Shown: one piece after another, positions 1 through 64,000 of the stretch
How positions within the stretch are numbered: position 1 is the first letter of the stretch
Layout of the letters: each line of letters starts with the position of its first letter
Assembly: GCA_963795855.1 (NCBI GenBank)
Contig: CAWCIZ010000006.1
Coordinates: 32,001-96,000 of the forward strand
Source: Vulcanimicrobiota bacterium
GTDB lineage: Bacteria > Vulcanimicrobiota > Vulcanimicrobiia > Vulcanimicrobiales > Vulcanimicrobiaceae
Direction of reading: 5' to 3'
DNA length: 64,000 bases
Translations under genes and position numbers: made by a program
Notes under the pieces: generated by a model
Seen by the model: the letters and a program-made list of their open reading frames with translations, nothing else
Database searches by the model: none
What the model was told of the DNA's origin: nothing

Positions 1-8
1 TGACTTTC

Positions 9-815
9 TTATCCGTAGCGGCCCGTGATGTAATCTTCGGTGCGCTTATCCCGCGGTTTGAAGAAGATGTCGCGCGTGTTGCCGATTTCGACCAGTTCTC
101 CCATCAGGAAAAACGCGGTGTAGTCCGAGATCCGCGCAGCCTGTTGCATCGAGTGTGTGACGATGACGACCGTGTATTCCTTCTTCAACTCGCCGATGAG
201 GTCTTCAATCTTGCTGGTAGCGATTGGATCCAGGGCCGAGGCAGGCTCGTCCATCAGAATCACTTCCGGTTCAACTGCCAGCACGCGAGCGATGCACAGA
301 CGCTGCTGCTGTCCCCCGGAAAGGTCGAGCGCGGACTTGTCGAGGCGGTCCTTCACTTCATCCCACAGCGCAGCGTGGTGCAAGCTGCGCTCGGCGATCT
401 CCATCAGCCGCTTGCGATTGCGAATACCGTGAATGCGCGGCCCATACACCACGTTTTCGAAGATCGACTTCGGAAACGGGTTCGGACGCTGAAACACCAT
501 GCCGATGCGATGCCGGATCGTTACCGGGTCCACGTCCTTTGCGTAGATGTCCTCGCCGTCCAGCGTAACGGTGCCTTCCACCCGAACGTCGGGAGCCAGG
601 TCGTGCATACGGTTGAGCGCGCGCACGAACGTTGACTTGCCGCAGCCGGACGGTCCGATCAGCGCCATCACGCAATTCTCGGGAACCCGTAGTGAGGCGT
701 TTTTGATGGCTTGAAAGGCGCCGTAGTACACGCTCAAGTCATCGATACAGAGTTTGATTTCCGCATCGGGATGTACGTGCGCGGTGAGGAACGGGGCCTG
801 CATACTTGCCGTCAT
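9..815 (-). CDS. pstB: Phosphate ABC transporter ATP-binding protein
   Basis: Walker [17 protein letters not shown] signature, [11 protein letters not shown]-terminal [10 protein letters not shown]; start placed at ATG 815 overlapping the pstA stop (ATGA). Confidence 0.96.
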
Positions 816-1720
816 TTTCCTGTGAGCCGTTTGCTGAGCGCGCGTCCGAGTAAACGTGCCGAGATGTTGAACAGGAGCACCATTACGAGCAGAACCAGCG
901 CGGAACCGTTTCCGATTTTCGTCACGTCCGGCACGACCGCCTCGGAGTGCGTATACCACAGGTGCACCGAGAGGGTCTCCGCTTGGTGAAATAGTCCCGG
1001 GTCGTATGCGGATCGCCCGACCGAGACGCTCGTGCCGGCAGTGAAGATCAGAGCCGCCGTCTCACCGAAAATGCGCCCGGCGATGAGCACGACGCCCGTG
1101 GTAAGCGGTGCGATCGCGCTAGGAAGCACGACTCGGCGAATCGTTTGCCATTTCGTCGCGCCCAGCGCCATCGACCCTTCGCGGTACGCCTTGGGAACGG
1201 TTTGCAATGCTTCTTGCGTGACGCGCATGAGCGCGGGCAGGTTCAGAATCGTCAACGTCAACGCGCCGCCGATGGCCGAGAAACTCCAATGGAACAGATC
1301 GACGAACACGAGCATGCCGAACAAGCCCATGACGATCGACGGAATCGTGGAAAGCGATTCGGCGCAGAACTGAACGAGCGACGTAAAGAGTCCGGGGCGC
1401 GCGTACTCCTGAAGATAAATGCCGCCGGCAGTCGCAATCGGCGTCGTAAATACCAGCGTCAAGACGAGAATGTAAAACGAATTGTAGATCTCGGGACCGA
1501 TACCGCCGCCCGCGGCAACTTCGCTCGGCGGCGAGGTGAGAAAGTGCCACGAGATGACCGGCGCTCCGAGATACAGGATGTACCCGACGAAAAAAATCAG
1601 CAGCACGATAATCGAAAGCGCCGCACCCCACAGCACGGCGGTCATCAGCGAATTCATCGTGCGGCGCTGCGCGGTCGTGTCGCGGCGCGGCATCCTGCCC
1701 GCCGCTGCGCTCACCGCCAT
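812..1720 (-). CDS. pstA: Phosphate ABC transporter permease PstA
   Basis: Multi-[34 protein letters not shown] motifs; operon position. Confidence 0.95.
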
Positions 1721-1721
1721 G

Positions 1722-2606
1722 TCATGCGCTCCGGCGAAGCGCGAAGCGCACGGCCAAAATCAGCGCCATCGCAATGAGCAGCAGCAGCAGCGCCATCGTG
1801 AACAAGGAGTGGTACAGCACCGTGCCTTCTTGCGCGCTGCCCATGTCGGTGACGATTTCGGTGGTGAGCGCCGCGGTCGGCGAGAGCAGACCTTTCGGCA
1901 GAATGGCGCTATTCCCGATGACCATCTGGACTGCGAGCGCTTCACCGATCGCGCGCGCGATACCTAAGATGACCGCAACGGTTAGGCCGCTTCGCGCCGC
2001 GGGCAACATGACGCTCCAAATCGTCTGCCATTGCGTCGCCCCGAGCGCCATGGAGCCTTCCTCGAGGGCCACCGGAACGGCGCGCAGCGCATCTTCGGCA
2101 AGCGAGATCACCGTCGGCAGAATCATGATCGAGAGCACGATGCCTGCGGTGAGCAAACCGAAACCGGTAAGACTGCCCAAATGTTCGCGTATGAACGGCG
2201 CCAGCAGCGTCAGGCCGAGCCACCCGTAAACCACGGAAGGAATGCCGACCAGAATTTCGATCGTCGGCTTCATAAACGTCGCCAAGCGTTTCGGCGCGAG
2301 CTGGGAGAGAAAAATGCCTACCGCGACGCCGAACGGACCGCCCACGCAGATCGCAAACATCGTTATGAAGATCGAACCCAGAATGAAAACGAGCGCGCCC
2401 GGATGTCTCGCATCGGGATTGAAGTTCGGCGAAAACAGAAAGACGAACGGCGAGACGTGATCGGAAATGAAAAGTTTGAGGCCCATGAAGGCCAAATAAC
2501 CGATCAGCGCACCCATGGCGACGATTACGAAAACGCTCGCGAGAAAGAGCGCCGATGAAGCGATGCGTTCTTGCGCGTGCGCGCGTCCGGGCCGCGTGGC
2601 TATCAA
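1722..2606 (-). CDS. pstC: Phosphate ABC transporter permease PstC
   Basis: [41 protein letters not shown] start preceded by GGGGAGG. Confidence 0.95.
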   Translation of the reverse strand: MIATRPGRAHAQERIASSALFLASVFVIVAMGALIGYLAFMGLKLFISDHVSPFVFLFSPNFNPDARHPGALVFILGSIFITMFAICVGGPFGVAVGIFLSQLAPKRLATFMKPTIEILVGIPSVVYGWLGLTLLAPFIREHLGSLTGFGLLTAGIVLSIMILPTVISLAEDALRAVPVALEEGSMALGATQWQTIWSVMLPAARSGLTVAVILGIARAIGEALAVQMVIGNSAILPKGLLSPTAALTTEIVTDMGSAQEGTVLYHSLFTMALLLLLIAMALILAVRFALRRSA

Positions 2607-2632
2607 AGCCTCCCCATCGTACGGACCCGGGA

Positions 2633-2670
2633 GTAACGGCTCCTTAACTCGACATTAAGGAAGATTAAGC
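2633..2670 (-). promoter_or_regulatory. Pho-box-like direct repeats upstream of pstC
   Basis: TTAA cores at 2644, 2655 and 2665 plus GTAA at 2633 (10-11 bp period); minus strand reads CTTAATCT-TC-CTTAATGT-CGA-GTTAAGGA. Confidence 0.55.
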
Positions 2671-2790
2671 CGCTCTATCAGCCGACGATGAGCACTTGGG
2701 GAGCGAGCTCCTTGATGCGCGTTTCAACATAAGGCGTGCGGCTGCCCCACACGTCCTCGATGCTGTCGCGCGACTCTCGCATCCCAGCGG

Positions 2791-3345
2791 TCAGCGCGTG
2801 GACTTACGCCCGCTTTTCTTTCGGGTTGACGTTTTTTTCGCGGTCTTCTTTTGTCCGCGCGCCGGCGTACGCTTCTTCGAACCGCTCGCGGGGCGCCGCG
2901 ACCGCATCAATTGGGCTTTCTTTGCCTCGGCGCGTTTGCCAATCTCTTCGAGTTCTTCCTCATCGAGAAGTTCTCGCGCCAGCGTAAAAATCGTCGATTC
3001 TTCTTCGCGAACGTGGTGCTTGACGTTCTCGCCCAAGACTTGCAGTTCGGCTTTGAACAGGGCCGCGTTTTTCTGCCGCCCGTTCAGAAGTGAAATCAAA
3101 TGCTTGACGACGTCGTGCTCGGTGAATGCTTCGAACACGTCAACGAGTTCTTCGTCCTCTTCGGCGCGATCGCGCAGTAACGGATAGAACATCGATTCCT
3201 CGAGCGTGGCGTGAACGGTAAGCGCCTGCGACATCTGCTGCGCCAGTTCGCTCAGCTTGCGATCGTCGGGTTCCAAGCGTTGCACCTCATCGATCATGCG
3301 GGCCACCATCTGATGATCTTGCTTGAGCAAATCGAGTACGTTCAT
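2791..3345 (-). CDS. Hemerythrin-like (HHE) domain protein with basic C-terminal tail
   Basis: DH...HATLEE...EH...HHVREEE metal-ligand pattern; GGAGGA RBS before ATG 3345; Lys/Arg-rich tail. Confidence 0.88.
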   Translation of the reverse strand: MNVLDLLKQDHQMVARMIDEVQRLEPDDRKLSELAQQMSQALTVHATLEESMFYPLLRDRAEEDEELVDVFEAFTEHDVVKHLISLLNGRQKNAALFKAELQVLGENVKHHVREEESTIFTLARELLDEEELEEIGKRAEAKKAQLMRSRRPASGSKKRTPARGQKKTAKKTSTRKKSGRKSTR

Positions 3346-3428
3346 CGCATATCCTCCTGCTGCGTCGTTCCACTCTTCCCCCGCGCAGTCGCGCGCTAAC
3401 CTCACGACAACGTACCGATTAACAGCAA

Positions 3429-3458
3429 GCAGGCATCCTCGTCTGAAAGCATGCCTGC
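3429..3458 (-). terminator. Possible terminator hairpin after the PhoR-like kinase
   Basis: GCAGGCAT/ATGCCTGC inverted repeat followed on the minus strand by TTGCTGTT (weak U-tract). Confidence 0.35.
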
Positions 3459-3484
3459 ATTAGCCTGCGATTATCGCCGCGCTA

Positions 3485-4663
3485 TTAACGTTCTAGGACG
3501 AGCATCGGAATGCGGACGGTGAACTTCGTTCCGGCGCCCAGCGTCGACTCGGCCCGTACCGTGCCGCGATGCGCTTCCACGATGTGCTTGACGATGGATA
3601 GCCCGAGGCCGGCCCCGCTCACGCCCCGCGCTCGCGAACGGTCAACCACGTAGAACCGCTCGAAGACGTAGGGCAAGTCCTTGTACGGAATGCCCATGCC
3701 CGTATCCGCGACGCAAATGACGGCATGCCCCGCCTCGACGTCGAGCGTGACGGTAACCGAGCCGCCTTCGGGCGTGAACCGAAGCGCGTTGTCGATCAGG
3801 TTCACGAACACTTGCGAGAGCCGCTGCTCGTCCGCTTCGACGATCGCCGGCCGCTGCGTCCGCAATTCCAGATTGACGTTTCTGGACGAGGCTTGAGGAA
3901 CGAACGACTGCACGATCGGGCGCGCCACTTCTTCCAAGTCGATTTCCGCGATTTGCAAGACGAGTTCGCCGGACTCCACGCGCGCTTGTTCGAGCAGGCG
4001 CTGCACGAGCGCGGCAAGACGATCGACCTGACCCTGCGCTTGCGGAAGAAACGTTTTTCGCGCCTCTTCATCTCCGGATTCCACTACCGTATCGAGCATC
4101 AGTTTGATGGACGCGAGAGGCGTGCGAAGCTCGTGGGAAACGTTCGTAAGAAACTCTTGGCGCGCGCGCTCGAGCGCGAGCAGCTCGGTTTGGTCCTCCG
4201 CAATCACCAGCAAACCAGTGATCTCCGTGAGCTCTTCCTGCGCTTCGTCGCCAAGCGGATAAACCGACACTGCGTAGCTGCGCGTGACGTTTTTTCCGGT
4301 CACGTGCAGCGGCGAGCCCAGCAGTTCGCCTCGCAACGCCGCCTGCGCGCGCCGCTCGAGTTCGATCGACGGAATCGCAGCGATGAGATGCGTCCCGCGC
4401 GCCCGCGTTCGTTCGAAACCGAAGATGGCCGCCGCCGCGCGGTTCGCAAACCGCACGCGCAGCCGACGGTCCAGCATGACGACGCCAAGCGGTAACGCGC
4501 GCACTAATGCATCGAAGCGATCGTCCGCGGGCACGTGCGATTCTGGTGGCGGCTGTTCCATGCCGCCGGCATTTGGATTCGGGGCATACCGGCGAAACGT
4601 AAGCGCGACGATGAGGCCGATAGCGAACGCGCCTGCGGCCACGAACCACGCTTCAGCCGTCAT
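3485..4663 (-). CDS. phoR: PhoR-like sensor histidine kinase (TM-PAS-HisKA-HATPase)
   Basis: [11 protein letters not shown]-box, NLIDNA N-box, DTGMGI, FERFY and GAGLGL; adjacent to pst genes. Confidence 0.85.
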   Translation of the reverse strand: MTAEAWFVAAGAFAIGLIVALTFRRYAPNPNAGGMEQPPPESHVPADDRFDALVRALPLGVVMLDRRLRVRFANRAAAAIFGFERTRARGTHLIAAIPSIELERRAQAALRGELLGSPLHVTGKNVTRSYAVSVYPLGDEAQEELTEITGLLVIAEDQTELLALERARQEFLTNVSHELRTPLASIKLMLDTVVESGDEEARKTFLPQAQGQVDRLAALVQRLLEQARVESGELVLQIAEIDLEEVARPIVQSFVPQASSRNVNLELRTQRPAIVEADEQRLSQVFVNLIDNALRFTPEGGSVTVTLDVEAGHAVICVADTGMGIPYKDLPYVFERFYVVDRSRARGVSGAGLGLSIVKHIVEAHRGTVRAESTLGAGTKFTVRIPMLVLER

Positions 4664-4681
4664 GCGGTAATGGCCGAAGGA

Positions 4682-5419
4682 CTATTCCTTGAACATGTAG
4701 CCGCGGCTGCGTACCGTAATGATGTGCCGGGGATTGCGCGAATCTTCTTCGATTTTCTCGCGGACCCAGCGAATGTGCACGCTCACGGTCTGCTGCTCGC
4801 CTTCGAAATCGTAGCCCCAGACTTTGTCGAGCAGCGTCTGGCGCGTAACGACGCGGCCGGCGTTCTCCATCAGCACGCGCAGAAGCGCAAACTCTTTGGG
4901 CGCGAGCGCCACGTCTTTGCCGCGCACGGTCAGGTGCTGTCGCGACGGATCGAGCACGATTTCGCTCAGGGCGATCGCTCGGTCATGGTTTTCCGCGGCC
5001 AGCGGCGCCGGACGGCGCAAGCGAGCTTTGACGCGCGCGAGAAATTCATGCAGCGCAAACGGCTTGGTCACGTAGTCATCGGCGCCCAGTTCGAGCGCGA
5101 TGACTTTGTCGATCTCCTGATCCTTCGCGGTCAGCATGATGATCGGGACGGAGCTGGTCTTGCGTATCTCTTTGCAGACTTCGATGCCGTCCAGAACCGG
5201 CAGCATGACGTCGAGAACGACTAGGTCCGGCTGCTCGCGCTGCGCAATCGCAACGGCGCTCCGCCCGTCGCCGGCCGTGATGACCGCGTAACCGCTGCGC
5301 TCGAGGTTGTAGCGCAGCGTCTGCAGCATCGCAGCCTCGTCTTCGACGACGAGGATTTTCTTGTTGAAATCCGGGTGTTTGTTGAACGACCCGCGGTTAC
5401 TCTCCAGCTGCGAACTCAT
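4682..5419 (-). CDS. OmpR/PhoB-family response regulator (PhoB/PhoP-like)
   Basis: REC domain (VVEDE, LDVMLP, KPF) and winged-helix output (TVSVHIRWVREK, TVRSRGY); start uncertain. Confidence 0.92.
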   Translation of the reverse strand: MSSQLESNRGSFNKHPDFNKKILVVEDEAAMLQTLRYNLERSGYAVITAGDGRSAVAIAQREQPDLVVLDVMLPVLDGIEVCKEIRKTSSVPIIMLTAKDQEIDKVIALELGADDYVTKPFALHEFLARVKARLRRPAPLAAENHDRAIALSEIVLDPSRQHLTVRGKDVALAPKEFALLRVLMENAGRVVTRQTLLDKVWGYDFEGEQQTVSVHIRWVREKIEEDSRNPRHIITVRSRGYMFKE

Positions 5420-6281
5420 AGAATTTGGCGACTGCGCTGTAGTCGAGTCCCCCGTCTCCTTCGGCGGATTGAAGTGTGTAGAGTTGGTACGCGAACGCGG
5501 ACGCCGGTAAAGGCATCTTCATCTCCCGAGCCGCATCCAAAGCCGCTCCCAAGTCCTTGCGGAGCAAATCGAGAGCAAAACCTCCCTCAAACGTACCTGC
5601 AAACCACGTTTTGGGCAACCACTGCTCGAGTAAATAATTCGAAGCCGTCGCGCTGGACAGCACCTTTCGGACCGCTTCGAGGTCGGCGCCGGCCTTGCGC
5701 GCGAACGTCAACGCCTCCGCGTTCGCGATCATGACGTTCGAAATAATCAGCTGGTTGACGAGTTTGACCGTCTCGCCCAGGCTCACGCCTCCGACGTGAT
5801 GCGGGGTCCCCATCGCCTTGAGAACCGGCTCGACGCGCGCGAAATCATCTTGCGCCGCTCCGACCATGATCGTCAGCGTGCCGGATTCGGCACGTGCCGG
5901 CCCGCCGCTGACCGGCGCGTCGACGAAGCCGTAGCCGCTTGCTTGCAGCCGCTCCGCGATCGACCGTGTTGCGACCGGCGAAATCGTCGACATGTCGACG
6001 AACGTCGCTGCGGGCTTTGCGCCTTGAACCGCACCGCGCGGCGAAAAAAGGGCGTCCTCTACTTGCGGCGCGTCAGGCACGCACGTAATGACGATATCGG
6101 CGGCGGCGGCAACGGCCGCCGGATCCGCCGCCTCGGCCACGCCATGACCGCAAACCCGCTCGAGACGCTCCCGATTGCGATGCGCGCACGCGGTAACCGA
6201 AAACCCTGCGCGAACGAGCGCGAGCGACATCGGTTCGCCCATGGCGCCGATTCCGATAAAGCCGATAGCGGGCAAGTCCAC
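5397..6281 (-). CDS. NAD(P)-dependent oxidoreductase, 3-hydroxyisobutyrate/2-hydroxy-3-oxopropionate reductase family
   Basis: GFIGIGAMG, FVDAPVSGG, catalytic K in VKLVNQ, KDL motif. Confidence 0.92.
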   Translation of the reverse strand: MDLPAIGFIGIGAMGEPMSLALVRAGFSVTACAHRNRERLERVCGHGVAEAADPAAVAAAADIVITCVPDAPQVEDALFSPRGAVQGAKPAATFVDMSTISPVATRSIAERLQASGYGFVDAPVSGGPARAESGTLTIMVGAAQDDFARVEPVLKAMGTPHHVGGVSLGETVKLVNQLIISNVMIANAEALTFARKAGADLEAVRKVLSSATASNYLLEQWLPKTWFAGTFEGGFALDLLRKDLGAALDAAREMKMPLPASAFAYQLYTLQSAEGDGGLDYSAVAKFYEFAAGE

Positions 6282-6354
6282 GCCGGGGCATTATCTCAAG
6301 GGGGGCCGCGCGCCTCCAAAGAAGCCGCACGAACGACCAAAGAGGGAGAACGCG

Positions 6355-7263
6355 ATGTTAGCAGCGGTTCGTCGGCCGACGTTCGACGAGATGAATCTTT
6401 CGACCGGAAAGCGCGTGCGTCTGCACCGCATGATGTTCGAGCACGGCCCGGCCAACGGTACGCTCATGCTGCTGCCGATCGACCAGGGCCTGGAGCACGG
6501 TCCGATCGACTTTTTCGCCAACCCCGAATCGCTCGACACCGATTGGATCTATCGCTTAGCGGTAGAAGGAAATTTTTCGGGCATTGCACTGCACATCGGT
6601 TTGGCCGAGAAGTATCACAAGGCATACGCCGGCAAAGTCCCGCTCGTCCTGAAGATCAACGGCAAGACGAGCATACCGAACGACGACGATGCCTTCAGTT
6701 CGCTCACCTCGTCCGTCGAGGACGCCGTGCGGGTCGGCGCCGATGCGGTCGGCTATACGCTTTACGTCGGAAGTCCCGCGCAAGACGTCGACATCGCGCA
6801 ATGCAACGAGGTGCGGCGCGAATGTGAAAGATACGGAATGCCGCTCATCGTGTGGGCTTACCCGCGAGGTGCCGCCATCAAGGCCAAGGGCGGAATCGAC
6901 TCGCTCTACGCGATCGATTACGCGGCGCGCGCAGCGTGCGAAGTCGGCGCGGACATCATCAAACTCAACGTTCCGAAGTGGGACGCAGCGACGGCCGACA
7001 AATTGCCGAAACCGTACAACACGCTCGAACTCCCGGAGCTCGACGGGCTGCGTAAAGTAGTGAAGTCCGCCGGGCGTTCGCTGGTGCTCGTTTCCGGCGG
7101 CAGCAAATTAAGCGATGACGACACCGTGCACAAAGCGCAAATCGCAATGGAAGCCGGCTGCGTCGGACTGATATTCGGACGCAATATGTGGCAGCGCGAC
7201 TGGGACGACGCCCTGCAAATTGCGGGCCGCATGCACGAGCTCATGAAGGGTTATGGACAGTAG
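6355..7263 (+). CDS. Class I (DhnA/FbaB-type) fructose-bisphosphate aldolase
   Basis: LPIDQGLEHGP, GYTLYVGS, WAYPRG, ADIIK Schiff-base Lys, IFGRN; GGGAG RBS before ATG 6355. Confidence 0.92.
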   Translation: MLAAVRRPTFDEMNLSTGKRVRLHRMMFEHGPANGTLMLLPIDQGLEHGPIDFFANPESLDTDWIYRLAVEGNFSGIALHIGLAEKYHKAYAGKVPLVLKINGKTSIPNDDDAFSSLTSSVEDAVRVGADAVGYTLYVGSPAQDVDIAQCNEVRRECERYGMPLIVWAYPRGAAIKAKGGIDSLYAIDYAARAACEVGADIIKLNVPKWDAATADKLPKPYNTLELPELDGLRKVVKSAGRSLVLVSGGSKLSDDDTVHKAQIAMEAGCVGLIFGRNMWQRDWDDALQIAGRMHELMKGYGQ

Positions 7264-7486
7264 CACGCTCGAGACAAGAGTAAACGCGGCGCTCGACAAG
7301 GTTCGTCCCGGCATTCAAATGGACGGCGGCGAAGTGTGGCTCATCAAAGTCGAGAACGGTACGGCTTTCGTGCAAATGCTCGGCGCCTGCGGCGGATGCC
7401 CCGCTTCGAACATGACGTTGAAAGGCGCGATCGAACAAGTCGTGCGCGCCGACGTTCCCGAGATTAACGAGGTCGTGCAGATCTAG
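7253..7486 (+). CDS. NifU/NfuA C-terminal domain Fe-S cluster carrier
   Basis: RPGIQMDGGEV and GACGGCP (CxxC) motif. Confidence 0.92.
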   Translation: MDSSTLETRVNAALDKVRPGIQMDGGEVWLIKVENGTAFVQMLGACGGCPASNMTLKGAIEQVVRADVPEINEVVQI

Positions 7487-7498
7487 GAATCGAGCTCC

Positions 7499-8362
7499 TT
7501 ACACTTCCGCGATAAGCTCCGACGCCCGCGCTTCGGAAATCGGGGTGAGTGGCGGGACGCACCGTTCCCATTCCGCCGCGCCGGTGCGCCGCGCGAGCAC
7601 GTATCGGACCGCTGGTATGATCGCATGCGCAGAAACCGCCTGCCGGTGTTTCGTCAGTTGCGGCTGCGACGCACTATCGCCGGCCCAAACGCGCGCGCCG
7701 AGCTCGGGCCACAGCGCGACCGTACCGGAGATGCATCCCGCGAAACCCTCTTGGCGAGCATCGCTCAGGAACGCCTCGGAACTCGGATAGACGAGCAAAT
7801 CCGCATGACGCCGGTGGATCTCGCGCTGCAGCGCAAGATCGTTCGAACTGTCCTTGATTCCGGCGATGATTCCCGGAAAGCTTTCCAACAGACGATCCAC
7901 CAAATCGGGGCGGAACGCGATACCGGACATCGCCGGATAGTTGTACAGCAGCACGCTTCGTTGCGGCGGATCGACGGCTGCAAAAAGCCGTTCGAAAAAT
8001 TGCACGACTCCGTCATCGTCGATGCCGCGGAAGAAAAACGGCGGCATGACGAGCGCGGCGCCAAAGCCGAGCTGCATCGCTGCTGCGGTAAGCCGGATCG
8101 AATCCCCCAACGCGCTCGCGCCGGTGCCGACCATCATGCGCTCGCGCGGCAATCCACCGGCGCACACCGCTTCCATGAACGCGAGCCGGTCCTCGACGCA
8201 AAGCGACATCGCTTCACCCGTACTGCCCAAGACGTTGAGCGAATCGCAGCCCGATTCGAGCAAAGATTTATAATACGCCGTCCCGGTAGCGGCATCCGGA
8301 CGAAGATCGGCATTCAACGGCGTGACGACCGCGGCGCAAACGCCGCGCAGGTGCGCGCTCAT
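7499..8362 (-). CDS. Dihydrodipicolinate synthase (DapA/NAL) family protein
   Basis: GSTGEA, LYNYP, GIKDSS motifs. Confidence 0.9.
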   Translation of the reverse strand: MSAHLRGVCAAVVTPLNADLRPDAATGTAYYKSLLESGCDSLNVLGSTGEAMSLCVEDRLAFMEAVCAGGLPRERMMVGTGASALGDSIRLTAAAMQLGFGAALVMPPFFFRGIDDDGVVQFFERLFAAVDPPQRSVLLYNYPAMSGIAFRPDLVDRLLESFPGIIAGIKDSSNDLALQREIHRRHADLLVYPSSEAFLSDARQEGFAGCISGTVALWPELGARVWAGDSASQPQLTKHRQAVSAHAIIPAVRYVLARRTGAAEWERCVPPLTPISEARASELIAEV

Positions 8363-9285
8363 CGCGTAAACGCGCCTTTCAGAAAGAACGCCAGATTCGC
8401 GGGACGCTCGGCGAGCCGCCGCATCAGATAGGGAAACCAGTACGTGCCGAACGGCGCGGCCAGGCGCACGCGATACCCGGCGCGCACCAGATCCTGCGCA
8501 AACGGCGTCGAGATGCCGTACAACATTTGAAATTCGAACCTTCCGCGTTTTGGAATATGACGGTTCTCGACCAGATCGATGACGCGTTCCACGATGCGGC
8601 GGTCGTGCGTCGCGATCGCCGTGTAGCCTTCACCTTCGAGCGCCGCTCGAACGAGGGCCACGTAGTTCGCGTCGACGTCGCGCTTCTGCGAAAAAGCAAT
8701 CGACGGCGGTTCGAGGTATGCACCCTTGACGATGCGTAGATTCGGCGCAAGCGGCTGCAGCGAACGCAAGTCGTCCATGCTGCGAAAAAGATACGACTGC
8801 AGAACCGCTCCCACGCACTGGAACTCCGAACGCAAGCGGCGATACGTTTCGAGCGTCGCGTCCACGTATCGCGACTGCTCCATGTCGAGCCGCATCGTGT
8901 TCCCCGTTTCGCTCGCCGTTTGTGCAATACGGCGCGCGTTCTGCAGGGCGAGTTCAGAGTCGATGTCCAGGCCGACGTGCGTGAGTTTGAACGCGACGTT
9001 TGCATCGATGCCTTCACGCGCGAACGTACGCAGCAGATCGCAGTACTGATCCGCCGCAGCTCGCGCTTGTTCGCGGTTCGCCACACCCTCGCCTAAAATG
9101 CCGCACGCGACCGCGAAGCCTCGCGCGTTGAGCGCCTTCGCTGCGTCCAGAAACGCCGCGGCGTCTTCGCCTGCGACGAAGCGCTTTGCGCCTAAACGAA
9201 AACCGTACCGGCTGACAACGCGCCGCACGAACGCATTGTCAGCCGCTGCGAGAATCGCCGCACGGAGCGGCCGGTCGAAAATCAC
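8359..9285 (-). CDS. Monofunctional proline dehydrogenase
   Basis: RFVAGE, KLT, RLDME, VKGAYLEP, ATHD, FQMLYG, YLMRRLAERPAN. Confidence 0.93.
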   Translation of the reverse strand: MIFDRPLRAAILAAADNAFVRRVVSRYGFRLGAKRFVAGEDAAAFLDAAKALNARGFAVACGILGEGVANREQARAAADQYCDLLRTFAREGIDANVAFKLTHVGLDIDSELALQNARRIAQTASETGNTMRLDMEQSRYVDATLETYRRLRSEFQCVGAVLQSYLFRSMDDLRSLQPLAPNLRIVKGAYLEPPSIAFSQKRDVDANYVALVRAALEGEGYTAIATHDRRIVERVIDLVENRHIPKRGRFEFQMLYGISTPFAQDLVRAGYRVRLAAPFGTYWFPYLMRRLAERPANLAFFLKGAFTR

Positions 9286-9288
9286 CCG

Positions 9289-10560
9289 TTACGGATACAA
9301 GCCGCGAAGCTTCGTTGCCTCCGCGACGCGGCTGACGGCCACAACGTAGGCACCTCGCCGCATATCGATGCTCAACCGCTGCGACTGGTCGTAGGCTTCT
9401 TTGAACGCCTTCGTCATTATACGTTTGAGCCGCTCGTTGATTTCGTCTTCTTCCCAGAAGTTTTCTTGAAGATCTTGCACCCACTCGAAGTACGAGACGG
9501 TGACGCCGCCTGCGTTCGCAAGAATGTCCGGAAGCACCATGATTCCGCGATCGAAGAGTATCTTGTCGGCCTCGGGCAGCGTCGGACCGTTCGCCGCTTC
9601 CGCCACGATTTTTGCGCGGATGCGCGGCGCGTTTTCCGCCGTAATGACTTTTTCGAGCGCCGCGGGCACCAAGACCTCGCAGTCGTACTCCAGCACGTCC
9701 TTGTTCGGGATGCGCTCGCCGCCCGTAAAGCCGACGACCGATCCCGTTTCGGTTTTGTGCGCGATGACGCCGGCCATGTCGAGGCCCTTCGGGTTCGCCA
9801 CGCCGCCGCGAGAATCAGACACGGCGACGATGCTGTAGCCGGCTTTCTGCAGCAAATCGCCGGCATGCATGCCTGCGTTTCCGAAACCTTGAATGGCGAC
9901 GCGCGCGCCTTGCACCGGAATGCCCTGGACGCGCATCGCTTCATCGATGACGTACAAGCAGCCGCGCGCGGTCGCTTTGTCGCGTCCGAGCGATCCGCCT
10001 ATCGCGACCGGTTTGCCGGTAACGACTCCGGGAACCGAATATCCGCACTGCATCGAGTACGTGTCCATAATCCACGCCATCACTTGCGGGGTCGTGTACA
10101 CGTCGGGAGCGGGAATGTCTTTGTCGGGACCGATGATGATCGAAATTTCGCTGGTGAAGCGGCGCGTGAGGTTTTCGAGTTCCTGCATCGACATCGCCTT
10201 GGGATCGCAGATGACGCCGCCCTTGGCTCCGCCGAACGGAATGTTCACGAGCGAACATTTCCAGGTCATCCACATCGCGAGGGCCTTGACTTCGTCGAGC
10301 GACACGTCCGGGTGAAAGCGAATGCCGCCCTTAGACGGTCCGCGCGCCATGTTGTGCTGCACGCGGTAGCCCTTGAACATTCGAAAGACGCCGTTGTCCA
10401 TGCGGGCGGGAACTGAGACTTCGAGCACGCGTTTGGGTTCGCGCAAATAGCCGTGAATCGATTCGTTCAAACCGATGAGGCGAGCCACGTCGTCGAGTTG
10501 CTGCTGCGCCATCTCCCAGACGTTTTGCTCGGCCTGGACCGCAGAAATATCGAGGGTCAT
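9289..10560 (-). CDS. gdhA: Glutamate dehydrogenase (Glu/Leu/Phe/Val family)
   Basis: KGGIRFHP, GGAKGG, DIPAPDV, QGFGNAG, ANAGGVTVSYFEW. Confidence 0.95.
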   Translation of the reverse strand: MTLDISAVQAEQNVWEMAQQQLDDVARLIGLNESIHGYLREPKRVLEVSVPARMDNGVFRMFKGYRVQHNMARGPSKGGIRFHPDVSLDEVKALAMWMTWKCSLVNIPFGGAKGGVICDPKAMSMQELENLTRRFTSEISIIIGPDKDIPAPDVYTTPQVMAWIMDTYSMQCGYSVPGVVTGKPVAIGGSLGRDKATARGCLYVIDEAMRVQGIPVQGARVAIQGFGNAGMHAGDLLQKAGYSIVAVSDSRGGVANPKGLDMAGVIAHKTETGSVVGFTGGERIPNKDVLEYDCEVLVPAALEKVITAENAPRIRAKIVAEAANGPTLPEADKILFDRGIMVLPDILANAGGVTVSYFEWVQDLQENFWEEDEINERLKRIMTKAFKEAYDQSQRLSIDMRRGAYVVAVSRVAEATKLRGLYP

Positions 10561-10603
10561 TGCTGAGACCTCCCTCTCGCAGAATAGCGGTCCTTATAAA
10601 ATA

Positions 10604-10630
10604 GCAAAAAAAACCGCGATGGGCGCGGAA
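10604..10630 (-). terminator. Intrinsic terminator-like hairpin between the small Zn-ribbon gene and gdhA
   Basis: Minus strand CCGCG-CCCAT-CGCGG followed by 8 T. Confidence 0.55.
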
Positions 10631-10672
10631 TTTTTGCAATGGACTTCTTAAAGCGGCAGGAGCGCCTGCCTG

Positions 10673-10906
10673 TCAGTGCGCGCAGCGGGCGCAGTACCAG
10701 ACGACCGCGCCCTCATGCGTCACCGGAACCATGTGATCGTGGCTGCCCCTGCGGCCGCATTGCGCGCACGCGTACGTCTTCGAGTACGCCGTCCCGGAGT
10801 GCGCCGCGCGGCCCCGCGTTGCGCGGTAGAGCACGATCATGACGATGACGAACGCCGTCAGCGGCGCCCAAGCGAAGACTTCGGTAATCAGTTGCGGCGA
10901 TGTCAT
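10673..10906 (-). CDS. Small membrane-anchored Zn-ribbon-like protein
   Basis: One N-terminal hydrophobic helix, then CAQC...CARCAH; lies 6 bp downstream of cheR. Confidence 0.7.
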   Translation of the reverse strand: MTSPQLITEVFAWAPLTAFVIVMIVLYRATRGRAAHSGTAYSKTYACAQCGRRGSHDHMVPVTHEGAVVWYCARCAH

Positions 10907-10912
10907 GGCGGC

Positions 10913-11785
10913 TTACCGCATACGCCGGTAAATCGGGAACACCTCGTCGATTTTGCGGAATGCGCCTTCGTGCGGCGTTGCGTGCAGCGACTCGGCGGAA
11001 CTCAAGCAAATGAAGCCGAAGCGCGTGAGGCTTTGAAGGAATAGGTTGTGCACGCGATACTGCAGCGACTTGCTGAATTGCGGCAGCACTCCGCGCGCCA
11101 CGATCGCGTGAAACTCGTTGAGCGATGCGTCCGTCGCCAAACTATGCGTCGAAAAGATGAGCTGGCGCTGCAGATTCTCTTTGAATTGGACGGTGCCGTC
11201 GCTCCAGTCGCAAAACTCGGAGATGGAGCCGTGTCCGCCGCTGAGGCGGTAGTCGTTGGCGAACTCTTCGAGCGAGTTCGCCGGATACATACCCGAACGC
11301 GCTTGCGCGAGCGCGAGATCGCTCGCATCCGTCGCGTAGATCATGCAGCGGTCGAGCAGCTTCTCCTCGCAGAGAATCGAAGCGACGGTGTAGACGTCTT
11401 CGCCGGTCGAACACGCGGGGAACCATAACCGCACGAACGAGTAGGTGCGCAAGAACGGCACGACGCGTTCCCGGATCGCGCGGAAGTACTCGGGTGCGCG
11501 GAAGAGCCTGTTCGGACTGGCCGAGAACGCGAAGACGAGCCGCCGCAGCGCCTCGTGGTCGTGCAGCACGCGTTCCTGCAGACCCGAGATAGTCTCGACG
11601 CCTTCCGCACGCATGCGCTCGGCAATGCGCCGCTTGAGCGTTGCCGGCGCGTATTCGCGGAAGTCGTAGCCGCTCCAGCGCACGATGGCCTCGAGCAGCA
11701 AGGACAGCTCGACGGCGGACCGCTCCTCGTTTCTATCGGGGAGCGGTACGCCGTTCGGAATGTCCGTGATTATCGATTCAACCAT
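10913..11785 (-). CDS. CheR-family protein-glutamate methyltransferase
   Basis: GYDFREY...[20 protein letters not shown]-terminal motifs divergent. Confidence 0.88.
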
Positions 11786-14700
11786 GCACGTAACAGCGAG
11801 ATCAACTGATCGATGTCGACCGGCTTACTGATGTATTCGGACGCGCCGGCCGCGATGCAGCTTTCGCGGTCGCCCTTCATGGCTTTTGCCGTGAGAGCGA
11901 TGATGGGCAGATCCTTGTAGCCCAGCTTCTGACGAATGCGCCGGATCGTCTCGTATCCGTCCATCTCCGGCATCATGATGTCCATGAGCACCAAGTCGAC
12001 GTCGGGGTTGCTCATGAGTTTTTCGATGCCTTCGCGTCCGCTTTCGGCGCTCACGACGTGCATGCGATGCCCCTCGAGCGCCGCGGCAAGCGCGAAGATG
12101 TTGCGCGAGTCGTCGTCGACGATGAGCACCGTGCGGCCTTCGAGCGACCCCGTGCCGAGCGGCGGGATCTCTATAGCGCGCTTCGCTGCGGGAAGCCGTG
12201 CTTCGACCTGATGTAAGAAGAAGCGCGTCTCGTCGAGCAGACGCTCCGGCGACATTGCGTCCTTCACGATGACCGCCTCGGTGAGTTTGGTGAGCTTCGA
12301 TTCCTCCTGCTTGTCGAGTTCGCGGCCCGTGTACACGATCACCGGCGTACGCGCGTGATTGCGCTGCATGCGAATCCGTTCGATGAGTTCGTCGCCGCCG
12401 ACGTCGGGTAATCCGAGATCGACGACGATGCAGTCGAACTTGGCGTTTTGCAGCGCCTCGAGCGCTTCGGCGCCCGTTCTCACCGCGGTAATCTGCACTT
12501 CGCCGCTGCTTATCAGGTTGACCATCGCGTTGAGTTGCGTGAGGTCGTCCTCGATGACCAGCAGATGTTTGGTGCTTCGATCCGCGAAGCCGAGCAGGTT
12601 GTCGAAGGTTTCGGTGAGCGCCTCTTCCGTGACCGGCTTGCGAAGGTGCGCGATCGCGCCCGAGTCGAGCGCGCGCTGCCACTGCTCCTCGCCGGAGATG
12701 ACGTGAATCGGAATGTTGCCGGTATTCGGGTCGTTCTTGATTTCCGCCAGCAGATTCCAGCCGTCGACGTCGGGCAATCCGATGTCGAGTGTGATGGCGT
12801 CCGGCAGATATTTCCGGGCAAATTCCAAGCCTTCCGAGCCCTTGAGCGCCACGATGCCCTTGAAGCCGCGATCGCGGGCGAGCCCCAAGAGAATGCGCGC
12901 AAAGATCGCGTCGTCCTCGATGATGAGCAAGACGCGATCGGTGCTTTCGATGCTTTGACGATCGTCGTGAATGACGTCGAGTCCGTGCGGGAGATCTTCG
13001 AGCTGGCTGGGAACGGCTTCGCGACGAATCGTCCGGCCTTCCGGAACCATGTTGCGAATGGCCGACGGCGTGATGTTGCGCTCGAGCGGATGGAACAGCG
13101 TGAACGTGCTGCCCTCGCCGAGCGAACTTTCGACGCCGATTTCGCCGCCGAGCAGACCCGCGATTTCGCGGCTGATCGCCAGGCCGAGCCCGGTGCCGCC
13201 GAATTTACGCGACGTGCCCATGTCGGCTTGCTGGAACGCTTCGAAGATGACGTTGAACTTGTCCGGCGGTATGCCGATGCCCGTATCGGACACGGAGAAC
13301 GCGATCGCAGGACCTTGGACCGACGAGAGATGGTGCTCGCGATGCAGCGAGATGTCGAGCGTGACGCGGCCCTCGCTCGTGAACTTGAACGCGTTCGAAA
13401 GCAGGTTCTTGAGGATCTGCTGCAGACGCGTCGGGTCGGTGAGGAGATTCTCCGGGACGTCTTCGTGACGCCGGATGATGAACTCCAGGCCCTTGTCTTG
13501 GGCGATTTGATCGAACGTGCGGACGACGTCGTCCTCGATCGTTTCGAACGGAATCTCCTGCAGATCGATGGACGTCGTGCCGGATTCGATCTTCGAGAGG
13601 TCGAGGATGTCGTTGATGAGCGTGAGCAAGTCGGTACCCGCAGCGCGAATCGTCTGCGCGAACTCGATTTGCTTGGGCGTCATGTTCCCTTCGGGGTTGT
13701 CCGCGAGCTGCTTGGACAAGATCAGCAGCGAGTTGAGCGGCGTGCGCAACTCGTGCGACATGTTTGCAAGGAACTGCGACTTGTACTTCGAGGTGAGCGC
13801 GAGCTGCTCGGCCTTCTTCTCGAGTTCTTGGCGCGCTTCGTCGATTTCGCGCGTGCGGCGCTCGATTTCTTCGTTGCGTTCCTGCAGCAATCGAGCCTTT
13901 TCTTCGAGTTCGTCGTTCGTTTGCTGCAGTTCCATCTGCTGGCTCTGCAACTCGTTCGTGAGCGCCTGCGACTGCTTGAGCAGTTCTTCCGTACGCATCG
14001 AGGCGGCGATGGTGTTGAGAATGACGCCGATCGATTCGGTGAGCTGATCGAAGAATTGCAACTGGATTTCGCTGAACCGCTCGAGCGAGGCCAGCTCGAT
14101 GACGGCTTTCACGTCGCCTTCGAAGAGCACCGGCAGAACGATGAGCGCGAGCGGCTTGCTCTCTCCAAGCCCCGATGCGACGCTCATGTAATCGGCGGGC
14201 ACCTCCTCGAGCAGAACGCGGTGCTTCTCGACGACGACTTGGCCGACGAGGCCTTCGCCCTCGCGAATGGTTCGCTGCGCCGCTTTCTTGCGGTTGAGCG
14301 CGTAACTGGCGACCAGACGCAGCATCTGCTGCTCGCCGATGGGCTCGTTCAGATAGAACGCGCCGGCATGCGCGTTGACCAACGGTGCGATCTCCGACAT
14401 GATCAGACGGCTGACCGTCTTGATGTCGCGCTGACCTTGCAGCATGGCCGTGAAGCGCGCGAGATTGGTCTTGAGCCAGTCCTGTTCGGTGTTCTTGCGC
14501 GTCGTGTCGCGCAGGTTTTGAATCATTTCGTTGACGTTGCGCGTCAACTCCGCGACTTCGCCGCGCGCTTCGACTTCTACCGCGCGTGAGAGGTCGCCCT
14601 TCGTCACGGCCGTCGCGACTTCACCGATTGCGCGAATCTGCGAGGTCAGCTGCGCGGCGAGCTGGTTGACGGAGTCCGTCAGGTCGCGCCACAAACCGGC

Positions 14701-17502
14701 GGCGCCGGGAACCTCGGCTTGACCGCCGAGCTTTCCTTCGAAACCGACTTCGCGCGCAACGGTCGTAACCTGGTCGGCGAACGTTGCGAGCGTGTCGATC
14801 ATGAAGTTGATCGTGTCCGCGAGTTGCGCGATTTCGCCCTTCGCTTCAAGCGTGAGTTTACGCTTGAGGTCGCCGTTGGCGACGCCGGTGACGACCTGCG
14901 CGATGCCGCGCACTTGGTTCGTCAGGTTCGCCGCCATGGAGTTGACGTTGTCCGTGAGGTCTTTCCACGTTCCGGAAACGCCCGGGACCTGCGCCTGGCC
15001 GCCCAGTTTACCTTCGGACCCGACTTCGCGCGCGACGCGCGTGACTTCGCCGGCGAACGCGTTGAGCTGGTCGACCATCGTGTTGATCGTGTCTTTGAGT
15101 TCGAGAATTTCGCCGCGAACGTCGACGGTGATCTTCTTCGAAAGGTCGCCCAGCGCGACGGCGGTGGTGACCTTCGCGATGTTACGCACCTGAGAGGTCA
15201 GGTTCGAGGCCATCGTGTTCACGGACTCCGTGAGGTCTTTCCACGTGCCTGCAACGCCGCGCACGAACGCCTGGCCGCCGAGGCGCCCTTCCGAACCGAC
15301 TTCGCGAGCGACGCGCGTGACTTCGGAGGCAAACGCGTTCAGCTGGTCGACCATCGTGTTGATCGTGTTCTTCAACTCGAGAATTTCGCCGCGAACGTCG
15401 ACGGTGATCTTTTTCGAAAGGTCGCCGTTTGCGACGGCCGTGGTGACTTCGGCGATGTTGCGGACCTGGTTGGTGAGGTTCGACGCCATCGTGTTGACCG
15501 AGTCCGTCAAATCTTTCCACGTGCCGGAAACGCCCGTGACCTCGGCCTGACCGCCCAGTTTACCTTCGGAGCCCACTTCGCGCGCGACGCGCGTGACTTC
15601 GCCGGCGAACGAGTTGAGCTGGTCGACCATGACGTTGATCGTGTTTTTGAGTTCGAGAATTTCGCCGCGAACGTCGACGGTGATCTTCTTCGAAAGGTCG
15701 CCTTTCGCGACGGCCGTGGTTACTTCGGCGATGTTTCGAACCTGAGACGTCAGGTTCGATGCCATGAAGTTCACGGATTCGGTCAAGTCGCGCCACGTGC
15801 CCGAAACGCCGGCGACCTGTGCCTGACCGCCCAGTTTACCTTCCGAACCAACTTCGCGCGCGACGCGCGTGACTTCGGATGCGAACGCGTTCAACTGGTC
15901 GACCATCGTATTGATGGTGTTCTTGAGTTCGAGAATTTCGCCGCGCACGTCGACGGTGATCTTACGCGAGAGGTCGCCCTTTGCGACGGCGGTCGTAACG
16001 TCGGCAATGTTACGCACTTGGTCCGTGAGGTTGCCGGCCATCGTGTTGACGGAGTCCGTCAGGTCTTTCCACGTGCCCGAAACGCCCGGAACCTTTGCCT
16101 GTCCGCCCAGTTTGCCTTCGGAGCCGACTTCGCGCGCGACGCGCGTGACTTCCCCCGCGAACGAGTTGAGCTGGTCGACCATCGTGTTGATCGTGTTCTT
16201 CAACTCGAGGATTTCGCCGCGAACGTTAACCGTGATCTTCTTCGAAAGGTCGCCCTTCGCGACGGCGGTCGTCACCTCGGCGATGTTACGAACTTGAGAC
16301 GTCAGGTTCGCGGCCATGAAGTTCACGGATTCCGTGAGGTCGCGCCACGTGCCCGAGACGCCGGCGACCTGCGCTTGTCCGCCGAGAATACCTTCGGAGC
16401 CGACTTCGCGCGCCACGCGCGTGACTTCGCCGGCGAACGAGTTGAGCTGGTCGACCATGACGTTGATCGTGTTTTTGAGTTCGAGGATTTCACCGCGAAC
16501 GTCGACGGTGATCTTCTTCGAGAGGTCGCCCTTTGCGACGGCCGTCGTCACTTCGGCGATGTTACGAACTTGAGAGGTGAGGTTCGACGCCATGAAGTTC
16601 ACGGATTCCGTGAGGTCTTTCCACGTGCCCGAAACGCCGGCGACCTCCGCCTGGCCGCCGAGTTTGCCTTCGGAGCCGACTTCGCGCGCGACGCGCGTGA
16701 CTTCGCCGGCGAACGAGTTGAGCTGATCGACCATCGTGTTGATGGTGTTCTTGAGTTCGAGAATCTCGCCGCGCGCTTCGACCGTAATCTTGCGCGAGAG
16801 GTCGCCTTTCGCGACGGCCGTCGTAACATCGGCGATGTTACGCACCTGAGACGTCAGGTTCGACGCCATCGTGTTGACGGAGTCCGTCAAATCTTTCCAC
16901 GTGCCGGCGACGCCTTTGACGCTGGCCTGACCGCCCAGTTTACCTTCGCTGCCGACTTCGCGAGCCACGCGCGTGACTTCAGACGCGAACGCGTTCAGCT
17001 GGTCGACCATGGCGTTGATGACCTTCGCGGACTTCAAGAAGTCGCCGCGAAGCGCGTGACCTTCGATTTCGACGGTCATGCGCTGCGAGAGATCGCCCTG
17101 CGCGACGGCCGCGAGAACGCGGTTCGTTTCCGCCATCGGTGCGGCGACCGTTTCGATCAGCGAGTTGTACGCCTCAATTTGTTCTTGCCAACCGCCGCTC
17201 GCGCCATCGAACGAGGCGCGCAGCGAAAGGCGCCCGTCGCGAGAGATCGATCGGCTGACGCGTTTGATTTCGCCGAGCATGCGCGTGTTGGTTTCCAACA
17301 CCTCATTGAACGCTTGCGCAATCTCCGCTTCCGTGCCGCTGCCTTTTACGGGCAGACGTACGGAGAAGTCGCCGCTGCGAAACGATCGCAGTGCGTTCAG
17401 CAGGCGTCTTTCGCCTGCGGTGATGGAATGGGTAAGGTCGCCGTTCGTATGAGACGCGGCACCATTACCCTCGGCGGTTTTCTTGGCCGTTGTCGAAGGC
17501 AT
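11770..17502 (-). CDS. Soluble poly-HAMP hybrid histidine kinase (HAMP repeats-GAF-HisKA-HATPase-multiple REC)
   Basis: Nine 92-aa repeats containing VAREVG(S/F)[30 protein letters not shown]; three receiver-like domains; start at ATG 17502 with GGGAG RBS (ORF extends to 17607). Confidence 0.93.
14690..17010. repeat. 276-bp tandem coding repeat (poly-HAMP units)
   Basis: Motif like ACTTCGCGCGCGACGCGCGTGACTTC recurs near 15023, 15299, 15575, 15851, 16127, 16403, 16679 and 16955, plus a divergent copy near 14747. Confidence 0.92.
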
Positions 17503-17637
17503 AAAAAGAAAGCTCCCTGGGCTGAGGGTTGCTACTTCCTCATTTCCAAATCGTATCATTGCCAAACCGGGGCTCGCTAGGTTTAGCAAGCGGGCCTCGG
17601 GGGGCACAACGCATAAGAATGGTCGTCGGACATTGTC

Positions 17638-19184
17638 ATGCCCATGGTTGAGCCTGGCGCAATACGCCGTATCGACGCTCTCGATTTGCTTGCCGAGGCG
17701 AGCGCGCTTCTTGCACGCTCGTTCAATCTGTCAGCAACGTTACCGCTCGTGGCCGATTTGTGCATTCGCCGGTTCGCCGATTATTGCGCGATTCACGCCC
17801 GAATGGACGACGGCGGCGTCTCTCTCGTGGAGGCCTCCCGCGATCCCGGCTTTCATGCGCCCATAGGCGATCCGGACATCATGCCCGACGTCCTTCGCGA
17901 ACACGGCTTCGAGGCAGTCGTTGCCGCCCCGCTCGTCGGACGCCGCGGCTCACTCGGCATTTTCGTCGTCGCCTCGCATTCGCGTTCCGCGTTCAACGGC
18001 ACGGCGCAAAAACTGGCCAACGTGCTGGCGTTGCAACTTGCCGGCGCGATGGAACAGGCGATGCTGTTCGAGCGCACGTTCCGCGTCGCGGATCGCCTGC
18101 AGCGAGCGCTGCTCCCGGAACAGCTTTCCCAGACCCGCCGGAACTGAATTTCATGCCGCGTACCGCCCCGCCAGCGACGAGGCCGAGATCGGCGGCGATT
18201 GGTACGACGCCTTCCCGCTTCCCGACGGGCGCATCGCCGTTTCGATGGGCGACGTCGCCGGTCACGGCCTGGAAGCGGCGACCGTCATGGGCGAAATTCG
18301 CCAAGCGATGCGCACGGCCGCGGTTGGAGAGCATTCGGCAGCCGCGGTTCTGGAGCACATCAACAGCGTCATCAATCTTCGGAAAAGTATTGGTATGGTG
18401 ACCGCGATCTTCGGTTACTACAAACCGAAACTTCGCGAACTGAGCGTATGCGGTCGCCGGGCACCCGCCCCCAATCGTCACCATCGAAAACGGTTTCAGC
18501 GGATTCTTGCCGGGGGGCGGCATGCCGCTCGGCGTCGAGTCCCATATCAAAGCCACCGACTGGACCATCACGCTTCCGCCGCGCAGCTGCGTCATATTCT
18601 ACACGGACGGCATGACCGAATATTCGCGCGACGTCATCGCCGGTGAAAGCAAACTCCTCGAGTCCAGCGTGCGCGCTTTCGAAGCGGACCCCGAGAATCC
18701 GGCGATCGCGCTGCAGGAGCGCATCTTCGATGCGACGGTCAATCGCGACGACGCGGCAACGCTCACGCTTTCCTGCGAGAGCGGGCCGCTGCCCGAAGAA
18801 CTGCGCTTCTCCGCGCTGCCGCTCGTGGCTCCGATCGCGCGTTCATTCCTGCACCGGCTGTGCGACGAATACGCGCTCACGAGCGCTCAGCGCTTCTCGC
18901 TGATCACCGCAGTCGGTGAAGCCGTCGCGAATTCGGTGGAACACGCCTATCGCGGCGAGCCGGTGGGCGACCTCGTCATGCGCACGCACGTCGACAACGA
19001 AACGATCAGCGTCGAAGTCGAAGACCATGGGCGCTGGCGTCCGTTTCAGCGCCGCGACGAACGCGGCCGGGGCATCGTGCTGATGCACGAACTGATGGAT
19101 CACGTGCGGATCACGTCCGCTCAGAACAAAACGATGATCCGGCTCGTTATGAATCGAACCGCCGAAGAACGACCGCAGCATTAA
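17638..19184 (+). CDS. GAF + SpoIIE/PP2C phosphatase + RsbW-like HATPase protein (two apparent frameshifts near 18126 and 18445)
   Basis: Three frames join: LQRALLP / IGGDWYD, GDVAGHG / [32 protein letters not shown]. Confidence 0.85.
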
Positions 19185-20814
19185 GCCCGCCGAATCCTGA
19201 CGAGTTCGAAAGCACCACGCGCGATGCGATGCACCGTTCGGTGTTGCGGCAATCGACGCCGCACGCGCCGTCACGCTGCTCGAGGTTCACGGCCCCCGGG
19301 ATGACTTCGTCGCGCATGCTGAGCAGCGCGATCGCCATCTCCCACGCGCCGGTCGCGCCGAGCGCGTGGCCGTGCTGTCCCTTCGTCGCGCACACGGGAA
19401 TCGACGCGAGCCGCTCGCCGAATACGCGGCGGTAAGCGCGGGCTTCCGCCGCGTCGCCCAGCTTCGTCGACGATCCATGCGCGTTTATCGCTTCGACTTC
19501 ATCCGGATGCACGCACGCATCGTCGAGCGCGCGGTGCATCGCAGCCGCAGTCTGTTCGCCGTCCGCCAGCGGCGCAGACATGTGAAACGCGTCGTTGGAT
19601 GCGCCGTATCCGGCGATCTCGCCGTAGATGCGCGCGCCGCGCGCACGCGCCTCGTCGTATCGCTCGAGCATCAGCATTCCGGCGCCTTCGGCCATCACGA
19701 AACCGTCGCGCGCTTCGTCGAACGGACGGCTCGCGCGCTGCGGATCGTCGTTTCGCGCGGACATTGCGCGCGCGACGGTGAACGCGCCGTACGTGAGCGG
19801 CGCAAGCGGCGCTTCGACGCCGCCGGCCAGCGCCGCGCGCACTTCCCCGCGCCGGACCGCGCGAAACGCGTCGCCGATCGCCATCGCGCCGGCCGCGCAC
19901 GAGTTCGCGTTCGCCGTCGCCGGGCCCGTGATTCCGAATTCGATCGCGACGTTGCTCGCTGCCGCTCCGCCGAAAACCGAAATGGCCAGGAGCGGGTGCA
20001 CCGCGCGCAAACCTTGCGCGGCGAACACGTTCATCTGCTCTTCCGCCAGCGCCACGCCGCCGAGTGCCGAACCGGTAAAGACGCCGGTTTCGTTGCGCCG
20101 ATCGCCGACGGGAAACGCCGCATCGTCGACGGCCAATCGCGCCGCCGCGAGCGCGAGTTGTGAAAAGCGGTCGGTCCACTGAATGCGCCTGCGCGCGAGA
20201 AATGCGGCCGGATCGAAGTCGTCGATCTGCGCGGCGATGCGTGACGGAAACTCGCCGGCGTCGAAACGCGTAAGCGGCGCGACCGCGACGCGGCGCGATA
20301 ACACGCCTTGCCAAAGTTCTTCCGCGCCGATTCCGAGCGGCGTAATCATGCCCAGGCCCGTGACCGCGACGCGGTGATTCACGAGTTCTCGCAAACGCCG
20401 CTTCATGCATGCAAGGGTTCGCGTCGCAATCGGGTCCACGAAGTATTTGCCGATGAAAGTCGCGAGCGGCGATCGCCATTCGTGATCGATTTGCACTTGC
20501 GTTCCGCCGTTGCGCGGAACGAATCGCCACCACACGCGCATGCCTTTCGTCCAGCCGCCTACGTGCCGAAACGTTATGCCGGGCAAGGCGGCATCGTTGG
20601 TTTGCTCGGCGCGCCAACGCACCGGAATCGCCAGCGGCAACGCGCCGAAAGCACGGCGCGCCGCCATCTCCACGACGCTGCGCGGACCGGATGACTCCAG
20701 GACCCGCACGTACCGGTAGTGCGGCAGAATGTCGGGCCAGTTCTGCGTCCGGCTCGCGTAGTCGAAAATGCGCTGCGGCGGCGCCCCGATGAAGAGTTCG
20801 TTGCGCATGCGCAT
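19147..20814 (-). CDS. SRPBCC/START polyketide cyclase domain in frame with a FabF-type beta-ketoacyl synthase (KS part about 19147-20382)
   Basis: N-terminus WPDILPHYRYVRVL...GMRVWWRF (SRPBCC); KS RVAVTGLG, NSCAAG (Cys), NAHGSST and KGQHGH (His), NSSGFGG; may be two genes joined by an indel. Confidence 0.85.
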   Translation of the reverse strand: MRMRNELFIGAPPQRIFDYASRTQNWPDILPHYRYVRVLESSGPRSVVEMAARRAFGALPLAIPVRWRAEQTNDAALPGITFRHVGGWTKGMRVWWRFVPRNGGTQVQIDHEWRSPLATFIGKYFVDPIATRTLACMKRRLRELVNHRVAVTGLGMITPLGIGAEELWQGVLSRRVAVAPLTRFDAGEFPSRIAAQIDDFDPAAFLARRRIQWTDRFSQLALAAARLAVDDAAFPVGDRRNETGVFTGSALGGVALAEEQMNVFAAQGLRAVHPLLAISVFGGAAASNVAIEFGITGPATANANSCAAGAMAIGDAFRAVRRGEVRAALAGGVEAPLAPLTYGAFTVARAMSARNDDPQRASRPFDEARDGFVMAEGAGMLMLERYDEARARGARIYGEIAGYGASNDAFHMSAPLADGEQTAAAMHRALDDACVHPDEVEAINAHGSSTKLGDAAEARAYRRVFGERLASIPVCATKGQHGHALGATGAWEMAIALLSMRDEVIPGAVNLEQRDGACGVDCRNTERCIASRVVLSNSSGFGGLNAAVVLRRFDS

Positions 20815-21916
20815 TTAGGCGGCTCCGGTGACGCGCTCGATCAGCGGGCGAAGCATCCAGCTGTTTCGGCGCATAAGCGCCGCGGCGGTTCGGGCTACGA
20901 AACGGGAACCGATGATGCGGCCGATCCGCCGCGATGCCCTCGAGCGTGCGCGGATCTCGCGTCCCGCGCGAACCTCATACGACCAGAGATTGCCGGCAAC
21001 CACGGATTCCGCAGCAATTCTCGCGCACCGAAGCGCGAGATAGACGCCTTGCCCCGTGAACGGATCGAGAAAGCACGCCGCATCACCGACGAGCGCGACG
21101 CTTCCCCGCGTGAGCCGGCGCGCGCGATGCGCGAGCGGTCCGATTGCCACGCGCTTGCCTTCAGGCTGCGCGCCGTCGAGCAACGCGCCGGCGAGGCTCG
21201 CGAGCGCGCGTTTGCGCGAAAGCGTCGACGTCGTGCTGATGGTTCTTGAGATCCCGCTCGTCGACGATGAGCATGACGTTCGCGGTGTCGTCGCTGAGCG
21301 GATTCACCGCGACGTAACCCGTGCCGTGCACGAACATGTCGATGTACTCGTCCAATGCGGGCAGTTCGCGGTAATGACCGCCGAGCGCGAACCGCGATCC
21401 GCTCGGCCGTTCGCGCGACAGACCGCATTTTCGCGCCACCAGTGAATGCAAGCCGTCCGCCGCGATCACGGTCGCGGCTTCGACGTGCTGCAGCGCACCA
21501 TCCGGGAGCCGAAGCGCGACACGCGGACAACGGCCGCCTTCGATACAATCTTCCACGCGCGCGCGAACGACCGCCGCGCCGGCCGAACGGGCTGCATCCA
21601 GCAGCGCGTCGTCGAGCACCGCGCGCGGCAGAGACCAGCCGGGAGAGGAAAATTCGATTTGCGCGCGCACGCCGTGTCCGTGCAAACGAACGCCGCGCAC
21701 GGGACGAGCTTGCGGGAAAAGGCGGCCGGCTACGCCGAGTTCGCGCAGCAACTGCACCGTACCGGCGCTCAGATACTCACCGCACGCCTTCGTTCTTGGA
21801 AAAATACTGCGCTCGACGATGCAGACGCGAAGACCGGCGCGCGCGAGCAGCAGACCGGCCGTGGCACCCGCGGGGCCTCCTCCGGCGATGAGGACCTGTG
21901 CTGCTTCGGAAGTCAG
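20815..21916 (-). CDS. FAD-dependent oxidoreductase, geranylgeranyl reductase/flavin monooxygenase-like (apparent frameshift near 21200)
   Basis: IAGGGPAG, FPRTKACGE, IAADG, then LVGDAACFLDPFTGQG in the next frame; no canonical start, CTG at 21916 overlaps the ferredoxin stop. Confidence 0.85.
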
Positions 21917-22155
21917 CCCTTGAAGTACTCCGCGTTGACTTCTATGAAGTTCTGCCACTTCTCCGGCACGTCGGAATCGGCGAAGATGGCTTCGACGGGA
22001 CAGGCGGAAACGCAGGCGCCGCAGTCGATGCAAACTTCGGGATCGATGTACAGCATCTCGTCTTCATCCTTTCCGTGTATGCAATCGACCGGACACACGT
22101 CGACGCACGACTTGTCCTTGGTTCCGATGCACGGTTCGGTGATGACGTAAGACAT
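21913..22155 (-). CDS. 7Fe-type ([3Fe-4S][4Fe-4S]) ferredoxin
   Basis: YVITEPC...CVDVCPVDCI...CIDCGACVSACPVEAI. Confidence 0.93.
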   Translation of the reverse strand: MSYVITEPCIGTKDKSCVDVCPVDCIHGKDEDEMLYIDPEVCIDCGACVSACPVEAIFADSDVPEKWQNFIEVNAEYFKG

Positions 22156-22279
22156 GATGGTTCTCGTTCGTCCTTATTGCTTTGGAAACGCTCGGCCCGC
22201 AGCAGGCTGTGATATACAGGGCTCCTCCAGTGAACGCCTTCCCGCAAGGCGTTTCAACGGCAAGAGTAGCACGGGCCGT

Positions 22280-22534
22280 TCAGGCGATGGTCCGGCGACC
22301 CGCAGTTGCCCGAATGACCAGGATGATGACGAACGCGCCGATGGCCGCGCTGGCGATACTCCAGCCGTTGTAGTCGTCCAACGGCGGCTTGTGCCCGAAC
22401 AACTTGTAGATGAAGCCGCCCAGAAGACCGCCGACGATTCCCGCGAGCGTATCGCCGCCGACTCCGGGCGAATCCGGCACGATGTACCGGGCGAGCACTC
22501 CGACGCAGAGGCCGGCTATGGCTTCCACCAGCAT
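22280..22534 (-). CDS. GlsB/YeaQ/YmgE (transglycosylase-associated) stress membrane protein
   Basis: Small Gly-rich three-helix pattern: GVLARYIVP...GIVGGLLGG...AAIGAFVII. Confidence 0.8.
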   Translation of the reverse strand: MLVEAIAGLCVGVLARYIVPDSPGVGGDTLAGIVGGLLGGFIYKLFGHKPPLDDYNGWSIASAAIGAFVIILVIRATAGRRTIA

Positions 22535-22588
22535 GGCTGAAGATTTCTTTCCCGTGCGGCGAACGCTCAAGCAGATGGAGGGCCACCG

Positions 22589-23287
22589 ATGACTCGAGTA
22601 CTAGCAGCGGCAACGCTTTTTGCGCTCCTTGCAGCCCCGGCTGCTGCGGCCACGCCGACGCAGATTACCGTAACGGCGGAGGGCCGCTCGAACACCCTGC
22701 CCGACATGGCGAGCGCCGCGTTCACGATTTCAACCAACGCGTCCGACGCCGCCGCGGCCACGTCGGACAACAACTCGCGCTACGAACGCCTGCTTCACGC
22801 TTTCTCGGGCCTGGGCATTGCGCAAGGCGACGTACGCACGACCTCGTTCAATATGAATTACAATGCTCCGCCGGCACCGCCGGACACGCCGCAGCCGGGT
22901 CAGCGCTACGGGTACTTCGTCTACCGCGGCGTCAGCGTTACGATCCGCCGGCTGGCTCTCGTCGGCAAAACCGTCGATGCGGCGCTTGCCTCCGGCGTAA
23001 CTGATTTGAACGGGGTCGCCTTCGATACGAGCGACGGCGCGGGGCAGTTCGCGCGAGCCTTGAGCGATGCCGTCAAGCGCGCCCGCGCGCACGCTGAGGC
23101 GATGGCCGGCGCCGCCGGGCTGCATGTCGTGCGCGTGCGTAGCATGCAGGAAGGCGCGCCGTCGCGGCCGGTTCCGATGATGGAAGCGGCGGTCTTTCGC
23201 GCAGCTCCGAATGCCGTTCCGACGCAAATCCAGCCCAGTTCCGTCGAAACCACCGCAACCGTAACCATCACGTATGACGCGCAATGA
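22589..23287 (+). CDS. SIMPL (DUF541/YggE-like) periplasmic protein
   Basis: Signal peptide, ITVTAEG...PDMA, ALSDAVKRARAHAEAMA, C-terminal ATVTITY; GGAGG RBS. Confidence 0.88.
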   Translation: MTRVLAAATLFALLAAPAAAATPTQITVTAEGRSNTLPDMASAAFTISTNASDAAAATSDNNSRYERLLHAFSGLGIAQGDVRTTSFNMNYNAPPAPPDTPQPGQRYGYFVYRGVSVTIRRLALVGKTVDAALASGVTDLNGVAFDTSDGAGQFARALSDAVKRARAHAEAMAGAAGLHVVRVRSMQEGAPSRPVPMMEAAVFRAAPNAVPTQIQPSSVETTATVTITYDAQ

Positions 23288-23321
23288 AACCGGCGAGCGC
23301 GCAAAGGGTAGCACCTAACAC

Positions 23322-25274
23322 ATGACCACGACGTGCGAAATCTGCGGGCAGAACCCCGCCACCGTTTCGGATCCGGGTTCGCTGCAGGCGCGGTATTGCG
23401 CCGTCTGCGCGGTCAAACGGCAAGCAACCAAAGCTGCGCTGCCCTATCTCGGCGCGGCGCTTACCGCAGCGGCGCTGCTCGCGGGCGGCGCGATTCTCAT
23501 CGACAAGATGAGCGAGCGCGACCGCGGCGGTTCGGCCGGGAACCCGCTCGAGGACTGGACGCGGCGACTGCGCAACGCAACGCCGACGCTCGCCGCGTTT
23601 TCGCGGGATCTGACCGATCTGGCGCGCAGCGCCAAGCTCGATCCGGTCATCGGCCGCGACGACGAAGTCGAGCGGGTCGTGTCGATTCTTGCGCGCCGCA
23701 GTAAAAATAATCCGGTTCTCGTAGGCGAGCCGGGCGTCGGAAAGACCGCGATCGTCGAAGGGTTGGCGCAGCGCATCGTGGCCGGCAACGTGCCCGAACC
23801 GCTGCGCAACAAACGCGTTCTCGCGCTTTCGCTCGGTCCGCTCGTCGCCGGAACGAAGTACCGCGGCGAGTTCGAAAGCCGCGTCAAGAAAATTCTCGAC
23901 GAGGTGCGCAAGGCGGCACGCGACGTCATTCTCTTCATCGACGAACTGCATACGCTGGTCGGGGCGGGCGCCGCCGAAGGCGCGCTCGATCTCAGTTCGA
24001 TGATCAAGCCGGAGCTCGCGCGAGGCGATCTGCAGTGCATCGGCGCGACGACCTTCGACGAGTACCGCAAATACATCGAATCGGATGCGGCGCTCGAACG
24101 GCGCTTTCAGCCGGTAATGGTCGACGAACCATCGATAGAACAAACCGTTGCCATTTTGCGCGGCCTGCGCAAGCGTTATGCCGACCATCACAACGTCACG
24201 ATCAGCGACGAGGCCGTTCAAGCGGCGGCAGCGCTTTCGGCGCGCTACATCGCGGATCGCTTTCTGCCGGACAAGGCCATCGATCTGATGGACGAAGCTG
24301 CAGCGACCGTGGCGCTGCGCAACAAAGGGGAAGTCGCGGCGCCGCGCGTGACCGCGGACGACGTCGCGGCCGTGGTTACGAAGTGGACGGGAATACCGCA
24401 ATCGACGCTTTCGGAATCGCAAGCGAATAATTTGCTCTCGCTGGAAACGACGCTCTCGAAGCGCGTCATCGGACAGCGCCAGGCTATCTCCGCGGTGAGT
24501 GAAGCGATCCGCCGCGCGCGCGCCGGACTGCACGATCCGCATAAGCCGCTCGGAAGCTTCCTGTTCATGGGGAGCAGCGGCGTAGGCAAGACGGAACTCG
24601 CCAAAGCGTTGGCCGAAGCGCTCTTCGGCACCGAAGAGGCGCTCGTGCGGATCGATCTCTCCGAATTCACCGAAGCGCACACTATTTCGCGACTGCTCGG
24701 CGCACCGCCGGGATACCAAGGTCACGACGAACCCGGACAGTTGACCGAACCGGTTCGCCGCCGGCCCTATTGCGTCGTGCTGTTCGACGAACTCGAAAAA
24801 GCGCACCCGGACGTCGCGGCCGTGCTGCTGCAGATCCTCGACGACGGCCGCGTCACCGACGCGAAAGGCCGCACGATCGATTTCCGTCATGCGCTCATCA
24901 TCATGACGACCAACGTCGAAGACGACGAACTTTCGGCCGCGTTCCGCCCGGAGTTCCTCAACCGCATCGACGACGTCGTGCGCTTCAACGATTTACAACT
25001 CGGCGACATCGAGCAGATCGTCGCGATCCACGTTGAAGCGCTCGCCGAGCGTCTAGGCGCGCGCGACGTGAACCTTCAGCTCGACGAAGGCGCGCGGCAG
25101 TTCCTGGCGCGTGAGGCGATGAGCGCCGGCAACGGCGCGCGTTACGTGCACCGCATCGTCGCGCGGCACGTCAGCACGCCCCTCTCTACGGCAATATTGC
25201 GCGGAGAGTTGCCGAAAGGTTCGCGCGCCAGCGTCGAATTCTCCGGCGGCGCGCTCGTGGTGAAAGCGGCTTAA
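23322..25274 (+). CDS. Hsp100/Clp double-AAA+ ATPase with N-terminal Zn finger and hydrophobic helix
   Basis: [68 protein letters not shown]. Confidence 0.93.
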
Positions 25275-25621
25275 GCTTCCGCGAGCGGCTCTTTGCTGCC
25301 GGGCGCAGCCGTGACGACGGTCAGCAGCGTCACTAGGCCCGTTATTTCAAAAATGCGGCGCAGGTTCGGCGGCACGACGACCACGATGTCGCGGGCATCG
25401 CCTCCCGCGTCGATGAATCCGCGCCGATAACGCATCAACACCGCAACGATCGACGAGTCGAGCAGCGTCGCGTTCCGCAAATCGATCGCGAGCCGGTCGA
25501 TCGTTTCGGGCGGCGGAAATGCGGACGCGAACTCATCTCGACGGAACACGTCGAGATCGCCGGAAAACTCCAACCGCACAGTGCGCTGATCGCTCAAGTC
25601 AGGTGCTCTCCACTGCCGCAT
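25271..25621 (-). CDS. STAS domain protein (anti-sigma factor antagonist-like)
   Basis: [17 protein letters not shown] (phospho-Ser region), RRIFEITGL. Confidence 0.82.
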
Positions 25622-25668
25622 TCATCATACCGCAGTAGTGGGTCCAATAAACTGTATGGCGAGTCCTG

Positions 25669-26175
25669 CTAAAGAATCCCCTGAATCGCGGCGGCGATCT
25701 GGCTCTCGCTCATCTCGCCGGGAACGATCTTGCGCACGACGCCTTTGCGATCGATGAAGACGTGTACGGGCAGACCGTTCACGTCGTACTGCGTCTGTAA
25801 CGTGCCGTCGTCCACGACGGCGGGATAGATAAGTGCGTATTTCCTAACGAATTGCGCCGCCTTCGACGCGTTTTCCAGTTCGTCCACGCCGACAATCTGC
25901 AGCCCGTCGGCCGCATACCGCTTCTGCAGGGCATTGATGCTTGGGGCTTCTTCGTTGCACGGCGGACACCAGGTCGCGAAAAAGTTGAGGTACACCGGTT
26001 TACCGCGAAGCGAGCTCATCGAGAGGTGCCCGCCCGATGAGGTGGGCTCCGACCACGACGGCGCGACCGCGCCCACCGCGGCGGTGTGCGACGCGGACGA
26101 GCGGCTCGATGCGCATGCCGCGAGCGACGCCGCCATCGCCAACGCGAGGCCGGCGTTGACCGAAGTTCTCATCAA
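25669..26175 (-). CDS. TlpA/ResA-like thiol-disulfide oxidoreductase lipoprotein
   Basis: Lipobox LAAC, NFFATWCPPCNEE, GLPVHVFID. Confidence 0.9.
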   Translation of the reverse strand: MMRTSVNAGLALAMAASLAACASSRSSASHTAAVGAVAPSWSEPTSSGGHLSMSSLRGKPVYLNFFATWCPPCNEEAPSINALQKRYAADGLQIVGVDELENASKAAQFVRKYALIYPAVVDDGTLQTQYDVNGLPVHVFIDRKGVVRKIVPGEMSESQIAAAIQGIL

Positions 26176-27096
26176 CCGAACGCCGGGTAGGCGACGGCGC
26201 GCAAATCGCGATCCATCTGCTCCTTTAACGCTGCCACGGAGTCAAAGCGTTGCTGTTCGCGCACGAACCGGAAGTCGCGCAGGGCAATTTCTTTGCCGTA
26301 GATGGTTTCTTGGAAGTCGCGCAGCCAAGACTTCAACCGTCCGGTGAGCGCCGTTGAACGTCGGGTTGGTTCCGATGGAAACGAGCGCCGCATAATCCCG
26401 CCCGTCGTATCGCGCGGTCGCCGCGTACACGCCGTCTTTGGGAAGCAATTTCGCGGGCAGCTCGACGTTTGCGGTGGGAAATTGCAGATCGTGCCCGAGT
26501 CCGCGGCCGACACGGACGCGCCCGCGAATTTCGTAACTGTGCCCCAGGAGGCGGTCCGCGGTTTCAACCTCGCCGGCGGCTAACGCCGCGCGTATGCGCG
26601 TACTCGAAACGCGCTCGCCGCTTTCGTCCGTCGTATGTTCTACCGGAACGAACGCCACGCCGCTCTGCGAGAACACGCGCTGCATCAGCGCGGTATCGCC
26701 GGTGCGCTTGTGTCCGAATCGGAAGGTCTTGCCGACGACGACGCCCCGCACGCCGAGCGTTTGTATCAGCGTTTCGGTGAGAAAACGCTCCGCGCCGATC
26801 GAGGCGATTGACGCGTCGAACGGCACGAAATAACATTCGTCGAAACCGGCCCCGGCGAGCAGATCGAGGCGCTCTTCCGGCGTGGTGATGAGCGGCGGCT
26901 CGGTGCCGGGGCGCAAAAACGACGCAGGGTGGTTCGCGAACGTGAGCGCCGCGCTGCGCCAGCCGGGCTTGCGCAGGAGCAGCGTTTGACGCGCGATTTC
27001 ACCGTGTCCGCGGTGCATGCCGTCAAAAAAACCGATTGCCGCGACGAGCGGGCGAGATTGCGCGTCGCGCGCTTGCAGCGCGTGATGAACTTTCAC
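26172..27096 (-). CDS. ribF: Bifunctional riboflavin kinase/FAD synthetase (apparent frameshift near 26327)
   Basis: GFFDGMHRGH, FRFG, VSSTRIR, FPTAN, GTNPTF; C-terminus IYGKE...REQQRF in a shifted frame. Confidence 0.92.
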
Positions 27097-27980
27097 ACGA
27101 ACACTTTCCGCGGCGCAAGCAGAGCACCGTGCGTTTCGCCGACGCCCACGAGCGTTCGCGACTCATCCCGCACGAACACGTGCTTGTCGCCCGCGCCCTC
27201 CGGAAGCGGCACGACGCGTCCCGCACGAAAATCGGCGGAATGCCGCAGGTCGAGCACGATCGTCGGAAACGGAATGATGTGCTCCGGCGCAATGAGCGAC
27301 TCGCGCGGCCGGTCGGCGATTTCTTCGAGCGCTCGGGACTCGTAGAGAACGAAGGGTCCCGATGCTTCGCGCACGAGCGCCCCCATGTGCGCGGGAACCC
27401 CGATGGCTTTTCCGAGATCTTCGACCAGCGTGCGAACGTAGGTGCCCTCGCTGCACGCGATGCGCAGACGCGCTTCTTTCCGTTCGGCTGCGCCGGACGC
27501 AGACCCAAGCAGCGTCAAACCGTAGATCGTGATCGAACGGGGCTTTCGCTCGACCTGCTTCCCTTCGCGCGCGAGTTCGTATAAACGCTTGCCCTGGTGA
27601 TGAACGGCGCTGAACATGGGCGGCACTTGATCGACTCTCCCCACGAATTCGGCCAATACGTCACGCAATTTGCGCTCCCAACCGATCGGGACGACGACCG
27701 ATTCGACGGTTTCGCCGAGCGCATCTCCCGTCGTCGTCGAACGCCCCGGCACGAACGTGCACACGTACGCTTTGCGCTGATCGGTCAGCAGCGGGATAAG
27801 GCGCGTTGCCTTTCCAACCGCAATCGGCAAAACGCCGGCGGCTTGCGGGTCGAGCGTACCGAGATGGCCGACGCCGATGTGACGATCGCGGGAATACAGG
27901 CCGTAAACTCGCCTGAGACGCGCGACCACTTGGGCCGATGTGGGACCGGCCGGCTTGAAGACGTTGACGAAGCCCAGCAT
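27093..27980 (-). CDS. truB: tRNA pseudouridine(55) synthase
   Basis: GHLGTLDP, QVPPMFSA, CSEGTYVRTL. Confidence 0.95.
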   Translation of the reverse strand: MLGFVNVFKPAGPTSAQVVARLRRVYGLYSRDRHIGVGHLGTLDPQAAGVLPIAVGKATRLIPLLTDQRKAYVCTFVPGRSTTTGDALGETVESVVVPIGWERKLRDVLAEFVGRVDQVPPMFSAVHHQGKRLYELAREGKQVERKPRSITIYGLTLLGSASGAAERKEARLRIACSEGTYVRTLVEDLGKAIGVPAHMGALVREASGPFVLYESRALEEIADRPRESLIAPEHIIPFPTIVLDLRHSADFRAGRVVPLPEGAGDKHVFVRDESRTLVGVGETHGALLAPRKVFV

Positions 27981-27984
27981 CGCG

Positions 27985-28230
27985 CTACGGCTTCGAAAGA
28001 AAGAACCGCTCTCCGCGGAAAAGGCGGCCGTAGTAGTAGACGATCGAACCAGCGACAAAGAACGCGAGGCCGAGCGGGATCGCCCGCGCCGCGAACAACA
28101 CCGGCGACACGAAGACCAGGCTGCCCAACAGTGCGACGATCAGCCCGTAGCGCAAGAACGGCGTATTGCGCGACGTGCGCGTCAGGAATGCGATGCCGAT
28201 TATTGCAATCAGAATTGCGATCGGCTTCAC
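27985..28230 (-). CDS. Small hydrophobic membrane protein
   Basis: Three hydrophobic stretches; fills the gap between nrnA and truB on the operon strand. Confidence 0.6.
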   Translation of the reverse strand: MKPIAILIAIIGIAFLTRTSRNTPFLRYGLIVALLGSLVFVSPVLFAARAIPLGLAFFVAGSIVYYYGRLFRGERFFLSKP

Positions 28231-28232
28231 GA

Positions 28233-29219
28233 CTATAAGCCTTCCGCGACCAGCGCTTCGTCGACCGCCCGAATTGCGTCGGTCAAGTTTCCGACGAACG
28301 TCAAGCCGGATGCGCGGAAATGGCCTCCGCCGCCCAGACGCGCCGCGGTAGCCTGCACGTTGACGCGGCCGCCGCTTCGCAAACTAACGCGAATGTCGCC
28401 TTCGTACGCCTTGAAAAGAGCGGCGACTTCAACGCCTTCGACGGACCTGAGATGGTTCACGATCTCTTCGGTGTCTTCGCCGTCCGCCTCGCACTCGCTC
28501 AACATGCGGTCGTCGACGTACGACCAAACGTAGCGGCCGTCGTGTTCGGCCCGCGCTTCGCTCAGTGCGCGTCCGAGCAGTTTGATCGCCGCGAGGCGCT
28601 TGTTCGCAAAAATCTCTTCGGTGATCTGCTCCTTGGAAGCGCCGAGGTTCATCAGTTCGGCGGCAAGCATCAAAACTTCTGGCGTCGTGTTGCTGTGCAT
28701 GAACCCGCCGGTGTCCGTCATGATCGTGGTAAGCAGACACGTTGCGATGTCGGCGTCGATTTCGATCTTCAAACCGCGCAGCAAATGCATGACGCACGTG
28801 CCGGTGGAACATTCGTGCGGAAGTACGTAGTTGAACGCGCCGAAATGGGCGTTTCCGAGATGGTGATCGATGTCGAGAACGTTCTCGCGATCGACTTTCG
28901 GCAGAAACTCTCCGGCGCGCGCCGTGTCGCTCATGTCGCCGAAAACCCACAGCGTGTCGGCGGGCAAGTCCGCCGGCAAATCGCGCGACACGAGCTCCGT
29001 GTCCGCGAGAAAGCGCAGATTCCGCGGCACCGCATCCTGCTGAAAGTAGTGTACGCGCTTTCCTAGCTTTTTCAGAGCCAGTCCGAGCGCGAGCCCGGAA
29101 CCCAAGGTATCGCCGTCCGGTTTCACGTGACTGACCATCACGAACGTCGAGCGTTTATTGAGCTCGGCGACCACTTCTTCGGTGGTTGCCGTGAGCGGAT
29201 GCTGCTCCTGGCCGATCAC
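28233..29219 (-). CDS. nrnA: DHH/DHHA1 bifunctional oligoribonuclease/PAP phosphatase
   Basis: HVKPDGD, IDHH, TDTGGF, VSLRS, GGGGH; GTG start overlaps the rbfA stop. Confidence 0.92.
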   Translation of the reverse strand: MIGQEQHPLTATTEEVVAELNKRSTFVMVSHVKPDGDTLGSGLALGLALKKLGKRVHYFQQDAVPRNLRFLADTELVSRDLPADLPADTLWVFGDMSDTARAGEFLPKVDRENVLDIDHHLGNAHFGAFNYVLPHECSTGTCVMHLLRGLKIEIDADIATCLLTTIMTDTGGFMHSNTTPEVLMLAAELMNLGASKEQITEEIFANKRLAAIKLLGRALSEARAEHDGRYVWSYVDDRMLSECEADGEDTEEIVNHLRSVEGVEVAALFKAYEGDIRVSLRSGGRVNVQATAARLGGGGHFRASGLTFVGNLTDAIRAVDEALVAEGL

Positions 29220-29566
29220 GCGCTCCCTCCGCCGACTTCGCGAAGCGTCTTGCTCAGGTTGATCGCGCGTTCGGTGGAGCGATCCTCGACGAACTGCAAC
29301 TCCGGCGTATGACGCAGCTTCACTTGCTGACCGAGTTCCCCGCGCAAAAACCGCGAAGCGTGCGCGAGCGCGTCCATCGTTTGCTTGGCGACGTGCCGGT
29401 CCCCAATGATCGAGACGAACACTTTGGCATGCTTGAGATCTTGCGTGATCTCGACGCGCGTGACGGTGGTAAATCCAAGCCGCGGGTCCTTCAACTCTTG
29501 GGAGATGAGGGTGCCGAGCACTTTTTGGATCTCGTGATCGATCCGCTGCATTCTTTGCTGTTTCAT
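29216..29566 (-). CDS. rbfA: 30S ribosome-binding factor A
   Basis: LKDPRL, TQDLKHAKVFVS, LRHTPELQF; operon position. Confidence 0.95.
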   Translation of the reverse strand: MKQQRMQRIDHEIQKVLGTLISQELKDPRLGFTTVTRVEITQDLKHAKVFVSIIGDRHVAKQTMDALAHASRFLRGELGQQVKLRHTPELQFVEDRSTERAINLSKTLREVGGGSA

Positions 29567-29640
29567 TTGGAAAGGCGCTCCGGCCGAGCAGTCGACCCTG
29601 ACGCACATCCTATGCTGGTCGACATGCTCCCATCCTGGTC

Positions 29641-29688
29641 GCTATGCGCGCCCCCCGCGCAGCGGGGCCCCCGTTGGGTTGCGTAGGC
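29641..29688. repeat. Structured GC-rich intergenic element, copy 1
   Basis: TGCGCGCCCCCC...GGGGCCCCC...GGGTTGCGTA; same blocks recur at 32622-32693. Confidence 0.55.
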
Positions 29689-29701
29689 GGTAGACGCCGA
29701 A

Positions 29702-32480
<2,779 letters not shown>

Positions 32481-32621
32481 AGTCTGCCTTTCACGTTGCA
32501 GGCGTGATGTTTCCCCTCAGTGAGGGGCGCCTGCACGTACCCTCATTTCATAGGCAGCCTCCCCGATCGCGCTTTCCCGCCGGGGACCCCGGCCGTTTGA
32601 AGAGGCACTGCGCCGCGAGCG

Positions 32622-32693
32622 GCTGCGCGCCCCCCACACGCACTGCGCGTGGGGTCCCCAAAACGACCTTATACATGGGGTTTGCGTATCAGC
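32622..32693. repeat. Structured GC-rich intergenic element, copy 2
   Basis: TGCGCGCCCCCC...GGGGTCCCC...GGGGTTTGCGTA; matches 29641-29688 with longer loops. Confidence 0.55.
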
Positions 32694-32718
32694 ATGTAAC
32701 TGTCACAATTGTAATCCG

Positions 32719-32973
32719 TTAGCCTAGTTTCAACCCGTATTCGGCGGCCGCGGATGCAAGCCCCGGATACTTTTTATTTTTTTCCGCGAGAGCGGCGCAT
32801 TCCGCCGAACACAGATAGACGCCGCGCCCAGGTTGTCTCGTCCGGCCCGTGTCGGGTTGCCACGAACGCTGCCCCGCTCGAACGAAGCGGCGCATGGCTG
32901 CTTGCGGATTCCGCTTGCGGCAGCCTGCGCATTGTCGAATCGGTCCTTCGATGGTCTTGGCGTCCGCGCTCAC
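32719..32973 (-). CDS. ylxR: YlxR (DUF448) RNA-binding protein
   Basis: PIRQCAGCR...GRGVYLCSAEC; GTG start overlaps the nusA stop. Confidence 0.88.
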   Translation of the reverse strand: MSADAKTIEGPIRQCAGCRKRNPQAAMRRFVRAGQRSWQPDTGRTRQPGRGVYLCSAECAALAEKNKKYPGLASAAAEYGLKLG

Positions 32974-34190
32974 TCGCCCAAACGTTCGCGTTTGAACTCT
33001 TCGAGTTTGCGAATCAGCTCTTCGTCGATTCCCGCCGGCGCCGCGACCGTTTCTTCTTCGGCCACCACTTCTTCGACGACGGGCTCTTCGGTTTCGGGCA
33101 GCGTCTCCGTCTGCGCGTGCGCGCGTTCTGCGAGATACCGGTCGCGCGCCTCGGCGGCTTCGGTTTCGCTCGCGATGTCGAGCCGCCAGCCCGTCAATCG
33201 CGCTGCAAGACGCACGTTTTGACCTTCGCGCCCGATTGCAAGAGAGAGCTGATAATCCGGAACGACGACCAGTGCAACGCCGTCGTCCTCGAAGAGCTCG
33301 ACGTTGAGCACCTTCGCGGGCTGCAGCGCGTTCATGATGAACGCGACGTGATCCGGTTCGTAACGTATGACGTCGATTTTCTCGCCCCGCAGCTCGTCGG
33401 AAACGTTCGCGATGCGGCTGGATTTCGGTCCCAGACACGCACCGATCGGATCGATCTCCGCCCGGTTGCTTCGGACCGCGACCTTCGTTCTGCTGCCGGG
33501 CTCGCGCGCGATCGCCATGATTTCGACGAGGCCGTCTTGGATTTCGGGCACTTCAAACTCGAGCAATCGCTGCACCAGACCTTCGGCAGCGCGCGAGAGA
33601 ATCACGCTCGGGCCCTTCGGCGATTTGCGCACGTCGAGCACGTACGCCCGAATGAAGTCGTTGATGCGGAAGTTCTCGCGCGGCACTTGCTCGGAGAGCG
33701 GAAGCATCGCTTCGTCTTTTCCTTCGAGCAGCACGTACATGTTGCGCTGTTCGAAACGCTGCACCGTGCCCTTGACGATGTCGTTCAACTTCGCCGCGTA
33801 TTTGTTGTAGACGGTGTCGCGCTCCGCTTCCCGAATGCGCTGCACGATTACTTGCTTTGCCGTCTGCGCGGCGATGCGCCCGAAGTCTTTCGGCGTCACT
33901 TCTTCGTCGAAATAGTCGCCCACCTGATACTGCGAACCGGCGGCTTTCGGCGTCACTTCCAATTTCGGATCGCCGACTTCTTCCACGACGGTGCGGCGAT
34001 GGAAAACTTTGTATTCGCCGTTCTGACGGTCGACCGTCACGATCGCGTTGGCTTCGCTGCCGAAATGCCGCTTATAGGCGGTCAATAACGCCGCCTCGAG
34101 CGCCTCGATGAGCATCTCGAACGGAATATTCCGTTCTTTCGAGATGAACTGCAGGACGTCGATCAGCCGCTCTTCGGTTGCTTCAGGCAT
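32970..34190 (-). CDS. nusA: Transcription termination/antitermination factor NusA
   Basis: FGRIAAQTAKQVIVQRIREAER, AREPGSRTKVAV, SLAIGREGQNVRLAARLTGW. Confidence 0.97.
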   Translation of the reverse strand: MPEATEERLIDVLQFISKERNIPFEMLIEALEAALLTAYKRHFGSEANAIVTVDRQNGEYKVFHRRTVVEEVGDPKLEVTPKAAGSQYQVGDYFDEEVTPKDFGRIAAQTAKQVIVQRIREAERDTVYNKYAAKLNDIVKGTVQRFEQRNMYVLLEGKDEAMLPLSEQVPRENFRINDFIRAYVLDVRKSPKGPSVILSRAAEGLVQRLLEFEVPEIQDGLVEIMAIAREPGSRTKVAVRSNRAEIDPIGACLGPKSSRIANVSDELRGEKIDVIRYEPDHVAFIMNALQPAKVLNVELFEDDGVALVVVPDYQLSLAIGREGQNVRLAARLTGWRLDIASETEAAEARDRYLAERAHAQTETLPETEEPVVEEVVAEEETVAAPAGIDEELIRKLEEFKRERLGE

Positions 34191-34246
34191 GGTGTTTTCG
34201 TTCTTTCTTGTTTTTACAAGGCGTATCCGCGCTTCGCGCGGCGGTC

Positions 34247-34768
34247 TCAGGCATGACTTTTACGTTGCTTTTTGTCTCGCGTGAGATCGGACCGGATGTC
34301 GTATTCGAGGTTTGCGCGTTCGATGGTAGCGAGCGGGAGCGGCAATTCGCCTTTGCCCGTCTCCAGTATCACGTTCGTGCCGCGAACGCCGCGCAGAACG
34401 CCCCGATGCGTTTTCCCGCCCTGCACGAGCAGCGACGTAACGATTTTGGCGTCCCGTCCCGCGAAGCGTTCGTAATCGCCGGGCTTTGTCAGCGGGCGGT
34501 TCAAGCCTGCGGATTCGACTTCGAGCGTGTACGGTTCGTCGCACGTTTCGAGCCGCGCGTTGACCGCGCCCGCGACGCGTTCGCACGTTGCAACGTCGAC
34601 GCCGCCGTCGCGATCGATCGTTATCGAAAGCGCGGTCATGCGCCGTCCGCCGCGCGCGCTGTGCTGCACCACTTCGACGCCGGAGAAACGCGAATCGTGC
34701 ACGATATCGTCTATCGCGCGCTCGAACGCGTGAGTCAAAGGCCCGGCGGCCCCTCTCCGATTCTGCAT
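34247..34768 (-). CDS. rimP: Ribosome maturation factor RimP
   Basis: GGVDVATCERV, YTLEVESAGLNRPL; first gene of the nusA-infB operon. Confidence 0.93.
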   Translation of the reverse strand: MQNRRGAAGPLTHAFERAIDDIVHDSRFSGVEVVQHSARGGRRMTALSITIDRDGGVDVATCERVAGAVNARLETCDEPYTLEVESAGLNRPLTKPGDYERFAGRDAKIVTSLLVQGGKTHRGVLRGVRGTNVILETGKGELPLPLATIERANLEYDIRSDLTRDKKQRKSHA

Positions 34769-34786
34769 GTGCCCCTATCAACAACG

Positions 34787-34809
34787 AAGCGCGGGACCTG
34801 CCCACGCTC
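34787..34809 (-). promoter_or_regulatory. rimP-leader-like hairpin
   Basis: Minus strand GAGCGUGGG-CAGGU-CCCGCGCUU just upstream of the rimP RBS; resembles the conserved GUGGG/CCCAC rimP leader stem. Confidence 0.6.
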
Positions 34810-34827
34810 GTACGACTACCGCACCTA

Positions 34828-34856
34828 AGAATACCCGAACATACGACGGGCCGCAA
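34828..34856 (-). promoter_or_regulatory. Putative sigma70 promoter of the rimP operon
   Basis: TTGCGG-N17-TATTCT on the minus strand. Confidence 0.5.
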
Positions 34857-35048
34857 CCCCAAGTGGGTGCGGCCCCTCGATCCTATTCAATCGCTTTTTG
34901 AGCGCGCACGAACCGGTTACGTCCGGCTGCCGCTGAGCGCTTGCCTAGCGCTCTTATCTGGCGCGCCCGTTTGGGCTTCGGTAGCCCGGTGGATCTTGCG
35001 GTTCCAACCGCCCTCCTTATGTCAGACGCTCAAAGTCTCTCGTGAGAC
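34840..35048 (-). ncRNA. Candidate structured non-coding RNA (~200 nt), family not recognised
   Basis: Own promoter; 5' hairpin; 9-bp closing stem 35026-35034/34897-34905 enclosing at least four hairpins; terminal GGGCCGCA/TGCGGCCC hairpin. Confidence 0.55.
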
Positions 35049-35054
35049 AGCTCG

Positions 35055-35083
35055 ATTGTACGACTACGCGAGCAGCTCTACAA
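35055..35083 (-). promoter_or_regulatory. Putative sigma70 promoter driving the candidate ncRNA
   Basis: TTGTAG-N17-TACAAT on the minus strand; G at 35048 is 7 nt downstream of the -10. Confidence 0.6.
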
Positions 35084-35100
35084 GAAGCTGGCGTCACCAC

Positions 35101-36291
35101 TCATGGGCCACTGGTGGGCAGGGGAGAGGGTGGTGAGAACGGTGCCAAGCGCCCCGCGCAAATAAACGATTCGTTGGGCTCGATAATCCATTTTTGGTTT
35201 CCCGCGATCGGCGAACGCAGCACCCAACCGGTACACCAGTTGATGAAGCCGATGCGTTTGACCGACGTGACGTACATCTTCACGTACCGCTCTTCAGGCG
35301 CCGTACCGAGCCACGACTGCTTCCAACGTTGGGAAGCAACGTTCTCGACGTACAGGAACTTCGTTGCCGCGATGACGTCGGCGGGCGGCGTGGGCTCCGG
35401 CTGCGGCGTCGGCAAAATGCTGCCCATCGCGTAATGCTTCGGCGGCGCAGGCGATATCGACGGCGACGCGGTCGGGATGAGACTTCGCAGGCGCTCGTTC
35501 AAGCTTGGATGATGCTTCTTGCTCGGGACGGGGCCCGGCGCCGGCGCCGTCACCGGAACGGGCGCGGGCCGCGAAGCAGCGGTCACCTTAACGGGCGCGA
35601 CGGCGCGCGGGCCGGCAGAGCCGATGGGCTTCGGCCCGGGCGTGGCCGCCACACCGTGCTGGACGGTACGCACCGCAATCTTCACTTGGGAGGCTATGCC
35701 CGGCGTTGACAGGGGGACCGGCGAGGGTGCTTGAGCCGCGATCGGCGCCGCCGTCACCTGTATGACCGAAGGCGCGGGCTCGGGCGTGCGCGGGGTCGGC
35801 GTGGGCGGCACTTTCACCGCGACCGACACAGCCGCGGCCGGAGCGCTCGTCGGCACTTGCTGCGGGAGCGGCGCAGCCGTCACGGCGATGACGGCTTGCG
35901 TCGGAACCGGTTTCGGCGCCGGCGTTCGAAGCGGTGGAGGCGTTGGATTCGGAGGCGCGGTGGGCGCGAACTTCGAGAGCTCGTGTACGACGCGCGGTTG
36001 CGGCACAGCTTGCCGCTGCGGTGCGGGTTGCGCAGCTTTCGCCGACCGCGCCGGCGCGCTCGAGGATACCGGCCGTGCGCTTATCGTCATGATGACGGCG
36101 CCGCTGACCGATTCCGACGCCTGTTGCGACGAAGACGTCGCGATCGAAAACACGAGCAGCGCGAGCAGCGCATGCACTATCAGCGAGGCCACAAAACTGC
36201 CCGCCGTACGTTCCGGACGGTGCCGGTCGAGTGGGTCGCGTCTCAAACGCAGGACCCTTCGGGAGCTCTCGCGCACGAGCCTTGAGCCCAT
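35101..36291 (-). CDS. Hypothetical membrane-anchored Pro/Ala-rich protein
   Basis: TonB-like anchor helix (SLIVHALLALLVF), long Pro/Ala/Thr linker, ~85-aa C-terminal globular part with Trp and two Cys; start probably somewhat downstream of 36291. Confidence 0.7.
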   Translation of the reverse strand: MGSRLVRESSRRVLRLRRDPLDRHRPERTAGSFVASLIVHALLALLVFSIATSSSQQASESVSGAVIMTISARPVSSSAPARSAKAAQPAPQRQAVPQPRVVHELSKFAPTAPPNPTPPPLRTPAPKPVPTQAVIAVTAAPLPQQVPTSAPAAAVSVAVKVPPTPTPRTPEPAPSVIQVTAAPIAAQAPSPVPLSTPGIASQVKIAVRTVQHGVAATPGPKPIGSAGPRAVAPVKVTAASRPAPVPVTAPAPGPVPSKKHHPSLNERLRSLIPTASPSISPAPPKHYAMGSILPTPQPEPTPPADVIAATKFLYVENVASQRWKQSWLGTAPEERYVKMYVTSVKRIGFINWCTGWVLRSPIAGNQKWIIEPNESFICAGRLAPFSPPSPLPTSGP

Positions 36292-37720
36292 GGAAAAAAT
36301 TCAAAAACGCACGAAAATCGTCGCGACGCTCGGACCTGCGTCGCGCGATCCCGAGATGATTCGTTCGCTCGTTCTCTCCGGCGCAAACGTATTTCGTTTG
36401 AACTTCTCACACGGTTCGCCGAAAGAACACAGCGAGACGATCGACGCGATTCGGAAGGTCGCCAAAGACCTCGATCAGCACATTGCCGTTCTTCAGGATC
36501 TGCCGGGGCCGAAGGTGCGAACCGGCAAGTTCGCAGACGGGCAAACGTCAATCGTTCTTGAGCGCGGCAAAGCTTTCCAGCTGACGACGCAGGATACCGC
36601 GGGCACTCCCGAGCGCGTAGCCGTTTCCTATCACGATCTCCCGGCGGACGTCGCCGTCGGTAAGCGGCTGTATCTGCAGGACGGCGCGATCACGCTTCGC
36701 ATCCTCGACAAGAGCGCGACGGAAATCAACACGGTGGTCGAAGTCGGCGGAGAGCTTCGACCCCAGCAGGGCATCAATTATCCCGACGGCACGCTGAACG
36801 TCTCCGCGGTATCCGACCGTGACCTCGAACTGCTCGCTTTCGGCCTGGAAAAAGACGTCGACTACGTCGCGGTCTCATTCGTGCGCAGCGCCGACGATAT
36901 CCACCGCGTCAAGCAGTTCATGCGCGAACGCGGCAAGGCGCCGCACGTTCTTGCGAAGATCGAAAAACACGAGGCTTTGGACGACATCGACAATATCGTC
37001 GCCGCCGCCGACGGAATCATGGTCGCGCGCGGGGATTTGGGTATCGAAGTCCCGCTCGAGCAAGTGCCGATGATTCAGAAAGACTTGATCGCTCGGTGCA
37101 ATCGCGCGAGCAAACCCGTCGTGACGGCGACGCAGATGCTCGAGTCGATGACGTTCAACTCGCGCCCGACGCGCGCCGAGACCACCGACGTCGCGAACGC
37201 AATCCTGGACGGCACCGACGCCGTCATGCTTTCCGGAGAAACGGCGCGCGGCCAATACCCGATGGAAGCGGTGCGCGTCATGGCCGAAATCGCGCGCGAA
37301 GTCGAAAAACAGTACCCGCATGAAGTGCTGCAGCTGCGCCGGCTGGAAGGCGCCACCCGCGACATCGCGACGTCGATCGCAGAGGCGGCGACCCGCTCTA
37401 GCGCGGAGTTGCGGCTGCCGTACATCGTCACCGGAACGACGACCGGCAACGCCGCGCATCATATCTCCGCGTTTCGGCCGAAAGCGCAGATTATCGCGCT
37501 TACGCCGATGCCGGAAGTCGCGCGCCGGCTCGCGCTCCTTTGGGGCATCGAATCCATTCTGATCGAGCGCTACGCCTCGATAGACGTGCTGCTCCATATC
37601 ATGGAGCAGCGAATGTTGGCCGAAGGGCTGGCGGACCGCGGCGATTGCGTCGCGTTCACCACCGGTATGCCCGTCGGCGGCGGCGGCACGAATCTGCTCA
37701 AGATTCACGAGATTGCTTAA
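36290..37720 (+). CDS. pyk: Pyruvate kinase
   Basis: RTKIVATLGPAS, RLNFSHG, KIEK, MVARGDLG, TATQMLESM, PTRAE, DAVMLSGETA. Confidence 0.97.
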   Translation: MEKIQKRTKIVATLGPASRDPEMIRSLVLSGANVFRLNFSHGSPKEHSETIDAIRKVAKDLDQHIAVLQDLPGPKVRTGKFADGQTSIVLERGKAFQLTTQDTAGTPERVAVSYHDLPADVAVGKRLYLQDGAITLRILDKSATEINTVVEVGGELRPQQGINYPDGTLNVSAVSDRDLELLAFGLEKDVDYVAVSFVRSADDIHRVKQFMRERGKAPHVLAKIEKHEALDDIDNIVAAADGIMVARGDLGIEVPLEQVPMIQKDLIARCNRASKPVVTATQMLESMTFNSRPTRAETTDVANAILDGTDAVMLSGETARGQYPMEAVRVMAEIAREVEKQYPHEVLQLRRLEGATRDIATSIAEAATRSSAELRLPYIVTGTTTGNAAHHISAFRPKAQIIALTPMPEVARRLALLWGIESILIERYASIDVLLHIMEQRMLAEGLADRGDCVAFTTGMPVGGGGTNLLKIHEIA

Positions 37721-37753
37721 CGGTAAAGGACCGCTCACAGCGAAACAGCGCGT

Positions 37754-38533
37754 ATGGATGCGATCGAAATTGAAGCCAACGTTCTTCCGCGGCTGACGCG
37801 CACAGCGTGGACCGAACCGTGGCGTATGCCGGCCCACGAACATTCCGATGCACGGCTCGTCGTTACGCTGTCCGGTTCATTCCGCGAATGCTATGACGGA
37901 AAGACTCATCAGTGCAGTCCCGGCACGCTGATCTCTAGACCTCCCGCTCAGAGGCACAGCGAGGAATTCACGACCGCCGCAGGTTCGTACGTCAGCGTGG
38001 CGCTTCCAAACGAGTGGCTCGCTTCGCACGTCGCCTCGCTCGGAACTTTGAACCTTGCCTCGCCGATTCGAAATGCAAGAATTTACGATATGGGCCGCTC
38101 CTTACTGATGGAAACTCGGCACGGCGACAACTGGGCATTGCTCTCGCTGCAAGGGCTGACGCTGCAGCTGCTCGCCGAGCTCGGGCGGTTCCGTCTGAAA
38201 GATCAAGCAAAGATGCCGGAGCGGATCGATCGCGTCTGCGAGGCGATCCGATCGCAACCGCCGGATCGCTCCTCGCTCGAATCGCTTGCTGCACTGGCCG
38301 GACTGCATCCGGCGCACCTTTCACGAGCGTTCAGAACGCACATGGGTATGACGCTCGGTTCCTATGCGCGGCTGCAACGTGTCGAATTCGCCCGCCACCT
38401 CCTCCAAACAACGGCAAAACCGCTCGCAGAGATTTCGGCGGAAGCCGGGTTTTTCGATCAGTCACACCTCTCCCGGACCTTCAAGCGCGCGTACGGCGTG
38501 ACGCCATCGGCATACCGCGCCTCCAAACGCTAA
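37754..38533 (+). CDS. AraC-family transcriptional regulator (cupin + double HTH)
   Basis: PAHEH cupin; HPAHLSRAFR; AGFFDQSHLSRTFKRAYGVTPSAYR. Confidence 0.92.
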   Translation: MDAIEIEANVLPRLTRTAWTEPWRMPAHEHSDARLVVTLSGSFRECYDGKTHQCSPGTLISRPPAQRHSEEFTTAAGSYVSVALPNEWLASHVASLGTLNLASPIRNARIYDMGRSLLMETRHGDNWALLSLQGLTLQLLAELGRFRLKDQAKMPERIDRVCEAIRSQPPDRSSLESLAALAGLHPAHLSRAFRTHMGMTLGSYARLQRVEFARHLLQTTAKPLAEISAEAGFFDQSHLSRTFKRAYGVTPSAYRASKR

Positions 38534-38594
38534 TCTGGTACTAAAGCTGCGCTGGGTGCTAGACGCGCACGCCGGCATGGCCGAACATTAAGCG

Positions 38595-40364
38595 ATGCGC
38601 TTTGTACGTCTCTTGCAATTTTTCGTCGCATTCGGCGCTGTCTTGGCGACCGTTGCCGCGGCCGTGCGGCCCGCCCCGCAGCGGCCTGCATTTTCGTGCG
38701 CTTACCAAAGAGGTTCGGTAAGGAGCATATCGCTGGCCGGCGAGGCCGTCGTCGATGGACTCAGCCAACGGTTCAGTGAAACGTTCGATATCGACGACGG
38801 GCGGTACAAACGGTCGTGGCGCTCGGCGATGACGCCCCTGCGGGGCGGCGAAGGGTTCGACGGCTCGCACTGGTGGACGCAAGATCTTTCCGGCGCCTCG
38901 CACGATCTGAATGCCCCCGATGCGCGTGCGCTGGCAGCGAGCATTGCGTGGCTAAATGCTCAGATGTGGTGCTCGGCGCGGGCCGACGGTACGCTGCGCA
39001 TTACGCCGCCCGGCGGCGCGCCAGCGCTCGTATCGATCTCGAAACACCGAATATTCCGTGTCGCTCTTCAACTGCCTGAAGAACGCGAAATCGAAACGTA
39101 TTCCAACTGGCGAAACGTCCGCGGCATACTGGTTCCGCTGACGCGACATGTCGACTATCCGGAGGACGACGAACACGAGACTTGGGCAGCCGTGCGCGTC
39201 TTCGCGTCTTCCGCGCGACCTGCATCCGCCGTTTTTGCGAGACCGCCGACCGCGCACGATTCCGGCATTGAAAACGCCGCGACGAGTGCGGAAGTGCCGC
39301 TGCACATCATACACGACAAGCCGAGAATATCGGTCGCACTCAACGCGCGCGGTCCTTTTACCTACGTCCTGGATTCCGGCGGCCATTTCATCGCTACGCC
39401 GGCAACGGCACGCGCCGTCGGCGTGCAAGGCGTCGGAACGGCAAGCGAAACCGGTCAGGGAAGCGCCATTCTCCCAACTCGATTTGCGCGAATAACGCAG
39501 GTCCGCATCGGTCGTGCGTTCATGCGCGGGCAAGTTGCAAAAATCGTGCCGTATTCGCCGTCTCGACTGGAGCGCGAGTCTTTGCCTAGCGCCACGGGTT
39601 GGCTGGGCCTCGAAACGTTCGAGCGATTCCAGGTATCGTTCGATCCGCATCGCGGCGTACTCAGCCTAGCGCCTTTTTCCCGTACGGCGCGCCCGCGAGG
39701 CGTGCGCATTCCCCTCCTGTTTGACGAGGACGCGCCCCTTGCGGCTTGTACGGTAAACGGACGCGCTGGACTTTGTATGATCGATACGGGCAACGGCGGC
39801 AACACGATCGTCGAGGGAAACTGGGCCCGGAAAAATGGTCTTGAAGCCGCGATGAAGCGCGGCATTGCGGTCGGCGACGACACGTGGGTTTCGCGGGCCC
39901 GCATCGCAATCGGTCCGCTCAAATTCCCGGACGAACTGGTCGAGTATTCACCGCCCGCCGTGCGCGGATCTGAGTCGACCACGACCGTCGCCGCGATCCT
40001 AAGCGAAGACCTTCTGCGCCGGTACGTGCTCACGCTCGATTATTCTCGGTACGCGGCTTGGTTTGAGCGCATTCCGAACGCGAAAGCGGAGGCGTTCAAT
40101 CGAACGGGACTCGAGGCAGTGAAACAATCTGACGGCACGTTTCGAATTACGTTCGTCATCGCCGGATCGCCGGCCGCCTCGGCGGGAATTCGCGGCGGCG
40201 ACGACATTACAGCGATTGACGGAACGCCCAGCCGGAATATTTCGTCAGCGCAATTTTTTGCGTTGAACCGCGCACCGCCCGGTTCGCTCGCGACGTTCGC
40301 CGTCAGGCGGCTCGGGCGAGAACTCCCGCACCAGATCCGGCTTCGCCTTCGAAACCTGCTGTAA
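38595..40364 (+). CDS. Secreted tandem retropepsin-like aspartyl protease with C-terminal PDZ
   Basis: Signal peptide; two catalytic motifs VLDSGG and MIDTGN; PDZ pattern GSPAASAGIRGGDDITAIDG. Confidence 0.82.
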   Translation: MRFVRLLQFFVAFGAVLATVAAAVRPAPQRPAFSCAYQRGSVRSISLAGEAVVDGLSQRFSETFDIDDGRYKRSWRSAMTPLRGGEGFDGSHWWTQDLSGASHDLNAPDARALAASIAWLNAQMWCSARADGTLRITPPGGAPALVSISKHRIFRVALQLPEEREIETYSNWRNVRGILVPLTRHVDYPEDDEHETWAAVRVFASSARPASAVFARPPTAHDSGIENAATSAEVPLHIIHDKPRISVALNARGPFTYVLDSGGHFIATPATARAVGVQGVGTASETGQGSAILPTRFARITQVRIGRAFMRGQVAKIVPYSPSRLERESLPSATGWLGLETFERFQVSFDPHRGVLSLAPFSRTARPRGVRIPLLFDEDAPLAACTVNGRAGLCMIDTGNGGNTIVEGNWARKNGLEAAMKRGIAVGDDTWVSRARIAIGPLKFPDELVEYSPPAVRGSESTTTVAAILSEDLLRRYVLTLDYSRYAAWFERIPNAKAEAFNRTGLEAVKQSDGTFRITFVIAGSPAASAGIRGGDDITAIDGTPSRNISSAQFFALNRAPPGSLATFAVRRLGRELPHQIRLRLRNLL

Positions 40365-40368
40365 ACCG

Positions 40369-41163
40369 CTAGGGCCGCGTAATCACGCGCAGCGTATTGG
40401 TCGGCGACGTGTCCGGCGCGTGGAGGTTTCGTTCGGGGACCCAGACACCGCCCATTGCGTGCTCGATGTTTCGAATCTCCGGCACGCTCAGTTCGGGACC
40501 TTCCGCCGCCTGCATGACTTGATCGCCGTTGCGCCACGCGAAATTTTCGTGCTTCGCGATAATCGGTTTGCCGTCGCGGCCGATGCCGAGCGGAGTAAAC
40601 AGGTACTTCGGCGGTTTTTGCGCGGTCGCATCGTACCGGTCCGCCAGCAGAACGAACGTGCGGCCGCCGCTGCGCCGATAGGAAAACGCCACTTCGACGG
40701 GGCCTTTGCTCCATGTCTGCGTATGTTTGTCGAATATTCCCGTGGGCGTCGTCATGATTTCCGATCTAACGGCGTCGCTCGGTAAACCCGACGGCGCAAC
40801 GATTGTAAACGAAACCCGAGATTGCGCGTCGGCAAGCGTCTTTGCCGTTTCGGATTTGAGTTGTGCGAGTTCGCTCTTCGGCGGAGCGGGGGGCGCAATG
40901 CCCCCGAGCGCCTGCACCGCTGCGCGGTAGCGCGCTTCCAGGCTCTGAACGAGCGCCGGCGAGATCAGCGGAAGTCCGCACAACAGCACGGCCGCGACGC
41001 CTGCCGCCGCTGTAACGGGAATGCGTCTGTGCGGCGACCGCAGCGGCCCAGCAAACGTCCTGGCTTGCATGCGCCGGTGAATGCTCGCCATCGGCACCGG
41101 CGGAGCGTCGATCGCGCGCAGCATTCCGCGTACGCCGACTTGGATTTTCGAATCAATGGACAT
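40369..41163 (-). CDS. Putative membrane-anchored anti-sigma factor
   Basis: Overlaps the ECF sigma stop; short cytoplasmic N-terminus, one TM helix, extracytoplasmic domain; GGAG RBS. Confidence 0.6.
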   Translation of the reverse strand: MSIDSKIQVGVRGMLRAIDAPPVPMASIHRRMQARTFAGPLRSPHRRIPVTAAAGVAAVLLCGLPLISPALVQSLEARYRAAVQALGGIAPPAPPKSELAQLKSETAKTLADAQSRVSFTIVAPSGLPSDAVRSEIMTTPTGIFDKHTQTWSKGPVEVAFSYRRSGGRTFVLLADRYDATAQKPPKYLFTPLGIGRDGKPIIAKHENFAWRNGDQVMQAAEGPELSVPEIRNIEHAMGGVWVPERNLHAPDTSPTNTLRVITRP

Positions 41164-41698
41164 CAGGTGCAATCTCCTCTCGCGCTGCGATGGATGCATC
41201 ATTCGAGAGCGCTTTACGCAGCGTGCGGCGCGCAAGCATCAAATGAAAACGAATCGTCGATGCCGGCTGGCCGGTCGCAGCGGCAATTTCGCTGCTGCTA
41301 AAGCCCGCGTAGTAGTGCAGCACGATCGCCGCACGCTGGATGACCGGGAGCGAGGCCATGGCCTCGTACAAGTCGAGCGCCTCGCTCGTGTCGAAGTTTG
41401 CCGCTCGTTCCACAGCTGCGTCGAGGGTCTCGAAGCGTTTGCGACGCCGGACGGCGTCTATTGCGTGGCGCGCCGCTATCCTGCTGCTCCACGAGACGAA
41501 GCCGCCCGAATCGTTCAACTGCGAGAGCGACGCGGCAATCCGTGCGCAAGCGTCTTGCGCGGCATCCTCCGCGAGGCCGCGATCCCGCACGATGGCGAAC
41601 GCGATGCGATACGCTTCCGGCCACACCGCCGTAATCAACGCTTCGAGCGCTGCGCCGCCGCCCCGAGCCTCGTCGACCAGCCGTCTATCGATGAGCAT
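41153..41698 (-). CDS. ECF RNA polymerase sigma-70 factor
   Basis: AEDAAQDA (region 2), LPVIQRAAIVLHYYAGFSSSEIA...STIRFHL (region 4). Confidence 0.9.
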   Translation of the reverse strand: MLIDRRLVDEARGGGAALEALITAVWPEAYRIAFAIVRDRGLAEDAAQDACARIAASLSQLNDSGGFVSWSSRIAARHAIDAVRRRKRFETLDAAVERAANFDTSEALDLYEAMASLPVIQRAAIVLHYYAGFSSSEIAAATGQPASTIRFHLMLARRTLRKALSNDASIAAREEIAPDVH

Positions 41699-41736
41699 TC
41701 CGTAATAAAGACGGAACGAACGTCCCCAAGTGTTGG

Positions 41737-43422
41737 CTAAACCGCCAAACGCCGCTCTTGCGTTTGCTCCAGCAGCGCGCGCGCGTGCTGCAGCGCCGCA
41801 TCGTGGGCCTCGCCCGATAGCATCCGAGCAAGTTCCGCCGTGCGCTGCTCGCTCGTGGAAATCTCTCGTACTTCGATCGCGGCGGCGCTCTTGGTCTCGC
41901 GTTTCTCGAGCACGTAATGCGCGTCCGCCCAGGATGCGATTTGGGCCAGGTGCGTGACGCAGACGACCTGTCCGCCGCGCGCGAGCCGTCCCAGTCGCAT
42001 CCCGACCGCCGCCGCAGTAGCGCCGCCCACGCCCGCGTCGATTTCGTCAAAGACGAGCGCGGTGCGGCCGCGCGATCCGGCCAGCACGACGATGAGCGCG
42101 AGCATCACGCGTGACAGTTCGCCGCCCGACGCAACCCGCGCGAGCGGACGCTGCACCTCGCCCTTGTTTGCAGCAAACACGAACTCGATGCTCTCGACGC
42201 CGTTCGGCCCAAGCTGCTGCAGCGACTCGAAATGCACCGCGAAGCGGCCCGAGGGAAGTGCGAGGTCCTTCAACTCCGCCTCGATCGCTTTGCTTAGGCG
42301 CTCCGCCGCAACGTGACGCAAGCGTGAAAGTTCCGCGGCGGACGTTTCCAGCTGCGCCGTTACGTCGCGCAGGCTGCGCTCGATTCGCGCGCGCCGCTCG
42401 TCTTTATTTGCGAACGCATCGATCGTCGAACGAAACTCCGCAGCCGAAGAGAGCACCGCCTGGATCGTTCCGCCGTATTTTCGTTTCAGCGTGTCGAGCG
42501 CGTCCAATCGCGAGTTGATCGCCTCCAATTCGGCGGCGTCGAACTCGACCTCGTCCAATGCGCGCGCGATTCGCAGCGCGAGATCGTTCGCTTCGCTTTG
42601 AAGCGCCTTCGAGGACTGCGTCATCTGCGCAAAGTCCTCGCCCAACTCGGCGATATGCGCTAGCGCCGAAGCGGCGCCGCCAAGCGCGTCGGACGCGGAC
42701 CCTTCTTCGCCTGCGAGTGCGTCGTGCGCTGCCTGCAACGTGCTCGCGATCTTTTCGGCGTTGTCCAGAATGCGGCGCCGCTGCGTGAGCTTTTCGTCTT
42801 CTTCCGGTTGCGGCGCCGTTGCGTCGATTTCTTCGACCGCGTACGCCGCGAACGCGTAGTGTTCTTGCGCTCGCCGCTCATCGCGGTCGAGCGACGCTAG
42901 GGCGCGCGAGTGTTCTTCGCGCTGCGCATAAAGATGCGCGACGGCGTCGCGCGCGGAAAGCACCGGCTCGCCGCCGTAACGGTCGAGCAATTCGACGTGG
43001 TAAGCCGGCGAGAGCAGGCGCTGCGCTTCGTGCTGTCCGACGATGTCGACGAGTTGAGCCGCGAGTTCGCGCACGTATCCGGCGGTCGATGGTCGTCCGT
43101 TTACGCGAATTGCCGATTTACCGGCGGAGGAAATTTCACGCGAAATCGTCGCGTCTTCGTCCGCCTCGATTTCGAACCCGTCGGCTGCGAGGCGTTCGCG
43201 CAGCGGCGCGTCGGCTTCGAATTCCAGACTCACGACGGCGCGCGGGCGTCCGCGGCGCACCGCGTCGGCGCTCGCGCGTTCTCCAAGAACGAACGCGATT
43301 GCGCCCAGCACCATGGTTTTTCCCGATCCGGTTTCGCCGGTGAACATGCTCGCGCCGTCCGCGAAAAAGACTTCCGCCTTCGGAATCAGGCCGTAATCTT
43401 CAATCGTCAGCCGCCGAAGCAT
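41737..43422 (-). CDS. recN: DNA repair protein RecN
   Basis: TGETGSGKT, IVGQHE, ASGGELSR, LVFDEIDAGVGG, VTHLAQIA, ELARMLSG. Confidence 0.96.
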   Translation of the reverse strand: MLRRLTIEDYGLIPKAEVFFADGASMFTGETGSGKTMVLGAIAFVLGERASADAVRRGRPRAVVSLEFEADAPLRERLAADGFEIEADEDATISREISSAGKSAIRVNGRPSTAGYVRELAAQLVDIVGQHEAQRLLSPAYHVELLDRYGGEPVLSARDAVAHLYAQREEHSRALASLDRDERRAQEHYAFAAYAVEEIDATAPQPEEDEKLTQRRRILDNAEKIASTLQAAHDALAGEEGSASDALGGAASALAHIAELGEDFAQMTQSSKALQSEANDLALRIARALDEVEFDAAELEAINSRLDALDTLKRKYGGTIQAVLSSAAEFRSTIDAFANKDERRARIERSLRDVTAQLETSAAELSRLRHVAAERLSKAIEAELKDLALPSGRFAVHFESLQQLGPNGVESIEFVFAANKGEVQRPLARVASGGELSRVMLALIVVLAGSRGRTALVFDEIDAGVGGATAAAVGMRLGRLARGGQVVCVTHLAQIASWADAHYVLEKRETKSAAAIEVREISTSEQRTAELARMLSGEAHDAALQHARALLEQTQERRLAV

Positions 43423-43435
43423 GCTCGTGCGCGAT

Positions 43436-44278
43436 CTAGCGGCGACGCCGGTCCTTGATGGATACACCCCACTGCAGCTTCTCCTCCAGCCGTTCAAAAA
43501 ACCGCAGCCGGTCGATGCGCGCGAACCGCACCATGCGCGGGTGACGTTCAATCACGACCGACGCGCCGGGCGCAAGATCGCTGACGACGTCGCCGTCGCA
43601 TTCCAAGTTCGCGTGCACGAGTTCGGAATCGCAGCTAATCGTTATGCAGGAACTTGAGGGGACGATCAGCGGGCGCGAGAAGAGCGTGTGCGGGAGCAGC
43701 GGAACGATGCCGAACGCATCGACTTGCGGCGAAATGATGGAGCCGCCGGCGGACAAGAAATATGCCGTCGATCCCGTAGGCGTTGCGACGCAAATGCCGT
43801 CGGCGGGAATGTGCGCGGCTTCTTCATCGTTGAGGCACAGACCGAACGGAACGATGCGCGAGACGCCGCCCTTGCGAACCACGACGTCGTTCAGTGCGAA
43901 GAATCGCCGGCCTTCGTATTGCGCGCTCAGCGCGATGCGTTCTTCGATGATGAGGCCGCGTTCCAGCAGCGCGGGCAGCTCGTCGATCGCTTCGTCGTCC
44001 TCGTCGAACTCGGTCAGAAATCCCAACCGGCCGGTGTTGATGCCGATGATCGGCACGCCGCCGTCGACGGCGATACGGGCCGCGCGCAGCAGCGTACCAT
44101 CACCGCCGATCGTTAGGAGCAGCGCCGCGTCGTCCAGCGTGCCGCCGGCGGCCACCGGAGTAATCTGGTAGCCCGCTTGCCGGAACCCGGCACCCACGCG
44201 CTCGGCAAGCGCCCGCGCATTATCCCGGTTTCCATCGACGAACAGCGCCACGACCCGTTTCTTCAACGTAACGGTCAC
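43436..44278 (-). CDS. nadK: NAD+ kinase
   Basis: GGDGTLL, GRLGFL, ALND, TPTGSTAY. Confidence 0.95.
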   Translation of the reverse strand: MTVTLKKRVVALFVDGNRDNARALAERVGAGFRQAGYQITPVAAGGTLDDAALLLTIGGDGTLLRAARIAVDGGVPIIGINTGRLGFLTEFDEDDEAIDELPALLERGLIIEERIALSAQYEGRRFFALNDVVVRKGGVSRIVPFGLCLNDEEAAHIPADGICVATPTGSTAYFLSAGGSIISPQVDAFGIVPLLPHTLFSRPLIVPSSSCITISCDSELVHANLECDGDVVSDLAPGASVVIERHPRMVRFARIDRLRFFERLEEKLQWGVSIKDRRRR

Positions 44279-45060
44279 AGCGTAGAACCTTCGGCGGCGA
44301 GCGCTTCAATCTTCGCGTCGGCAACCCGGTCGCCGGCGTGCCGCAAATGCATCAGAAACTCCCGGTTGCCCGCGGGGCCGAGCAGCGGCGATGCGACGAC
44401 GTCGACCGCGATCAGTCCGAGCGCTCCGGCCGCGTCGCGAACCTCTCGCAAAATCGCGCGCGTGCACCTGCCGGATCGCGCACGACGCCGCCGCTTCCGA
44501 GCCGCTCGCGGCCCGCCTCGAACTGCGGCTTGACGAGCGCGACGATTTCGCCGCCCGGACGCACGAAAACCGCCGCCCGCGCGAGTATCGTTCGAAGCGA
44601 AATAAACGACGCGTCGATGACGATGAGATCGAACGGTTCGAACGCGTCGTCCGGCAGATGCCGAAAATTCGTGCGCTCCATGACGGTTACGCGCGGATCG
44701 TTGCGCAGGCGCCAATCGAGCTGGCCGTATCCCACGTCGATCGCAACGACATGCGCCGCGCCATGTTGCAGCAGGCAATCGGTGAAGCCGCCGGTCGAAG
44801 CGCCGACGTCGAGCGCGCGCATGCCGCGACGGATCGATGCGGAACGCGTGCAGCGCGTGCTCCAACTTTTCGCCGCCGCGGCTAACGAAGCGGCGCGGCC
44901 GTTCGATTTCTATATCCGCCCCGAGCGCAACGTTCGCGCCGGCTTTCGTCGCGGGAACGCCGTTCACGCGCACCCGCCCCTCCATGATCAGGCTGCGCGC
45001 TTGCGAACGCGTGACGTTTTCGCGGGCGGCGACGAGCGTATCGAGGCGCCGAGCCGTCAG
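44275..45060 (-). CDS. tlyA: TlyA-family rRNA methyltransferase (two apparent frameshifts near 44828 and 44465)
   Basis: S4 domain RRLD...[50 protein letters not shown]. Confidence 0.92.
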
Positions 45061-45291
45061 AACGGAATCTCGTCGTCCGCCACGGGCGCTGCGCCGCTCT
45101 GCTCCATGGCGCGGTCGATCTGCTCCTGGGCGCCTTTCAGAAGCGTTTCGCATTCGCCTGAAAGCGCTTTGCCTTCTTTGAAAAGCTGCACCGCGCGATC
45201 GAGACTCGACGTTGCCGTTCTCGAGTTCTTTGACGATCGCTTCGAGCCGCGCAATTTTCTGCTCGAAGGCACCCGGTGTTTGATCGGCCAT
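45057..45291 (-). CDS. xseB: Exodeoxyribonuclease VII small subunit (apparent frameshift near 45205)
   Basis: FEQKIARLEAIVKELENG / SLDRAVQLFKEG...C...L..AQEQI. Confidence 0.88.
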
Positions 45292-45359
45292 CGGCCGGTG
45301 TTTCGGGGGACTCCGGTCGAATCCGCCGAAGGCCCGCGGTCCGAAAAGGAGGACCGGCA

Positions 45360-45737
45360 ATGCAGACAACCGCGATTCGCGTGGGCGGCATTGACGCCAC
45401 CTACTACACAGTGGCCGACTTGACCGGATGCTCGGCGTTCTACAGCAAAGTCTTGGGACAAGAACCGACCGTGCAGCAACCCGATTTCTTCACGGAGTGG
45501 ACGTTCGACGACGGCTCGTCGTTCGGGCTCTACAAGTCCGAACAGAAACCGGCGTCGCGAAGCGGCAGCGCGATGTTCCGCGTTGCAGACGTCGCCCAAG
45601 CCGCGGAGCATCTCAAGGAACTCGGCGCGCTCGTGTCACACGGGGACGACGCGGTCGGCGATTTTCCGACCTGCTTCATGGCTTTCGGGAACGATCCCGA
45701 AGGCAATCAGTTCATCATTCATAAGCGCAAAGAATAG
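45360..45737 (+). CDS. VOC/glyoxalase-family protein
   Basis: VADL...FYSKVLG, FRVADV, DPEGNQFII; AAGGAGG RBS. Confidence 0.88.
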   Translation: MQTTAIRVGGIDATYYTVADLTGCSAFYSKVLGQEPTVQQPDFFTEWTFDDGSSFGLYKSEQKPASRSGSAMFRVADVAQAAEHLKELGALVSHGDDAVGDFPTCFMAFGNDPEGNQFIIHKRKE

Positions 45738-45745
45738 GCGCGGGA

Positions 45746-47111
45746 CTACTCGACCTCCGTCCGCTCGACGCGCGCCGCAAGCTTTCCGTGCTGCAGCTGC
45801 GCTTCTATGAGCGCGCCGGAAGGAACGTCGGAGGCATTGCGCACGGCGCGTCCGTTCAGCGTGACGATGGCGTACCCTCGCGCTAAGAGTTTGTGCGGAT
45901 TCAAGCCTTCCAAACGCATGTCGCAACGTGAAACGATCTCCCGATGCGAACGCAGCACGGCGGCTTGCAGTCCGCACAGCCGTTCGGAGAGACGGCGCGC
46001 ACGTTCGACGCGCGGCGCGCCGTAGTAGCGGGCCGCGGCTTCCAAACGCGATCGCAACGCACTTATACGTTGCGCGCGCTGCACGAGCCGGCTTTGCGGC
46101 GTTTGCGCATTGAGCCGGCGTTCGAACGCGTGCAGCGAACGCTCGCGCTCGCGGATCGAATCGCGCACGAGGCTCGCCAAACGCGAAGTTGCCAGGTCGA
46201 ACGCCTGCGACTGCGCCGTAAGAAGCGAACGCGCGGCCTGCTGCATGCGATGCTGCGCGCGCTGCACCCGCTGCAAAAACCGATCGCGGATCTCGCCGAA
46301 GTACTGCGCGGCATTCGAGGGCGTTTCGCAAGCATGATCTGCGACGTAGTCGCTCAAGTGCACGTCACCGGTATGTCCGACCGCCGAGAGGACCGGACGC
46401 TTGGCGCGCACGATCGCGCGTACGACCGGTTCGAGATTGAATGGAAAGAGATCTTCGTACGAGCCGCCGCCGCGCGTGAGGACGATCGCGTCGACGTCGA
46501 GTTTTGACGCTTTGTCTATCGCTTCGGCGATGTCCATCTGCGCGCCGTCGCCCTGCATGCGCGTTTCGACGAACCGTACGTCGATGAACGGCGCACGGCG
46601 CGCTATCGTGGTGAGAAAGTCGTCGGCGCCTTTTCCGCGCGCCGAAACGAGCGCGATTCGGCGAGGGAACGCCGGCATCGGCCGCTTGCGCGACTCCTCG
46701 AACAGCCCTTCCCTGCGGAACTGCTCTTTGAGTGCTTCGAACTGCGCGTACAGTGCGCCGATTCCGGTGAGTTCGACCTTCTTGACGAAGAGTTGGTACT
46801 GGCTGCGCTGCGCGTACGTGCCGTATTCGCCGCCGCAAATGATTTCGTCGCCGTCTTTGAACGGCGGCAACTTCGCGCGCATCGCTCGCCCACACGACGC
46901 ATTTGAGCACGTCGCGGTTCTCTTTGAGTTCGAAGTACAGATGGCCGTTTTTCGTGCTGAGCCCCGTGACTTCGCCCCGCACGCGGATCCCCGCGAGCGT
47001 CTTGTTCTGCGAGACGATGCGCCGAATGTAATCGACGACGCGGCTGACGCCTTGCACGCTTTCGACTGCGGGCGTTTGCGATCGCTGAGAAAACAGCGAG
47101 TCTTGAAACAT
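45746..47111 (-). CDS. xseA: Exodeoxyribonuclease VII large subunit (apparent frameshift near 46880)
   Basis: VRGEV...GHLYFELK / EGLFEESRKRPMP, RGGGSYEDL, SAVGHTGD, LARGYAIV. Confidence 0.93.
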
Positions 47112-47119
47112 CGGCGGCG

Positions 47120-49255
47120 TTAGCGCCTGGGCGGCGCGCTGGACTGCGGCGACGGCGAATCGAGCGGGACGTAGTTCTGCCCGTCGCCGACCGTATCGGG
47201 CGGCTGCGTCGTCGTAATCGGCGGCGCACTGGGCTCCGGTGAAAACGTCGGCGCGGGCGGCATGCTCGCGGAATCGTTGCTCATGCCGACGGGCTGGCCG
47301 AATGCGTTCAGCTGTTTTGGCGTTTGCGGCCGCCCGCAGGGCGTCGTCGGCTCCGTGCCGCTCAAATAATATTCGTACGGCCCGTATCCGCCGCCGCAGC
47401 TCGCGATTTTCTTGACTTCTTCACCCGGAAAGACGAAGTCGTGTTTGGCGACCTTCTCGAGCGCGCCTTTCATGAAGCGGGCCCAGATGCGCGCCGGAAT
47501 ATTGCCGCCGTAGGACTCGTTCATCGGTTTGTAATCGTCGTTGCCGATCCACACTGCCGTCACGAGATCGGGCGTGAAGCCCACGAACCAAGCATCGCGA
47601 AAATCGGACGTCGTGCCGGTTTTGCCGGCGGCCGGGCGGCCGATGATTGCGTTGGGATATCCCGTGCCGTGGTTGATGACGTCTTCCATCATCGTCGTCA
47701 TGACGTATGCGGTCCCGGCGCTGACCACTTCGGTTTCCTCGGGATATTGATTATCGAGAACCGTATTGCCCAGCGAGTCTTTGACGACGCGGAGCGGTGA
47801 CGGCGCGATATGCACGCCTTGATTCGCGAGCGTAGCGTATCCGGTCGCTTGATCGAGCGGCGTAATGACCGACGTGCCGAGCGCCAAAGAGAGGTTCGAC
47901 TCGAGGTTGGACTGCACGCCCATCCGGTGCGCGTATTGAATGACGCGGTCGACGCCGAGCATTTCGAGCAGTTTGACCGCGACGATGTTGCGGCTCTGCG
48001 CGAGGGCAACGCGCAGCGTAACCGGGCCCATATACGAGTGGTCGTCGTCCTGCGGCGACCACGTCGTGCCGTCGCCCATCGGGTAACTGACCGGCGAGTC
48101 GTCGATGATCGTGGTCGCCGGCATGCCGTTGTCGATTGCCGCGGTGTACACGTAGACTTTGAAGGACGAACCGGGTTGCCGGTGCGCTTGCCAGGCGCGA
48201 TTGAACTGATTCTCGAGCGAAAAGTGCGTGCCGCCGATCATTGCGAGAATTTCGCCGGTGGAGGGCCGGATGGCCACCAGCGCCGCTTGATCCGCGCCGA
48301 TACCCTCGAGTTTGCCCTCGTTGATGCCCCAGTCCACGGCTTGCTGCGCCAGCTTTTCCATGCGTGCGTCGACGGTCGTGTACACTTGCAAACCGCCTTC
48401 GTACGTCGCCTGTTTTCCGAACGTATGCTCGAGCTGCGAGACCGCATACGTCGTGAACCACGGCGCACGGAACCCTTGCAATCCGGCCGGCCGCTCACCG
48501 ACGAGTTCGAGCGGCGCTTGTTCCGCCTCGTCGGCCTGGCCTGCCGAGATGTAGCCGCTCTCGACCATGCGGTCGAGCACGTGCGCTTGGCGTTGTTTCG
48601 CCAGCTCCAAATTCACGTACGGCGAGTAATCCGACGGCGCGGCGACCAACCCGGCGAGCATCGCCGACTGTCCCAGCGTCAGTTTGTCGACGCTTCGCCC
48701 GAAATACGTGTGCGCGGCCGCGTCGACGCCGTAAGCGCCCGAGCCGAGGTAAATCAAGTTCAGGTACCGTTCGAGAATCTCGTCCTTGGTGTAGTACCGC
48801 TCGATTTCGATTGCGAGCAGCGCCTCTTGAACCTTGCGCGAAATCGTTTGCTGATCGGTCAGGAAGAGCCCGCGTGCGAGCTGTTGCGTGATCGTGGACG
48901 CGCCTTGCTCGATGTGATGGTGCGTAAGATCGGAGAATCCCGCGCGGATGATGCCGCCGAAATCGACGCCGTGATGGTGGTAGAAATTGTGATCCTCGTT
49001 CGCGATGAACGCATCGCGCACCGGCGGCGGAATCTTGTCGATCGGAACCCAGATGCGGTTCTCTTTATAGAGCGTGGCCAGCAGGGAGCCGTCCCGCGCG
49101 TAAATTCGCGTGGATCGCGCCGGCTGATAATCGGCCATTCGGCTGATGTCCGGAAGATTGCGCGAATAGGCGCTCACGATGCCGGCGACCGCGCCGGCCG
49201 CGAAAAGCACGACCAGCGCGAGCGTCACCGCCGCGATACGCAGAATTCTACGCAT
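47120..49255 (-). CDS. Class A penicillin-binding protein (PBP1A family)
   Basis: EDHNFYHHHGVD, GASTITQQL, RKVQE; SSFK, SRN and KTG transpeptidase motifs. Confidence 0.95.
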   Translation of the reverse strand: MRRILRIAAVTLALVVLFAAGAVAGIVSAYSRNLPDISRMADYQPARSTRIYARDGSLLATLYKENRIWVPIDKIPPPVRDAFIANEDHNFYHHHGVDFGGIIRAGFSDLTHHHIEQGASTITQQLARGLFLTDQQTISRKVQEALLAIEIERYYTKDEILERYLNLIYLGSGAYGVDAAAHTYFGRSVDKLTLGQSAMLAGLVAAPSDYSPYVNLELAKQRQAHVLDRMVESGYISAGQADEAEQAPLELVGERPAGLQGFRAPWFTTYAVSQLEHTFGKQATYEGGLQVYTTVDARMEKLAQQAVDWGINEGKLEGIGADQAALVAIRPSTGEILAMIGGTHFSLENQFNRAWQAHRQPGSSFKVYVYTAAIDNGMPATTIIDDSPVSYPMGDGTTWSPQDDDHSYMGPVTLRVALAQSRNIVAVKLLEMLGVDRVIQYAHRMGVQSNLESNLSLALGTSVITPLDQATGYATLANQGVHIAPSPLRVVKDSLGNTVLDNQYPEETEVVSAGTAYVMTTMMEDVINHGTGYPNAIIGRPAAGKTGTTSDFRDAWFVGFTPDLVTAVWIGNDDYKPMNESYGGNIPARIWARFMKGALEKVAKHDFVFPGEEVKKIASCGGGYGPYEYYLSGTEPTTPCGRPQTPKQLNAFGQPVGMSNDSASMPPAPTFSPEPSAPPITTTQPPDTVGDGQNYVPLDSPSPQSSAPPRR

Positions 49256-49654
49256 GTCCGTTGCCGCGCGTTAGTGCGGAAAGCACGCCGTTGACGAACC
49301 GGCCCGAATCCTCGGTCGAGAAGCGCTTTGCCAATTCGACCGCTTCGTTGATGATTACCGGGCGCGGCGTCTCCGGGCGATGCTGCAATTCGAAAGCCGC
49401 CATACGAAGGAGCAAACGGTCTATGGTCGGCAAACGTTCGATGGTCCAGCCCTCCAGAAGCGGCACGATCCGCTCGTCGCTTTCCCCGGCATGTTCGAGC
49501 GTACCGAGCACCAAATCTTTCACGAAGAGCCGCTGCGCGCTTTCGCTGAACGTGGAAAGATACTCGTCGAGGACTTCGGCGGCATCGCGGTGCCCGATCT
49601 CTACGGAGAACAGAGTTGCAGCGCGAGCTCGCGCGCCATACGGCGGGAAGGCAC
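49248..49654 (-). CDS. nusB: Transcription antitermination factor NusB (apparent frameshift near 49615)
   Basis: SRRMARELALQ / WTIERLPTIDRLLLR, INEAVELAKRFS, FVNGVL. Confidence 0.92.
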
Positions 49655-49665
49655 GAAAAGGACTC

Positions 49666-51018
49666 CTAGACCGAAACTTCGGCTTGCATGAGGCTGGGCA
49701 GAAAGTCGATCGAATAGCGGCCGGAGCGGAACGGCGCGGCCGCGAGAATCTCCAAGCACTGCTCGATCGTGGTATTAACGCCTTCGATCACCGTCTCCCG
49801 AAGCGCGCGCTCCATGCGCGCTATAGCCGCCTCGCGCGTTTCACCGGCAGCGACGATTTTCGCGATCATCGAATCGTAGAACGGCGGCACCATCGCGCCG
49901 GAGTACACGTGCGTATCGACGCGAATGCCGGGTCCGCCCGGAAAGACGACGTACGTCAGCGTGCCGGCGGCGGGCGCAAAATTGTTGCGCGGATCTTCTG
50001 CGTTGATGCGGCACTCGATTGCGTGCCCGGACGCCTTCAAGTCGGCTTGCGTATAGCCGAGCTGCTCGCCGGCTGCGACCCGAATCTGCTCTTTGACCAA
50101 GTCGATGTTGTACACCATCTCGGTTACCGGATGCTCGACTTGGATGCGCGTGTTCATCTCCATGAAAAACACCCGATCGCCGCTTACCAAGAACTCGAGC
50201 GTGCCGGCGTTGCTGTAGTTCACGGCTTTGGCGGCGCGCACCGCCATGTCGTGGAGTGCGTTTCGCGTCTTTGCGGAAAGGTTCGGAGCGGGCGATTCCT
50301 CGATGAGTTTTTGATGCGACGGCTTCTGCACCGAGCAATCGCGTTCGCCCAAGTGCACGACGTTGCCGAAGCTGTCGCCGAGGATTTGCACCTCGATGTG
50401 CCGCGGCTTGACGATTAGTTTTTCCATGTAGAGACGGCCGTCTTTGAACCCCGCCTCCGCTTCGGCCGTCGCGGACGCGTACGCCCGCTCCAGATCGTCC
50501 GGACCGTTCACGACGCGCATGCCCTTGCCGCCGCCGCCGGCGGTGGCTTTGAGCAAAACGGGATAGCCGACGCCCTCGGCGGCTTTGCGCGCCTCCGCGA
50601 CCGATGCGAGAATGTCGGTGCCGGGCGTCGTTGCGACGCCCGCTTCTTTCATGACGCGTTTCGCAGTCGCCTTATCGCCCATTGCCGCGATGACTTCCGG
50701 TTTTGGGCCGATGAACGTGAGCCCGTGGTCCGCGCAAATCTCGGCGAAACGCGCGTTTTCAGCCAAAAATCCGTATCCCGGATGCAGGGCGTCGCACCCG
50801 GTGATGAGCGCGGTGGAGATGATGTTGGGAATGTTGAGATACGAACGTGGGACCGGGCCCGGTCCCACGCAAAACGCTTCATCGGCGTGACGAACGTGCA
50901 GCGAGTTGCGGTCGGGCTCGGAAAAGATTGCGACCGTTTGCACGCCGAGTTCGCGGCACGCGCGATTGATGCGCAGCGCGATCTCTCCGCGGTTCGCGAT
51001 CAAAACTTTCTTAAACAC
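49666..51018 (-). CDS. accC: Acetyl-CoA carboxylase biotin carboxylase subunit
   Basis: KVLIANRGEIA, HPGYGFLAEN, GGGGKGMR, FMEMNTRIQVEH, YDSMIAK; GTG start at 51018. Confidence 0.96.
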   Translation of the reverse strand: MFKKVLIANRGEIALRINRACRELGVQTVAIFSEPDRNSLHVRHADEAFCVGPGPVPRSYLNIPNIISTALITGCDALHPGYGFLAENARFAEICADHGLTFIGPKPEVIAAMGDKATAKRVMKEAGVATTPGTDILASVAEARKAAEGVGYPVLLKATAGGGGKGMRVVNGPDDLERAYASATAEAEAGFKDGRLYMEKLIVKPRHIEVQILGDSFGNVVHLGERDCSVQKPSHQKLIEESPAPNLSAKTRNALHDMAVRAAKAVNYSNAGTLEFLVSGDRVFFMEMNTRIQVEHPVTEMVYNIDLVKEQIRVAAGEQLGYTQADLKASGHAIECRINAEDPRNNFAPAAGTLTYVVFPGGPGIRVDTHVYSGAMVPPFYDSMIAKIVAAGETREAAIARMERALRETVIEGVNTTIEQCLEILAAAPFRSGRYSIDFLPSLMQAEVSV

Positions 51019-51893
51019 TAGGCCCTGTCGATCTCGAACAGAACTTGTCCGTACTCGACCGGCTGGCCGTCGCGGCACCGCACCGAAACGATGCGGCCGC
51101 CGCCGAGCGATCGCACCGGATTGCGAATACCGAGCGCGTCCACGAAAGCCAGTTCGCGATCGCCGTCGAGGACTTCACCCTCGCCGACAGCCGGACGGCT
51201 TAGGCGGAAAATCCCGACCAGGTCCGCTTTGATGGGATGCAGGTTCAGCGATACGGCGGCGGGAGCTGCACGCGCAGGCTCCTGCGGAACCGGAACCGCC
51301 GCGCGGCGCCGAAACTCCACGGCGTCCTCGTGCTCGTCCTCAATCCGCAAGCGGACCAAATCGGTTTCGAGAAAAGCGCGCGCCAGCGCGCGCACGCGAT
51401 TCACAAGGGCCGTCGAGAGCTGCCCGGCCGGCTGTTCATCCTCGGACATGAGCGCTACCGTTTCGCCGGGGGGCAGGGCCGCCACTGCCGAGGCAAAGCG
51501 CGGGTCGATTTCTGCTAACGGCACGAGCGCGAACGCGCGCTGATACAGGCGGGGATGCGGAATATGCAATTCCGGTTCGATGACCGTTTCGTCGTCGTAC
51601 GTCAGGATATCCAGGTCGATCACGCGCGGACCCCATCGCTCGCCCGGGACCCGGCCGAACTTACGTTCGATGGCTTTGAGTTCCCGCAAAAGCTCGTGCG
51701 GAGCGAGCTTCGTTTCTATTAGCGCGACGGCGTTGCAGAAATCCGGCTGGGCCGGATTGCCCCACGGCTTGCTCGCGTACAAATGCGACCGCGCGACCAG
51801 CGTGCCGAGGGCGTCGAGCTCGTCGAATGCGCGGCGAACCTCGCGCGGCGGATCGCCGAGATTGGAGCCGATGCCGATGGCCGCGCGCGCCAA
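51018..51893 (-). CDS. folK: FolK (HPPK) in frame with a BCCP-like domain lacking the biotinyl lysine
   Basis: IGIGSNLG, WGPRVIDLDIL, IPHPRLYQRAF; then IKADLVGIF...VDALGIRNPV...DGQPVEYGQVLFEI. Confidence 0.88.
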   Translation of the reverse strand: MARAAIGIGSNLGDPPREVRRAFDELDALGTLVARSHLYASKPWGNPAQPDFCNAVALIETKLAPHELLRELKAIERKFGRVPGERWGPRVIDLDILTYDDETVIEPELHIPHPRLYQRAFALVPLAEIDPRFASAVAALPPGETVALMSEDEQPAGQLSTALVNRVRALARAFLETDLVRLRIEDEHEDAVEFRRRAAVPVPQEPARAAPAAVSLNLHPIKADLVGIFRLSRPAVGEGEVLDGDRELAFVDALGIRNPVRSLGGGRIVSVRCRDGQPVEYGQVLFEIDRA

Positions 51894-52265
51894 TTACGGA
51901 AACGTCTTGCGGTAACGCGGATTCTCGCGGCGCAAACGGACCGACGGCGTCGCGCCGTCCAGCAACCGGGGTTTTGCGATCGCTACTTCCGCCCGCGCGA
52001 CGCGCGCATCCCGAAAAATGTCGCGCAGCACTTCAGCCGCCAAGCGTTCGAGCAGTGCGTACGACGTCGACTGCACGATGCCGATGATGCGCTGATGCAG
52101 CGCTGCGTAATCCAAAGTCTCGCCCAGATCGTCGCTCGACGACGGGGCGGTGAGATCTATTTCGACGAGAACATCCACGTCGAACGGCTGCTCGGCGTCG
52201 CGCTCGCCCGCATTTGCGCCGTGCCGGCCCTGCGCGCGCAGGCCGCTGAGCGCAATCACGTCCAT
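51894..52265 (-). CDS. folB: Dihydroneopterin aldolase
   Basis: HGANAGERDAEQPFDVD, DDLGETLDY, LLERLA, IAKP. Confidence 0.93.
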   Translation of the reverse strand: MDVIALSGLRAQGRHGANAGERDAEQPFDVDVLVEIDLTAPSSSDDLGETLDYAALHQRIIGIVQSTSYALLERLAAEVLRDIFRDARVARAEVAIAKPRLLDGATPSVRLRRENPRYRKTFP

Positions 52266-53113
52266 TCGGCAGGTCTCCAATCGCGCACGATTGCATCGCT
52301 GACGCTGACTGCATCGCGAGCCTCTTCGACGTCGTGCACGCGCACGATGTCGATTCCCGCGGCAACCGCAAGCGCCGTCGTGGCACTCGTTCCGTGCGTG
52401 CGCTGCGGCGGCTTCTTACCGGTGAGTTTACCGATCGTCGATTTCCGCGAGGTGCCGATGAGCGTTGGAAATCCCAGGGCCGTCAGCCGCGCCAACTCGC
52501 GCAGGACCGTGATGTTGTGCTCCGGCGTTTTTCCGAAGCCGATACCGGGATCGAGAATGACGTGTTCGGCCGCAATCCCCGCGCGCATCGCTCGATGCGC
52601 GGCGTCCTCGAGGAAACGCAGTACCTCATCCATGACGCCGCCTTCGTATTTCGCTTCGCGTTTGTTGTGCATGACGACGACCGGCGCACCGCAGTCGGCC
52701 GCCGCCGCGAGCAGCGCGTCCGGCAGCCCCCACACCGAGTTGAGGATGTCCGCGCCCGCGGCGTGCGCAGCGCGAAACACCTGCGCTTTGTACGTATCGG
52801 CGGAGAGTATCGCATCGGGAAGCATCTCCCGTACGCGCTCGAGCACCGGCACGAGGCGCGCATTTTCGGTTTGCTCGTCGACCGGAACGTGACCCGGCCG
52901 CGTCGATTCCGCACCGATGTCGAGCATGTCGCTCGATCGCCGGTACTGCTCGAGCGCATACGCCGTCGCATCGTCCGGCGAGAGCACGCCGTCGCCGGAA
53001 AACGAATCCGGCGTGACGTTCACGATGCCCATGACGTACGTTCGCTCGCCCCACGGCAATTCTCGCCCGCGGACGCGCAGCGCGCCGCGTTTACCGCGCA
53101 GATCGAGTTGCAA
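52256..53113 (-). CDS. folP: Dihydropteroate synthase
   Basis: MGIVNVTPDSFSGDG, GAESTRPG, DPGIGFGK, SRKS, VRVHDV. Confidence 0.96.
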   Translation of the reverse strand: MQLDLRGKRGALRVRGRELPWGERTYVMGIVNVTPDSFSGDGVLSPDDATAYALEQYRRSSDMLDIGAESTRPGHVPVDEQTENARLVPVLERVREMLPDAILSADTYKAQVFRAAHAAGADILNSVWGLPDALLAAAADCGAPVVVMHNKREAKYEGGVMDEVLRFLEDAAHRAMRAGIAAEHVILDPGIGFGKTPEHNITVLRELARLTALGFPTLIGTSRKSTIGKLTGKKPPQRTHGTSATTALAVAAGIDIVRVHDVEEARDAVSVSDAIVRDWRPAEWT

Positions 53114-54421
53114 CCACGTTCTCCATCCACCACTCGCGTAAATCGGCTACGACGAACGTCGAGCCGGTGACCACGACGACGTCGTCCGACGAAGCGTTGC
53201 GCCGCGCGACGTTGAGCGCTTCGACGGAGTCGCCGATCGCGCGGCCGGAGATTCCCAGCGACTCGGCCAGCGACATCAGCTGCTGCGGCTTAATCGCGGT
53301 GCGTCCTTGCGTTTCAAACGACGTGAAAATGTACGTTGCGGGAAGATCGGCGAACGCGTGCAAAATCTCGTGCGCATTTTTGCTTTGCCCGACTGCGACG
53401 ATTAAGACGAACCGCCGATCCGGAAAAGCGGTTTGCAGCGAGCGCGCCAAGTGCGAGGCTTTGTCGGGATTATGCGCGACGTCGAAAAGCACGCCGGGGT
53501 GCGAAGGGAAGTACTCCATGCGGCCGGCGAGATCGAAGTGTGCGAGTCCGCGTTCGATCGCATCCGTCGAGGGGCGCAGATCGTCGCCGAGTTGTTCGAG
53601 CGCCACGACCGCCGTTGCTGCGTTGCGCTGTTGAAACGTTCCGAGTACCGGCAGTGTGAGCTCGTACGTTTGGACGGGCGTGGTGAGCGCGAACGATTGC
53701 GTCGAACGGCGAGGACGCGCGCTCCTCGAGTTGACGTAACGTCGAGCACGGGAACGAACGGGGCGCCGGCGTCGCGGCAGTGCGCCTCGATCACCCCTCT
53801 CGCACCGGCGTGGTCGGCGGCGCTGACGAGCGGCACGCCGGCGCGCGCTATCCCGGCTTTGTCCGCTGCGATCTCTTCGAGCGTTTCCCCCAGAATCTCG
53901 GTGTGATCGAGACCCACGTTCGTAATGACGCTTACCCGCGGCCGGCGAAGCACGTTCGTGCCGTCCAACTTGCCGCCGATGCCGACCTCGATGACCGCGG
54001 CGTCGACGCGCTCCTGCGCGAAGTACATGAACGCTATTGCAAGCAGCGTTTCATAATACGAAGGCCGCGAGAACGTCTGCGTCACTGTTTCGACGGCGGC
54101 CATCATCGCCTCGAGAATTTCCGCGAAGCGCTCTTCGGAGATCGGCACGCCGTCGATTCGCGCGCGTTCGGTCATCGAGCGAAGGTGCGGTTTTGTATGC
54201 AGACCGGTGCGTTTGCCCGAAGCGGCGAGCGCGGAAGCGATCATCGTACTCGTCGACCCTTTTCCGCTCGTGCCGCCGACGTGCACGGTCGGATACTGCT
54301 CTTGCGGATCGCCGAGTTCGCCCAAAAACGCGCGCATGCGATCCAGACGGTAAGGCTCCCGCCGCGACGCCGTTTCGTTCAGCGTTCCGAGCAAATAGTT
54401 TTGCGCTTGCGTGAAATCCAC
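53091..54421 (-). CDS. folC: Folylpolyglutamate synthase/dihydrofolate synthase (frameshift region near 53700-53730)
   Basis: HVGGTSGKGST, EVGIGGKLDGTN, GLDHTEILG / FQQRNAA, GRME, DVAHNP, VTGS. Confidence 0.92.
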
Positions 54422-54423
54422 GA

Positions 54424-54906
54424 TCAGCCGTGGTCGACCTCGCCCGCGAGCAGTTCGATCGCGTGCGGCAAAACCGGAACGATGACGTCGAGCGCTTCAG
54501 CGACGGCTTTGGGGCTGCCGGGAAGGTTGACGATGAGCGTGCGATGGCGCACCCCCGCCATGCCGCGTGAAAGCATCGCAGTTTGCACGATGCGAAGCGA
54601 TGCGCTGCGAATTGCCTCCGAGATCCCCGGCACTTCGTAATCCAAGATTGCGGCAGTTGCCTGCGGCGTGCGATCGCGGGGGCCGAGCCCGGTTCCTCCG
54701 CTGGTTAGCACGAGCGCCGCGACGCGGCTATCGCAAAGATCGATGAGTTCCGCCTGCAGCGCTCCCGCGTCGTCGGGCAGGACGGTTTCGCGTACGACTT
54801 CGTACTCGGCGCCGAGTTTCTCGCGCATGACCGGGAGACAGGCGTCCGCGCGCCGTCCCGAGGCGGCCCGATCCGAGAGCACGATGAGCGCGACTCTAGC
54901 CCGCAT
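54424..54906 (-). CDS. Molybdopterin adenylyltransferase (MogA/MoaB family)
   Basis: LSDR, LPDD, TSGGTGLGPRDRTPQAT, LSRG, NLPGSPKA. Confidence 0.92.
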   Translation of the reverse strand: MRARVALIVLSDRAASGRRADACLPVMREKLGAEYEVVRETVLPDDAGALQAELIDLCDSRVAALVLTSGGTGLGPRDRTPQATAAILDYEVPGISEAIRSASLRIVQTAMLSRGMAGVRHRTLIVNLPGSPKAVAEALDVIVPVLPHAIELLAGEVDHG

Positions 54907-55366
54907 GCCAGTCTCCACTTTTTCCACCGGTTTTTTCGAGCAGGCGGACCGATTCGATCGCAATTCCTTTTTCGACGGCCTTCGCCATGTCGTAGATGGT
55001 CAAGGCGCTCACCGCAGCCGCGACCATCGCTTCCATCTCGACGCCGGTTTGTGCGACCGTCGATGCGATGGTTTCGATGACCAGCACGTCGCCGTCCCAC
55101 GAAAATCCGACATCGATCTTTGCGAGCGGTATGCCATGGGCCAGAGGAATCAGCGACGGCGTGTTTTTCGCCGCCATGATGCCCGCAATTTGCGCGGCGG
55201 CGAATGCGTCGCCTTTTTGAAGCGTTGCGTTGCGAAGCGCCGATGCGGCAGCGGCACCGAGCCGAATGCGCGCTTGCGCGCGGGCCGTCCGCACAGTCGC
55301 CGCTTTGGCCGAAACGTCGACCATGAAAATGCTGCCGTCGTCGGCGAAGTGTGAGGGTTTCTGCAC
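54896..55366 (-). CDS. moaC: Cyclic pyranopterin monophosphate synthase
   Basis: MVDVSAK, KGD, AGIMAAK, LIPLAH, TGVEMEA, IYDMAKA, EKTGGKSG. Confidence 0.95.
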   Translation of the reverse strand: MQKPSHFADDGSIFMVDVSAKAATVRTARAQARIRLGAAAASALRNATLQKGDAFAAAQIAGIMAAKNTPSLIPLAHGIPLAKIDVGFSWDGDVLVIETIASTVAQTGVEMEAMVAAAVSALTIYDMAKAVEKGIAIESVRLLEKTGGKSGDWHAG

Positions 55367-55391
55367 GATGATAGAAAAACGGGAGCCGTAG

Positions 55392-56577
55392 ATGTCCTTG
55401 TCTGAAGGTACTGGCGGGAGTTCGAGCCCCGAGTCCGTGGCCCTCGGTGAGGTGCTCGCGTTTTTCGGCGCGGTCGCGGATTACGCCGCGGGGCGCGTAC
55501 CCGAAGAAGGTGAACGCGTAACGTCGCTGGCCGTCAACGTCGGACGAATCGCAGGGTTGCCCGAACAAGAACTGAGCGCGCTGTATTTTGCGGCGCGTTT
55601 GCGCAATATGGGAACGCTCGGAAACGACGCGTTCCAAACGGCCAATGCGCTGAGCGAACGGGAAGCCGCCATGCGCGCGTGGGATGTGCCGTCCGACGGA
55701 GCGCGTCTCTGCGAGCGCATTGCAGCGTTGCCCATGGGAACGGCGGACATCGTGCGATGGCAGGCGGAGTGCTGGGACGGCACCGGCTATCCGGATCAGT
55801 TGCGTTGGTCGGGCATTCCGAAAGCAGCGCAAGTGCTGCACATCGCCCGAACCTATGCCGGCGTCACGGATGCCGAAGAAGCGCTTACCGCGATTTCGAT
55901 GGAGAGCGGGCGCAGCTTCGCACCCGAACAAGTGCGTGCGTTCGTGATGTGGTTTCACACGTTCGGCGGTGAAATCGAATCGGTTGCGCCGCCGTATGAT
56001 GCACTGCAAGCCGGCGCTGCTGCAATCGACGGCGTGCTCGACTCGCTCTCCGAGCGCGTCGACGCGCACAATGGTACGCAAGGCCGTGCCGCCCGCATCG
56101 CGCAGCGAAGTGAAGAGCTCGCGCGGCAATGCGGATTCGACGCCGATACGCAGCGACAAGCGAAGCTTCGCCTCGCTGTTTTTCGGCATCGGCGAGTTGC
56201 GTGCGCCGGAACTCGAGTCGGTGCGGTTCGACCCGCTCGCTCGGCTCGGCATCAAAACGCGGGCCGAACATGCGGCAATCGCGTCGCAAATCGCGGCATC
56301 GTGTGCGTATCTCGGCGGCCTTGCGCCGGTGCTGCGCGCGCGTTCGGAGTGGTACGATGGGACGGGGCGACCCGATCGACTCCGCCGCGACGCTATCCCG
56401 GCCGCTTCCCGCGTTCTCGCCGTTTCGATCGCCTATGATGCACTCGAGGAATCTTACCGCAGCCGCATCACGGAAGAACGCGCCCTGCCCATGACGCGGC
56501 TCGAAACGGCTTCCGGTACGCAGTTCGATCCGCAAGTCGTGCGGGCGCTCTCCGAGGTCGTGAAAGCGCGCGCATGA
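55392..56577 (+). CDS. Tandem HD-GYP-like protein with degenerate metal sites (apparent frameshift near 56170)
   Basis: ECWDGTGYPDQL...IPKAAQ and EWYDGTGRPDRL...IPAASRVLAV...SGTQFDPQVV; HD and HH ligands absent. Confidence 0.82.
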
Positions 56578-57489
56578 TCGAGCTGTCGGAACGCACGCGG
56601 CGCATCTGCGCTTCACGCCTTGAAGAGATTCTTCGTGAGTTCGCCTGTACGAGCGTCGTCGATCCCTTCATGGGCGTGCCGACGCACTTGAACTATCTCA
56701 AGCGTCACGGTTTTGCAGTCCATGGCGGCGACCTCGTGGAGTGGTTCGTCCGTGTGGGCGAGGGATTGATCGCCAACGACTTCACCGTCTTACGCGACAG
56801 CGAAGTTGCCGAGATCGTCGAGATGCTGCCCGGCCGAATCTATACCATCGACCTGTTCAAAGCTTGGGAAGGCGTGTTCTTCAGTGAAGAGCAGTGCGTC
56901 TACTTGAGCGTTTGGCACGACAACGTGCGCAATCTGCGCAGCGACGGCCAGACCGGCCTCGCGATTCTCGGATTGTGGAACGTTCTGTGCTACTGGCTGC
57001 AAAAGGCGCACTATCCCGACGACATGCAGGACATCGCGCCGAGCGAATTGGCGTGGAGCTGACATTCGCAAGACGGAACGGTGGGTCGGAACGAATCTGC
57101 GGCACAACACCGTGCGGCAGTCCGACGTCCTGACCACCATCGGTGCGCAAACGGCCGACGCGCTGTTCATCGCGCCTCCGGCACGGAACTCGTTCCGCAG
57201 CGTCGACGCGCGGATCTGGATGTGGGAAGCGTGGTGGCACGGGAATCCGTATCACAACGTCGAGCACGCCTATCGCGATTCGCTGTTCGGCCGGCGCAGC
57301 GGCGATGAAGCCGGCTACGCGCGCGCGATCGCAAGCGTCCTTTCAAACGCGCAGGAGTATCCGGTTGTCGTGCTTCAGACGACGGAGCAGCGGCTGCGGG
57401 AGTTCGAGCCGCACATGCGAAACGCGCGCCCGCACGTTGAAATACGGGCGCTGCATCCGCACGAAGTGTATTTGATCGGAACGAAGTAA
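56574..57489 (+). CDS. Hypothetical protein resembling a degenerate DNA adenine methyltransferase (extra base at ~57061)
   Basis: SVVDPFMG...LKRHG...GGDL...GLIAND in the motif I region; ADALFIAPP where DPPY is expected; removing G57061 joins the two ORFs. Confidence 0.6.
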
Positions 57490-57494
57490 AAAGT

Positions 57495-57692
57495 TTAGCG
57501 CGCGGCGGCCGACTCAGTCGACATCCGCGCCCACACGAAGCACAGAATCGCGATGACCGCAAACAAGATCGTATGCTTCAGGTGACGCGCACCGTTCAGG
57601 CCGATCGCAGGCGCGAAATGCGCGATGCCGGTGGCGGTCAGAATCGCGAGAATCACGAAGATGACGCCGAGTACCACAGCAAGAATTTTCAT
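57495..57692 (-). CDS. Small two-TM membrane protein
   Basis: MKILAVVLGVIFVILAIL...HLKHTILFAVIAILCFVW; ATGA overlap with the uppP stop. Confidence 0.7.
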   Translation of the reverse strand: MKILAVVLGVIFVILAILTATGIAHFAPAIGLNGARHLKHTILFAVIAILCFVWARMSTESAAAR

Positions 57693-58546
57693 CGAATTAC
57701 TCCCATGCGAGCGAGTGCGAGGCAGAGACCCCCGAAGAGTAGGCAGTACCAGCCGAACGGCCGCAAATCGTTCCGTTGAAAATACCGGACGAGGAATGCG
57801 ACGGACAAGTATGCGGCAATTCCGGCAACGATTCCGCCTATCACGGCTTCGAAAAGCACGATATGGCGTCCCGGGCCCATCAAATCCGGTACCTCGAGCA
57901 GCCCGGCGGCCAGAATGACCGGCGTGGCCAGGAGAAACGAATAGTTCGCCGCGTCCTCGTGATTCAGGTTGGCAAGGAGGCCTGCGACCATCGAAACGCC
58001 GGACCTGGAGATCCCCGGAAACAGTGCGAGCGACTGCGCGAACCCCACGCCGACGCTCTGCGCCCAGGTCAACTGCGCGATCTGTTTGTCGCCGCGATGA
58101 TACTGCTTCTTTTGCCGGCGGCGTAAGAATTCGCCGAAGAACATGATGAATGCGTTGAAGATCAGAAACGCGGCCGCCAGTTCCGCACTGCCGAAGAATT
58201 TGCGCACCGGATCTTTGAGGAGCACGCCCAGCAGTCCAACGGGAATGGTTCCGACGACCAGCAGCCACGCCACCTTCTCGTCGGGATCGGCGCCGATCTT
58301 TCCACGCACGATACTTCCGATGAACGCGCGCACGATACGCACCCAGATCTTCCAATAAAACACGACCAGCGCCAGCGCCGTTCCAAGATGTAACACCGTG
58401 ACGAAAGCCAGGAACGTGGGGTCTTCGCGGTTGATGCGCCAATGCAGCAGGGCCGGAATGAGAATCGTCTGTCCCAGACTGCTCACGGGAAAAAGTTCGC
58501 TTACGCCCTGTAAGACCGCGAGCGCGATGGCTTGGCCGAATGTCAC
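57689..58546 (-). CDS. uppP: Undecaprenyl-diphosphate phosphatase
   Basis: QGVSELFPVSSLG, LHLGT, QSLALFPGISRSG, YSFLL. Confidence 0.95.
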   Translation of the reverse strand: MTFGQAIALAVLQGVSELFPVSSLGQTILIPALLHWRINREDPTFLAFVTVLHLGTALALVVFYWKIWVRIVRAFIGSIVRGKIGADPDEKVAWLLVVGTIPVGLLGVLLKDPVRKFFGSAELAAAFLIFNAFIMFFGEFLRRRQKKQYHRGDKQIAQLTWAQSVGVGFAQSLALFPGISRSGVSMVAGLLANLNHEDAANYSFLLATPVILAAGLLEVPDLMGPGRHIVLFEAVIGGIVAGIAAYLSVAFLVRYFQRNDLRPFGWYCLLFGGLCLALARMGVIR

Positions 58547-58620
58547 GGAGCCGAGGTTACGTCACCCGCGAAATTGCTCCTTGGGAGGGATTTTTTCGGC
58601 AGCCTGCTAAGGCGCTTTTC

Positions 58621-59024
58621 GTGGATAACGATTCCGGCGCGCAGCACGCGAAACAGGAGGACGAGCTTTTCGGTCATCACCGAGGGTTCGAGCGCGTCGG
58701 CGACACGCTGCTCGTATCGTACAGTATTTCCGAGGAATTCGCGCCGGAATTCACCGAGGCGTACGACATTGCGGTGGGCGGCATGGCGATGATCACCAAC
58801 GCCGAGCTGCGCAAAGATTCCGCGATCACCGTCCAGCTGGAGTGCGGGGCGACACGCGGCCGATGATTCGCATCGACGGCATCGTGCGCTGGTCACGATT
58901 CGATCCGACGCTCGAGCGCTACAGAACCGGCGTCTCGTTCGTCGATCTGGATGAAAGCACCGAGCGCGACGTCACGCGCTACATCGATACGCTGCGATTG
59001 CTCCGCGACATGGACGTAATTTAA
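58621..59024 (+). CDS. PilZ domain protein (apparent frameshift near 58842)
   Basis: RGFER (RxxxR), DIAVGG (DxSxxG-like), GIVRWSR...YRTGVSF; start approximate. Confidence 0.78.
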
Positions 59025-59063
59025 GCCCTCCGCGCCCCCACGGACGGCGGACGAAGCAACCAG

Positions 59064-59714
59064 TTAAAACGCGACGAACTTCACCGAATACCGGTACGCC
59101 GCAACCACCGCCTTGCATTTCACGAGCGCGGGCGTGTACGTTGCGCCGCGCGCCATTTCCAGTGCGACGGCGTCGAGCCCCGCGTTTCCCGACGACTGCG
59201 CGATCGTCGTACGGACAACGTGTCCGTCCGCGTCGATCTGTACGTCGATCTGCGCAGTACCGCTCGCTTTTGAGGCGCGGACGTCCGGCGGAATGTCGAC
59301 CGGAGCTGCGCTCTCCGAAACGGCGGGCGCGATATCGTGGTCGAGGCATGGCTGCGCTTGCGGCGCGGACGGCGGCGCAGTCGGAACAGGCGTGGCGTGT
59401 GACGGCGCAGCCGTTCCGGAACCCGGCGACGGAACGCGCGCAAGGGAGGGACCCTTCACGGTGTGCGAACTCGTTTTCGGCGGAGCGACCTTCACTTTCG
59501 GCGCCGCACTCGCGCGCGACGTAGGGGCCGGCGTGGGCGGCGGCGGCGTACGCGGGACGATGCGCGCGATCGTCATGCGCCGAACTTTCACCACCTCCGT
59601 TCGATCGGAAGGCGGCGCGAACGGCCAGCGCAGATAGCCGGCCAAGATCAGGTGGAGGATCAGCGAGATCGCGATTGCCGCGATCATGATGTTCCGGGCG
59701 CGCGACGCGCTCAT
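59064..59714 (-). CDS. TonB-family protein
   Basis: SLILH anchor, Pro-rich linker, TonB-C (SSGNAGLDAVALEMARGATYTPA). Confidence 0.85.
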   Translation of the reverse strand: MSASRARNIMIAAIAISLILHLILAGYLRWPFAPPSDRTEVVKVRRMTIARIVPRTPPPPTPAPTSRASAAPKVKVAPPKTSSHTVKGPSLARVPSPGSGTAAPSHATPVPTAPPSAPQAQPCLDHDIAPAVSESAAPVDIPPDVRASKASGTAQIDVQIDADGHVVRTTIAQSSGNAGLDAVALEMARGATYTPALVKCKAVVAAYRYSVKFVAF

Positions 59715-59728
59715 GTTTCAGCGCTTCC

Positions 59729-59772
59729 CAAAAACGCAAGGCGCTCCCTTTCGAGAGCGCCTTGTCTTCTTT
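59729..59772. terminator. Intrinsic terminator, possibly bidirectional
   Basis: CAAGGCGCTC/GAGCGCCTTG 10-bp stem with T-rich runs on both strands; follows the upstream tonB on the minus strand. Confidence 0.65.
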
Positions 59773-59791
59773 ATAAAACGGACGATCCGCT

Positions 59792-60523
59792 TTAGCTGTT
59801 GGGGTCGAACGTTACCTTGAAGTAATACGAACCCACGATCGGCTGACAGTTCACGATCTTCGGCGCGTACGTCGATTGACGCGCCGCGGCGAGTGCCGCC
59901 TGATCGAGCGCCATGTTTCCCGCGCTTTGCGAGATCGTCGCGCTCTGCAAACTGCCGTCCGGAGCGATCGTTACCGTCACCGCGACCTGCACTTCTCCCA
60001 AGCCCAAGTCACGCGCCGAGTCGGGATATTCCGGCTGCGCCTGATTGACGACGGTGGCGTCCTGATACGGCGTCTTGCAGGCGGGCTTCGGCGTTCCCGC
60101 CGGCGCGGTATTCACCGGGTTCGGCGGAGCGCTCGCGACCGTGCCCTGCGGGATGCCTTCTTCCGAACCTTTCGGCGGCGGCACGTACTTCGCTTCGTTG
60201 GAAGTCGTGCTGCTGTGGCTGGTCGTCTTCGGCACGTTGAGTTTGATCACGGTGTGCTGCTGCTGCTGCGGCTGCGGCTTGGGCGGCGGCGTTTGCTTCG
60301 GGGGCGGCGGCGTCGGAGTCGGCGGCGGCGGCGTCGGCGGTTTCACCGTGATTTTCTTGGTGACCGAAACCTTCTCGACCGTCTGCTCTTCCGTGTGCTG
60401 CTTCATGTTCGGCAAAATCGGCGCGAGAAAGAAATGCACGAGAATCGAGATGACGAACGCCCAACCCATGAAGTTGGCGACGCGTTCACCAGTAGTTATG
60501 TAGGGCGAGTTATTGTTCGGCAT
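59792..60523 (-). CDS. tonB: Energy transducer TonB
   Basis: SILVH anchor, Pro-rich linker, PEYPDSAR, SAGNMALDQAAL; directly downstream of exbB-exbD-exbD. Confidence 0.88.
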   Translation of the reverse strand: MPNNNSPYITTGERVANFMGWAFVISILVHFFLAPILPNMKQHTEEQTVEKVSVTKKITVKPPTPPPPTPTPPPPKQTPPPKPQPQQQQHTVIKLNVPKTTSHSSTTSNEAKYVPPPKGSEEGIPQGTVASAPPNPVNTAPAGTPKPACKTPYQDATVVNQAQPEYPDSARDLGLGEVQVAVTVTIAPDGSLQSATISQSAGNMALDQAALAAARQSTYAPKIVNCQPIVGSYYFKVTFDPNS

Positions 60524-60525
60524 CT

Positions 60526-60939
60526 CTACGTTTTGCTTCCCGCGATCTTATTGGCCAAGCCGAACTCGGTGAGATCGACGGATTTCGCCGCGTCCATCAC
60601 GAGCAAGATCGTGCCGTAATCGGCCTTCGGGCTCGCTTTGATGATGACGCTCTTGAACTTGTGATCGGTGTCGCTTTGCAGTTGTGCGAACGCCGCTTTG
60701 GCGTCCCTGATATTGATCTGATTCGAGCCGATCTGAATGTTGTTTTTGTCGTCGATGATGACGACGATCTGAGAAGGCACGACTTTGTCGCGGTTCTTCG
60801 CTAGCGGCAGAGCCGGCTCTTTGGTAACCGAGGCGAGGATGATGAAGATGATCAGAAGGACCAACAGCACGTCCGTGAAGGGCGTGATGTTGATGGTCGA
60901 CATGACTTCTTCTTCGCCTTGACCTGTTGAAACGGCCAC
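60526..60939 (-). CDS. exbD: ExbD/TolR family protein
   Basis: INITPFTDVLLVLLIIF with the essential Asp. Confidence 0.92.
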   Translation of the reverse strand: MAVSTGQGEEEVMSTINITPFTDVLLVLLIIFIILASVTKEPALPLAKNRDKVVPSQIVVIIDDKNNIQIGSNQINIRDAKAAFAQLQSDTDHKFKSVIIKASPKADYGTILLVMDAAKSVDLTEFGLANKIAGSKT

Positions 60940-60958
60940 GGATTACTTCAAACCTCCA

Positions 60959-61369
60959 CTATGAAGTGACGAACCCGACGTCTTCGAGCCCGGCTATTTT
61001 GGCTGCGTCGAGGATTGTGATGATGACGCCGTACGGCGCTTTGCCGTCGGCGGTTATCGACACGTGCTTGTTGCCGCGTTTCGCGCGTTCGGTAAGCATC
61101 ACACCGTAGACGCCGTTTTCGTCGGTCTTCTGGCCGTCGACATAGATCACGCCTTTGTTGTTGACGAGAACTTCGATGTCGTTATGCTGCTTGAGGTTGA
61201 GCGGTTGAGAGTTGTTGTTGTTGGGCAGCTCTTTCTCAAACCCGGGCGGCGTGACCAAAGCCGCCAAGATCATGAAGATGATGAGCAAAACAAGCAGCAC
61301 GTCGGTGAACGGCGTGATGTTGATCTCGGCCATCACCTCTTCGTCTTGCTTTGCGGATAGCAGTCCCAC
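60959..61369 (-). CDS. exbD: ExbD/TolR family protein
   Basis: EINITPFTDVLLVLLIIFM, ITADGKAPYG. Confidence 0.92.
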   Translation of the reverse strand: MGLLSAKQDEEVMAEINITPFTDVLLVLLIIFMILAALVTPPGFEKELPNNNNSQPLNLKQHNDIEVLVNNKGVIYVDGQKTDENGVYGVMLTERAKRGNKHVSITADGKAPYGVIITILDAAKIAGLEDVGFVTS

Positions 61370-61381
61370 TCGGCAGTCCTA

Positions 61382-62041
61382 CTACTTCGACGGCTGGTAC
61401 AGATCGGTGGGGATCGGCGCGCCGGTGTTGTGGAAGTGGAGCATCTCGGCCATCTGGTTGGCGGCGACGATCATCTCTTGATTGTACGACTTGATGCGGG
61501 TCTTGAAGTAGTTGAAGAACACGACCGCGATGACCGCGATGATGAGGCCGGTCGCCGTCGTCACGAGCGCTTCGGACACGCCGGCGGCAACGACCGCGGG
61601 CGTCGAATTGCCTTTGAGTGCGATATCCTGGAACGCGCGGATGATGCCGAGCACGGTGCCGAACAGTCCGACGAACGGGGCGATAACGGCGATGGTGCCG
61701 ACGATGCCCAGGTTGCGCTCGAGCGAGTTCAGGTGCTCCATCAGCGCGATTGAGAGCGCGTCGGTGATATCGGCGCGGTTCTTTTCGCCGCGCTGCAGGC
61801 CGAACTCGAGAATGCGCGGCAGCATGCCGCGCTGGGAGCGGCAGACCTTGACGGCGCCGTCGATATCGTCGCCGGCGATCTTTGCGCCGATCGCCCGAAG
61901 AAGGCCCTTCGTGTCGCCGTGCTGCGTCGCGAAGAACACGAGCCGCTCGATGACAACCGCAAGACCGACGACCGAGATCAACAGCAGCAGCCACATATCC
62001 CAGCCGCCCTGCTGCATTAGACTCATGAAACCGGAAAACAC
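61382..62041 (-). CDS. exbB: MotA/TolQ/ExbB proton channel protein
   Basis: GG..MW, APFVGLFGTVLGII, GVSEALVTTATGL. Confidence 0.93.
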   Translation of the reverse strand: MFSGFMSLMQQGGWDMWLLLLISVVGLAVVIERLVFFATQHGDTKGLLRAIGAKIAGDDIDGAVKVCRSQRGMLPRILEFGLQRGEKNRADITDALSIALMEHLNSLERNLGIVGTIAVIAPFVGLFGTVLGIIRAFQDIALKGNSTPAVVAAGVSEALVTTATGLIIAVIAVVFFNYFKTRIKSYNQEMIVAANQMAEMLHFHNTGAPIPTDLYQPSK

Positions 62042-62186
62042 TATTTTTTCGACCCCTCCCGTTTTGCGGGAACGTAGTGTGCGCTAGACAGTAGAAAAGA
62101 ACCGGGGGCCACCCCCCGTTTCCGTGAAGGCGGCCATTGGCCCACCTCCGCGAAAAGTCCTCGTTAAGTTCTCGGCGTCCGCCGCA

Positions 62187-63545
62187 CTACTGCAGAGTGT
62201 TTTTGATGAAGTTGTCTATGCTCTGTGATAGCGTGGTGTTGCCGGACGACTGTGCAGACGACTTGGCCTTATTAAGAGCAAGGAGCGCCTGCGATTTCAG
62301 ACTAGAGTCCTGCTTGCTGCCGACCACCCACTCGCCTGCTAAGGCTACGCCCTCCGCGTAATTCGCAAGCGCGTCGTTCGCATTGATTGCCAAAGCCTTG
62401 TCCGCATAAGACTTGACCTTTGCATAGTCGTCCTTGGTGGGTGTCGTTTTTTGCGACTGCAGCACTGCGTTCTGTTCCAACGCCGCCGCTGCATACGCTG
62501 TGACTTGCACCGCAGGCGACCCGGATGCTGCGGCTTGTTCGAAGTCTTTGAGCGCTTCCGCGTGATTGCCGGCCTTCGACGCTTCGTTCGCGGCTTGAAT
62601 GTAGTGGTTGCCTTCGAGCGTGGCGACCGATGTGTTCGTGGGATCGATTTGCTTTATCGTCGCCAATGTCGCTTGCGCGTCGGCGGTGTCGCCGGCCTTG
62701 GTATAGGCGGAGTAGAGCTGCGATGCAATCGCGACCTTCGTTTTTTTATCGGTCTTCTGATCGGCCTGCACGAGCTGCATCGCCTTCTTCAGATCGGTCA
62801 CCGCGCTCGCGCTGTCTCCGGCTTGGAGTTCCGCAGTTCCCAGCGCGTAATAGGAGTTCGCGCCGGGTGCGAGCGCTGCCGCCTTTTTGCCGTACGCGAC
62901 CGCCTGCTGCGGCGCGGTGGCGGCCGTCTTCACGGCAGCGAGCGCGTACGATTGCGCCGCCACTTGCGCGAACGTCTTCGTAATCGTTGAAACCTTATCG
63001 AACGCAGCGGCGGCCGCCGGATAATCGGCGAGGAAGTAGTTCGCGGTCCCGAGTTCTTGGTTGAGCAGCGGATCGTTCGGATTTTGCGCGAGCGCTCCGC
63101 TTAGTTGCGCTTTCGCCTGTTCGTATTTGCCTTGATGGATGAGCGCGTCGATCTTCGCACCAGTGCTGCCGCGCACAACGGAGTCTCCGGAAGCCGCGAC
63201 GGAACGGCCCTTGAATTTCAGCGTGAAATCGTAATACGCCGTGACGGCCGTCGAGCCGCGATGCGCGGGACGGTAGGTCGAATTGTTGGCGATGTCCCTC
63301 GCCGCGCCGTTATCAGCCGAATTCGTCGAACGGATGATCTTGACGACGCGATGGGAGCCGTTGGCGTTCACTTGGACTTGAACGACCACAATACCCGAAC
63401 CGGCGATGCCCTTAGAGGTCGAACCCTGATGGATCAACTTCGCGGGCATGAATTCATTTGCGTATTGCGCGCTAGCCGGAAGCGCGAATGCGGCCCCCGC
63501 TGCAACGGCGGTCGCCCCCGCCAAGATGCGAATGGAACGAATCAT
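62187..63545 (-). CDS. Secreted protein with N-terminal TonB-C-like domain and TPR repeats
   Basis: Signal peptide (ASA|QY); GIVVVQVQVNANG...STYRPA...YYDFTLKF; Ala/Tyr-rich TPR-like helices. Confidence 0.75.
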   Translation of the reverse strand: MIRSIRILAGATAVAAGAAFALPASAQYANEFMPAKLIHQGSTSKGIAGSGIVVVQVQVNANGSHRVVKIIRSTNSADNGAARDIANNSTYRPAHRGSTAVTAYYDFTLKFKGRSVAASGDSVVRGSTGAKIDALIHQGKYEQAKAQLSGALAQNPNDPLLNQELGTANYFLADYPAAAAAFDKVSTITKTFAQVAAQSYALAAVKTAATAPQQAVAYGKKAAALAPGANSYYALGTAELQAGDSASAVTDLKKAMQLVQADQKTDKKTKVAIASQLYSAYTKAGDTADAQATLATIKQIDPTNTSVATLEGNHYIQAANEASKAGNHAEALKDFEQAAASGSPAVQVTAYAAAALEQNAVLQSQKTTPTKDDYAKVKSYADKALAINANDALANYAEGVALAGEWVVGSKQDSSLKSQALLALNKAKSSAQSSGNTTLSQSIDNFIKNTLQ

Positions 63546-63724
63546 GCGTTGTCTTTTTCCTAATCTCGTGTGTAACTGAAGATGAAGGCGGAAGCAAGGT
63601 GCGTAAGCCTTGATACCGCTGATAAACGCAACTCAAACGGCTTTCGTAGGCCGCATTCCCCAGCAAGCAACCTTGCCGCGGCAGGCCGTACGGCGCGTCT
63701 TTGTCGAGGGAAGTCGGTCCCCTG

Positions 63725-64000
63725 CTAGGCCGTCAGGCTGGCAGCGGGGATGCGGCGGGACACGGCTCGGGCGACGATGTCGAGCTGCGCCATCAATGCG
63801 TCGAACTGCTCGAACGTCAAGGACTGCTGCCCGTCCGAAATCGCCGAACCCGGCTGCGGGTGCACCTCGATGAGCAGGCCGTCCGCGCCGGCAGCCATGG
63901 CGGCCAGCGCCATCGGTGCGACCAGCTTGGCAACGCCCGTGCCATGCGACGGATCGACGATGACGGGCAAGTGCGTGAGTGAGTGCAGCAGCGGTACGGC
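63725..64000 (-). CDS. aroF: DAHP synthase (class I-beta), 3' end only
   Basis: [33 protein letters not shown]; truncated by the window edge. Confidence 0.88.

Follow-up and report, generated by a model that had tools for sequence, protein, structure and literature searches.

A candidate stand-alone small RNA gene with a covarying three-way junction and a 17-codon open reading frame, located upstream of rimP-nusA-infB in Eremiobacterota

Does the DNA that precedes the rimP-nusA-infB operon in an uncultured soil bacterium of the Eremiobacterota encode an RNA of its own and, if so, what might this RNA do? We addressed these questions in the window, i.e. the whole 64,000-nucleotide stretch of DNA that was analysed. 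All three genes of the operon are on its minus strand, namely rimP (34247..34768; Pfam RimP_N and DUF150_C), nusA (32970-34190; NusA_N, S1 and KH_5) and infB (29702-32480; IF2_N, GTP_EFTU and IF-2). A preliminary description had proposed a structured RNA at this locus, acting as a stand-alone small RNA, a protein-sponge RNA or a leader-peptide attenuator. Just 5' of the operon, on the minus strand at 35083-34835, we found a small RNA gene that begins with a promoter and a 5' hairpin, continues through a Shine-Dalgarno box and four inner hairpins, and ends in a closing GC-rich hairpin. As judged from sequence comparisons, we regard this ~205-nt RNA, conserved, structured and endowed with its own conserved promoter, as real.

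The promoter of the small RNA, P1 (35055..35083, minus strand), was read in the sequence as TTGTAG (35083-35078) and TACAAT (35060-35055) separated by 17 nt, as in the preliminary description. Of 103 distinct relatives, 88 carry the pattern TTGNNN-N16-18-TANNNT 5' of the core, with a 17-nt spacer in 76, versus 3.8% of shuffled sequences. A simple promoter scan of the window called neither P1 nor P2, the rimP promoter described below, because the -35 box fits only 3 of 6 positions. Transcription is predicted to start near G35048. At this predicted 5' end, the hairpin GUCUC-ACGA-GAGAC (35035..35048, minus strand), also present as first described, forms in the minimum-free-energy fold, and a hairpin is found at the same place in both the rimP-linked and the other relatives, for instance GUCUCGAGAC in non-rimP loci. 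At the other end, the alignments delineate an A-rich linker (34880..34899), whose sequence and length differ among genera. It is followed by a terminator-like GC-rich hairpin (34879-34844, as folded, within an element spanning 34835..34879) with the weak U tail UAUGUUCGG. The closing hairpin is kept in the alignments of relatives. The U-run that follows it comprises at least four U in 37 of the 72 relatives that could be parsed and at most two in 19, including the window, where a terminator scan did not call this hairpin as a terminator. Contigs of a root metatranscriptome, 85-95% alike, span 34772-35018; they belong to relatives and might reflect DNA carry-over, and they represent a weak hint of expression. 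They come from a single run holding 0.04 of the words, in which uncovered parts carry no meaning.

Does this RNA belong to a known family? No gathering-score match to Rfam 15 was obtained anywhere in the window, an E-value search of 34500-35400 yielded noise alone (E > 3), and no family was detected on the RNA in the loci of 18 relatives, in agreement with the initial impression that no known class was recognizable. The families weighed include 6S (RF00013), SRP (RF00169) and tmRNA (RF00023). We rejected a divergent 6S, SRP or tmRNA identity because those RNAs lie elsewhere in the genome: SRP RNA (71 bits) and tmRNA (120 bits) are on other contigs, and the best 6S-like match (19.6 bits, below the cut-off) is also elsewhere. 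Matches to Pxr (16 bits) and mir-1822 were dismissed as noise. Literature searches retrieved no description of this RNA, and, among the papers listed, no co-occurrence of Eremiobacter* with any of the RNA terms. We also discarded a gene on the opposite strand. The plus-strand ORFs at 34588-35136 and 35042-35434 lack Pfam matches, and in 47 relatives the antisense frame over the core stays open for anything between 58 and 476 codons. Short frames that are open on the antisense strand are frequent in this DNA.

Among 24 other genomes of the family, 21 gave BLAST matches to the intergenic DNA. A covariance model called R1 was generated by aligning 30 well-aligning sequences, drawing the structure by hand and realigning with the model; the window scores 75.4 bits against it over 34899-35020. 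R1 detected the RNA in 65 of 71 other genomes of the family, in single copy except for a weak second match in two of them, and in one of 79 genomes from the other families of the phylum, weakly (26 bits). A pattern scan of the genomes of 185,579 species returned 112 loci, ~101 of which are considered genuine, and showed that GGAGGGCG-N8-CGCARGATCCRCC is nearly invariant in the core. The RNA precedes rimP in most genera and lies elsewhere in others, sometimes with two mini-ORF modules. In the rimP-linked form, it is directly 5' of rimP and in the same orientation at all 55 loci with enough flanking sequence. The 15 full-flank loci away from rimP adjoin other genes, namely a divergent E1 dehydrogenase gene and, downstream, Amt or TetR; VTT together with NUDIX or MBL; or lepA together with tRNAs. 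These RNAs end in strong, U-rich terminators. R1, the only model used, gives the non-rimP relatives 25-40 bits, a range that overlaps chance pattern matches (e.g. L136, 31 bits), and to look at their downstream structure the sequences were folded individually. These data define an RNA family, with its model, structure and distribution, that Rfam lacks.

The 211-nt RNA folds at -95.6 kcal/mol, versus -75.9 +/- 4.4 kcal/mol for 200 dinucleotide shuffles (z = -4.5), none of which reaches its folding energy. The four inner hairpins that had been reported are all present on the minus strand. The first of them, hairpin P2 (GCGGU-UGGA-ACCGC, 35011-34998), is part of a core module (34990..35019) in which the Shine-Dalgarno box UAAGGAGG (35019-35012) is partly paired with UCC (34993-34991) around the hairpin. 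P2 covaries among relatives (GCGG/CCGC, GCGA/UCGC and GCGC/GCGC); the GGA/UCC pairing of the core never varies and is therefore neither supported nor refuted. Hairpin P3 (GGGCU-ACCGA-AGCCC, 34973..34987) has 97.4% of its cells paired, and double changes are found at two of its four pairs. Next comes a three-way junction (34900..34968), made up of the closing helix P4, a conserved pairing between GGGCGCGC (34968-34961) and GCGCGCUC (34907-34900), and of the arms P4a (GAGCGCU-AGGCA-AGCGCUC, 34953-34935) and P4b (AGCCGG-ACGUAA-CCGGUU, 34928-34911, which holds the hairpin CCGG-ACGUAA-CCGG). Every pair of P4 (4+6) and of P4a (6) shows double changes. The stem UUUGAGCGU/GCGCUCAAA, initially taken as the closing stem, does form in the minimum-free-energy fold of the window but is not what has been conserved: its 3' strand is part of P4, which closes the structure instead.

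Covariation among relatives, which the preliminary description had suggested looking for, was found in 21 of the 33 pairs of the three-way-junction fold, with double changes over 88 distinct rows of an alignment that was itself fitted to R1. Over the whole model, 93.4% of cells are paired in these 88 rows, versus 30-42% when the partners are slid. The covariation score is 0.149, versus 0.073 in shuffles, none of 500 reaching the former value, and 0.014-0.033 with slid partners. Inside the 30 seed sequences covariation is weak, with double changes in three pairs. MAFFT and RNAalifold applied to 60 cores retrieved three helices only, i.e. the module, P2 and the CCGG/CCGG pairing, because the 3' half aligns poorly.

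The RNA also harbours a mini-ORF (34954..35007, minus strand), which starts with UUG (35007-35005) enclosed in hairpin P2, continues for 17 codons (MEPQDPPGYRSPNGRAR) and ends with UAA (34956-34954). The perfect Shine-Dalgarno box lies 5' of the UUG; all elements of the ORF described at the outset, including the start codon in a stem, are present. The encoded peptide begins with Met-Glu-Pro-Gln-Asp-Pro-Pro-Gly, with the Asp-Pro-Pro-Gly codons at 34995-34984. The ORF spans P2, P3, which is directly 3' of the Pro-Pro codons, and the 5' strand of P4 (34968-34961), which corresponds to its last codons; the stop codon is in the junction. Among 92 distinct variants, 91 have an in-frame NUG four codons ahead of GAU (83 UUG, 5 AUG and 3 GUG), and 55, including some non-rimP ones, have an ORF of exactly 17 codons. 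In 73 of 88 rows, the junction contains the first in-frame stop, and stop triplets there are in frame 0 in 74 rows, versus 3 and 3 in the other frames. The junction stop remains in frame across at least 7 length classes, with compensated +1/-1 indels in two separate loops in 8 rows. Stop triplets within the ORF are depleted, with 2 contexts in frame 0 versus 10 and 16 in the other frames. In relatives with two modules, the second module retains GGAGG, Asp-Pro-Pro, an in-frame NUG and a stop close by in 8 of 8 cases and keeps the frame despite hairpins of differing length; the first module lacks a start codon in two relatives (L094 and L132). Gln-Asp-Pro-Pro is present in 92 of 92 variants, a count to be read with the caveat that the scan pattern itself demanded GATCCRCC. 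In the window, five of the six residues that follow Met are Asp, Glu or Pro; relatives away from rimP have just three to four of these among their first six. In the rimP-linked form, synonymous changes are almost absent from the GAA CCG CAA GAU stretch, and the core nucleotides are more invariant than the peptide alone would demand. The variable CCR and CCN codons sit on a mismatch and a helix end, and RNA-level constraint could therefore explain part of this pattern. Altogether, the comparisons indicate that the 17-codon ORF is conserved rather than incidental, and we infer that it is translated.

The conserved promoter, closing hairpin, varying location, covarying helices and conserved ORF frame lead us to read this locus as a stand-alone small RNA with a stall-type ORF. 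That it is a stand-alone ~205-nt small RNA gene, combining a covarying three-way junction with a 17-codon ORF and probably serving as a ribosome-gated sensor of translation capacity, is a proposal to which we give about an even chance. Of the three functions initially offered, 'stand-alone small RNA' fits best, as the RNA is single-copy and, in other genera, located away from rimP with strong terminators.

The alternative that survives best is a cis-acting leader-peptide attenuator, in which translation of the mini-ORF would determine whether transcripts from P1 end at the GC-rich hairpin or enter rimP-nusA-infB. The constant, co-oriented position of the RNA 5' of rimP in the rimP-linked form (55/55) and its layout, a short leader ORF followed by an intrinsic-type terminator, argue for this model, and the weak U tail in the genus of the window makes read-through into the operon plausible. 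Similarly, in attenuators of the trpL/hisL type, a short ORF with 'difficult' codons precedes helices and a terminator hairpin. Tandem attenuators have moreover been described before rimP in Gammaproteobacteria (PMC2965389). In many relatives, the GGCGCG of the 3' strand of P4 is complementary to the CGCGCC of the terminator 5' arm, which would provide a candidate antiterminator (2:3) pairing. However, this pairing shows no covariation, and terminator variants with an A at the key position co-occur with an unchanged GGCGCG. In contrast with the trpL/hisL type, no mutually exclusive antiterminator was found, the stop codon is ~75 nt before the terminator, and a promoter stands between the RNA and the operon. 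When 30 nt were masked to mimic the footprint of a ribosome on the stop codon or on the second Pro codon, in a thermodynamic rather than kinetic folding test, the terminator hairpin was kept in 72 of 74 RNAs.

The region between the small RNA and rimP also speaks against an attenuator. The predicted promoter P2 (34828..34856, minus strand) consists of TTGCGG (34856-34851) and TATTCT (34833-34828), 17 nt apart. Its TTGCGG lies in the 3' arm of the closing hairpin, which confirms the reported overlap between the last hairpin and a second promoter, and GGGTTGCGG and GTATNCT are kept in the alignments. The rimP loci devoid of the RNA upstream still have a promoter-like site at this place. Beyond P2 is the leader of rimP itself (34779..34822, minus strand), distinct from the small RNA. 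It contains a hairpin, GAGCGUGGG-CAGG(U)-CCCGCGCUU (34809-34787), called terminator-like by the scan and followed by CGUUGUUGAU, and it is kept in every rimP locus of the family, including five without the RNA upstream. As described by Naville & Gautheret (2010, PMC2965389), the rimP-leader, also located 5' of rimP-nusA-infB, combines a terminator-like hairpin, whose 5' arm is G-rich, 3' arm C-rich and core GGGc..gCCC, with a U stretch, and is found 4-130 nt before rimP. Judged by eye, the 34809-34787 element (GAGCGUGGG/CCCGCGCUU and CGUUGUUG), 19 nt before the ATG at 34768, matches this description; an Rfam search of the region at E <= 10 gave no match to it. The small RNA differs from the rimP-leader in that it is a separate element, further 5' and beyond P2, and it is absent at the rimP loci of some genera that retain the leader. 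The 'intergenic' DNA before rimP thus holds three separate elements, the small RNA, P2 and the rimP-leader. As the latter two intervene between the RNA and the operon and persist where the RNA is absent, and as single-copy relatives with U-rich terminators precede unrelated genes at 15 loci, i.e. with no constant gene partner, we consider a classical leader-peptide attenuator of rimP, one of the functions first put forward, to be unlikely.

A purely non-coding regulatory RNA, acting by Hfq-type base-pairing or by protein binding, would make the ORF-like features by-products of RNA constraints. The invariance of the core at the nucleotide level is consistent with this possibility, and the genome encodes Hfq and CsrA. 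The 3' part of this RNA, in which the A-rich linker precedes a terminator hairpin, may resemble Hfq-dependent small RNAs. GGA motifs are present in the loop of P2 (UGGA) and in the Shine-Dalgarno box. The preliminary description had counted four GGA motifs and had listed a protein sponge among the possible functions. The one in P2 stands, but it is the sole GGA in a loop, and in other members this loop is UGAC, UGAU or UUGAAC, the GGA being lost in relatives away from rimP. We therefore rejected a CsrA/RsmA sponge of the CsrB/RsmZ type, which would display many conserved loop GGAs; since CsrA is encoded, its binding at the Shine-Dalgarno box and P2 may nevertheless occur. It is difficult to reconcile a non-coding RNA with a start codon kept as UUG, AUG or GUG, a stop held in frame by compensated indels in two loops, the depletion of in-frame stops and the preservation of the frame in all 8 second modules, which makes this explanation quite improbable. 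Finally, that the RNA is the mRNA of a functional 17-residue micropeptide, with a downstream structure that merely stabilizes its 3' region, would agree with the 17-codon length in 55 of 92 variants and a loose C-terminal A-R-[D/E]-x-R-A-x pattern, but this pattern coincides with the helix strands GCCC, GCGA and CGCGCC and is explained by RNA pairing, only M-x-x-Q-D-P-P is common to the family, the tails differ, shift frame and range between 9 and 42 codons, and second modules carry unrelated tails of 11-14 residues, so that this idea is very doubtful.

We compared the stand-alone small RNA with a stall-type ORF to known systems. MgtL and MgtP are encoded by proline-codon ORFs in the mgtA and mgtCBR leaders of Salmonella and E. 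coli. According to PMC6460261, mgtL occupies nt 71-124 of a 264-nt leader, i.e. 54 nt, and EF-P acts via the proline codons of mgtL and mgtP; EF-P is also encoded in the genome studied here. According to a preprint (bioRxiv 10.1101/2021.02.02.429294), the criterion is four Asp, Glu or Pro among six residues, and MgtL translation aborts within MEPDPT. The mini-ORF of the window resembles mgtL as a very short ORF in a structured RNA, with 54 nt (17 codons plus stop) in both cases. MgtL begins with MEPDPT and the window ORF with MEPQDPP, both rich in Asp, Glu and Pro straight after Met, and the mini-ORF overlaps helices as in the MgtL/MgtP type. In MgtL/MgtP, the progress of the ribosome over the proline codons settles which helices form, with EF-P, prolyl-tRNA and Mg2+ as inputs. 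There are also differences. In the small RNA, the prolines follow one another directly (Asp-Pro-Pro-Gly), as they do in MgtP, instead of alternating. MgtL and MgtP are cis leaders of Mg2+-transporter genes with transcription elongation as the read-out, whereas the location of the small RNA moves between genomes, and no Mg2+-transporter gene was found downstream of it, where rimP-nusA-infB, Amt, TetR, NUDIX, MBL or tRNAs are present. Unlike these leaders, the small RNA owns a conserved terminator hairpin, which is opened by none of the modelled ribosome positions, and it has neither a sequence nor an Rfam relationship with them.

Dual-function small RNAs with tiny ORFs constitute another point of comparison. 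They include SgrS/SgrT, Spot 42/SpfP, RNAIII/hld and SR1/SR1P, whose peptides are thought to act. Like them, the present RNA appears to be an independent ~200-nt unit with a promoter, a terminator, a conserved structure and a short conserved ORF, its independence as a transcription unit being a computational finding based on the promoter, terminal hairpin, single copy and shifting location. Unlike the SgrS/SgrT type, its ORF is conserved in the first seven residues only, and these form a stall-type motif.

If the stand-alone small RNA works as we propose, the invariant Gln-Asp-Pro-Pro stretch, which in the window comes right after Met-Glu-Pro, would slow ribosomes or make them abort, in the manner of polyproline and of N-termini rich in Asp, Glu and Pro in MgtL and MgtP. 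Ribosomes passing this stretch would unwind the junction; it would stay folded if they stall, or if they fail to initiate because the Shine-Dalgarno box is paired. The conformation of the RNA might thereby report on EF-P, prolyl-tRNA, Mg2+ or the state of the ribosomes. As the output, we predict that the folded RNA or its A-rich linker acts in trans, and in the rimP-linked form some read-through into rimP-nusA-infB could take place as well. Tentatively, the RNA may be viewed as a free-standing 'ribosome test track', that is, a trans-acting RNA whose active fold depends on whether ribosomes manage to start on, and traverse, an MgtL-like Asp/Glu/Pro stall ORF; we hold this more specific mechanism to be a possibility that is rather on the doubtful side.

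Among known systems, leader ORFs prone to stalling serve as cis sensors for a single gene, such as mgtL before a Mg2+-transporter gene. Here, the same kind of ORF is found within a self-contained, terminator-bounded, covarying RNA that occurs in single copy, at varying locations, in nearly all members of a large family belonging to an uncultured soil phylum. Were the 'test track' idea true, it would represent a sensor of translation capacity (EF-P, prolyl-tRNA, Mg2+ or ribosome integrity) uncoupled from any single downstream gene. In most of the family, the RNA adjoins the operon for 30S maturation, NusA and IF2. If translation of the ORF gates the fold, the RNA would be a portable read-out of ribosome performance, and it would offer a way to study how ribosome biogenesis and initiation factors are adjusted in these bacteria.

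The 332-nt gap that separates, on the minus strand, an unannotated 396-codon ORF (35101-36291) from rimP (34247-34768) harbours a conserved, single-copy RNA gene running from promoter to terminal hairpin, with a covarying three-way junction and a frame-conserved mini-ORF. All features listed in the preliminary description were located in this gap, on the minus strand. As read from the sequence, the promoter comprises TTGTAG (35083-35078) and, after 17 nt, TACAAT (35060-35055). The gap further includes the 5' hairpin GUCUC-ACGA-GAGAC (35048-35035), a ribosome-binding site UAAGGAGG (35019-35012), a mini-ORF with a UUG start at 35007, 17 codons (MEPQDPPGYRSPNGRAR) and UAA at 34956-34954, four inner hairpins and a GC-rich terminal hairpin (34879-34844), whose 3' arm contains TTGCGG, 17 nt from TATTCT (34833-34828). 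The folding energy of the 211-nt RNA is -95.6 kcal/mol vs -75.9 +/- 4.4 for shuffled sequences, none of 200 being as stable (z = -4.5). A simple promoter scan called neither of the two promoters, and the sole call of the simple scan near the RNA was a terminator-like hairpin (34809-34787) just 5' of rimP.

The upstream 396-codon ORF lacks a Pfam match, and its C-terminal end is kept in relatives (…WIIEPNESFICAG…). On the opposite strand lies a pyruvate kinase gene (35762-37720, plus strand), whose true start is probably near 36300, because its Pfam domains start no earlier than residue 182 in the ORF as listed. Plus-strand ORFs across the small RNA region have no Pfam match, and antisense open frames over the region range from 58 to 476 codons in 47 relatives. 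Further along the operon, infB appears as two ORFs in different frames (29702-32480, minus strand), one with IF2_N (31236-32480) and one from the GTPase to the C-terminus (29702-31357); their 122-nt overlap could reflect an assembly frameshift or a genuine split.

The RNA, put forward as a candidate novel one, belongs to no known family. Across the whole window no Rfam 15 family reached its gathering score, permissive thresholds over 34500-35400 yielded just noise at E > 3, and the loci of 18 relatives gave nothing besides three tRNAs. Identity with SRP RNA, tmRNA or 6S RNA was rejected, as the genome's SRP RNA (71 bits), tmRNA (120 bits) and best 6S-like match (19.6 bits, below the cut-off of 46.4) are all on other contigs. 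The latter, locus L139 (G000:C3:331936-332122, minus strand), is a weak, full-length match to the 6S model (E = 0.1) and could represent a divergent form of 6S RNA in the phylum. Literature searches found no description of the small RNA.

BLAST searches with the intergenic DNA gave matches in 21 of the 24 other genomes of the window's own family, a tally that takes in one unpublished genome (G014) on which our claims do not rest, and in none of 5 and 11 genomes of two other families (f2 and f3, respectively). We scanned one genome per species (185,579 species) for the core pattern GGAGGGCG-N8-CGCARGATCCRCC, which yielded 112 loci. Eleven, from Streptomyces, Coriobacteriales and others, lack hairpin complementarity on inspection and were discarded as chance matches. 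Ninety of the remaining 101 bear the lineage name Vulcanimicrobiota or Candidatus Eremiobacterota, and 11 have unspecific or other labels. One of the latter, L061, labelled Alphaproteobacteria, is identical over the stretches compared to L026, which belongs to a genome of the window's family (G020).

Automated alignment and folding of 60 cores with MAFFT and RNAalifold did not resolve the 3' half. We therefore wrote by hand 33 pairs in 7 helices on 30 well-aligning cores (92.7% paired, with little variation) and built from them a covariance model, R1. It matches all 97 sources of a first kind of RNA, with GGGC...GCCC after the core, at 59-137 bits, including the window (75.4 bits, 34899-35020, minus strand). 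Realignment with R1 gave 88 distinct rows, in which 93.4% of the cells pair and 21 of the 33 pairs are changed on both sides, which bears out the proposal of a structured RNA; covariation is found in every pair of the two-segment closing helix P4 and of arm P4a. The covariation score is 0.149, in an alignment fitted to R1 that favours the structure, vs 0.073 in shuffles (0/500 reach 0.149) and 0.014-0.033 with slid partners, and the values with slid partners argue against a mere artefact. The conserved order is the 5' hairpin, a Shine-Dalgarno box/UCC pairing around hairpin P2, hairpin P3, the three-way junction (P4, P4a and P4b), an A-rich linker and the terminal hairpin. The closing stem proposed initially is not a conserved helix: it shares the 3' strand of P4, and its counterpart is absent in distant genera. 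With R1, the small RNA was found in 65 of a sample of 71 other genomes of the family, in one copy each, with a weak second match in two; completeness is 93-99% in the six genomes that R1 does not match. A sample of 79 genomes from 20 other families of the phylum gave one weak match (26 bits).

RNAs of the first kind have rimP within 244-545 nt downstream in all 55 loci with enough flank. In the second kind rimP is never nearby (15 loci with full flank), and U-rich tails follow all terminal hairpins. Seven such loci come after a divergent E1-dehydrogenase gene, with ammonium-transporter, TetR or other genes downstream, a group to which L051, truncated in its upstream flank, also belongs. Five others have a divergent VTT/DedA gene on one side and NUDIX or MBL genes on the other, and one is located between lepA and tRNA-Pro-Arg-His. 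Three genomes with the second kind (G011, G019 and G020) have no small RNA at rimP. The RNA is thus a single gene in each genome with a changeable place, which argues for an independent gene. A motif, TGTCTAATG, is common to L051, L061 and L093 between the terminator and the downstream ammonium-transporter gene and may be a regulatory site belonging to that gene; it is absent from L073, where an ammonium-transporter gene is also downstream. In a single case, L028 (1700-2074), a tRNA-Pro(UGG)-Arg-His cluster follows the terminator by ~100 nt or less. In the mini-ORF, CCA and CCG encode the conserved prolines.

When the regions upstream of rimP were aligned, three elements could be told apart, namely the small RNA, a promoter-like site (promoter P2) whose -35 box is inside the last hairpin of the RNA, and a ~45-nt leader with a hairpin GAGCGUGGG/CCCGCGCUU, then CGUUGUUG. 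In the window the leader reads GAGCGUGGG-CAGG(U)-CCCGCGCUU then CGUUGUUGAU (34779-34822, minus strand, 19 nt before the rimP ATG) and matches no Rfam model at E <= 10. Each of the 21 rimP loci examined in the family has the leader and a promoter, and five of them (L018, L019, L021, L023 and L020, the last from the unpublished genome) have no small RNA upstream. Naville and Gautheret describe a 'rimP-leader' attenuator with a G-rich/C-rich hairpin whose core is GGGc...gCCC, plus a U stretch, and propose NusA autoregulation (PMC2965389). Since our leader fits that description, it is a known kind of element, separate from the small RNA. In Cybelea/Tumulicola-like RNAs (L027, L046, L063 and others), CGCGCCCACG occurs twice, in the P4a 3' arm and junction and in the terminator 5' arm, and GCCCACG(C) complements the 5' arm of the leader hairpin, GCGUGGGC; in the window's RNA the pairing would instead be between GCGCUC and GAGCGU. 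The register is not kept, and this complementarity may be chance in GC-rich sequence. Finally, in 17 of 24 loci the tblastn alignment of RimP starts only at residue 11 of the ORF as listed. The N-terminal extension is not conserved, and the true start may be TTG 34738-34736, at that residue, rather than ATG 34768.

The mini-ORF spans P2 and P3 as well as the 5' strand of P4. An in-frame NUG precedes GAU by four codons in 91 of 92 distinct variants (83 UUG, 5 AUG and 3 GUG). The peptide starts M-x-x-Q-D-P-P, its Asp-Pro invariance being partly by construction, as the scan pattern required GATCCRCC, and has exactly 17 codons in 55 of the 92. In 73 of 88 first-kind rows the first in-frame stop is in the junction, past the P4 5' strand. 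Among stop triplets in the junction, frame 0 accounts for 74 rows and each of the other two frames for 3, and this frame is kept across at least seven length classes. In eight rows a +1 in the P3 loop is balanced by a -1 in the P4 internal loop, a compensation that RNA structure alone does not explain. From the start to the junction, the number of distinct contexts with a stop triplet is 2 in frame 0 vs 10 in frame 1 and 16 in frame 2 (2/28 vs an expected one third, binomial p ~0.001, the contexts not being fully independent). Eight second-kind RNAs have a second module, each with GGAGG, a NUG in frame, Asp-Pro-Pro and, 2-5 codons further on, a stop, the frame being kept across Shine-Dalgarno-to-start hairpins of different lengths. 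By these patterns, it is the reading frame itself that is conserved in the mini-ORF. Against this, L094 and L132 have no start in the first module, and the core nucleotides are more invariant than the peptide would require. Two rival readings are a purely non-coding sRNA, which has to accommodate the frame conservation, and a micropeptide mRNA, which has to accommodate peptide tails that differ among the variants.

A third rival, a cis attenuator of rimP, draws on the trpL-like layout and on the complementarity of the P4 3' strand to CGCGCC in the terminator 5' arm, but we saw no sign of attenuation: this pairing does not covary, and in a purely thermodynamic test with a 30-nt footprint masked at the stop codon or the second Pro codon, the terminal hairpin stays in the minimum-free-energy fold in 72 of 74 RNAs. 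The U tail has at least four U in 37 of 72 parsed relatives and at most two in 19. Some read-through into rimP is possible in the window's case, because the tail is weak in its genus and stronger elsewhere.

A weak hint of expression comes from the assembled contigs of one root metatranscriptome. Four contigs from relatives are 85-95% alike, three of which cover 34772-35018 at a word depth of 4-15, and one 165-nt contig corresponds approximately to the body of the small RNA. As to the peptide, Asp-Pro-Pro and Pro-Pro-Gly rank with the strongest stall motifs that depend on EF-P. In the window, five of the six residues after Met are Asp, Glu or Pro, and the segment ends in Asp-Pro-Pro-Gly. The work of Chadani and colleagues defines N-termini with at least four of six such residues as 'intrinsic ribosome destabilization' sequences, and reports that EPDP in MgtL, whose Asp/Glu/Pro-rich N-terminus the mini-ORF resembles, causes translation abortion within MEPDPT, more strongly at low Mg2+ (bioRxiv 10.1101/2021.02.02.429294). 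EF-P affects mgtA and mgtCBR transcription by way of proline codons, namely those of mgtL, which occupies nt 71-124 in a leader of 264 nt, and the three consecutive ones of mgtP (PMC6460261; see also PMC5021804 and PMC12856214). The genome encodes EF-P, Hfq and CsrA. We propose that the mini-ORF would be translated, that its Asp-Pro-Pro motif may slow or abort ribosomes and that ribosome passage would toggle the three-way junction. The fold of the small RNA would then report translation capacity.
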